From an uncultured Planctomycetia bacterium (GTDB lineage: Bacteria > Omnitrophota > Gorgyraeia > Duberdicusellales > 4484-171): a stretch of 46,608 bases of DNA. Position 1 is the stretch's first letter. Each line of letters starts with the position of its first letter. The stretch is from positions 29,179 to 75,786 of the forward strand of contig CAZGLF010000001.1 in the NCBI GenBank assembly GCA_964526615.1. The letters are read 5' to 3'. The translations under genes were made by a program, and so were the position numbers. The notes beneath the pieces were generated by a model, which searched no databases, had not been told where the DNA came from, and saw nothing but the letters and a program-made list of their open reading frames with translations. Positions 1 to 46,608 of this stretch are shown in pieces.

Positions 1-136
1 CAGAAGTTGTATCTAATATCCGCCGCAGGCGGATCGCCTAAGGCCTAACATTTCTTGGCAAAGGCTAATTGGATCCAACGTTTGTATAGACAATACAATA
101 AAGTTAAGTTAGCAAAATAAGTTTTGAAGTAAGAAT

Positions 137-934
137 ATGCCTGAGTTACCAGAAGTTGAGACAATCAAGCGGGAATTGAGTAAAAAAATCATCGGTGTTA
201 AGATAACCGATATTACAATCAACCATAATAAAGTTGTTAAAGAGCCTTCACAAGACCTATTTAAAAAGCAAATCCAAAATTCTTCAATAGAAGATATCAT
301 AAGAAGAGGCAAGCTTTTGATTTTCGTTTTAGATAAAAAGTTTCTTATAGTTCATTTAAGAATTTCCGGCTGGCTTTTATATGGAGAAAAAGACCCCAAA
401 GCCAGAGCTGTTTTTGGGCTTTCCAACGGTAAGTTTCTAAATTATATGGATCAAAGAGTTTTGGGAGAATTGCGGCTTCGCTCGAGCTTTGAGGATTTAA
501 GTTTTCTTCAAAGGCTAGGGCCTGAGCCTTTTGAATTAACCGATAAAGAATTCAGCGAGATTTTAAAGAACAAAAAAACAAAAATTAAAGTATTGTTGCT
601 TGATCAAAACCGGATAGCCGGAATTGGCAATATCTATGCCCAGGAGGCTTTATTTCTAGCAGGAATTGACCCCCGGCGTCAGGCTTTAAGTTTGACTGAA
701 AAAGAAGCCAAGCTGCTTTTAAAAAAAATAAAAGATGTTTTAACCGAGGCAATAAAATATCATGGTTCTTCAGTAGATGCCTACCGTGATACCGAAGGTA
801 AAAAAGGCGGTATGGAAAATCGATTAAAAGTTTATGGACGTAAAGGCGAGCCTTGCTATAAGTGCGGCAGACCGATTGAAAAAATGAGTTTAGGCAGCAG
901 AGGAACTTGTTTTTGCAAAAAGTGCCAGAGATGA
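137..934 (+). CDS. mutM: Formamidopyrimidine-DNA glycosylase (Fpg/MutM)
   Basis: Starts MPELPEVE (catalytic N-terminal Pro/Glu motif). Fpg length. C-terminal zinc finger CYKCGRPIEK...CFCKKCQ. Confidence 0.9.
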   Translation: MPELPEVETIKRELSKKIIGVKITDITINHNKVVKEPSQDLFKKQIQNSSIEDIIRRGKLLIFVLDKKFLIVHLRISGWLLYGEKDPKARAVFGLSNGKFLNYMDQRVLGELRLRSSFEDLSFLQRLGPEPFELTDKEFSEILKNKKTKIKVLLLDQNRIAGIGNIYAQEALFLAGIDPRRQALSLTEKEAKLLLKKIKDVLTEAIKYHGSSVDAYRDTEGKKGGMENRLKVYGRKGEPCYKCGRPIEKMSLGSRGTCFCKKCQR

Positions 935-2769
935 CCCACCATAAAATACCTCAAAAGTATTTAAGCGAAAAACTTTTTGATTTAACCGCTCCCTTTGTAT
1001 TTTTAGAAAGTGCATTACCAAATCAAAGCAATAACAAAAGTTTTTTGTTTGAAGGTTTTAAAGAAATAGTAACTTTTGAACCAAAAAATAATCTCAGAGA
1101 GTTTTTCCGCAAAATTCAGTATTACCATGAAAAAGGTTATTGGCTTTGCGGATATTTAGCTTATGAGCTAGGGTATTTTTTAGAGCCATCGTTAAGCGGC
1201 TTGAAGAAAAAAATAGATTATCCCTTAGCCTGGATAGGAGTTTGTGAAAAACCAATTGAATTTAGATGCCAAAGAGAAATAAAAAATTCTTCTTTGCCGG
1301 ATATCTTTTATGAGGCCGGTTCAATTCAACCTTTAATAAAAAAAGGCCAATATAAAAAAGCTATCCAAAAAATAAAATGTTATTTAGAAGAAGGGCAGAC
1401 CTATCAAGTTAATTACACCTTCAAAGCCCAAGCAAGGTTTAAAGGAAACCCTTTAGGGTTGTATTTTGATTTAAGAAAAACTCAACCTACGCATTACACC
1501 GCTTTTATTAATACCGGCGACTTTAAATTTTTATCTTTCTCGCCGGAACTTTTTTTTAAAATAAAAAATAACAAAATCATATCCCAGCCGATGAAAGGAA
1601 CCAGCGCCAGAGGCTTTGACTCCAAAGAAGATAAAAAATCAAAGAAAGAATTATCTAAAAGTAAAAAGATTAGAGCCGAGAACATAATGATAGTTGATTT
1701 ATTAAGAAATGACCTGGGAAGGATATCCGAAAAAGTACTAACGCCTAGTTTATTTGATATCGAAAAGCACAAAACTCTCTACCAGATGACCTCAACTATT
1801 GAGGCTAAGTTAAAGAAGGGCTTAACAATTAAAGATATCATAAAAGCCCTGTTTCCTTGCGGTTCGGTAACCGGGGCACCAAAAATAAAGACTATGCAGA
1901 TAATAGGAGAATTGGAGCCTTCCTGGCGGGGTATTTATACTGGTTCAATCGGATATGTCGCTCCCAATAAAAATAGCTGTTTCAACGTTGCTATTAGAAC
2001 TGTTGAAATAAACAAGAATAAAGAAGTAAATCTTGGGGTAGGTGGAGGAATAATCCATGACTCAGATTGGCAGGATGAATATAGCGAAGCTTTATTGAAG
2101 GCTGATTTTTTTTCTCAAGCTACCAGGAAAATTTCATTAATTGAAACCCTTAGGTGGGAGCAAGATAAAGGCTTTTGGTTGTTAGATTTACACCTTCAAA
2201 GATTAAAGAAATCAGCCGCCTATTTTTCTATACCGCTAAACATAAAAGAGGTTAAAAACCACCTAAACAACAGCGTTAAACCAGAAAAAGATATTTTAAA
2301 AATAAGATTAACTCTTGACTTCAAAGGAAAGGTAAAAATAACCAGAGAAAAGATTAAAAAAATAAAGGACCCGGTCAAAATCAAGATAAGCAAAAAAAAG
2401 GTAAATTCACAAGATAAGTTTTTATATCATAAGACAACCCGGCGCCGATTTTATGACCGCCAACTTAAAAAAGTCCAAAAAAAGGGTTTTTTTGAAATAA
2501 TATTCACCAATGAGAAAGGCCAATTAACCGAAGGTACATTTACTAATTTATTTATTAAAAAAGGCAATATTTTCTATACCCCAAAATTATCTTGCGGCCT
2601 TCTGCCGGGAGTGTTAAGACAATACTTGATAGAGTCAGGCAAAGCAAAGGAAAAGATTCTCTTTTTGAAAGACCTCAAAGAAGCGGAAAAGCTTTTTGTA
2701 GGCAACTCAGTCAGAGGCTTGCTTGAGGTGTGCTGCAAGGCAGTTTCCACCTCCGGGGTGGAAAAATAA
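931..2769 (+). CDS. pabB: Aminodeoxychorismate synthase component I fused to a class-IV aminotransferase-like aminodeoxychorismate lyase (PabB-PabC fusion)
   Basis: Chorismate-binding-enzyme motifs (FPCGSVTGAPK, GGGI). The C-terminal ~210 aa look like a class IV aminotransferase/ADC lyase (NEKGQLTEGTFTNLF...LPGVLR). I prefer the ATG at 931, which overlaps the mutM stop as ATGA, over the TTG at 907 used in the ORF track. Confidence 0.75.
   Translation: MTHHKIPQKYLSEKLFDLTAPFVFLESALPNQSNNKSFLFEGFKEIVTFEPKNNLREFFRKIQYYHEKGYWLCGYLAYELGYFLEPSLSGLKKKIDYPLAWIGVCEKPIEFRCQREIKNSSLPDIFYEAGSIQPLIKKGQYKKAIQKIKCYLEEGQTYQVNYTFKAQARFKGNPLGLYFDLRKTQPTHYTAFINTGDFKFLSFSPELFFKIKNNKIISQPMKGTSARGFDSKEDKKSKKELSKSKKIRAENIMIVDLLRNDLGRISEKVLTPSLFDIEKHKTLYQMTSTIEAKLKKGLTIKDIIKALFPCGSVTGAPKIKTMQIIGELEPSWRGIYTGSIGYVAPNKNSCFNVAIRTVEINKNKEVNLGVGGGIIHDSDWQDEYSEALLKADFFSQATRKISLIETLRWEQDKGFWLLDLHLQRLKKSAAYFSIPLNIKEVKNHLNNSVKPEKDILKIRLTLDFKGKVKITREKIKKIKDPVKIKISKKKVNSQDKFLYHKTTRRRFYDRQLKKVQKKGFFEIIFTNEKGQLTEGTFTNLFIKKGNIFYTPKLSCGLLPGVLRQYLIESGKAKEKILFLKDLKEAEKLFVGNSVRGLLEVCCKAVSTSGVEK
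2744..2764. repeat. Palindromic hairpin TTTCCACC-TCCGG-GGTGGAAA inside the last codons of pabBC; related to the hairpin at 44579..44595
   Basis: Perfect 8-bp inverted repeat read directly. An upstream TGAGGTGT (2724..2731) is also found upstream of the second copy (44551..44558). Confidence 0.5.
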
Positions 2770-2778
2770 TTGTTAAGG

Positions 2779-3483
2779 TTAGGGGAAATGTTTTATAATT
2801 TCTTTTTGGTTGTCGTAACACCATTGCATAAATCCATCAAACGACCTGAATCTTTGGACGGTGTTAATTGTCACAATTTTCGATTTATCATAGAAGTCAT
2901 AAACATAAAGAAGGTTGTCGCTTCTAGAGGTATTTAGTTTAAACCAATAATGTAAATTTATCTTGTAGGCCTTGACCTCGTCAGCTTTTACGTAGATATC
3001 GGTATCTATTGTTGTTGTTTTTGGTATATCTATCTCAATATCCCGCCTCATGTTTACAGTATCAAAATAATATCTTTTATATTTGGTATCATAATACAGG
3101 GGGAAGGGTTCGGTTTCGGTATATTGAAGGTAGCTTTTAGTAGTTGAGAGAGACAGGCTTAATCTTATTTTCTGAGGGCCCGAGGGCAATTTAAAAACAT
3201 GGTACCGGCGGTTTTTGATAGAGGTTTTAAAGTTTTTTTCTTCTATTTGAGATACTATTGCGATAGGGTTAAAGGGCGATTGGTTTAAATGGTAGAACCC
3301 AAGATTAACAAAAAAATGTTTTGGCCCGGCATCTTTTATCCAATCATTAACATAGAAAGCTATGTAACCATAGTCTGTGTTCTGGCTCCAACCAATTCCT
3401 TGGGATAGGCTGATAAGAAAGACAGCCGTCAATAAGGTCAATATTTTTTTCGCGGGGGCGATATTTTTAAATTTATTGATCAT
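2779..3483 (-). CDS. Hypothetical secreted protein
   Basis: 234-aa ORF with an N-terminal hydrophobic signal-like segment (ILTLLTAVFLISLSQG). Overlaps the upstream ORF by 11 nt, suggesting an operon. I recognise no family. Confidence 0.45.
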   Translation of the reverse strand: MINKFKNIAPAKKILTLLTAVFLISLSQGIGWSQNTDYGYIAFYVNDWIKDAGPKHFFVNLGFYHLNQSPFNPIAIVSQIEEKNFKTSIKNRRYHVFKLPSGPQKIRLSLSLSTTKSYLQYTETEPFPLYYDTKYKRYYFDTVNMRRDIEIDIPKTTTIDTDIYVKADEVKAYKINLHYWFKLNTSRSDNLLYVYDFYDKSKIVTINTVQRFRSFDGFMQWCYDNQKEIIKHFP

Positions 3484-3958
3484 CTAAATATTTTTTATCG
3501 TCTAGATAGCCGTTGTTATTTTTAGGATTGATGTAGTTGTTCAAGTTATAGCTTTTTATATTGCCTTTTTCATCTCGTGTAAGGTATTTTTCAGGAATCA
3601 TGTCCGCTATTTTTTCATGTTTCCAAGTCTTATTTCCATTAGAATCCATACCGGTGTAGGTTTTTTGCCATAACGAACCGTCTTCGTGTACTTCTAAGTC
3701 AGTGGGGGGTGCTATTGCATGTTCTACTCCTTTTTTGTCTTCATATTTGTACTCTACTCCCCCCTTGTAATAATGTCTTGTCTTTGTGCCGGTTGTGGTG
3801 TCGTAGCGTTCTTCAATATAAGTTCCCGGCGGGTCGTTTTTGTAGGGAGATTTTGTTTTTTTTATATAAGTCCAGGCAAAGCAGGGCCAGGTAAAAACAA
3901 AAGAAACGGCTAGCAATAAAAGTAATTTTAGAGGAAAAAAGTATCTTTTTTTAAACAT
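3473..3958 (-). CDS. Hypothetical secreted protein (Lys/Tyr/Asp-rich)
   Basis: 161-aa ORF with a signal-peptide-like N-terminus (LKLLLLLAVSFVFTWPCFA). I recognise no family. Confidence 0.45.
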   Translation of the reverse strand: MFKKRYFFPLKLLLLLAVSFVFTWPCFAWTYIKKTKSPYKNDPPGTYIEERYDTTTGTKTRHYYKGGVEYKYEDKKGVEHAIAPPTDLEVHEDGSLWQKTYTGMDSNGNKTWKHEKIADMIPEKYLTRDEKGNIKSYNLNNYINPKNNNGYLDDKKYLDDQ

Positions 3959-4067
3959 TTTTCAAATCAAATTTATATTAAAACATTATACAATATTAAT
4001 TCAGAATATCAATTATATAAGGAATTTCTTGATTGTATGATTTATTTATAATAACATAAAAGGTGCT

Positions 4068-4838
4068 ATGAAAGTAAAACCAAAAGAACAAATAGTCAGG
4101 GTTAAAGACAATATAAAGGTAAAAAAGGATGTATTTCTCTTAAGTTTTGTGAATTCCTACATTTCTAAGGCCGCCTATCCGGGGCAGTTTCTCCATATAA
4201 AAGTTAAAAAAACAATTCTTAGAAGGCCGCTTAGTATCCACAAAATAGAAGGCAACACTGTTTCTATTATCTTTCGGGTTAGGGGGCGGGGGACAAAGTT
4301 TTTATCTGAATATAAAAAGGCAAACCAGTTAGATGTTTTGGGCCCCTTGGGTAAGGGTTTTAGTTTTGGTGAAGATAAAATAAAAGGAGCCCAGAATCTT
4401 TTAATCGCTGGGGGGTTAGGCTTAGCTCCGCTGATGTTTTTAGCTCAAAAGATAAAAAAATACAAGCCTGTTGCAATACTGGGCGAGAAAACAAAAAACC
4501 AGATTTTATGTGAGAAAGAATTCAAATCTCTGGGAGCCAAGGTTATAATCTGCACCGATGACGGCTCCAAAGGGATAAAAGGGTCAGCAATAGAAGGATT
4601 AAAATCAATTAAACCCGCCAACAAGATGAATATATTTTCCTGCGGCCCAAAAGAGATGTTTAAGGCGATAAATCAGGTTATGAAAAAAATAAAAACCAAA
4701 GCAGATTGTGAGGTTTCATTTGAACAATTTATGGGCTGTGGTTTAGGGATTTGCTGCGGGTGTACTATTGAAACAAAAAACGGCTATAAAAAAGTTTGTA
4801 AAGACGGGCCGGTATTTGACATTGGAGATATTTTTTAA
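4068..4838 (+). CDS. pyrK: Dihydroorotate dehydrogenase (class 1B) electron-transfer subunit PyrK
   Basis: RRPLSI FAD-binding motif. GGLGLAP NAD-binding motif. C-terminal 2Fe-2S motif CGLGICCGC...C. Located next to pyrD. Confidence 0.85.
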   Translation: MKVKPKEQIVRVKDNIKVKKDVFLLSFVNSYISKAAYPGQFLHIKVKKTILRRPLSIHKIEGNTVSIIFRVRGRGTKFLSEYKKANQLDVLGPLGKGFSFGEDKIKGAQNLLIAGGLGLAPLMFLAQKIKKYKPVAILGEKTKNQILCEKEFKSLGAKVIICTDDGSKGIKGSAIEGLKSIKPANKMNIFSCGPKEMFKAINQVMKKIKTKADCEVSFEQFMGCGLGICCGCTIETKNGYKKVCKDGPVFDIGDIF

Positions 4839-4849
4839 AGGGGGTAATT

Positions 4850-5206
4850 ATGTGGTATACCTATATAGGTTTAGGGCTTTTAGCCGGTGTTGTTAGCGGA
4901 TTTTTAGGTATCGGGGGAGGTTCTATCTTGATTCCGGCAATGGTTTTATTATTTGGGCTTACTCAACACCAAGCTCAAGGAACTACTTTGGCGCTTATGA
5001 TCCCACCGATAGGGCTGCTTGCTGCCTGGAAGTACTATACCCAAGGTAATGTGAAGATAAATATGGCAGCTTTTATTTGCCTGGGATTTTTTTTCGGGGC
5101 TTTAGGCGGCGCGGTGCTGGTGCAAAAAGTCCCTGAGGCAATATTGAAGAAGATATTCGGCATATTTTTACTTGCCCTTTCGATGAAGATGATTTTTGGT
5201 AAATAA
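4850..5206 (+). CDS. Half-size TSUP (TauE/SafE) family membrane protein
   Basis: 118 aa, about 4 predicted TM segments. TSUP-like GFLGIGGGSILIPAMVLLFG motif. No second half is encoded downstream. Confidence 0.6.
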   Translation: MWYTYIGLGLLAGVVSGFLGIGGGSILIPAMVLLFGLTQHQAQGTTLALMIPPIGLLAAWKYYTQGNVKINMAAFICLGFFFGALGGAVLVQKVPEAILKKIFGIFLLALSMKMIFGK

Positions 5207-5298
5207 TTTAAATTCGCACATCGGCTGATATTTATATTATTATCAGGGTTGTAATACCGGCGATTATGAAATACAATTATAAGAGAGAATAAGCTAAA

Positions 5299-6204
5299 AT
5301 GGACCTATCAGTAAAATTAAGCAAATTAACTTTAGAGAATCCGATAATTTGTGCTTCGGGAACTTTTGGTTATGGTATTGAAATAGAAGATTTAACTGAC
5401 TTTGAAGCGATAGGAGCAATCATTACCAAGACCATCACCCTTAGGCCCAGGGCTGGAAATCCCTGCCCCCGGATTTATGAGACCGAATGCGGGGTTATGA
5501 ATTCAGTTGGTTTAGAAAATCCCGGCTTAGAGGCTTTTATTCGAGAAAAGCTTCCTTCGGTTGCTAAATTAAAGTGTAAAAAGATAATAAGTGTTGGCGG
5601 GTTTTCTAACCAAGAATACAAAAAAATAATCCAGCGGCTCGATAAAGAAAAAGGGGTGGATGCTTTTGAGATAAACCTATCTTGCCCCAACTTACAGCTA
5701 AAAAAATTAGTCTCTCAAGATAAAAAAGCTACGTTTAAGGTTGTAAAACTATTAAGAGGGATTACTCAAAAACCACTCTTTATAAAAATTACTCCAGAGG
5801 TAACAGATATAGTTGAAATTGCTAAAGCTGCCGAAGAAGCCGGAGCTGATGCAATAAGTGCGGTCAATACTTTCTTTTCGTTAGCGATTGATACCGAGAC
5901 CAGAAAACCTTACTTGGGTAATGTTTATGGAGGGTACTCGGGTAAAGCCATTAAGCCTATGGCTTTGTACCGGGTTTTTAAAATCGCTAGAGAGATAAAA
6001 ATTCCGGTAATCGGCGGAGGAGGTATTGAAAACTCTAATGATGCTATAGAATTTATTTTAGCCGGAGCAAGGGCCCTAAGCCTGGGAACAATTAATTTAG
6101 TGAGCCCTAATAGCCCAAAAAAGATTTTAAAAGGGATAAAGGGCTACTTGAAAAATAAAAAAATAAATAAGATAAAAGATTTAGAAGGAGGAATACTTGC
6201 CTAA
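5299..6204 (+). CDS. pyrD: Dihydroorotate dehydrogenase catalytic subunit (class 1B) PyrD
   Basis: Typical PyrD motifs (ASGTFGYG, NSVGLENPG, NLSCPN, GGGGI) and expected length. Confidence 0.9.
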   Translation: MDLSVKLSKLTLENPIICASGTFGYGIEIEDLTDFEAIGAIITKTITLRPRAGNPCPRIYETECGVMNSVGLENPGLEAFIREKLPSVAKLKCKKIISVGGFSNQEYKKIIQRLDKEKGVDAFEINLSCPNLQLKKLVSQDKKATFKVVKLLRGITQKPLFIKITPEVTDIVEIAKAAEEAGADAISAVNTFFSLAIDTETRKPYLGNVYGGYSGKAIKPMALYRVFKIAREIKIPVIGGGGIENSNDAIEFILAGARALSLGTINLVSPNSPKKILKGIKGYLKNKKINKIKDLEGGILA

Positions 6205-6868
6205 TAATTGGGAAAAACTTATTGTTGCTCTTGACCTTGAAGATGAAAGTAAAATTCAAGAAGTAGTTCAAGTTTTAGGGCCTAAGGGGGTAAAGTTTAA
6301 AATTGGTTCAATTGCCTTTACTAAATTTGGGCCTCAATTTTTAAAAGAATTTATTACTGCCGGCTATGATATATTTTTAGACCTAAAACTCTATGATATT
6401 CCAAATACTATGGCAAAAACAGCCAGGGTCATCGGTGGGTTAGACTGCTGGGCTTTTACTGTTCATTTGCAGGCAGGGCAACAGGCTTTGGAAGCGGTTA
6501 AGGAAGCGGTAGAAGAAACTGCTCGAGAAAGCGGCAATCGGAAGCCTTTGATTTTAGGGGTAAGTGTTTTAACTAGTTCAAAAGTAACCCAACACCAAGT
6601 CAATAATTTAGTAGAATTAGCTCAACGGGTTGGGATAGATGGGGTAATTTCCTCAGCTCAAGACGCCGAAGGTATAAAAAAAATGTTTCCTAAAATGCAA
6701 GTCGTTACTCCCGGTATTCGTTCCAGGGAAGATGAGATTGGGGACCAGGTAAGAGTAGCAACCGCTAAAGAAGCTTTTTCTAACGGTTCTGACTATATAG
6801 TTGTCGGACGCCCAATTATTAATAAAAAAGACTACTTAAAGGCAGTCCAAGCAGTATTAGAAGCCTAA
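6197..6868 (+). CDS. pyrF: Orotidine 5'-phosphate decarboxylase
   Basis: LIVALD...DLKLYDIPNT...VVGRPI motifs. Overlaps the pyrD stop. Confidence 0.9.
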   Translation: MPNNWEKLIVALDLEDESKIQEVVQVLGPKGVKFKIGSIAFTKFGPQFLKEFITAGYDIFLDLKLYDIPNTMAKTARVIGGLDCWAFTVHLQAGQQALEAVKEAVEETARESGNRKPLILGVSVLTSSKVTQHQVNNLVELAQRVGIDGVISSAQDAEGIKKMFPKMQVVTPGIRSREDEIGDQVRVATAKEAFSNGSDYIVVGRPIINKKDYLKAVQAVLEA

Positions 6869-6879
6869 AGAGAAAAAAT

Positions 6880-6907
6880 TTGCCTTTTTCCAAGCAAGTT
6901 ATATAAT
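6880..6907 (+). promoter_or_regulatory. Putative sigma70 promoter of the V-ATPase operon
   Basis: TTGCCT, 16-nt spacer, TATAAT, about 58 nt upstream of the subunit E ATG. Confidence 0.4.
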
Positions 6908-6964
6908 TAAATATTCCTTTATTTAAGTAAACCGAGATATATCTGTTAAGGAGGTATTTTACTA

Positions 6965-7573
6965 ATGGATGCAAAGTTAGAAAATTTAATCGAAAAAATA
7001 AAAAAAGACGGTATCGATGAGGCTCAAAAAAAATCTCAAGAGATAATCAAAAAAGCTAAGGACCAAGCTGCTCAAATAAAAGAAAAAGCTCAAGAAGAAG
7101 CAGAAAATATAGTAAACAACGCAAAACAAGAGGCCGAAAAATTAAAAACCAATAGCCGGGAATCTTTAAAGCAAGCAGCAAGAGACTTAGTGTTAAGCTT
7201 AAAAGAAAAAATAGTCCAAGAATTCGATAAGGCTTTAAAGAGAAAAATTCAAGGAGAGCTAAAACCAGATTTTTTAAAAGAATTAATTACAAAAATAATT
7301 CAAGAATGGGGGAAAAATCAAAGGGCAGATGTCGAGGTATTTCTAAACAAGGCGGATAAGGAAAAGTTAGAAAAAGAAATATTAAACGAGTTAAAAAATT
7401 CAGCCAAAGACGGCATCGAAATTAAAACCTCTAATATTATAGATAAAGGTTTTCGTATTGGATTAAAGGGCCAAGACCTTCAATATGATTTCACCGACGA
7501 AGGTATTACTGAATCCCTAAAGCAGTTTTTAAACCCGACAATAAGTAAAATTTTAGAAGAAGGTAATGGATAA
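6965..7573 (+). CDS. ntpE: V-type ATPase subunit E
   Basis: Coiled-coil Lys/Glu/Ala-rich N-terminal half followed by a globular C-terminal part. First gene of the V-ATPase operon. SD AAGGAGG lies upstream. Confidence 0.75.
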   Translation: MDAKLENLIEKIKKDGIDEAQKKSQEIIKKAKDQAAQIKEKAQEEAENIVNNAKQEAEKLKTNSRESLKQAARDLVLSLKEKIVQEFDKALKRKIQGELKPDFLKELITKIIQEWGKNQRADVEVFLNKADKEKLEKEILNELKNSAKDGIEIKTSNIIDKGFRIGLKGQDLQYDFTDEGITESLKQFLNPTISKILEEGNG

Positions 7574-8063
7574 GTACTATTATTTGGTTTCGGAATTGCC
7601 TTCTTTAAGTTTTGATCAAGAGCCGCCTCTTAGCCGGGAGGATTTTTTAGAGGAGTGTAGGAAGTGGCTTAGCTCCGGTGACTTCAAGGTTCTCACAAAG
7701 GCTATCATTGAAGTCAAAGCCAAGGAGAATACCGCCGTAGGTGTTTTAAACCAACATAGAAAATTTTATAATGCTCTTAAAAATCAAATAAAGCAGTACC
7801 GCCAAGCAAAAAAAGAGGGTAAGGATTATAAGATATCTTATCCGTTTAATTCCTCGCTTTTAGAGGGCGATCCTTTAGAAGTTGAGAAAAAGTTACTTAA
7901 GATCCAATGGGATTTGCTTGAAGACTCTCAAAAAGAGCATTATTTTGATTTATCTTATCTGGTTTTGTACTATTTAAAGTTACAATTACAAGAGGCCCTT
8001 TTTACTTTTGATAAAGAGAAAGGATTAGCAATGTTTGATGAGTTTTCCGAGGTAAAATTATGA
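7566..8063 (+). CDS. DUF2764-like protein of bacterial V-ATPase operons (possible subunit C-like component)
   Basis: Sits between subunits E and A, as in Bacteroidetes/Chlamydia-type operons. The N-terminal YYYLVSELPSL motif matches my recollection of DUF2764. Coupled to both neighbours by overlaps. Confidence 0.5.
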   Translation: MDKYYYLVSELPSLSFDQEPPLSREDFLEECRKWLSSGDFKVLTKAIIEVKAKENTAVGVLNQHRKFYNALKNQIKQYRQAKKEGKDYKISYPFNSSLLEGDPLEVEKKLLKIQWDLLEDSQKEHYFDLSYLVLYYLKLQLQEALFTFDKEKGLAMFDEFSEVKL

Positions 8064-9817
8064 GTAAAAAATTAGGACATATAACATCGATTCAAGGCAA
8101 TATGATAACAGTTGATTTTAAAGATAATATTCTCCAAAATGAAGTCGGCTATGTTATCTCCAAAGAAGAGCGTTTAATGGCAGAAGTTATTAAAATAAGG
8201 GCAAATACTGCCTATATGCAGATTTTTGAAGACACCAGAGGATTAAGTGTCGGCGATAAAATCGAGTTTTCAAGTAACATGCTTTCTGTTTTGCTCGGGC
8301 CGGGGCTTTTAGGCCAGGTTTATGACGGCCTGCAAAACCCCCTTCCTAAGTTAGCCGAGAAATTCGGGTTTTTTCTGCCAAGAGGAACCCAATTAGACGC
8401 TATTGATAAGAACAAAAAATGGGAGTTTAAACCTGAAGTTAAAGAAGGCGCTAAAGTAGAGAAAGGTTCCCCGCTGGGTTTTGTTAAAGAAGGAATATTT
8501 AAGCACTACATTATGGTTCCTTTTGATTTAGAAGGTGAGTATAAAGTCAAGGATATTATAAAAGAAGGAAAATATAAAGTAACCGATACGGTGGCTACTT
8601 TGGCCGATGAAAAAAATCAAGAAGTTAAAGTAAGCATGATCTTTCAGTGGCCGATAAAACTTCCGATAGATGCCTATCGGGATAAATATACTCCTAAAGA
8701 TCCATTGATTACTAAAGTCAGAATAATAGATACTTTTTTTCCGGTTTCAAAAGGAGGCACCTATTGCATTCCCGGGCCGTTTGGCGCCGGAAAGACCGTT
8801 TTGCAGCAGCTTACCAGCCGCTATGCCGAAGTAGATATTGTTATTATTGCAGCTTGTGGAGAAAGGGCCGGTGAGGTAGTTGAGACGATAAGAAAATTTC
8901 CTGAGCTAACCGACCCCAAAACCGGTAAATCATTAATGGAGAGAACAATAATTATCTGTAACACCTCTTCAATGCCGGTTGCCGCCAGAGAAGCCTCGGT
9001 TTATACTGCAGCTACCCTAGGAGAATACTATCGGCAGATGGGGCTGAATGTTTTGCTTTTAGCTGATTCAACTTCCCGTTGGGCTCAGGCAATGCGTGAG
9101 ATTTCAGGACGTTTGGAAGAGATACCGGGTGAAGAAGCTTATCCGGCCTATCTTGAATCCCGGATAGCTGAGTTTTATGAGCGTGCCGGAGTAGTTGAAT
9201 TGAATTTTAAAGAGAAGGGCTCGCTTACTATCGGCGGCACTGTTAGTCCGGCCGGCGGAAATTTTGACGAGCCGGTAACTCAATCTACCTTAAAAGTTGT
9301 GGGAGCATTCCACGGCCTTTCAAGAGACCGGGCTAACGCTAGGCGTTTTCCTTCAATTGACCCCCTTGAAAGTTGGTCAAGGTACGATACTTTTATCGAT
9401 CCTCAATTGGTTAAAAATGCAAAAATAATTCTTACCAAAGGAAATGAAGTCAGCCAGATGATGAAAGTTGTGGGTGAAGAAGGAACCACTCTAGAAGATT
9501 TTATAATTTATCTTAAAGGCGAATTTTTAGATAATGTTTATTTACAACAGGATGGATTTGATAAAGTCGATGCCGTCACCTCTTTAGAGAGGCAAAAACA
9601 TGTTTTCGCAAAGGTTTCAGATGTCTTGTCAATGGATTTTGATTTTGACAGTAAGGATAATGCCAGAAAATATTTTTATGAGCTCAGGCAAGAATTTATA
9701 AACTGGAATTATAAAGAATGGGAAAGCCAAGAGTTTAAAGAGCAAGAAGAAAAAATTAATAATTTTTTAAAGGAACAAAGCCAAAGCAAGGAAGAAAATG
9801 AGAAAAGTTCACAGTAA
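8060..9817 (+). CDS. ntpA: V-type ATPase catalytic subunit A
   Basis: Walker [10 protein letters not shown]-subunit non-homologous insert region. Strong A/V-ATPase A-subunit features throughout. Confidence 0.95.
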
Positions 9818-11195
9818 AATTCTAAGTATTGTTGGTAATGTTATCACGGTTAAAGCTAAAGACGTAGCTTATGAAGAGTTAGCCCGGGTAAAGACTTCAC
9901 GAGGAACTAGCCTGGCACAGGTTATTAAGATTGAAGGTGATATAGTGTCTTTACAGGTTTTTACCGGCAGCCGCGGGATATCGACAGATGATGAAGTAAG
10001 ATTTTTAGGCCATCCGATGAAAGTTTCCTTTTCAGAAAATATGCTAGGAAGGGTTTTTGACGGTAGCGGCAATCCTAGAGATAAAGGGCCATCCTTGGCT
10101 GAATCAACGATTGAGGTTTCCGGGCCCACAGTTAATCCTTCCAAGCGAATTATCCCAAACCGGATGATAAGAACTAATATTCCGATGATTGATGTTTTTA
10201 ATTCCTTGGTGGTGTCACAAAAATTACCGATATTTTCCGTTTCCGGTGAACCTTACAATGAACTTTTGGCGCGAATTGCTCTTCAAGCCGAGGTCGATAT
10301 GATTATTTTAGGCGGCATCGGATTAAAGTATGACCAATATATGTATTTTAAAAATACCTTGGAAGAGGGAGGGGCATTAAACCGTTCGATATTTTTTGTT
10401 CACACTGCTTCTGACCCGGTAGTTGAAAGTTTAATGGTTCCGGATTTATGCTTAGCAGTTGCCGAGAAGTTTGCTTTAGGCGGTAAAGATGTTTTAGTCT
10501 TGTTGTCGGATATGACTAATTTTTGTGATGGCTTAAAGGAGATAGCAATTACTATGGAACAAGTTCCTTCCAACCGGGGTTATCCCGGAGACCTATATAG
10601 CCAGCTGGCAAAACGTTACGAGAAGGCAGTTGACTTTGAAGGAGCAGGCTCAATCACTATACTTTCAGCCACCACCATGCCGGGAGATGATGTTACCCAC
10701 CCGGTGCCCGATAATACCGGTTACATAACCGAGGGCCAATTTTATTTACGAGAAGGACGAATTGAGCCCTTTGGTTCTCTAAGCCGTTTAAAACAGCAAG
10801 TTAATGATAAAGCCCGAAAAGACCACCGGGCGATAATGGATGGAATGATCCAGCTTTACGCTCAATACCGGGAGACCGAAGAAAAGCGTTCAATGGGTTT
10901 TAGGATGAGCGGCTGGGATAAGCAGCTTTTAAAATATGGAAGCCTTTTTGAATCAGAGATGATGGATTTAGGAGTTAAGGTCTCTTTGGAAGAAGCCTTA
11001 GATAAAGGATGGCAGATTTTGGCAGAGTGTTTTAGCCCCAAAGAAACTAGTTTCAGAAGTGATTTAATAGAAGAATTCTGGCCTAAAGATAAGAAGAAAA
11101 AAACGCCTGAATCCGAGCAAAAAGAAGCACCGGAGGAAAAAGAGCAAGAGGAGCCAGGCCAAACTGATCAAGGCAATCAAGACAAGGAGACCTAA
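9798..11195 (+). CDS. ntpB: V-type ATPase subunit B (with an acidic/Lys-rich C-terminal tail)
   Basis: B-subunit features without a canonical P-loop. The last ~40 aa are low complexity ([23 protein letters not shown]...). Confidence 0.9.
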
Positions 11196-11213
11196 TCCAG
11201 CCTCCAAATACTT

Positions 11214-11825
11214 ATGGCTAAATTAAGACTGACCAAAAACGAATTAAAAAAACAAAAAGAAGCCTTAAAGCGATTTGACCGGTACCTACCGATGCTTTCG
11301 CTTAAGAAGAAGCAACTGCGTTTAGAAATAACTAAGATACAGCACCGGATAAAAGAGGTTACTGATAATATCGAGAATTTAAGAAACGATGTTGTTAACT
11401 GGGTTGATGTTTTTGCCCAAGAACTTGATTTGACTGATTTTTTGGAAATAGGAGAGGTTAAAGTCAAGCAGGGAAATGTAGCCGGTATAGATTTGCCGAT
11501 TTTTTCCAAAGTTGAATTTAAAGAGAAAGAATATGATCTGCTCAAAACACCTCTTTGGATAGATAAAGGGGTAGAAGCCCTTAAGGAGATAGTTAATTTA
11601 AAAGCCGAACTCGAAGTTTACCATAGGCAGGTAGCAGTATTAAAAGAAGAGTTAAGGACAACTACCCAGAGAATAAATTTATTTGAAAAAGTAAAAATAC
11701 CCGAGGCTAAAGAAAGCATAAGAATTATTCAAATATCTTTAGGCGAACTTCAAACAGCTGAAGTTATTAGAGGTAAAATAGCAAAGTCAAAAATCGAAAA
11801 GAGAAAAACCGAATTCGCGCAATGA
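11214..11825 (+). CDS. ntpD: V-type ATPase subunit D
   Basis: Starts LRLTKNELKKQKEALKRF, as subunit D proteins typically do. About 200 aa, coiled coil, expected operon position. Confidence 0.85.
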   Translation: MAKLRLTKNELKKQKEALKRFDRYLPMLSLKKKQLRLEITKIQHRIKEVTDNIENLRNDVVNWVDVFAQELDLTDFLEIGEVKVKQGNVAGIDLPIFSKVEFKEKEYDLLKTPLWIDKGVEALKEIVNLKAELEVYHRQVAVLKEELRTTTQRINLFEKVKIPEAKESIRIIQISLGELQTAEVIRGKIAKSKIEKRKTEFAQ

Positions 11826-13591
11826 TAGTAAAGATGGATAAAATAACTTTGTTGGTTTCTGAGAAACACATAAGCGATGCCCTTTGGAATTTACGAAGGT
11901 TAGGGGTTGTGCACGTTGAGCCGCTTCAGCAACCAAGTGCTCATTATATCGATTACCTCAACCATAGAATCGAGAGTGTGGAAGCAGTAGCAAAAATTTT
12001 AAGCGACATCAAAAAACAGAAAGCAATTGCCAAGCCAGACATTGCCGATTTTTTAAAAGAAGTAATAGCTTTAAATGATGAAAAAGAGCAGTTAAGTTTA
12101 CAATTGGACCAATTAAATAAAAAAAGCAGTTGGTATGACCAGTGGGGTGATGTTTCAGAACATGGTTTTGCTCCTCTTGAGAGAGCAGGTATTTTCCTAA
12201 AGCTTTATGCTATAAGTAAAAAAGAATATAAAAAAATAAAAGAAAAAGAAGAGATCCATCTTGTTAAAGAAAGCGGCCCCACAGCTTATATTGCCTATAT
12301 TACCGGAAACAAAGAAGATAGATTAGATTTTGTTCAAATAAGCCCGCCCCATGAAGATTTACAAACTTTAAAGAAAAAAATATATGAGCGTCAGAAGAAA
12401 ATCAAAGAAATCGATACCCGCCTCAAAGAAGCGTCGATTTATAAGAAATCACTGATTGAGTATAAAAAAGAGCTTTTCAAGGGGCTAGAGTTTTGCCGGG
12501 TGAAATTCGGAGTTATTTCAAAGGAAGGAATAAATTGCCTTAAGGGGTTTTGCCCAAGGCACTCAACAAAAAAAGTTTCGGCAATGGCCAAAAAACAAGG
12601 CTGGGGGATAGTTGTCCAAAAACCGGATAAACCGCAAGAGGTCCCTACGTTAATCAAAAATCCTAAATGGGTAAGGATGATAAGGCCGGTATTTAATTTT
12701 ATGGGCACCCTTCCCGGCTATAAGGAGTATGATGTAAGCCTTTGGTTTTTAATTTTCTTTAGTTTATTTTTTGCCATGTTGATCGGTGACGCCGGTTACG
12801 GTTTAATATTTTTAGGAGCAAGTTTTTTTGCCCAGAAAAAGATCAAAAAAGCACCTAAAGAACCTTTCTTTTTGATGTATACCTTAAGTGTTGCAACTGT
12901 TATTTGGGGAGCGATAACCGGAACTTGGTTTGGTTACGAGAGGATTGCTCAACTACCGTTTTTAAATTTTTTAGTCATAAACCGCATCGATAGCTTTGCC
13001 CAGGAAAATCAATCATTTATGATATATCTTTGTTTTTTGATTGGAGCAATCCATTTAAGTATAGCTCATTTGATAAAATTTTTCCGTTATATAAATTCTT
13101 TGGTTTCTTTGGCCCAAATTGGCTGGGTTTTTATAATTTGGTTTGTTTTTTATTTTGCCGGGGGATTAGTTTTGTCGAGGCCGATACCAAATTTTGCTTC
13201 TTTTCTCGGTATCGTGGGTGCGGCTTTAGTGATATTGTTTTCTAATCCTCAGAAAAATATCTTAAAAGGTATGCTTTTATCGATAAGCGACTTACCGCTG
13301 AATGTGATAAGTTCTTTTTCTGACGTAGTTTCTTACTTGAGGTTATTTGCTGTCGGCTATTCAACTGTAGCAATAGCCAGCACATTTAACAATATGGCTT
13401 TGGCTACCGGAATGAATACTTTAATGACTTCATTTTTGGCAGCCTGTATTTTAGTTTTGGGACACGCTTTAAATATTCTTTTAGGGATAATGTCGGTCAT
13501 CGTACATGGCATAAGGCTTAATATGCTTGAATTTTCAGGCCACCTAGATATGCAATGGTCCGGCAAAGAGTATCGGCCTTTTAAAGAGTGA
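11822..13591 (+). CDS. ntpI: V-type ATPase subunit I (stator/a-subunit)
   Basis: Soluble N-terminal half plus a multi-TM C-terminal half containing the conserved SYLRL motif. Expected operon position. Confidence 0.9.
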   Translation: MIVKMDKITLLVSEKHISDALWNLRRLGVVHVEPLQQPSAHYIDYLNHRIESVEAVAKILSDIKKQKAIAKPDIADFLKEVIALNDEKEQLSLQLDQLNKKSSWYDQWGDVSEHGFAPLERAGIFLKLYAISKKEYKKIKEKEEIHLVKESGPTAYIAYITGNKEDRLDFVQISPPHEDLQTLKKKIYERQKKIKEIDTRLKEASIYKKSLIEYKKELFKGLEFCRVKFGVISKEGINCLKGFCPRHSTKKVSAMAKKQGWGIVVQKPDKPQEVPTLIKNPKWVRMIRPVFNFMGTLPGYKEYDVSLWFLIFFSLFFAMLIGDAGYGLIFLGASFFAQKKIKKAPKEPFFLMYTLSVATVIWGAITGTWFGYERIAQLPFLNFLVINRIDSFAQENQSFMIYLCFLIGAIHLSIAHLIKFFRYINSLVSLAQIGWVFIIWFVFYFAGGLVLSRPIPNFASFLGIVGAALVILFSNPQKNILKGMLLSISDLPLNVISSFSDVVSYLRLFAVGYSTVAIASTFNNMALATGMNTLMTSFLAACILVLGHALNILLGIMSVIVHGIRLNMLEFSGHLDMQWSGKEYRPFKE

Positions 13592-13624
13592 TTTGATTTT
13601 AGTTTTATTTTAAGGAGGTGTAAT

Positions 13625-14071
13625 ATGATTCAAGGTTTTGGTGACATGAACTTTTCTTTGGCTTTTGCCGCCGTGGGTTCTGCTTTAGGTACTGGAGTAG
13701 CCGGCATGGCTGCTGTTGGTGCTTGGAAGAGAGCTTTTGCTCAGAATAAAACAGCACCATTTACTCTAGTTGCTTTTGTCGGAGCACCTTTAACCCAGAC
13801 AATTTACGGGATGATATTAAGAGACCAGATTATCGGTGCAAAATTGCCGGCAGATCCAAAAGTTTATGGTTATTTAATGATTATCGGTGCTATCGCCGGT
13901 ATTGCTATGGGAGCCTCAGCTTATATGCAGGGGAAAACCGCGGCCCGAGCCTGTGATGCTTTAGCCGAAACCGGTAAAGGATTTGGCCAATATATTATGG
14001 TTTTAGGGATAATCGAAACAGTTGCTCTTTTTGTAATGGCATTTTGCATGATGGCAATTCCTAAGGTATAA
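13625..14071 (+). CDS. ntpK: V-type ATPase proteolipid subunit K (4-TM, 148 aa)
   Basis: Gly/Ala-rich double-hairpin proteolipid. PLTQTIYG, MQGK and IETVALF match the Na+-ligand positions of Enterococcus hirae NtpK as I recall them. Confidence 0.9.
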   Translation: MIQGFGDMNFSLAFAAVGSALGTGVAGMAAVGAWKRAFAQNKTAPFTLVAFVGAPLTQTIYGMILRDQIIGAKLPADPKVYGYLMIIGAIAGIAMGASAYMQGKTAARACDALAETGKGFGQYIMVLGIIETVALFVMAFCMMAIPKV

Positions 14072-14207
14072 TACTTTGGAAAATAGCAAAAAAAGTGAGA
14101 TTTAAGCTAAATTCTTGGTGCTTTGGCTAAACTCAGCAGCAATCCTGAGAGAAATCGAAGGGTTGATTTTTCTTAGAATTTTGGTATTATTGAGCGATAT
14201 AATCGAT

Positions 14208-14279
14208 GGGCGGTTGGCGCAGCGGAAGCGCATCTGACTTACATTCAGAGGGTCACAGGTTCAAATCCTGTACCGCCCA
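14208..14279 (+). tRNA. tRNA-Val (anticodon TAC); CCA not encoded
   Basis: Manual cloverleaf: acceptor GGGCGGT/ACCGCCC; D arm GCGC-AGCGGAA-GCGC; anticodon arm TCTGA-CTTACAT-TCAGA; T arm ACAGG-TTCAAAT-CCTGT; discriminator A. Confidence 0.9.
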
Positions 14280-14327
14280 TGGTTTTATTTTGTTATTTTT
14301 TAAGGTAATATATTATTATAAACAGGT

Positions 14328-14406
14328 GGTGTTTAGAAGGGTTTAATGGATGCAATAGTTGCGGTTGAAGATTCTCTTCAACCGGCTCGCTTCGCGAGAT
14401 TGCATA
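14328..14406 (+). other. 79-nt structured insert (three-way junction) between an ACAGGT hexamer and the tRNA-Val 3'-end copy
   Basis: Closing helix TGCAAT (14351..14356) / ATTGCA (14399..14404). It encloses hairpin GGTTGAAG-ATTCT-CTTCAACC (14363..14383) and hairpin CTCGC-TTC-GCGAG (14386..14398). Confidence 0.6.
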
Positions 14407-14427
14407 CAAATCCTGTACCGCCCACCA
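14407..14427 (+). repeat. Sense copy of the last 18 nt of tRNA-Val (CAAATCCTGTACCGCCCA) followed by CCA
   Basis: 18/18 identity to 14262..14279. Unlike the gene itself, the copy is followed by CCA. Confidence 0.85.
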
Positions 14428-14466
14428 TTATTAAAAGTAATTTTATGGGTAAAGCAAAAATTAGAT

Positions 14467-16170
14467 ATGAATTTAGATAAATTAAGGCATTCGTGTTCTC
14501 ATATTTTAGCCAGCGCTGTTAAAAAACTTTATCCCGATGCTAAACTTGGTATTGGACCGGCAATTGAAAGTGGTTTTTATTATGATTTCGATATCCCCCA
14601 AGGTGTGAAGGAAGAAGATTTAGAAAAAATCGAAGGCCTGATGCAGCAGGAGATCGAGCAAAATTTACCATTTGAAAATCAAGAGTGGAGCTCAGAGGAA
14701 GCCATTGATTTTTTTAAAAAAAGAGGAGAACGCTATAAGGTAGAATTAATAAAAGAATTGGGCAGTGATAAAGTTTCAATTTATAAACATAACGATTTTA
14801 TCGACTTATGTAGGGGCCCGCATTTGGAATCAACAAAAGAAGCAAGGTATTTTAAGCTTTTATCTACATCTGGCGCTTATTGGAGAGGCTCGGAAGAAAA
14901 CCAACAATTAGTAAGGATTTACGGTACAGTTTTTCCGACAAAAAAAGAATTAAAAAAACATTTAAATAATTTAGAAGAAGCAAAAAAAAGAGATCATAGG
15001 AAATTAGGTAAGGAATTAGAACTCTTTGACATTTATCATAGTCAGGCTGGAGCCGGCTTGGTGTTTTATCTGCCTAAAGGAGCCCTTTTGCGAAGGATAA
15101 TCGAGGACTGGGAGATTAAAGAACATCTAAGAAGAGGATACCAGATGGTGGGAACCCCTCATATAATGGATAGTAGTCTTTGGCAAAAAAGCGGCCACCT
15201 CAATTATTACCAAGAATATATGTATTTGGCCCAGAAAGAGAATCAGGATTTTGTCTTGAAACCGATGAATTGCCCGGGTCATATCCTAATTTATAAGTCT
15301 AAACTTCATAGTTGGCGCGATTTGCCTTTAAGAATGTTTGAGCTGGGAACAGTGTACCGTTATGAAAAAAGCGGGGTTCTACATGGCCTTTTGAGAGTAA
15401 GAGGGTTTACTCAAGACGATGCCCATATTTTTTGTAAAAACGAAGACCTTGATTCTGAAATCGAAGGAGTCCTGGATTTCGTTAAAGCAGCGATGGATAA
15501 GTTTGGTTTTTCTGATTATACCGCTGAATTAAGTACCCGGCCTAAAGAATTTATCGGGGAAAGCGAGGATTGGGATAGAAGCGAGAAGATATTAGAAGAG
15601 GTGTTAAAGAAAAAGAAATTTAATTATCGCGTCAACGAGGGTGACGGGGCATTTTATGGGCCCAAGATAGATATAAAATTAACCGATGCCTTAGGCAGGC
15701 AGTGGCAATGTGCAACAGTTCAACTAGATTACAATATTCCAAAGAGGTTTGATTTAACTTATCGTTCTTCAAATGGGAAAAATGAAAGGGTTGTGATGGT
15801 CCACCGGGTAATTTTGGGGAGCTTGGAGAGATTTTTTGCTACCTTGATTGAGCATTATGCCGGAAAGTTTCCTTTATGGCTTGCTCCGGTTCAGGTAAGT
15901 GTGTTAAGTATAACCGATGAAGTAAAAGAATATGCTGCTCAAATAAAGGAAGAATTAGAAGAGGCCGGATTTAGGGCAGAGGCTGATTTAAGAGATGAGA
16001 CCTTGCAGAAAAAAATAAGAGAAAAGGAATTATATAAGATACCTTATATGGTTATAGTAGGGAAAAAAGAACAACAGGAAAATAAAATTTCTCTGCGGCA
16101 AAGAGGGATGAAGAATTTAGGAGTGAAAGCGAGAAAAGAATTATTAGAACTTTTAAAAAAGGAGGCATAA
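14467..16170 (+). CDS. thrS: Threonine--tRNA ligase lacking the N-terminal TGS domain
   Basis: Begins just before the editing-domain HSCSHIL motif (E. coli RHSCAHLL). Class II motifs present (FRVRGFTQDDAHIF, GAFYGPKID), followed by the anticodon-binding domain. I prefer the ATG at 14467. The ORF-track TTG at 14359 would read through the tRNA-fragment region. Confidence 0.9.
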   Translation: MNLDKLRHSCSHILASAVKKLYPDAKLGIGPAIESGFYYDFDIPQGVKEEDLEKIEGLMQQEIEQNLPFENQEWSSEEAIDFFKKRGERYKVELIKELGSDKVSIYKHNDFIDLCRGPHLESTKEARYFKLLSTSGAYWRGSEENQQLVRIYGTVFPTKKELKKHLNNLEEAKKRDHRKLGKELELFDIYHSQAGAGLVFYLPKGALLRRIIEDWEIKEHLRRGYQMVGTPHIMDSSLWQKSGHLNYYQEYMYLAQKENQDFVLKPMNCPGHILIYKSKLHSWRDLPLRMFELGTVYRYEKSGVLHGLLRVRGFTQDDAHIFCKNEDLDSEIEGVLDFVKAAMDKFGFSDYTAELSTRPKEFIGESEDWDRSEKILEEVLKKKKFNYRVNEGDGAFYGPKIDIKLTDALGRQWQCATVQLDYNIPKRFDLTYRSSNGKNERVVMVHRVILGSLERFFATLIEHYAGKFPLWLAPVQVSVLSITDEVKEYAAQIKEELEEAGFRAEADLRDETLQKKIREKELYKIPYMVIVGKKEQQENKISLRQRGMKNLGVKARKELLELLKKEA

Positions 16171-16174
16171 GTAA

Positions 16175-16678
16175 GTGAAATATGTGCGAGTAAATGATAG
16201 GATTTTTGCCAAAACAGTACGAGTTATTGGGCCAAATGGTGAGCAGCTAGGAGTTTTCCCCAGAGATACTGCTTTGAAAAAATCAGAGGAGCTTGATTTA
16301 GATTTAGTAGAAGTTGCTCCTCAAGCCAAGCCTCCAGTTTGCAGAATAATGGATTTTTCCAAATATCAATATGAACAGAAAAAAAGAGAAAAAGACTTAA
16401 GGAAGCATCAAAAACACACTCAACTAAAAGAAGTCAGGATTAGCCCCAGAATCGGTGAACACGATTATGAGGTTAAGTTAAAACATATAAAAGAGTTTCT
16501 AGAGAAAAGACATAAGGTGAGAATAAGGATGTTCTTTAGAGGCCGGGAGATTACCCATAAAGAAATCGGAAATAAATTAATAGACAAATTGCTTAAAGAC
16601 GTAGAAAATATTGGGAGGGTGGACAGGGACCCTCATATGTTAGGAAAAACAATGGTTATGACTTTGAGCCCCAAATAG
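16175..16678 (+). CDS. infC: Translation initiation factor IF-3 (GTG start)
   Basis: IF-3 N- and C-terminal domain features (VRVIGPNGEQLGV..., KEVRISPRIGEHDYEVKLKHI). GGAGG lies 9 nt upstream of the GTG. A non-AUG start is typical of infC. Confidence 0.9.
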   Translation: MKYVRVNDRIFAKTVRVIGPNGEQLGVFPRDTALKKSEELDLDLVEVAPQAKPPVCRIMDFSKYQYEQKKREKDLRKHQKHTQLKEVRISPRIGEHDYEVKLKHIKEFLEKRHKVRIRMFFRGREITHKEIGNKLIDKLLKDVENIGRVDRDPHMLGKTMVMTLSPK

Positions 16679-16713
16679 TACTTAGTCTCAGGCCGTTGAA
16701 TAGAGGAGGAAGT

Positions 16714-16914
16714 ATGCCTAAGTTAAAGACAAGAAAATCAGTATCAAAAAGATTAAAAGTAACCAAAAAGAAAAAAATTATGAAGGCTAAAGCCGGCCGG
16801 CGCCATTTATTGAGCCATAAATCAACAAAAAGGAAAAGGAACTTGAGAAAGAAAAACCAAGTAGAAGCCGGCGGAAAAGAGCTAGTTAAAAAAGCAATGC
16901 CATATTCAGCATAA
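16714..16914 (+). CDS. rpmI: 50S ribosomal protein L35
   Basis: MPKLKTRKSVSKRLKVT start. AGGAGGA SD upstream of the ATG at 16714. The ORF-track start at 16696 includes the SD. Confidence 0.9.
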   Translation: MPKLKTRKSVSKRLKVTKKKKIMKAKAGRRHLLSHKSTKRKRNLRKKNQVEAGGKELVKKAMPYSA

Positions 16915-16928
16915 AAAGGAGATCGAAA

Positions 16929-17297
16929 ATGAAAACAAAACATTCTGTAGCCTCTAGAAAAAGAAAAAAGAAGGTTTTAGAGCAAACCAAAGGATATTGG
17001 GGACAACGCAAGAATATATATCGCAGGGCGATTGAAACCTTGCGCCGGGCTTATGCCTATGCTTACCGGGATAGAAGGGTAAAGAAGAGAGAGTTTAGGT
17101 CTCTTTGGATAACAAGGATTAACGCAGCCCTAAAGCAAGAGGGCCTATCGTATGGGACTTTCATGCATGCTTTGAAAGAAAAAGAAATACTGCTTTCCCG
17201 GGATGTTTTAGCCCAGCTTGCTGCTGAGCATCCAGAGGTTTTTAAAGAAGTGATTGCCGCTGCCATAGGGCAAGCTTTAAGCGAAAAACAAAAGTAA
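16929..17297 (+). CDS. rplT: 50S ribosomal protein L20
   Basis: L20 motifs (KGYWGQRKNIYR, AYRDRRVKKREFRSLWITRINAA). Confidence 0.9.
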   Translation: MKTKHSVASRKRKKKVLEQTKGYWGQRKNIYRRAIETLRRAYAYAYRDRRVKKREFRSLWITRINAALKQEGLSYGTFMHALKEKEILLSRDVLAQLAAEHPEVFKEVIAAAIGQALSEKQK

Positions 17298-17318
17298 GAT
17301 TTATTTAAGAGAAATCAA

Positions 17319-17714
17319 ATGAAATATATTATTATCGTTGGTTGCGGAAGAATCGGCCGAGAACTGGCTTATGAGCTTTCCGATTCCGAAAACGTTGTCG
17401 CAGTCGATAAAAGCCTAAGACATTTGGATGTTTTAGGCGATGACTTTAACGGGAAAAAGATTTGGGCTGATGTTCTAGACATAAACACCCTTGAAAAAGC
17501 CGGAGCCAAAGATGCTGATGCGATTTATCTTTTAACCGGTAACGATAACGTGAATTTAGTAATTGGAAAAGTCATAAAGCGCAAATACGATACTAAAAAA
17601 ATTATTCTTCAAGTCAACGATACAATGAAAAAAAAGATTTTTAAAGAAGAAGGGTTAACCATAGTTAACCGTACTTATTTGATAGTCGAGGTATTAAAAA
17701 AATGTATATCGTAA
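17319..17714 (+). CDS. trkA: TrkA-N (RCK N-lobe only) NAD-binding protein
   Basis: Rossmann motif IIVGCGRIGRELA. Only 131 aa, with no TrkA-C domain. Confidence 0.7.
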   Translation: MKYIIIVGCGRIGRELAYELSDSENVVAVDKSLRHLDVLGDDFNGKKIWADVLDINTLEKAGAKDADAIYLLTGNDNVNLVIGKVIKRKYDTKKIILQVNDTMKKKIFKEEGLTIVNRTYLIVEVLKKCIS

Positions 17715-18367
17715 TAGCTGGAGCCGGCCGTCTCGGTTTAATTTTAGCTAAGAAACTAAAAGAAGATAACCATCAAGTCTGCATTATTGATAAAAATGAA
17801 GGCCTCTGCAATAGATTGGCAAGCGAGCTCAAAGATATTATGATAATTGCCGGAGACGCTACTTATCCGGATATCTTAAGAGAAGCTAAGATTGAAAAAG
17901 CCGATGTATGTGTAAGCTCGGCTTCTACCGATGAAGACAATACAATTATTTGTTATTTGGCTAAAGAACTCTTTGGGGTAAAAAGAACAGTCGCCAGGGT
18001 TAACGACCCTAAACACATTCCTCTTTATAAGTACATGGAGGTAGATAACCCGGTGGATTCAACTTCAATTATTGCCCGGGTTGTCGAAGAAGAAGCCTCC
18101 TTTAGCGATGTCATGAGCCTCTTAAGTATTAAAAAAGGGAGGCTTTCAATTGTCCGGGTCGATATTCCCCAGGAGTCGCCAGTTGCAAATAAATCCTTAA
18201 AAGACATCACCCTTCCTAAAAATTCTGTATTGGTTTCAATAATAAGAGGGCCGGATATAATAATCCCTTATGGTTCAACGGTTATATTGCCGGGTGATGA
18301 GGTAATTGCCGCAACCTTAATTGACGTTGAAAAAGAATTGATTAAAACGCTTATTGGCAAAATATAG
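17702..18367 (+). CDS. trkA: Trk/Ktr system K+ uptake protein TrkA (RCK N + C domains)
   Basis: VIAGAGRLGLILA Rossmann motif plus a C-terminal TrkA-C-like region (LSIVRVDIPQESPVANKSLKDI...). Confidence 0.8.
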   Translation: MYIVIAGAGRLGLILAKKLKEDNHQVCIIDKNEGLCNRLASELKDIMIIAGDATYPDILREAKIEKADVCVSSASTDEDNTIICYLAKELFGVKRTVARVNDPKHIPLYKYMEVDNPVDSTSIIARVVEEEASFSDVMSLLSIKKGRLSIVRVDIPQESPVANKSLKDITLPKNSVLVSIIRGPDIIIPYGSTVILPGDEVIAATLIDVEKELIKTLIGKI

Positions 18368-18383
18368 CTAGAATAGGTAGCTC

Positions 18384-18470
18384 ATGAGAATTGTATTAGG
18401 AATCGCAGTCGAAATTATTTATTGCCTTTTTATTATAAGTTTGGGTTACGGCCTTTCTTTATTATTTTAA
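18384..18470 (+). CDS. Possible 28-aa hydrophobic micropeptide (MRIVLGIAVEIIYCLFIISLGYGLSLLF) between trkA and trkH
   Basis: My own translation of the 106-nt gap. One TM-length hydrophobic stretch. The stop lies 3 nt before the trkH ATG. The ribosome-binding site is weak. Confidence 0.25.
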   Translation: MRIVLGIAVEIIYCLFIISLGYGLSLLF

Positions 18471-18473
18471 TCG

Positions 18474-26746: not shown

Positions 26747-26961
26747 GTAAACGTCTATTTAAATTGTCAAGCATGTTGTTTTGACCAAAGTTCTATTTAT
26801 TCTGTTTGCCGGTGCGGGAATAACTATATCAGTTTAAAGCCGTGTGTCTTGCTTCGCAAAAGTTATTACCGCCACCCTCGCGTAAACGTCTATTTAATTT
26901 GTCAGGCTTGTTGCCTTAAGCAAAGTTTGTCTTATTCTGTTTGCCGGTGCGGGAATAACTA
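26734..26961. repeat. Diverged direct duplication (two 93-nt copies, 26734..26826 and 26869..26961) of tRNA-Leu nt 1-13 plus ~80 nt of its upstream region, separated by a 42-nt hairpin-bearing spacer
   Basis: Manual alignment gives about 11 mismatches in 93 positions. The spacer 26827..26868 contains CTTGC-TTC-GCAA and the helix AATAACT/AGTTATT. Confidence 0.85.
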
Positions 26962-27022
26962 ATTCTGTTTAAAATAAAGAGCGAAGATATTTATATCATA
27001 TAAGGGTTATTTTTGCAATATA

Positions 27023-27952
27023 TTAAGATTTTCTTTGATTGAAGATATATTTGCTTTCGGGGAATTTTTTCGCTAAAGATTTTAACTCAGCACCTACCGA
27101 ATTAACTTGTGCGGTATGAGTAAAGTTTCTTCCGGCACTGGTTAAAATCCCGATAGATATTGTTGGGAAACTAAACTTATGTATTTGGCCATCGCGGCCT
27201 TTTGTTTCAATGTAGCCTTTGATCCGGTCTTTTTCTTCAAAGAACTTGGGAGAAGATTTATCGAAATCGGCAATTATTTTTTTAGCAATTGATTCGGCAT
27301 TATCGGGAGTAGTTATTATAACAAAATCATCTCCGCCGATATGGCCGACAAAATCAGATGTGGTGCCTTTTTTTTGAATAGCATCAATTAATATTCGGGC
27401 AGTTTCTTTTATCACCACGTCTCCTTTTTCAAAGCCGTAAAAATCATTCAGAGCTTTGAAGTGGTCTATATCGATATAGAGAACCGCAAAATCTTCTTTT
27501 TTATCGATATAGCCGGTGAGTTCTTTATTTATCGATACGTTTCCGGGAAGACGGGTTAGGGGGTTTGCATCTAAATTGGTAGATGATCTCCTGATAAGCA
27601 TTCTTATCCGGGCGATTAATTCTTGAGGAAGAAAAGGTTTGAGCATATAATCATCGGTTCCGGCTTCTAAGCCGGCCACCTTATCTTCTACCTCGCCTTT
27701 CCCGGTCAACATTAAAATCGGAGTATTTAAAAGTAAAGGGTCTCTTCTCACCTGTCTGCAGATATCCGGGCCTTGCATGTCAGGAAGCATATAATCTAAG
27801 ACCAGAAGGTCTGGGGTTTGGGTTTTGAGTTTTTCTAAAGCCTCAGCTCCGGTGTAGGCTTTTTGAAGCTCGAACTCCCCTTCTAAAGTTGCCTCTAGCA
27901 AATCCATAATATCGGGGTCATCGTCAACCAGCAAAACTTTTAGTTTAGACAT
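27023..27952 (-). CDS. Response regulator: REC domain fused to a GGDEF-like domain with a GGDDF variant motif
   Basis: REC motifs (LLVDDDP, DLLVLDYMLPDM, KPF). GGDEF-like region (LTRLPGN, IDIDHFKALNDFYGFEKGD, GHIGGDDFVIIT). Confidence 0.85.
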   Translation of the reverse strand: MSKLKVLLVDDDPDIMDLLEATLEGEFELQKAYTGAEALEKLKTQTPDLLVLDYMLPDMQGPDICRQVRRDPLLLNTPILMLTGKGEVEDKVAGLEAGTDDYMLKPFLPQELIARIRMLIRRSSTNLDANPLTRLPGNVSINKELTGYIDKKEDFAVLYIDIDHFKALNDFYGFEKGDVVIKETARILIDAIQKKGTTSDFVGHIGGDDFVIITTPDNAESIAKKIIADFDKSSPKFFEEKDRIKGYIETKGRDGQIHKFSFPTISIGILTSAGRNFTHTAQVNSVGAELKSLAKKFPESKYIFNQRKS

Positions 27953-29411
27953 TCTCAGCCACCTTTAATGTAAAATAAAATTTTGTTCCTTTGTTTACTT
28001 CGGATTCTACCCATATTTTTTCTTTATGGGTATCGATAATTCTTTTGACCAGAGAAAGGCCTAGCCCGCTGCCTTTTATTTGCCGGATAGCAGGATTATT
28101 GACCCGATAAAACTCTTCGAATATCTTCGGCAAGTCTTCTTTTGATATACCATAGCCGGTATCGGCTACCGATACTATTGCCTGGCTGTTTTGTTGTTTG
28201 CATTCAACAGTGATGCTGCCTTCTTCGGGAGTAAACTTTATAGCATTATTGATAAGATTTATCAAGACCCTTTCAATTAAGTTTTTATCCATATATACAG
28301 TTAAGCTTCCCGGAAGGTTTAGGTTTAAGTTTATTTTCTTTGCATCGAGCTGAGGACTTAAGAAGTCCCCTAAATCTTTTATTATTTTAGTTATTTCAAA
28401 AGGAGCGATTTTAACCTCCATCTTGCCTGATTCAATCCTTGATATATCAAGCAAGGTATTTACTATGTGCATAAGTTTATCAACATTATCATCTATTTTC
28501 ATTAGGCGCTCCCTGGCTTTTTCCGGAAGTTTACCGAATTTTTCATCTACCAAGAGGGAAGAGAACCCTTTTACCGAGGTCAACGGGGTTCTTAACTCAT
28601 GTGAAACACTGGAAATAAAATCGGATTTAGCTTTATTTATCACCTCAATTTCTCTTAAGCTTTTTACCAACTCATTAGTTCTTTCTTTGATTTTTTTCTC
28701 AAGATTATCTTTGGTGTGATAGAGATCCTCAAATAGGTTGATGTTGTCGAGGCATTGGCCAAGATACATACAGATAATTAAAAAGACTTCTTCTTCCGAC
28801 TTCTGAATTCCGGTACGTAAAATCAAATTAGAAACAAGGAATATCGAATCAGCTTGTTCCCTTATTTTTATCGGGGCGATTAAAACATCTTTGGTTTTAA
28901 GGGCATCAAAAAGCTGTTTGTATATTTCAGAATTTTTATCTAGTAGTTGATTGCTTCTTAGAATCTCGCGCTTGTGATTTAGGGTATTTTGTACCCGTTG
29001 GATTTCATCTTTTTCAAAACCGATATTTACCCGAGGTTGTAAGTTGTTAAAATCAAGTAAAAGGCTTCTTTTAAAGCCCAGATCATTTACCAATTTTTCA
29101 TTTATTTGGAAAAACAGTTTATCTTTATCCAGGATATGCAAAGAGGAAATGATTAAATTTTTGATTAAACTTAACTTACTCATTTTATCGTCTATTTCCT
29201 GCTCATAGAGCTTTAATTTCATATCGCTACGGATTATTAATTTAGCTTGTTGGTCAAGGTCTTCGACAGTGCGCTTGAGGATTATTAGCTTATTTTTCAA
29301 AATAGAAACTGTTTGCATCTTGCCCATAAGATAGAAGATAAGAAATATTATCAAGGCAAAAAATATAAGAACCAAACTTACCAGAGGGTCTAAACTTAAA
29401 ATTTTACTCAT
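27945..29411 (-). CDS. Sensor histidine kinase (one N-terminal TM, coiled-coil/GAF-like middle, HisKA + HATPase_c)
   Basis: H-box SHELRTPLTS, N-box NLINNAIKFT, G1 DTGYGI, G2 GSGLGLS. Confidence 0.9.
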   Translation of the reverse strand: MSKILSLDPLVSLVLIFFALIIFLIFYLMGKMQTVSILKNKLIILKRTVEDLDQQAKLIIRSDMKLKLYEQEIDDKMSKLSLIKNLIISSLHILDKDKLFFQINEKLVNDLGFKRSLLLDFNNLQPRVNIGFEKDEIQRVQNTLNHKREILRSNQLLDKNSEIYKQLFDALKTKDVLIAPIKIREQADSIFLVSNLILRTGIQKSEEEVFLIICMYLGQCLDNINLFEDLYHTKDNLEKKIKERTNELVKSLREIEVINKAKSDFISSVSHELRTPLTSVKGFSSLLVDEKFGKLPEKARERLMKIDDNVDKLMHIVNTLLDISRIESGKMEVKIAPFEITKIIKDLGDFLSPQLDAKKINLNLNLPGSLTVYMDKNLIERVLINLINNAIKFTPEEGSITVECKQQNSQAIVSVADTGYGISKEDLPKIFEEFYRVNNPAIRQIKGSGLGLSLVKRIIDTHKEKIWVESEVNKGTKFYFTLKVAENV

Positions 29412-29415
29412 TTTT

Positions 29416-30543
29416 CTACTGCCATAAACTTAATAAAATATTTCCGGCTTCAATATCAATGTCGCCGGTATTTTTATCTGAAGAGAAAGAAAAATCCGAA
29501 TAAAGGCCGATAACTTTGGTTTTTTCTCCCAGAAAATGCTTAATTGCTTGCACCTCTTCAAAGGAAGTATCTTTTAATAATTTTTTCCGTACAGTTGAGT
29601 TTACCACAAAAGCTAAACGAGATTCAGGGCTTTCAATAAATTGTAAGTTATTTTCCAGTTTTTGCAATGCTAATGTTGGGTCAAGGAACATAATATGCCC
29701 ACGGCTATTTTCTTTTACCTGGCCGGTGCAGATTAAAGACCCGTCTTCTAAGAAGTCTATAATATTTATTATTTTAAAGCCCCCTTCTTCTTTTATTCCT
29801 AAAGGATAAAAAGAGAATAGGTGGTTCTTTAAGAAAGTTTGGAAATCTTCTTCAAGGTATTTTTTGTATATATCCACTGCCGGGCGATCATCAATTTCCA
29901 TAATTACCCCCCTGGTTGGAGCCGACTTGGTAATAGTAAAAGGTTTAGCCAAAGGCAGGTAACCGCCTAATTTAAGTACCTCGATATTGATGCCGCCAAC
30001 AGCTACATTAAGTAAGCCTTCATCGATATTATCATTTATTATTTGGGAGTCATACCAGGAGTATTTGCGCATAAACCCTAGCCCAAGAAGATTAAAAACT
30101 TTTCCTAAGGATTGGCGTAATCCGGCTAAATAAGATAAAGGATTTATTTTTGGAGATAAAAAGGAGAGAAAGTTAATCCCAGGTTTTTTTAGTTTTTTAA
30201 AAGATTCATTAAAGTTCATCGCTATTTTTTGGACATTATCGGACCTAGAAAAAAATTCCCTTACTCCCATTTCGCTTTTATTGATGCAGCAGGCAACGAT
30301 TCCTTTTTGAATGACTCTGTCTTCAAAAATAAGAAAGGGAGCCTGAATTCCTAAGACTTGTTTCGGCCTTAGGGTTATTTTTAAAGTATTTAAGATAGAA
30401 GGCGGGGCATAATTGGGAGTAAACAGCAATATTAGATATTTTATCTCTTTGGGAAAACGAGATTTTATAGTAAGAGATACTTCTTTGATTGCTGCTTCTT
30501 GGGCCTTTTGGCTAAAAGCGATTACAAATTCATCTTCACGCAT
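29416..30543 (-). CDS. FIST-domain sensory protein (FIST_N + FIST_C)
   Basis: Stand-alone ~375 aa. YPLGI...DGSLICTGQVKENS and terminal GLYSDFSF segments resemble FIST_C. Lies directly upstream of the kinase. Confidence 0.55.
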   Translation of the reverse strand: MREDEFVIAFSQKAQEAAIKEVSLTIKSRFPKEIKYLILLFTPNYAPPSILNTLKITLRPKQVLGIQAPFLIFEDRVIQKGIVACCINKSEMGVREFFSRSDNVQKIAMNFNESFKKLKKPGINFLSFLSPKINPLSYLAGLRQSLGKVFNLLGLGFMRKYSWYDSQIINDNIDEGLLNVAVGGINIEVLKLGGYLPLAKPFTITKSAPTRGVIMEIDDRPAVDIYKKYLEEDFQTFLKNHLFSFYPLGIKEEGGFKIINIIDFLEDGSLICTGQVKENSRGHIMFLDPTLALQKLENNLQFIESPESRLAFVVNSTVRKKLLKDTSFEEVQAIKHFLGEKTKVIGLYSDFSFSSDKNTGDIDIEAGNILLSLWQ

Positions 30544-30596
30544 TAAATGAACTTTCCTTATTTAGTTAAAATTAATTTGTACTTTATGCCGAAAAT

Positions 30597-31340
30597 TTAT
30601 TTCGATTTTTTATCGAAAAAAACTTTAAACAAATCAATTGGAATCGGCATAACTACTACTGATGACCTCTCCGATGATACTTCAACTAAAGTTTGAAGAT
30701 ATCTCATTTGTAAGGCCATCGGGTGGTCAGCGATTACTGCTGCAGCGCCTTTTAATTTATCTGCAGCTTGAAATTCACCCTCAGCGGCAATGACTTTCGC
30801 TCTTCTTTCACGTTCTGCTTCTGCCTGGCGGGCCATTGCTTTACGCATTTCATCGGGAAGGTCCACATGCTTTACTTCAACCACCGAAACCTTTACGCCC
30901 CAAGGGTCAGTTTGTTTATCGATTATTTCTTGAAGGGCTGAATTTATCTTATCCCGGTTTGACAAGAGATCATCTAACTCTACTTGGCCAATTACGCTTC
31001 TAAGAGTAGTTTGTGATATTTGGCTGGTAGCAAATTCATAATCTTCAACTTCAATCACTGCTTTAATCGGATCCATTACCCGATAATAAACTACAGCATT
31101 TATTTTTACCGAGACATTATCTCTAGTTATTATATCTTGAGGTGGAACATCGAGAGTTATCGTTCTTAGGTCGAGTTTTTTCATTTCATCGATTGGCTTT
31201 AAGACGAAAAATATTCCCGGCCCCTTTGGAGCTTTTAGCACTCTCCCCAAACGAAAGATTACCGCCCTCTCATATTCTTTTATGATTTTTAGGCAAATTA
31301 AGATATAAAGGAATACAATTGGTAAAATTATTTTTAGCAT
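30597..31340 (-). CDS. SPFH/Band 7 (stomatin-like) protein
   Basis: N-terminal TM, then [14 protein letters not shown] and the [20 protein letters not shown] coiled coil typical of prokaryotic stomatins. Confidence 0.9.
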
Positions 31341-31342
31341 CT

Positions 31343-32665
31343 CTAGCCCTCCTTTTTCTTTACTTCTAATACCAAGCCCGATACCCCTGTTATTATAGCT
31401 TGCTGGTTTTTATTTATCCTTTCGCTTGCCCGCGCTTGCCAGATCTCCCCTTTTAAAAATATCTTGCCGGGTTTATCTGGTTTTATGGTTTTTAAAACAA
31501 TAGCACCTTCACCGATTAAAGCTTCACTGCCTAAACGGGGTTTTAGCCTTATCGTAGCTAGAGCCTTGGTCAAGATAAAGAGACTAAAGAGGCTAAAAGT
31601 TATAATTAAAGGCAGGATAAATTTAAAAGATACTTTAATTGATTGAGGCTGGTTAAATAACATTATCGAACCAAGAAAGAAAGCTGCTACACCACCGAAA
31701 GTAAAGAGGCCAAAAGCCGGTGTCAGAGCTTCGGCAATAAAGAATATTATTCCAAGTATTATTAAAACCAAGCCCGCATAATTTAGGGGTAAGACGCTAA
31801 AGGCATAAAAAGCAAGAATGAGACAAATTACCCCGGCAATCCCCGGAAAGCCAAAACCAGGATGGGTTACTTCAAAAATCAACCCTAAAAACCCCAAAGT
31901 AAAAAGAAGGTAGGCAATGTTTGGGTTGATGATAGCATCTAATATTTTTTCCCGGGTAGTAAAGCCTATTTTTTCTAAGGTGTATTTTTCGGTAGATATT
32001 TTAATTTCGCCGGTTTTGGTTTTTATAATTCTCCCGTTAAGTTTTTCGATTAATTCATCGAAGTCTTGAGCAACAAAATCAATAACTTTTTTTTTCAAAG
32101 CTTCTTCTTCGGTTATCGATGTACTTTCTTCAATTGATTCTTTTATAAATTTATAAGGGCGGCCCCGGGTTTGAGCAATATTTTTTGCCCAGGCAAGGGT
32201 ATCGTTGATTATTTTTTTCTTGGTCTCTTCATCTAGTTTCCCCCAGCTGCCGGCTCCAACCACCGGGTGTGCGGCTCCGATATGTGTGGAGGGGCTCATA
32301 GCTAAAATATTGGCTGCATAACCGATAAATACTCCAGCTGAAGCAGCCCGGGCACCTTTAGGATGTACGTAGACAACAGTTGCAACCGATGAGTTTAGGA
32401 GAGACTTTACTATTTCTTGAGTCGACTTCAGCAGGCCTCCGGGAGTATCGATATTTAAGATAAAGATAGCCTCTTGTTCTTCGGCAGACTTTAAACCGTT
32501 TTCGATATACCCGGCACTTACCGGATTTATTATGTTACCTTGAATCGTTAATGATTTTATTTTTGTTTGGGAAAAAGAAAGAGGGGACAAAGAAAAGATA
32601 AAAAGAATAAGAAAAACATATTTTTTCATCGTTTTTAACTTACCATAAAGAGTGTCAAAAATCAA
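31343..32665 (-). CDS. NfeD-family membrane-bound serine protease (ClpP-like domain + TM region + C-terminal OB domain)
   Basis: ClpP-class region (IDTPGGLL...[10 protein letters not shown]), multi-TM middle, C-terminal NfeD OB-like domain. Paired with the SPFH gene. An alternative start at 32629 (MKKYVF...) gives a cleaner signal peptide. Confidence 0.85.
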
Positions 32666-32758
32666 TATATTTACCTTGGCTAAAAAGGCAAGAAAATATC
32701 AAGCTAAAAATTCATAACTTCTTTAAAACCCGGGGCATAGGAAGATGTAAACGTTTTC

Positions 32759-32787
32759 TTGACATTCTTTATTCTATATGCTATATA
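32759..32787 (+). promoter_or_regulatory. Putative sigma70 promoter of cvpA (TTGACA, 17-nt spacer, TGcTATATA)
   Basis: TTGACA at 32759..32764, TG at 32779..32780, TATATA at 32782..32787. This implies a very short 5' UTR without an SD. Confidence 0.5.
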
Positions 32788-32806
32788 CTAATTACACTAA
32801 AAATCG

Positions 32807-33367
32807 ATGGAAGTATCCGGTATAAGCGCTTTAATAGATATATTTTTTTTAATCCTTTGTCTGAGAGTTATTTACATAGCTGTCTCACGAGGAATTCCGT
32901 CAGAAAGTTTTAAGCTAGCAGGACTTTTGATCGGGTCTTTTCTTGCATTTGCCTATTATCCTTATGTAGGAAAAGTAATAAATGACAAAATACCGATTTT
33001 AAAGAAAGAATACTTTCATTTTGTGTCATTTTTCTTTATACTATTAGGAGTGGTTATCGTATTTAGTTTAGCACGTTTAATCACAGCCATTCTTTTTAAA
33101 AGAGAAAAAATACCTTATAAAGAACGTTGGGTAGCTCTTATAATGGGGGTGTTAAGATTTTGTCTTTTATCGAGTGTAATACTATTCATTTTGCATTTAT
33201 CCCCTCTAAAACCAAAACATCTTAATGAAAGCATAACTTACGGTATTTTAAAAAATGTCGCACCAAAGTATTACTTGGTTACGCATAAAATTTATGAGTT
33301 ATTTGAACCTAAAGCCATATTAAATGAGGAGGTGAGAGATTATTATGAAACTGAAAAGTATTTATAA
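32807..33367 (+). CDS. cvpA: CvpA-family membrane protein
   Basis: About 4 TM segments. The N-terminal ALIDIFFLILCLRVIYIAVSRG pattern is typical of CvpA. Confidence 0.65.
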   Translation: MEVSGISALIDIFFLILCLRVIYIAVSRGIPSESFKLAGLLIGSFLAFAYYPYVGKVINDKIPILKKEYFHFVSFFFILLGVVIVFSLARLITAILFKREKIPYKERWVALIMGVLRFCLLSSVILFILHLSPLKPKHLNESITYGILKNVAPKYYLVTHKIYELFEPKAILNEEVRDYYETEKYL

Positions 33368-34307
33368 AAAAGTTATTGATAAAGGGGTTGACGCTGATGT
33401 GCGTACCAAAAAAGAAATAAACGATTTACTTAAAAAAAAGAAATCCCGATATGAAAATTTAAGTAAAAAGGAAAAAGAATATTTTGACCGCGATACTTTA
33501 ATTAATCCTTATGCCGATACCCGTATTCTTAATGGCGATCCCGAAACTAATATTGAATCAGCAATAGTCGGGGTAGATGTTGGCCCGGGCGAATTAGTTC
33601 TGGTTGACAGGTTAAATCAAAGAGGAGAAAAAATAGATTTAGTTATTTCACACCATCCCCAAGGCCGTGCTTATGCCCAGTTTTATGATGTAATGGATTT
33701 GCAAGTAGATGTGTTTTCTAGTCAAGGTATTTCAATTTCGGCTTGCGAGAACCTTTTAAGCGAGAGAAAGCAGCAGGTTGCAAGAAGAGTCAGTGCGGCC
33801 AATCATGCCCGTGGAGTTGATGCTGCCAGGCTTTTGGGGTTAAATTTCTTATGTATGCATACCCCTTGTGATAACCTTGCTTACCGCCACTTAGAAGGAG
33901 AAATTAAAAAAGCCAAGCCCAATACTTTAGGCGATTTGATGGATGTTCTATATGGTATTGATGAATACAAAGAAGCTGCTAAAATCAACAACCCCCCGAT
34001 AATAGCTATCGGCAACAAGAATTCACGCTGCAGCAATATTCATTTGGAGTTCACCGGCGGCACCGAGGGGCCCAAAGGTATCTATCAACAACTTTCAGCT
34101 AAAGGCATTGATACTATTGTTGCGATGCATCAATCCGAGGAACATTTTAAAGAGTGTAAAAAACACAATATAAATGTTATATTTGCTTCACATATTGCAT
34201 CTGATAATATTGGGTTAAACAGAATGCTTGATTATATCGGAAAAACCGAGAAACTTAAGATTTACGAATTTTCCGGATTTACCAGAATCAAAAGGAAAGT
34301 CAAATAA
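33345..34307 (+). CDS. NIF3-like (DUF34) dinuclear-metal-centre family protein
   Basis: DLVISHHP, CMHTPCDN and ASHIASDN metal-ligand-like motifs in NIF3 order. Lies next to dnaG-rpoD, as NIF3 genes do in Firmicutes. Confidence 0.55.
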   Translation: MKLKSIYKKVIDKGVDADVRTKKEINDLLKKKKSRYENLSKKEKEYFDRDTLINPYADTRILNGDPETNIESAIVGVDVGPGELVLVDRLNQRGEKIDLVISHHPQGRAYAQFYDVMDLQVDVFSSQGISISACENLLSERKQQVARRVSAANHARGVDAARLLGLNFLCMHTPCDNLAYRHLEGEIKKAKPNTLGDLMDVLYGIDEYKEAAKINNPPIIAIGNKNSRCSNIHLEFTGGTEGPKGIYQQLSAKGIDTIVAMHQSEEHFKECKKHNINVIFASHIASDNIGLNRMLDYIGKTEKLKIYEFSGFTRIKRKVK

Positions 34308-34331
34308 ATACCAAGAGTTGATAACTGCATA

Positions 34332-36089
34332 ATGATTCCCCAAACATTTATTGATGAAGTTCAGTCAAGGACAGATATTGCGCAAGTAATATCTGATTAT
34401 ATACCTTTGAAACGGGCCGGAAGGAATTTCAAAGCACTTTGTCCTTTTCATGGAGAGAAGACCCCATCCTTTATGATAAGCCCCCAGAAGCAAATATTTC
34501 ATTGTTTTGGCTGCGGCGAAGGCGGTGGAGCCATTCAATTTGTGATGCTGATGGAAAAAGTTACTTTTCCAGAGGCAATTGAAATTTTAGCAAAAAGATT
34601 AGGCTTGGCAATACCATATCAAAAAGGAAAGAACCAGCAAGAAAAGACAGTACTTTATGCGGCAATGGATAAGGCCGGCCAGTTTTATAGTAAGTTGTTG
34701 TTAAGTGACCCAAAAGCTCAAAACGTCAGAGAGTATCTTAAAAAAAGAGGTATTGCTGATGCTACGATAAAAAAATTCCTCATCGGTTATGCTCCGGGTA
34801 ACAACTTGCTTTTAAATTTTTTGAGAAAACAAAATTTTACCCTTGCTAACCTGGAAAAAGTTTCTTTGGTAAATGGCTCAAGAGGGGGGTACCGGGATTT
34901 ATTTATCCGAAGAATAACTTTCCCGATATTTGATGTGCGTTCCCGGGTAGTTGGTTTTGGCGGCCGGCTGGTGAGCGGCCAGCCAAACGCACCGAAGTAC
35001 CTAAATTCTTTAGAAGGCCCTCTCTACAGTAAAAGGGCTCATCTTTACGGCTTAAACTTTGCTAAAGAGGAGATATCAAAACAGAGGCTGGCGATAGTAG
35101 TTGAGGGTTATTTAGATGTGATAATCCCTTTTATGCGGGGTGTAAAAAATATAGTAGCATCTTTAGGCACCGCCTTAACCGAGGAGCAGATAAGGTTGCT
35201 TAAAAGATATACTAATTCAGTTGTTTTAGTTTATGATTCCGATAAAGCCGGCCAAACCGCGGCTTTACGTTCGATAGATTTGCTTTTAGAAAACCAAGTC
35301 GAGGTTAGTGTGGCCCAGTTGCCGGAGGGTTATGACCCTGATTCTTTGGTAAGGAAAAAAGGTAACGAAGCTTTTATGAGATTAATCGAGGAAAGAAAAG
35401 ATTTCTTTGATTATAAATTAGAACTTTTAAAGAAAAGCTATGATATCCAAAGCATTGAAGGAAAGACAAAAATATCCAAAGAATTATTCAAAACTCTCGA
35501 GAAACTTAATAGCGAGATGGAAAAATATGAATATATTAAAAGATTGAGTTCGCAATTAGAGGTTAAGGAAGAGATAATGATAGCTGATTTTAAGAATGCT
35601 ACTTCTGTAGGTAAAAAAACATCAAAATTTTCTTATCAAAAAACAGCTTCTAAAATTCAACAAGAGTATTTACCGGTTCAGGAAAAAGTCTTAATTAAAT
35701 CAATGTTAGTAAATGAAAAAGCTTTCGAAGCTATAAAGAAACGCCTGAGAGTAGAATATTTCACTTCTTCTTTGGCTAAAAGAGCATTTAAAAATCTTTT
35801 AGCTATTGATATCGACACTAAGGGCCATTCGGCTCAAAAATTAATCGGTTCAATCGAAGATAAAGAAGTCAGCAGTTTTCTTTCAAAGATTGCTTTTGAT
35901 GATGAAATATTATTAGATAATCTTACCTTTAAGGCATCTTTTTCCAAATTGGAGCGAGAAGGAAAGAGAAGATTACAGCAGCAGATAAAAGACCAATTAA
36001 AACAAGAAGGCCAAAAAGGGTTTGGTCAAAAATGTAAAGAATTGATAAAAGAACACTTAAAAATCAATAGCGAGGTAAGGAATGGTTAA
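34332..36089 (+). CDS. dnaG: DNA primase
   Basis: Zinc-finger [11 protein letters not shown]...CFGCG. TOPRIM EGYLDV...DSDKAG. Confidence 0.95.
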
Positions 36090-37623
36090 AAAAAGACTTT
36101 TAGAGAGGAGCATTACGCAATTAATCGACTTAGGTAAGAAGAAAGGTTATCTTACCTATGATGAGATAAATCACTTTGTGTCTGAGGAGATAACCAGTGC
36201 TCAGGACCTAGATAGCATATTCCAGCGGCTGGATGAAAAAGATATCAGTATTTTAGAAACCAAAGAAGTGACGGGTTGGGAAAAAGAAAAGAAAAAACAA
36301 TCTACTGCTACTTCGCAGCCAATCGATGACCCGGTTAAGATGTATCTAAAGCAGATGGGTCAAATCCCTTTACTTTCCCGGGAAGAAGAAATCCGTTTGG
36401 CTAAAAAGATAGAAGATACCGAAGAAGCCCTAAGAGAAGAAGTATTTTCAAGTAATGTTTCCCGTGATGAATTTATCGGCCTCTCCAGACGATTAATCAA
36501 AGAGGAGCTTAATCCGGATGATTATGTTAAGGGAGAGATAAAAAGTAAAGAACAAGAAGTCCAAAGAATTAGAAAACTTTATAATAAACTTTCCCGAACC
36601 AAGAAGGTAGAGAGCCAGAAAAAAGTATTAAAAGATTTTAATTTTACAATTGGGATAATCGAGAACATAATTACTAAGACTAAAAATATTGTAAGAGAGG
36701 TCGAAAGGCTCAAAAGAAAGATCGATAGAATTAAGAGTAAATCCAAGGCTAAGCAATCAGAGAAAAGAAGCCTGGTGCGCCAAAGAAATAAGCTTATCAG
36801 AAAGTTAGGATTCCCCGAATCTCAGATTAGAGAACGCATGAAAGCAATCCTGGTTAAGGGCTTACACTATAACCAGGCTAAAAGGACCCTGGTTGAAGCT
36901 AATTTAAGGTTGGTGGTCAGTATTGCAAAAAAATATGTAAACCGTGGATTGTCTTTCTTAGATCTTATTCAGGAAGGAAATATCGGGCTTATTAAAGCAG
37001 TTGAGAAGTTCGAATATAAAAGAGGTTATAAGTTTTCAACTTATGCAACTTGGTGGATAAGACAAGCTATAACCCGGGCTATTGCCGATCAAGCCAGGAC
37101 AATAAGAATTCCGGTACATATGACCGAAACTATTAATAAAATCATCAGGATTTCAAGACTTTTTATTCAGGAAAAAGGAAGAGAGCCTACCCCGGAAGAA
37201 TTATCAAAAGAGCTTCGTCTTCCGATATCAAAGATAAAAGATATTTTAAAAGTTTCCCAACAACCGATATCGATACACACCCCAATCGGGGATGATGGGG
37301 ATACCTCTTTTGGTGATTTTATCGAAGATAAAAAAGCAGTTTCTCCTGCTAATGCCACGGTATTTTCGATGCTAAAAGAAGAGCTAGAACAAGCCATGGA
37401 AAGCTTAACTGATAGGGAGAAAAATATTCTTGCCCTAAGGTTTGGCTTAGAAGATGGAAGCCCTAAAACTTTAGAGGAAGTCGGCACTATCTTTAAGGTT
37501 ACCCGTGAAAGAATAAGGCAAATTGAAGCCAAAGCCTTAAAGAAATTAAGACATCCTTCCCGTTCACGGCGCCTTCAGACTTTCTTGGAGCTTACACTTT
37601 TCCGCGGTAAATTCCGCAGTTGA
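36082..37623 (+). CDS. rpoD: RNA polymerase primary sigma factor
   Basis: Regions 1.2-4.2 ([70 protein letters not shown]). Confidence 0.95.
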
Positions 37624-37630
37624 TAATTAA

Positions 37631-37659
37631 TTAGATTTTTAAGCCAAAGCTGGTATAAT
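37631..37659 (+). promoter_or_regulatory. Putative sigma70 promoter of gatCAB (TTAGAT, 17-nt spacer, TGgTATAAT)
   Basis: Read directly. The -10 lies at 37654..37659 with TG at 37651..37652. Confidence 0.5.
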
Positions 37660-37692
37660 TTTAAAAGTATAAAATTAGAATCAGGAGAAGTC

Positions 37693-37977
37693 ATGGTAGA
37701 TAAAAAAACCGTAGAATATGTTGGGAAATTAGCCAGGGTCAAAATAGATGAGACTCAAGCCCAGGAATTAAAAAATCAGCTTTCAAAAATAATTGATTAT
37801 ATCGATAAGTTAAAAGAAATCGATGTTGAAGGGGTTGAGCCGATGCGCGGAGTTCATATCCAGCAGAATGTTTTTCGTACTGATTCCTCCAAAGACTCAA
37901 AACTACAGGAAGATATTTTAGATAACGCTCCTTCCCGAGAGCAAAATTATTTTAAAATCCCCAAAGTTATCGAATAA
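37693..37977 (+). CDS. gatC: Asp/Glu-tRNA amidotransferase subunit C
   Basis: Size, the LARVKIDE...VEP pattern, and position ahead of gatA. Confidence 0.9.
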   Translation: MVDKKTVEYVGKLARVKIDETQAQELKNQLSKIIDYIDKLKEIDVEGVEPMRGVHIQQNVFRTDSSKDSKLQEDILDNAPSREQNYFKIPKVIE

Positions 37978-39404
37978 TGGAGAAATTATTAACATTAACA
38001 GCCTGTGATATTGCCGAAGCCATTAATTCAAAAGAATTAAATTCGGATGAGGTTTATTCTTTCTATCAAAAAAGAGCCAAAGACCTAAACCCTAAATTAA
38101 ATACTTTTGTTGAGCTTTATCCAGAAGCAATAGCTGAAAGCGGGGATTCTTCTTTAGCTGGTATTCCGATAGCAATAAAAGATAATATTTGCATAAAGGA
38201 GAAAAAGATTACCTGTGCTTCAAAAATTCTAGCAACCCATAAAGCGGTATATGATGCAACAGTAATTAAAAAAATAAAATCTGCCGGTTTAAAAATTATC
38301 GGCACTGCCAATATGGATGAATTTGCCTTTGGCTCATCAACCGAGAATTCTTGTTACGGACCGAGCAAGAACCCTTGGGATTTAACCAGAGTGGTAGGCG
38401 GGTCATCCGGAGGTTCAGCTGCAGCGGTTGCAGCCAGGTTAGCACCCTGTGCCTTAGGCTCTGACACCGGTGGCTCAATCCGACAGCCTTCTAGTTTTTG
38501 CGGAGTAGTGGGGTTAAAACCAACCTATGGGTTGGTGTCCAGGTATGGGTTAGTTGCCTTTGGCTCAAGCCTCGATCAAATCGGCCCGATAACCACCAAC
38601 TTCAAAGATTGTGCTTATCTTTTAAATATAATTGCCGGCCATGACACTTGCGATTCAACATCAGCTGAGATCAAAGCCAAAGATTATAGCCAAGCTCTTG
38701 GTAAAGAGATAAAGGGCTTGAAAATCGGTTTGCCTAAAGAATATTTTGCTCAGGGCCTAGATAGCGAAATCAAGGAAAAAATCGATGAAACTATTAATAT
38801 TTACAAGAAAAAAGGTATTGAATTTATCAAGATAAGCCTGCCGCATACCGAGTATGCAGTAGCAACCTATTATATTATTGCTTCTTCTGAGGCTAGTTCT
38901 AACCTGCAGCGTTTCGACAGTATTAAATATGGCTTAAGAGTTGAGACTGAAAGCCTAAAAGATATGTATACTGCAACTAGAGGCAGGGGATTTGGCCAGG
39001 AGGCAAAACGCAGGATATTCTTAGGAACTTATAGCTTATCCAGCGGCTACTACGACGCCTATTATTTAAAAGCTTTAAAGGCCAGAAAGTTAATTAAAAA
39101 AGATTTTGATGAAGCTTTTAGCGAGGTCGATGCTATTTTGACACCAACTTCGCCAACTCCGGCTTTTAAAATCGGTGAAAAATCTAATGATCCTTTAAGT
39201 ATGTATTTATCGGATATCTATACTATCTCAACCAATTTAGCCGGGATACCGGCGGTATCTTTTCCCTGCGGCTTTACAAAAGATAATTTGCCGGTAGGAG
39301 CTCAATTAATTGGAAAAGAATTTGATGAGAAAACATTAATAAGATTAGGTTCGGTTTATCAAGACCTAACAGATTTTCATAAAAAAGTACCGGATATTAA
39401 ATGA
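37977..39404 (+). CDS. gatA: Asp/Glu-tRNA amidotransferase subunit A
   Basis: Amidase signature GGSSGGSAAAVA...GSDTGGSIRQP. Confidence 0.95.
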   Translation: MEKLLTLTACDIAEAINSKELNSDEVYSFYQKRAKDLNPKLNTFVELYPEAIAESGDSSLAGIPIAIKDNICIKEKKITCASKILATHKAVYDATVIKKIKSAGLKIIGTANMDEFAFGSSTENSCYGPSKNPWDLTRVVGGSSGGSAAAVAARLAPCALGSDTGGSIRQPSSFCGVVGLKPTYGLVSRYGLVAFGSSLDQIGPITTNFKDCAYLLNIIAGHDTCDSTSAEIKAKDYSQALGKEIKGLKIGLPKEYFAQGLDSEIKEKIDETINIYKKKGIEFIKISLPHTEYAVATYYIIASSEASSNLQRFDSIKYGLRVETESLKDMYTATRGRGFGQEAKRRIFLGTYSLSSGYYDAYYLKALKARKLIKKDFDEAFSEVDAILTPTSPTPAFKIGEKSNDPLSMYLSDIYTISTNLAGIPAVSFPCGFTKDNLPVGAQLIGKEFDEKTLIRLGSVYQDLTDFHKKVPDIK

Positions 39405-40822
39405 ATAAATTTGAAACAGTAATCGGTTTAGAAGTTCATACTCAATTGAAGACAGAGTCAAAGATATTCTGTGCCTGCTCGACTAATTTCCAAAGCCAGC
39501 CCAACAGTAATATTTGTCCGGTTTGTTGTGGCTACCCGGGAGTTCTGCCGGTATTTAATAAGAAGGTTTTAGATTTAGCAGTAAGGGTAGCTCTGGCCTT
39601 AAATTGTAAAGTAAATAAAAATATCTATTTTGAACGGAAGAATTATTTTTATCCCGATCTTCCTAAGGGCTATCAAATCTCTCAATATAAGATGCCTTTG
39701 GGAGAAGAGGGAATTTTAGAGCTAGCTTCCGGCAAGAAGATAAGAATAAACCGGGTCCACATGGAAGAGGATGCCGGAAAACTCATCCATCAGGATAACG
39801 GTTCTTTAGTTGATTTTAACCGCACCGGGATACCGCTTTTAGAAATAGTTTCAGAGCCTGATATTAGAAACCCTGAAGAAGCCTTTGAATATTTGACTGA
39901 GCTAAAATTAATATTGCAATACATTAATGCTTCAGATTGCGATATGGAAAAAGGCTCTCTGCGTTGTGATGCCAATATTTCATTGAGAGAAGTTGGAATG
40001 ACTACCTTTGGAACCAAGGTGGAATTAAAGAATATGAACAGCTTCAAAGGGGTGAGGATGGCTTTAGCTTATGAAGAAAAAAGGCAGGAAAAAGCAATAT
40101 TGGGCGGCGAGAAGATAACCCAAGAAACCCGGCTTTGGAATCCTGATAAACAGAAGAGTTATGTTATGCGTTCTAAAGAACAAGCCCATGATTACCGCTA
40201 TTTTCCCGAACCGGATTTATTGGATTTCTCAATCGATAAAGAATTAATAGATCAAGAAAAAGAAAATGTCGGTGAACTGCCGATAGATAAAAGAAGAAGA
40301 TTTAAAGAACAATATAAAGATATTGGGCCCAAAGAACTTGAGGTATTTATAAGTAATAAATTATTGTCGGATTTCTTTGAAGATACTTTAAAAGTATACT
40401 CAGAGCCTAAAAAAGTTTCTAATTGGTTATTGGGGCCGTTTTTAGAGCAGGTAAATGCCTTAGAGGGCAGTTTTGATGCTGTTAAGATATCGAAGAAAAA
40501 CTTCTCTAAGATAATTCAGTATTTTTCACAGGGAAAGATAAACAATCTGGGAGCAAAAAAAGCATTATCTGAAGCTATAACAACCGATGAAGATGTCGAT
40601 GTTATAATAGAGCGGGAAAAGTTAATTCAGGTTTCCGGGCAAGACCAATTAAATGAGTTTATAGAAGAAGTAGTCAAGGAAAACCCAAAGCCGGTTAAAG
40701 AATTCCTCGATGGTAAAGATCAAGCAGTAATGTTTTTAGTCGGCCAGGTTATGAAAAAGACAAAAGGAAAAGCCAATCCAAAAATAGCCAGAGAAATGCT
40801 GGAAAGGAGGATAAAAGGATGA
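39401..40822 (+). CDS. gatB: Asp/Glu-tRNA amidotransferase subunit B
   Basis: GLEVHTQL, YFYPDLPKGYQISQ, MEEDAGK. C-terminal YqeY-like tail. Confidence 0.95.
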   Translation: MNKFETVIGLEVHTQLKTESKIFCACSTNFQSQPNSNICPVCCGYPGVLPVFNKKVLDLAVRVALALNCKVNKNIYFERKNYFYPDLPKGYQISQYKMPLGEEGILELASGKKIRINRVHMEEDAGKLIHQDNGSLVDFNRTGIPLLEIVSEPDIRNPEEAFEYLTELKLILQYINASDCDMEKGSLRCDANISLREVGMTTFGTKVELKNMNSFKGVRMALAYEEKRQEKAILGGEKITQETRLWNPDKQKSYVMRSKEQAHDYRYFPEPDLLDFSIDKELIDQEKENVGELPIDKRRRFKEQYKDIGPKELEVFISNKLLSDFFEDTLKVYSEPKKVSNWLLGPFLEQVNALEGSFDAVKISKKNFSKIIQYFSQGKINNLGAKKALSEAITTDEDVDVIIEREKLIQVSGQDQLNEFIEEVVKENPKPVKEFLDGKDQAVMFLVGQVMKKTKGKANPKIAREMLERRIKG

Positions 40823-42087
40823 AAAAAAGAATAGTGGTTTATTTAACGATTTTATTGTTAGGAATTTTCTATTTCACCAATACCTGTTTTTCCGAAGCTG
40901 AAAGTAAAGACGACATCTATCGGGAATTGGAGATACTAGCCGAAGGGTTAGCGGTAATCGAAGACAAATATGTTGAAGATAAGCCGGCTGAGGATTTGAT
41001 TTATGGGGCCATGGAGGGCCTTTTGATGTCATTAGATTCTTACAGCCAATTCCTGGATCCAGAAGGTTATAAAAACCTTATTATCGAGACCGAAGGAAAA
41101 TTCGGAGGTTTAGGTATCGAAATAACTATCAAAGACGGTTTATTGACTATAGTTTCTCCGATTGAAGATACCCCGGCTTGGGAAGCCGGAATCGAAGCCG
41201 GAGATGTTATTTTAAAGATAGACGGGGAAGTTACCAAAGATATCACTTTAAACGAAGCCGTTAAGAAGTTGCGCGGTAAACCAAATACCGATGTTACCTT
41301 AACTGTTTTGAGGGATAAGAGCCGTAAAGTAGAAGATGTAACTATTACCCGGGGGATAATCAAAATTCAGGATATAAGAAGGTCTTTGATTTTAAAAAAC
41401 GCTATTGGTTATGTAAAAATCGGTGAATTCAGAGAAACTACTTCTCGTGATTTAGGGAAATCCTTGAAAAAGTTGGAAAAAGAAGGCTTAAAAGGTTTAA
41501 TAATCGATGTCAGGAACAATCCCGGAGGCCTTCTTTCTTCGGCAATAGATGTTTCAAGCCGATTCTTAGAAAATGGAAGTGTGGTGGTATCTACTAAATC
41601 AAGGAGTGAAACCGAGAGAATTTACCGGGCAACTCCTATGGCCGAGAAATACTTAGATATCCCAATAGTAGTTTTGGTTAATAAAGGTAGTGCTTCAGGA
41701 AGCGAAATTTTAGCCGCTGCTTTGAGGGAAAATAACCGGGCTATTCTTTTAGGCGAAACTACATTCGGTAAAGGTTCGGTTCAAACTATAGTTCCGCTAT
41801 CAGGCGGCTCGGCTTTAAGATTAACTACCTCTAAATATTATACTCCCCAAGGCAATAGTATCCATGAAACCGGTATTACCCCGGATATTGAGGTATTTAA
41901 AGAGTTGCCTGAAGAGATTAAAGAAGATGTCTTTGAAGAGCTAGACCGCAAAAAAGAATTTGATTACCGTAAAGATTACCAAATCATAAGAGCTTTGGAT
42001 TTGATCAAAGGCTTGATGGTTCTTTCTTTAAAAGACCAAGGCACCAAAGTTTCCCAGAGCGAAAGCGGCATTCTAACTGTAAGATAA
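40819..42087 (+). CDS. ctpA: Carboxy-terminal processing (S41) peptidase with PDZ domain
   Basis: Signal peptide, PDZ (GGLGIEI...AGIEAGDVILKIDG), S41 motifs (DVRNNPGG, GSASGSEI, TFGKGSVQ). Confidence 0.9.
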   Translation: MKKRIVVYLTILLLGIFYFTNTCFSEAESKDDIYRELEILAEGLAVIEDKYVEDKPAEDLIYGAMEGLLMSLDSYSQFLDPEGYKNLIIETEGKFGGLGIEITIKDGLLTIVSPIEDTPAWEAGIEAGDVILKIDGEVTKDITLNEAVKKLRGKPNTDVTLTVLRDKSRKVEDVTITRGIIKIQDIRRSLILKNAIGYVKIGEFRETTSRDLGKSLKKLEKEGLKGLIIDVRNNPGGLLSSAIDVSSRFLENGSVVVSTKSRSETERIYRATPMAEKYLDIPIVVLVNKGSASGSEILAAALRENNRAILLGETTFGKGSVQTIVPLSGGSALRLTTSKYYTPQGNSIHETGITPDIEVFKELPEEIKEDVFEELDRKKEFDYRKDYQIIRALDLIKGLMVLSLKDQGTKVSQSESGILTVR

Positions 42088-42088
42088 T

Positions 42089-43078
42089 ATGTATACCCTA
42101 GGTATTGAAACATCTTGTGATGAAACCTCCTGTGCAATATTAAGGAATTATCGAGTTCTCTCTAACATTACGATTTCTTCTTTGAAAGAACATAAAAAAT
42201 ACGGCGGAGTAGTTCCTGAAATAGCTGTCCGGGCCCACCTAAACAATATCGATAGGGTCTTATCGCTGGCTACTAGCAAAAGTAAAGTTTCTTTAAACAA
42301 GATATCTTTAATTTCAGTAACTCAGTCCCCGGGTTTAATTGGCGCCTTAATTGTAGGAGTCAATTTTGCAAAAGGCCTCTCTTTAGCTTTAGGTAAGCCT
42401 TTTTTAGGGGTTAATCATCTTCATGCTCATCTTTTCGGGGTATTTCTTAATCAAGCTGAAAAAATTAAATTTCCTTTTTTAGGGGTAATAGTATCCGGAG
42501 GGCATACTGAAATTTATAAGGTAGATGATTTTGATAAGATTAAGATTTTAGGCCAAACCCGCGATGATGCTTGCGGTGAAGTTTTCGATAAAGTCGCTAA
42601 AGCCTACGGCTTTGGTTATCCCGGAGGCCCGATAATCGATAAATTATTTGAGCCAAAATATAAACAAGCTTTCAAGTTTAATTGCGGCAAAATCGGCCTT
42701 GATTTAAGTTTTAGCGGGATAAAGACCGCTTTGATATATAAGAAAAACGAAATCCAGAAAAAAAATTTATTCAATAGGAAGGTCAAGAAAAAACTTCTTT
42801 CTTCTTTCCAGTACAGTTGTGTTGATACAATAATTGAGACGATAGAAGAGGCAGCCAATAAATATAAAATAAAAACTATAGTTTGCGGTGGCGGGGTAGT
42901 TGCAAATAATTATTTTAGAGAGCGCCTAAAAAAGCTTGAAAATCAAGGCTTAAACCCTCTTGTTTCTCCAAAAAGCTTTGCCGGCGATAATGCGGCAATA
43001 GTTGCAGGATTAGGATTTTACCTGTATAATAAAAAAGGTAAGCAAAGCAGAATTGACTTAGAATCCAAAGCAAATTAA
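42089..43078 (+). CDS. tsaD: tRNA N6-adenosine threonylcarbamoyltransferase
   Basis: LGIETSCDETS start. HLHAHL metal motif. GGGVVAN. Confidence 0.92.
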   Translation: MYTLGIETSCDETSCAILRNYRVLSNITISSLKEHKKYGGVVPEIAVRAHLNNIDRVLSLATSKSKVSLNKISLISVTQSPGLIGALIVGVNFAKGLSLALGKPFLGVNHLHAHLFGVFLNQAEKIKFPFLGVIVSGGHTEIYKVDDFDKIKILGQTRDDACGEVFDKVAKAYGFGYPGGPIIDKLFEPKYKQAFKFNCGKIGLDLSFSGIKTALIYKKNEIQKKNLFNRKVKKKLLSSFQYSCVDTIIETIEEAANKYKIKTIVCGGGVVANNYFRERLKKLENQGLNPLVSPKSFAGDNAAIVAGLGFYLYNKKGKQSRIDLESKAN

Positions 43079-43501
43079 ATGATAAACTTATTTGATACTA
43101 TATCAAGAATTATTATAGCCTTTATTCTCGGCAGTATAATTGGTTTAGAACGCGAAAAAAAAGGCTCTCAAGCCGGATTGCGGACCCATCTTTTAGTATG
43201 CATGGGTTCGGCTTTAATTATGTTGATTTCTCTTTATATTTATGATATGTATGAAGCTAAGCCGGGGATTGATCCGGGAAGAATAGCTGCCGGTGTTGTA
43301 ACCGGTATCGGATTCCTAGGTGCCGGCACAATAATTAGAAGCCGAGAAGGCGTAAGTGGTTTAACAACAGCAGCAAGTGTTTGGCTCAGTGCGGCAATAG
43401 GATTAGCAGTTGGCTGCGGTTATATCAGCGCCGCTGTTTTAACTACTATAATCGGATATTTAGCGCTTTCATTATTAAAAAGAATCGAGAAAGAAATATA
43501 A
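43079..43501 (+). CDS. mgtC: MgtC/SapB family membrane protein (membrane domain only)
   Basis: GLEREKKGSQAGLRTHLLVCMGSAL signature. 140 aa. Confidence 0.85.
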   Translation: MINLFDTISRIIIAFILGSIIGLEREKKGSQAGLRTHLLVCMGSALIMLISLYIYDMYEAKPGIDPGRIAAGVVTGIGFLGAGTIIRSREGVSGLTTAASVWLSAAIGLAVGCGYISAAVLTTIIGYLALSLLKRIEKEI

Positions 43502-43530
43502 AGAAAATCTATTAACCAGGGGGTGTTAGA

Positions 43531-44022
43531 ATGGGAAGACGAAAAGAAGAAGAAAAAATCCTCGATGTAAATGCTGCGATGCAAGGAAGCTTAGTTTTTT
43601 CTGACCCCGTTAGCTTAAGGATAAACGGCAAGTTCGAGGGAAGCTTAACTACTAAGGGAAATCTGATGATTGGTTCAAGCGCAGATGTTAAAGCGAGTAT
43701 CGTCGGTGAAAATATTACTATTTCAGGAAGCGTTAAGGGCGATATCAAAGCAACATCTATGGTTAACCTTGCTTCAACCGCACAGGTGTTTGGAGATATT
43801 GAAACTCCTAAAATTGCGATTGAGGAAGGTGCTATCTTTAACGGTAAATGTAATATGTTAGATGTTAAGATATCTTTGGAAGACCTTTCTGAATACCTAT
43901 CAATTGAAGAAGACAAAATTATTGAATGGGTTGAAGGCGGGAAAATCCCGGTTGAGAAAAAAGGCGGAAAGCTTTTGTTTGACCGAAAAGAAGTTGAAAG
44001 CTGGATAGCTCAAAAAAGTTAA
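43531..44022 (+). CDS. Bactofilin domain fused to a C-terminal excisionase/MerR-type helix-turn-helix
   Basis: Beta-helical bactofilin repeats (INGKFEGSLTTKGNLMIGSSADVKASIVGENITISGSVKGDIKA...IEEGAIFNGKC). These are followed by LEDLSEYLSIEEDKIIEWVEGGKIPVEKKGGKLLFDRKEVESWI, an HTH_17-like pattern. Confidence 0.7.
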   Translation: MGRRKEEEKILDVNAAMQGSLVFSDPVSLRINGKFEGSLTTKGNLMIGSSADVKASIVGENITISGSVKGDIKATSMVNLASTAQVFGDIETPKIAIEEGAIFNGKCNMLDVKISLEDLSEYLSIEEDKIIEWVEGGKIPVEKKGGKLLFDRKEVESWIAQKS

Positions 44023-44045
44023 AATAGGTTCAAATATAATGATTT

Positions 44046-44079
44046 AAGCGGTTGATTACCAATCAGCCGCTTTTCTTTT
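44046..44079 (+). terminator. Rho-independent terminator
   Basis: 10-bp stem GCGGTTGATT/AATCAGCCGC (one G-T pair), 3-nt loop, then TTTTCTTTT. Confidence 0.8.
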
Positions 44080-44189
44080 ACCGACGCAGAGTTTAAAGTA
44101 TAAAAATATCAAAATAAACTGTTGCGTTGGTTATAAAATATTGTAAAATAGACTTTCTTTAAAGAACCAAAAAATACGAGGCGGTAGAT

Positions 44190-44504
44190 ATGCGAGAAAG
44201 ACTTCTTTCCACAAGAGAAGTATCTCATATTTTAAGTATTTCCGAAAAAGAAATAATAAATTTGGCCAATGCTAATCTTGTGCCCCACTATAAAGTAGCC
44301 GGTGAATTTCTACGTTTCCGTAAAGAAGATATCTTAAAGGTCAAGCCGGCTATTAAGAAAAAATACAATCTCCCTGAGCACGATCACCACACCTTGGAAA
44401 AGATGAAGGAATTTTTCTACTTCAATGATTTCTATATTATTTCTACCATTATCATAGTTTTATTGATGTGGGTTATTGTAAAAGACATTGCTTTTGGCTC
44501 CTGA
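44190..44504 (+). CDS. Excisionase-type HTH protein with a C-terminal transmembrane anchor
   Basis: LLSTREVSHILSISEKEIINLANANLVPHYKVAGEFLRFRKEDI (HTH_17 pattern) plus C-terminal IISTIIIVLLMWVIV. Confidence 0.6.
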   Translation: MRERLLSTREVSHILSISEKEIINLANANLVPHYKVAGEFLRFRKEDILKVKPAIKKKYNLPEHDHHTLEKMKEFFYFNDFYIISTIIIVLLMWVIVKDIAFGS

Positions 44505-44543
44505 ATCTCCCCTAATATTACCCCAAAACAGGGTTTAAGATGA

Positions 44544-44595
44544 ACACCTCTGAGGTGTCCCTTAAGGAAATAACCGTGTCCACCCCGTAGGTGGA
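44544..44595. repeat. Pair of short palindromic hairpins (ACACCT-CTG-AGGTGT and TCCACC-CCGTA-GGTGGA), REP-like; the second is related to 2744..2764
   Basis: Read directly. An alternative pairing CACCCC (44581..44586) / GGGGTG (44609..44614) competes with hairpin 2. Confidence 0.5.
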
Positions 44596-44718
44596 AACGA
44601 TATCCCCCGGGGTGCTTGGTAAATTTGCGAATAAATCTTGACAATACCGGGTTTAATAAATCATTTGCTTTAATTAGAAGAGTTGTTAAAATATACTCTT
44701 AACTTTAGAGGAGGGAGA

Positions 44719-45039
44719 ATGATTAATTTCGATGATTTTGCAAAATTGGATTTAAGGGTAGGGAAGATTTTAGAAGTAACACCTCATCCCAATGCTGAAA
44801 AATTATATATTTTTAACGTTGATATTGGAGAAAAGGTAATCCAGCTAGTGGCCGGAATGAAGCCTTTTTATACCATAGAGGAGCTTTTAGGAAAACGGAT
44901 AGTGGTTTTGGTTAATTTGGAACCCAAAAATATTAGAGGAACTGCATCTCAAGGTATGATTTTAGCCGGCCAAGGTAAAGACGATGTTTCATTACTGGTG
45001 TTAGATAAGGCCCTTGAGCCGGGCAGTAAAATAAAATAA
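44719..45039 (+). CDS. Stand-alone tRNA-binding (OB-fold, CsaA/Trbp111-like) domain protein
   Basis: FAKLDLRVGKILEVTPHPNAEKLYIFNVDIGE...VNLEPKNIRGTASQGMILA is the classic EMAP/MetRS-C/PheT-B2-type tRNA-binding domain. I prefer the ATG at 44719, which follows GGAGGG. Confidence 0.85.
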   Translation: MINFDDFAKLDLRVGKILEVTPHPNAEKLYIFNVDIGEKVIQLVAGMKPFYTIEELLGKRIVVLVNLEPKNIRGTASQGMILAGQGKDDVSLLVLDKALEPGSKIK

Positions 45040-45063
45040 TAAATGATAAGTTAATATAAATTT

Positions 45064-45474
45064 ATGAATACTCGATATATCGAAATATCCACTCAAGGCA
45101 ATACCGATATAATCGATATTACACCTAAAATCGAAGATATTGTTAAAAAAGAAAAGTTAGAACAAGGGCTACTGTTTCTTTCGGTGATTGGCTCAACCGC
45201 AGCCTTAACCACCATGGAATATGAATCAGGCTTGGTTAAGGATTTAAAGAATACCTTCGAAAAGGTCCTGCCTTATAAAAAAGACTATGCTCATAATTTT
45301 ACTTGGTCTGATGATAATGGGCATTCTCACCTTAGAAGCTCTTTTATTAAGACCCAATTTTTTATCTCGGTTACCACCGGCAAAATGGATTTAGGCACTT
45401 GGCAGCAAGTAGTTTTGATTGATTTTGATACCAGGCCCCGGGATAGAAAGATAGCGGTAAAGATAATTAAGTAA
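45064..45474 (+). CDS. yjbQ: YjbQ/UPF0047 family protein (secondary thiamine-phosphate synthase-like)
   Basis: GSTAALTT..., DNGHSHLRSS and LGTWQQVVLIDFDTRPRDR motifs typical of the family. Confidence 0.8.
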   Translation: MNTRYIEISTQGNTDIIDITPKIEDIVKKEKLEQGLLFLSVIGSTAALTTMEYESGLVKDLKNTFEKVLPYKKDYAHNFTWSDDNGHSHLRSSFIKTQFFISVTTGKMDLGTWQQVVLIDFDTRPRDRKIAVKIIK

Positions 45475-46328
45475 TGAATTTAACCGGCAATTTACTAGAT
45501 TTGAGGTTGGTTTTTATAGACTTAGAGACAACCGGCCTAGATGTAGTAACCGGTGATGCAATTTGTGAAATCGGGGCTTTAAAGGTTAAAAAACGCCAAG
45601 TTACCGAGAAGTTCCACAGCCTGGTAAATCCCAAAATGCCGGTTCCTACCGAAGCCTACCGGGTTCATAAAATAACCGATCAAGAATTGGAAAATGCTCC
45701 TTGTTTTGAGGAGGTAGCAGATAGGCTGCTAGCCTTCTTAAACCGCTCGGTTATCTGCGCTTATAACGCTGGGTTTGATATCGGATTCATTAATCACCAC
45801 CTTAAAAAGATGGATTATAACCCTTTGAATTTGCCAACAATTGATATTCTTTTGATGGCTAGAGATTGCTTGGATTTACCTAGATATAATCTTGAAGCAG
45901 TAGCAAAACATTTAAATATCGATTGCAGTGGGGGCCTGCATCGAGCTATTGATGACTCTTTAATTGCCTATCAAGTCTTCTTTAAATTAGTCGATTTTTT
46001 AGCTCAAAAAGGAGTGGAAAAATTGGAAGATTTTATTTCACTTTACGGCCTATCTAACGAGGTTTACCGGATAAAAGAGAATCAAAAAATAACCCTTCTG
46101 AAAGAAAAAATCGAGGGTAAAAATGAGGTTAAAATGCGCTATTTTTCAGCTGATAAAAACCTTAAAGAAGAGGTGATTTTACCGCTGCGAGTTTCTCAGG
46201 AAAGTAAGTATTTTTACCTCTGGTATCAGAGCAAAAACGCCGGCACTTTGAGAATAAGATTGAGCCGGATTTTGTCTCTAAACCCATTTTTAGAAGAGAA
46301 AGAGCAAAATTTAACAAATATTGAATAA
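45474..46328 (+). CDS. DEDDh 3'-5' exonuclease (DnaQ/PolIII epsilon-like) with a C-terminal WYL-like domain
   Basis: Exo motifs FIDLETTGL, AYNAGFDIGF, HRAIDDS. C-terminal VKMRYF...VILPLRV...YFYLWYQ...LRIRLSRIL fits the WYL pattern. Confidence 0.7.
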   Translation: MNLTGNLLDLRLVFIDLETTGLDVVTGDAICEIGALKVKKRQVTEKFHSLVNPKMPVPTEAYRVHKITDQELENAPCFEEVADRLLAFLNRSVICAYNAGFDIGFINHHLKKMDYNPLNLPTIDILLMARDCLDLPRYNLEAVAKHLNIDCSGGLHRAIDDSLIAYQVFFKLVDFLAQKGVEKLEDFISLYGLSNEVYRIKENQKITLLKEKIEGKNEVKMRYFSADKNLKEEVILPLRVSQESKYFYLWYQSKNAGTLRIRLSRILSLNPFLEEKEQNLTNIE

Positions 46329-46500
46329 TAAATTTTTAAATGCTTGATATTTAATGATTTATATAAATAAATGTCCATATATTCATTAATAATCCGATTC
46401 CCTCTTTTTCCGCTTAAAAATTCGCCACATCCCAACCCTTTATCAACCCGGGTGGTTGATAAACCTTCATAAACTTTTTTTGAGAAAAATTTGGGTTTAG

Positions 46501-46530
46501 TTGACATTTTTCAATTCAATATGGTATATT
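46501..46530 (+). promoter_or_regulatory. Strong candidate sigma70 promoter at the window edge (TTGACA, 18-nt spacer, TGgTATATT)
   Basis: Same architecture as the ncRNA promoter at 23613. The transcribed product lies mostly beyond the window. Confidence 0.45.
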
Positions 46531-46608
46531 CTAAGTGCAGTTAAATAATATATGTTCTTTAATATATATAAACGATAATAGTAAACCTTCTGAAAAGAAG
46601 GGGCACAA

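What the first reader, a model, noticed from the sequence alone, without database searches (positions are those of the whole stretch)
14208..14466. CCA-tailed second copy of the tRNA-Val 3' end, preceded by a 79-nt three-way-junction insert, in the thrS leader
The last 18 nt of tRNA-Val (CAAATCCTGTACCGCCCA, 14262..14279) recur in the same orientation 127 nt downstream (14407..14424). There they are followed by CCA, which the gene itself does not encode.

A 79-nt segment lies immediately 5' of the copy. It folds as helix TGCAAT/ATTGCA enclosing two hairpins. Just before that segment sits ACAGGT (14322..14327), which matches the 5' strand of the tRNA-Val T stem plus the first T-loop base.

Read together, this is ACAGGT-[79 nt]-CAAATCCTGT-ACCGCCCA-CCA. 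That looks like a T arm split in its loop by an inserted element, with the rest of the tRNA missing. The encoded CCA hints at an RNA-derived (retro) origin or a distinct ancestral gene copy. The structure sits 40 nt upstream of the thrS ATG.
Basis: seen in the sequence. Interest (0 to 1): 0.75.

Follow-up and report, generated by a model that had tools for sequence, protein, structure and literature searches.

The report
Mobile mini-repeat inserted in tRNA-Val
The extra CCA-tailed tRNA-Val tail is the gene's original 3' end, pushed 145 bases downstream when a small non-coding mobile repeat carrying its own replacement tRNA end landed in the T-loop; the same apparently undescribed repeat family sits at other tRNA genes and at start codons in related Omnitrophota genomes.

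Summary
It has an exact 18-nt same-strand repeat (chance expectation 0.01), CCA after the distal copy, and a three-way junction (3WJ) just upstream.

The interpretation needs changing. In all closest relatives (ThrRS 78-80% identical), tRNA-Val encodes CCA and lies 30-37 nt before the thrS ATG, with no insert. The distal CCA copy is therefore the displaced ancestral 3' end, not a retro-copy. About 145 bp was inserted at T-loop position 56/57, and it supplies a CCA-less replacement 3' end.

The 3WJ is the conserved end of a dispersed 130-150-bp repeat family, called "E" here. A covariance model finds 10 distinct copies in about 0.7 Mb of Omnitrophota contigs. Of the base-pair cells, 97.5% are paired, and 12 of 18 pairs show compensatory changes.

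Copies sit at:
- tRNA-Val (this window and a distant lineage);
- tRNA-Leu (this window, in tandem, and a relative);
- the start of mutM;
- operon start codons, where clean empty and filled sites exist.

Each unit carries a copy of the gene end it displaces.

No recombinase was found, so the mechanism is inferred. The closest known architecture is Neisseria REP2. I rate it a new variant of a known kind, of moderate to high interest.

The parts
14163..14190 (+). Promoter-like site of tRNA-Val (TTGATT-16-TATTAT with TG). It is conserved upstream of tRNA-Val in relatives and marks the ancestral 5' side of the gene.
   Evidence: conserved 'tttttcttaa.attttggtattatt' in L001, L053 and L057.
14208..14279 (+). 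Functional tRNA-Val(UAC) gene. Positions 1-55/56 are the ancestral gene. The last 17-18 nt (14262-14279) are the replacement 3' end brought in or duplicated with the insertion. No CCA is encoded.
   Evidence: comparison with relatives.
14280..14347 (+). 68-nt arm of the inserted unit. It starts T-rich and contains a promoter-like site at 14290-14319. It is not similar to the thrS leader. ACAGGT at 14322-14327 lies in this arm and is probably a chance match.
   Evidence: 38% in-register identity, not significant.
14348..14407 (+). Three-way-junction end of repeat family E: GGA-TGCAAT-[10-bp hairpin]-[5-bp hairpin]-ATTGCA-TAC.
   Evidence: Covariance-model hit of 23.3 bits, E = 0.001; folds; alignment.
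14407..14427 (+). Displaced ancestral 3' end of tRNA-Val (positions 56-73) with its gene-encoded CCA.
   Evidence: relatives have tRNA-Val-CCA 30-37 nt before the thrS ATG; here CCA lies 39 nt before the ATG.
14467..16170 (+). thrS (ThrRS, 567 aa, no N-terminal TGS domain). It is the downstream neighbour and was formerly directly behind tRNA-Val.
26365..26680 (-). Two identical tandem E units downstream of tRNA-Leu(GAG): period 134, 2.4 copies, 100% identity. Each unit is the tRNA-Leu 3' end from C56, plus 68 nt, plus a three-way junction (26594-26546 and 26460-26412).
   Evidence: (33.7 bits each).
26663..26746 (-). Functional tRNA-Leu(GAG) gene, flanked by E units on both sides.
26747..26881 (-). 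Older, partly decayed E-type unit on the 5' side of tRNA-Leu. It has a distal copy of tRNA positions 1-13 (26881-26869), then the three-way-junction remnant TA-ATAAC...GTTATT-CCC, then an arm with a promoter region. The period is 135 nt. The same unit occurs in L148 and L149, with an intact junction in L149.
9..157 (+). E unit in front of and inside the start of mutM (ORF 137-934). The three-way junction is at 9-76 and the arm at 77-136. The unit then carries ATGCCTGAGTTACCAGAAGTT. The 8 nt left of the unit (1-8, CAGAAGTT) repeat ORF positions 150-157.
   Evidence: (41.8 bits, E = 6e-9).

Best explanation
**Shown.**
- The tRNA-Val/thrS spacer of this Omnitrophota genome carries one copy of a small non-coding, dispersed repeat, called E here, with a unit of about 130-150 bp.
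- One end of E is a conserved three-way junction: GTAT(A/G/C)CAAT, two hairpins, ATTG..A-TCC. Read on the tRNA strand this is GGA...TAC.
- The other end of E is a copy of whatever gene end the insertion displaced.
- Here E sits in the T-loop of tRNA-Val between positions 56 and 57, antisense to the tRNA. Its far end supplies a new 3' end (positions 57-73, without CCA), so the gene stays intact.
- The gene's original 3' end, with its encoded CCA, now lies 145 bp downstream just in front of thrS.
- The same architecture is found at tRNA-Leu on the 3' side and, in older copies, the 5' side. It is also found at the first codons of mutM and at start codons inside operons. In the operon copies the unit ends with its own Shine-Dalgarno sequence plus ATG.

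**Inferred.**
- E is a non-autonomous mobile element moved in trans.
- Most plausibly it forms a small circular (or single-stranded) intermediate. That intermediate recombines through a short match between the element's homing end and the target.
- New homing ends would be picked up by aberrant, size-limited excision, analogous to specialised transduction.
- Insertions that restore the gene are the ones that survive.
For: **Ancestral state.**
- Ten loci from the nearest relatives (L001-003, L053-061) all have tRNA-Val with encoded CCA, then 30-37 nt, then the thrS ATG, and no insert.
- In the window the distal copy plus CCA lies 39 nt before the ATG.

**Second independent case.**
- tRNA-Leu in empty L148 ends in CCA.
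- In filled L149 the proximal gene lacks CCA. A junction plus a distal copy with 2 mismatches and CCA follows.

**Family.**
- The covariance model R1 finds 10 distinct copies at E <= 0.003 in 7 loci.
- 97.5% of cells are paired, against 80% in shuffles and 34-43% when partners are slid.
- 12 of 18 pairs carry double (compensatory) changes (alignment).

**Empty and filled sites.**
- rpmI|rplT is empty in L001 and L053 and filled in L060 and L057.
- rplT|trkA is empty in L001 and filled in L053 and L057.
- yjeF|lactB is empty in L001, L053 and L148 and filled in L060.

**Element-borne arm.**
- The arm end GAACTAT(A/T)G(G/T)AG(G/A)TA...ATG is shared by copies in front of rplT, trkA, argG and lactB.

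**Restoring copies.**
- The exact restoring copy is 18 nt at window Val, 48 nt at window Leu, 19 nt at L052 and at least 9 nt at mutM (limited by the window edge).
- Unit lengths are 129-149 nt.

**DNA-level logic.**
- The junction end always abuts the displaced fragment.
- As a result, E lies in both orientations relative to transcription.

**Not an artefact.**
- The L052 module is identical in independent ENA and Logan assemblies.

**Site preference.**
- The repeats cover the T-loop to the 3' end, and the 5' end to the D-arm. These are the same tRNA sublocations that integrases use (10.1101/2020.11.02.365908; PMC9897764).
Against: - No integrase, transposase or reverse transcriptase is encoded in the ORFs scanned by Pfam (25.6-46.3 kb), and the rest of the window is syntenic housekeeping genes. 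None was found near any copy, so the enzyme and the intermediate are unknown.
- Only about 11 copies from MAG or metagenome contigs were available.
- The window's own genome could not be fetched beyond the window.
- Spread between relatives by plain homologous recombination of a rare indel cannot be excluded for any single locus.
- In L052 the distal tRNA copy is 18/18 identical although the duplicated flanks are only 76% identical. The duplication also predates the L052/L147 split. That points to selection or gene conversion rather than a neutral relic.
- The near-constant unit length, and the 86/88/86-nt distance from C56 to the junction, are not explained by any tested mechanism.
- The window Val arm shows no detectable origin.
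Confidence: 0.7

Rival explanations
1. Classical remnant of a tyrosine-integrase genomic island or prophage. A large element integrated at the T-loop att site of tRNA-Val and was then almost completely deleted, leaving attL, about 127 bp, and attR.
For: Direct repeats of the tRNA 3' part starting in the T-loop are the textbook attL/attR signature. The proximal copy restores the gene while the distal copy is the old end. Tandem accretion at tRNA-Leu looks the same.
Against: Deletion would have to leave the same roughly 130-150 bp with the same conserved, covarying three-way junction at five or more independent sites. The same element also sits at start codons and inside mutM, with no tRNA involved. 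No integrase or island genes flank any copy. At tRNA-Leu and in L052, the DNA between the repeats is itself a copy of the native downstream sequence.
Confidence: 0.08
2. A different transposition chemistry produces the same footprint. One option is a retroelement using target-primed reverse transcription, with a fixed 3' junction and a long variable target duplication. The other is a single-strand HUH (IS200/IS605- or IS91-like) miniature element that cuts after NTG.
For: One junction is fixed while the length of duplicated target varies from 5 to about 88 nt. The junction lies next to (A/T)TG|A-type sites. The perfect hairpins fold well as single-stranded DNA on either strand. The tandem head-to-tail copies at tRNA-Leu would fit template switching or rolling-circle copying.
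Against: No reverse transcriptase or HUH gene was seen. There is no second subterminal hairpin at the other end, as IS200/IS605 derivatives have. The arms of start-codon copies are element-borne rather than fresh target duplications. Duplication length plus element length is roughly constant, which neither model predicts.
Confidence: 0.15
3. A functional cis-acting RNA. The junction plus a single-stranded mimic of the tRNA 3' strand would act in the tRNA-Val/thrS transcript, for example in processing, as a CCA- or RNase-binding decoy, or in thrS control.
For: The structure is strongly conserved with covariation. The distal tRNA copy in L052 is kept 18/18 while its flanks diverged to 76%. The location in the thrS leader is shared by two lineages. 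The whole-spacer folds are more stable than shuffles.
Against: It is absent from all ten nearest-relative loci and half-deleted in L147. The distal copy is decaying in L149. The same element occurs behind tRNA-Leu with no downstream gene. It also occurs upstream of unrelated ORFs, on the opposite strand relative to transcription. No Rfam family matches, T-box included.
Confidence: 0.07
4. One reading: a T arm split in its loop by an insert, belonging to a second, otherwise lost tRNA copy of retro (RNA-derived, CCA-bearing) origin.
For: CCA follows the distal copy, and ACAGGT lies 79 nt upstream. Genuine T-loop-interrupted tRNA-Val pseudogenes do exist in other Omnitrophota contigs, L045 and L038.
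Against: CCA is gene-encoded in the nearest relatives, at the same distance from thrS. ACAGGT has no counterpart in the sister modules. The upstream promoter and 5' part of the intact gene are orthologous to the relatives' single gene, so there was never a second gene.
Confidence: 0.03
5. A one-off local duplication or an assembly artefact.
For: The contigs are MAG-derived, and tandem repeats are hard to assemble.
Against: The module has the same architecture at several loci and in several genomes. The L052 module is identical in three independent assemblies. The 18-mer repeat is far beyond chance.
Confidence: 0.02

Closest known systems
Neisseria REP2 repeats and Borrelia IR-A/IR-B (Parkhill 2000; Morelle 2003; reviewed by Delihas 2011, PMC3184786)
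   Same: They are 120-154 bp, have no terminal inverted repeats, and carry two internal stem-loops near one end. [quoted passage not shown] They lie immediately upstream of genes, occur in tens of copies, and their way of spreading is unknown. The start-codon copies of E match every one of these points.
   Different: There is no evidence of sequence relatedness (not compared), and the phylum is different. In E the two stem-loops are closed by a third helix into a three-way junction. REP2 has not been reported inside tRNA genes or with tRNA-derived ends. The copy in this finding has a tRNA 3' end where REP2 has its RBS and ATG.
Integrative elements that target tRNA genes (attL/attR; T-loop and D-loop sublocations; Williams 2002 as cited)
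   Same: The element inserts in the T-loop, brings a replacement 3' end, and leaves the old 3' end as a direct repeat at the far side. The 5'-side variant repeats the 5' end through the D-arm. Tandem arrays occur.
   Different: Those elements are kilobases long and encode their integrase. E is about 140 bp and non-coding, and it also uses start codons and an ORF interior. The crossover sequence is not flanked by the symmetric stem arms expected of a T-loop core site (GCATA, not CAGGTT, lies left of C56).
MITEs, REP/BIME, and cis-mobilisable elements (CIMEs)
   Same: They are short, structured, non-coding, dispersed, non-autonomous and intergenic, and they can cause rearrangements. An example is the synteny break inside E between L053 and L054.
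   Different: E has no terminal inverted repeats and no fixed short target duplication. It has a polarity, with a junction end and a homing end. It carries a functional replacement for the interrupted gene end.
Specialised transduction by aberrant excision (lambda gal/bio), as a working analogy only
   Same: An integrated element swaps part of itself for adjacent host DNA while its total size stays constrained. This would explain target-derived ends at constant unit length.
   Different: This is purely an inference here. No excision product, packaging limit or enzyme has been observed.

Membership tests
tRNA-targeting integrase island (attL/attR remnant) | Direct repeat of the tRNA 3' part starting in the T-loop, with the proximal copy completing a functional gene | tested here: met
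tRNA-targeting integrase island (attL/attR remnant) | Integrase gene (and usually kilobases of cargo) between or next to the repeats | tested here: not met
   Only 127 bp lie between the repeats. No integrase appears in the ORFs scanned by Pfam (25.6-46.3 kb) or in the gene tables of related loci.
tRNA-targeting integrase island (attL/attR remnant) | Core site with inverted-repeat symmetry (T-stem arms) on both recombinant junctions | tested here: not met
   At the distal junction the sequence left of C56 is ...ATTGCATA, not a T-stem-like arm.
MITE | Terminal inverted repeats | tested here: not met
   The ends are GTATACAATC... and ...GGAGATAAGAGATG (or a tRNA end); no inverted-repeat match.
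MITE | Fixed-length short target-site duplication | tested here: not met
   The exact repeat of the left flank varies: 5, 5, 5, 6, at least 9, 18, 19 and 48 nt.
MITE | Under about 400 bp, non-coding, multiple dispersed copies, empty/filled polymorphism | tested here: met
REP2-type repeat (architecture) | 120-154 bp, no TIRs, two internal stem-loops near one end | tested here: met
   Units are 129-149 bp, with two hairpins inside the junction.
REP2-type repeat (architecture) | RBS plus ATG at the other end, fused to the downstream ORF | tested here: met
   Met for the rplT, trkA, argG, lactB and mutM copies. The tRNA copies, including the one in this finding, carry a tRNA end instead.
REP2-type repeat (architecture) | Internal promoter; sequence homology to Neisseria REP2 | not tested
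   Only a consensus promoter-like site was seen in the Val arm. No REP2 sequence was available for comparison.
IS200/IS605-derived miniature element (PATE) | Similar subterminal hairpins at both ends | tested here: not met
   Only one end is structured.
IS200/IS605-derived miniature element (PATE) | Insertion 3' of a fixed tetra- or pentanucleotide without duplication; Y1 transposase present in the genome | tested here: inconclusive
   Junctions follow (A/T)TG-like sites but the boundaries are ambiguous. The transposase is not testable without the whole genome.
tRNA intron / split or permuted tRNA | The interrupted gene is the functional copy and needs removal of the insert | tested here: not met
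   An uninterrupted tRNA-Val (70.7 bits) and tRNA-Leu are present, and the distal piece is only positions 56-73.
Known RNA families (T-box, thrS leader, ribozymes, tmRNA) | Match to an Rfam covariance model | tested here: not met
   No hit at the gathering threshold or at E <= 10 other than the tRNA itself. ARAGORN finds no tmRNA.

The most novel reading that the evidence does not exclude
E represents a class of miniature mobile elements that insert into essential genes without harm: tRNA T-loops and D-arms, start codons of ribosomal-protein operons, and the first codons of mutM. Insertion is harmless because each unit carries a swap-in copy of the gene end it displaces. New target specificities would arise by size-limited aberrant excision of a roughly 140-nt circular or single-stranded intermediate. 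If so, E would also give a mechanism for how REP2-type 'RBS+ATG' repeats spread, which has remained unknown.
Probability: 0.3. Interest if true: 0.8.

Novelty: new variant of a known kind. Interest (0 to 1): 0.6.

Why it matters
- **Annotation.** It resolves an odd-looking "CCA-tailed half tRNA" as the displaced original end of tRNA-Val. This bears on tRNA-fragment calls, on CCA-encoding status, and on start-codon and C-terminal extension errors such as the 127-aa rplT in L057.
- **A new repeat family.** It exposes an apparently undescribed dispersed repeat in Omnitrophota, a phylum known almost only from metagenomes, at roughly one copy per 10 kb in the loci seen.
- **Unusual property.** The same about 140-bp non-coding unit lands inside essential genes and always restores them, with a tRNA 3' end, a tRNA 5' end plus promoter, or an SD+ATG.
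- **Testable link to REP2.** This connects tRNA-targeting integrative elements with REP2-type repeats, whose mode of spread is unknown. The question becomes testable by read-level searches for empty sites and circle junctions, and by phylogenetic profiling for the partner enzyme.
- **Rearrangements.** The copies also appear to act as rearrangement points, as in L053 versus L054.

Tried and rejected
**Searches that led nowhere**
- Collection scans with the motif GCTTCGCNNGATTGNNTACNNNTCC gave only chance hits with no tRNA nearby: 12 in genome contigs and 4 in viral contigs.
- The viral scan CAATN{20,50}GATTGNNTACAAATCC gave 83 hits, all chance matches in coding sequence.
- The viral scan with the family consensus GTATACAATCTCCGN{20,50}ATTGTATCC gave 0 hits.
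- The window's own contig could not be retrieved.
- Rfam at permissive thresholds found nothing.

**Ideas considered and dropped**
- Hammerhead or other ribozyme, integron attC (R'/R'' boxes) and group II intron 3' end: the core motifs are absent by reading the sequence.
- An acceptor/T-arm minihelix (GGUGGU pairing with ACCGCC; ACAGG pairing with CCUGU): it is possible in the Val copy but absent in the Leu and L052 copies.
- A guide-RNA-like reading (scaffold plus 18-nt 3' guide, as in TnpB/CAST homing): the scaffold is too small, no effector gene is present, and the element lies in both orientations.
- A fixed roughly 86-nt target duplication: it fits Leu (p about 0.002) and L052 (p < 0.001) but not the Val arm (p = 0.16).
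- MAFFT alignment of the three modules was unusable. It was replaced by alignment to the covariance model.
Full report
**1. The observation**

tRNA-Val(UAC) occupies 14208-14279 on the + strand (ARAGORN; Rfam tRNA 70.7 bits). Its last 18 nt, CAAATCCTGTACCGCCCA, recur exactly at 14407-14424 on the same strand. Even allowing 3 mismatches the expected number of chance matches is 0.01.

The gene is followed by TGG and the distal copy by CCA. The 79 nt before the distal copy fold into helix TGCAAT/ATTGCA enclosing a 10-bp and a 5-bp hairpin. The fold of 14318-14430 is -42.7 kcal/mol with z = -4.5. ACAGGT is at 14322-14327 and the thrS ATG is at 14467. All coordinates in the finding are right. No Rfam family other than tRNA matches the region, even at E <= 10.

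**2. The same thing happens at the only other tRNA in the window**

tRNA-Leu(GAG) lies at 26746-26663 on the - strand. It is followed by a perfect tandem repeat (26365-26680, period 134, 2.4 copies, 100% identity). Each unit starts at the same tRNA position (C56). It runs through the tRNA 3' end and 68 nt of flank. It ends in a three-way junction of the same design: GGA-AACAAT-[ATTGC-TTC-GCAAT]-[CCGGC-TTC-GCCGG]-ATTGTT-TAC.

Upstream of tRNA-Leu, the first 13 nt of the tRNA plus its promoter region are also duplicated with a 135-nt period.

**3. Organism and ancestral state**

ThrRS homologues place the window in Candidatus Omnitrophota. Ten loci from the nearest relatives (ThrRS 78-80% identical: L001-003, L053-061) are syntenic, with the V-type ATPase operon, then tRNA-Val, then thrS-infC-rpmI-rplT. 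All of them have a single tRNA-Val that encodes CCA and lies 30-37 nt before the thrS ATG, with no insert.

In the window, the tRNA promoter region and 5' part are orthologous to those genes. The distal copy plus CCA lies 39 nt before the ATG. The distal CCA-tailed copy is therefore the original 3' end of the gene. About 145 bp has been inserted between T-loop positions 56 and 57, and the insert begins with a replacement 3' end that lacks CCA. This removes the "RNA-derived" argument.

An independent replicate exists at tRNA-Leu. The relative L148 has an empty site with tRNA-Leu-CCA. Its sister L149 has a CCA-less functional gene, 64 nt, a three-way junction, and then a distal copy AAGTCTCCTCCCTTGCA (2 mismatches) followed by CCA.

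**4. A second lineage with the Val module**

Contig L052 has ThrRS 72% and PheT 47% identical to the window, so it is more distant than the relatives that lack the insert. It carries the same module between tRNA-Val and thrS: GGATGCAAT-[GTCCTT..AAGGAC]-[CTTCGCT..AGCGAAG]-ATTGCATAC, followed by an 18/18 copy of its own tRNA 3' end.

- The closing helix is the same as in the window, while the two hairpins are entirely different in sequence yet perfectly paired.
- The module is identical in independent ENA and Logan assemblies (L145, L146), so it is not an assembly artefact.
- In L052 the 70 nt after each tRNA-end copy are duplicates at 76% identity.
- The sister genome L147 has one tRNA end, the flank, and only the first half of the junction.
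- The L052 module is therefore old and has been partly deleted in L147. Yet the distal tRNA copy in L052 has stayed identical. The probability of that is about 0.007 if it were decaying like its flanks. It implies gene conversion, ongoing recombination or selection.

**5. The junction is the end of a dispersed repeat family**

A structural descriptor search and then a covariance model built from two copies were run over about 0.7 Mb of Omnitrophota loci. They found 10 distinct copies at E <= 0.003. Besides the tRNA copies, these are:

- window 9-76;
- L053 12856-12920;
- L057 12500-12550 and 12976-13038;
- L060 12489-12539 and 21191-21250.

In the model-fitted alignment, 97.5% of pair cells are standard pairs, against 80% in shuffles and 34-43% with slid partners. 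Of the 18 pairs, 12 show changes on both sides. The alignment was fitted to the structure, which favours it. However, the hairpins are perfect in each raw sequence and fold with z from -2.6 to -6.4 as RNA or as DNA of either strand.

**6. What the non-tRNA copies look like**

Read with the junction as GTAT(A/G/C)CAAT...ATTG..A-TCC, each unit continues with a 65-85-nt arm. It ends in GAACTAT(A/T)G(G/T)AG(G/A)TAAGAG-ATG, which is a Shine-Dalgarno sequence plus a start codon fused to the downstream ORF. That arm end is shared by copies in front of rplT, trkA, argG and a metallo-beta-lactamase-fold gene, so it belongs to the element.

Empty and filled sites are clean.

- At rpmI|rplT, L001 and L053 read TAG-aaaggagatttata-ATG-AAGG.
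- L060 reads TAG-aaaggagactgaa-ATG | 131-nt unit ending ...ggaggtaaaaaa-ATG | AAGG.
- The other filled sites are rplT|trkA in L053 and L057 and yjeF|lactB in L060.

The window's own third locus (9-157) sits in the start of mutM. The unit ends with ATGCCTGAGTTACCAGAAGTT. The 8 nt left of the unit (window 1-8) repeat ORF positions 150-157. The element therefore landed after codon 7 and carries a copy of the gene's start.

Unit lengths are 129-149 nt. The exact repeat of the left flank at the far end is 5-6 nt at start codons, at least 9 nt at mutM, 18-19 nt at tRNA-Val and 48 nt at tRNA-Leu.

**7. Common logic**

In every copy the junction end abuts the displaced (distal, non-functional) fragment, and the arm abuts the functional gene. 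Consequently the element is antisense to the tRNA when it is on the tRNA's 3' side. It is sense when upstream of an ORF or on the 5' side of tRNA-Leu.

The 5'-side unit at tRNA-Leu is shared by the window, L148 and L149. It has an intact junction, GGA-ACAGCT-[hp]-[hp]-AGCTGT-TAC, in L149 (z = -4.15) and decayed hairpins elsewhere. Its period is 135-140 nt.

An orientation tied to the interrupted gene rather than to transcription argues for a DNA-level element and against a dedicated RNA function. Other points fit a mobile repeat:

- The hairpin CGGTTGA...TCAACCG of the window's Val copy recurs in the L149 Leu copy, showing exchange between tRNA targets.
- L053 and L054 have identical ThrRS but differ in gene order exactly inside an E copy, rplT-E-trkA versus rplT-E-argG.
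- Density in the loci seen is roughly one copy per 10 kb.

**8. Mechanism (inferred)**

No integrase, transposase or reverse transcriptase is encoded in the ORFs scanned by Pfam (25.6-46.3 kb), the rest of the window is syntenic housekeeping genes, and none appears near other copies. E must therefore be non-autonomous.

The tRNA sublocations involved (T-loop to 3' end with the insertion downstream; 5' end to D-arm with the insertion upstream) are those used by tyrosine integrases. Displaced tRNA fragments are their usual footprint.

The model that best fits all copies is a small circular (or single-stranded) intermediate of about 140 nt: junction, arm, homing end. It would recombine with a target resembling its homing end. 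SD+ATG ends would be promiscuous among gene starts, and tRNA ends specific for one tRNA.

New homing ends could arise by aberrant excision that trades arm sequence for adjacent host DNA under a size limit. This would explain three things:

- the constant unit length;
- the 86/88/86-nt distance from C56 to the junction;
- why the arm at tRNA-Leu and in L052 is homologous to the native downstream flank.

Target-primed reverse transcription or an HUH single-strand mechanism cannot be excluded. These steps are inference; none was observed.

**9. Comparison with what is known**

By architecture the closest described repeats are Neisseria REP2 and Borrelia IR-A/B. They are 120-154 bp, lack terminal inverted repeats, and have two stem-loops near one end. 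They carry an RBS plus ATG at the other end, lie immediately upstream of ORFs, and spread by an unknown route (Delihas 2011, PMC3184786). The start-codon copies of E fit all of these points.

The tRNA copies, including the finding, add the behaviour of tRNA-targeting integrative elements in a unit of about 140 bp. E fails the defining tests for:

- MITEs (no TIRs, no fixed target duplication);
- IS200/IS605 miniatures (only one structured end);
- integrase islands (no integrase, no cargo, no symmetric core);
- introns or split tRNAs;
- any Rfam family.

Two literature searches (T-loop/miniature/non-autonomous elements; Omnitrophota plus repeat/MITE terms) found no description of this element.

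**10. Verdict**

The CCA tail is the ancestral gene end, not a retro-copy. The ACAGGT match is incidental, and the structure is not a thrS-specific leader.

What is there is one member of a dispersed, structured, gene-end-restoring mini-repeat family. I rate it a new variant of a known kind, with interest 0.6. The main open question is the enzyme and the intermediate.

Noticed in passing
L045 4152-4419: A complete second tRNA-Val(UAC) copy carries an 88-nt insertion exactly after C56 of the T-loop and has a 1-nt deletion in the acceptor 3' strand. An intact tRNA-Val follows 36 nt later. The insert is not an E junction, so the T-loop 56/57 position seems to be a general hot spot.
   Followed up: partly
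L038 1815-1925; L045 about 7996-8024 and 19278-19310: A 5'-truncated tRNA-Val(UAC) (lacking positions 1-14) has a 47-nt T-loop insert, TCCGCC...GGCGGATCCGCCTCTGGCGGA. Near-identical copies of that hairpin element occur at two unrelated places in L045. This is a second small repeat family, and its GGCGGA/TCCGCC stems resemble hairpin P3 of E.
   Followed up: partly
L040 5496-5700 and 8760-8845: In a more distant relative, a different roughly 100-nt repeat (GGCTTCG(C/T)AGGAATA...CTGCGAAGCTC.ACCGGAGTTTAACGGGGAGAAGAGCGGAGCAGGGCA) occurs twice behind tRNA-Leu(GAG) and once behind tRNA-Arg(ACG).
   Followed up: no
L053 versus L054, about 12920-13002: These two contigs have identical ThrRS but differ in gene order starting inside an E copy: rplT-E-trkA versus rplT-E-argG-argH. 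This suggests recombination between E copies.
   Followed up: partly
L057 12627-13010 and 12976-13038: rplT is called as 127 aa instead of 114 aa because its reading frame runs into the E copy inserted at its 3' end (...VKDKKGIQSPPKAESV*). rpmI was not called in this locus, where an E copy sits between rpmI and rplT. These are annotation artefacts caused by the repeat.
   Followed up: partly
window 14467-16170: ThrRS here and in all relatives is about 567-580 aa and starts in the editing (tRNA_SAD) domain. It lacks the N-terminal TGS domain of canonical bacterial ThrRS.
   Followed up: no
window 6965-14071 and L001 2861-9821: A V/A-type ATPase operon (subunits I, K/c, A, B, D) lies directly upstream of tRNA-Val in this bacterial lineage. 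tRNA-Val and thrS appear to be co-transcribed in relatives, where only 30-37 nt separate them.
   Followed up: no
window 14208-14279 versus L001, L053, L057: The window's tRNA-Val differs from that of its nearest relatives in the anticodon stem (CTGAC/TTCAG versus CTCGT/ACCGAG) and the T stem. It matches the tRNA-Val of the distant, module-bearing L052/L147 lineage in the anticodon stem. The tRNA allele and the module may have travelled together.
   Followed up: partly
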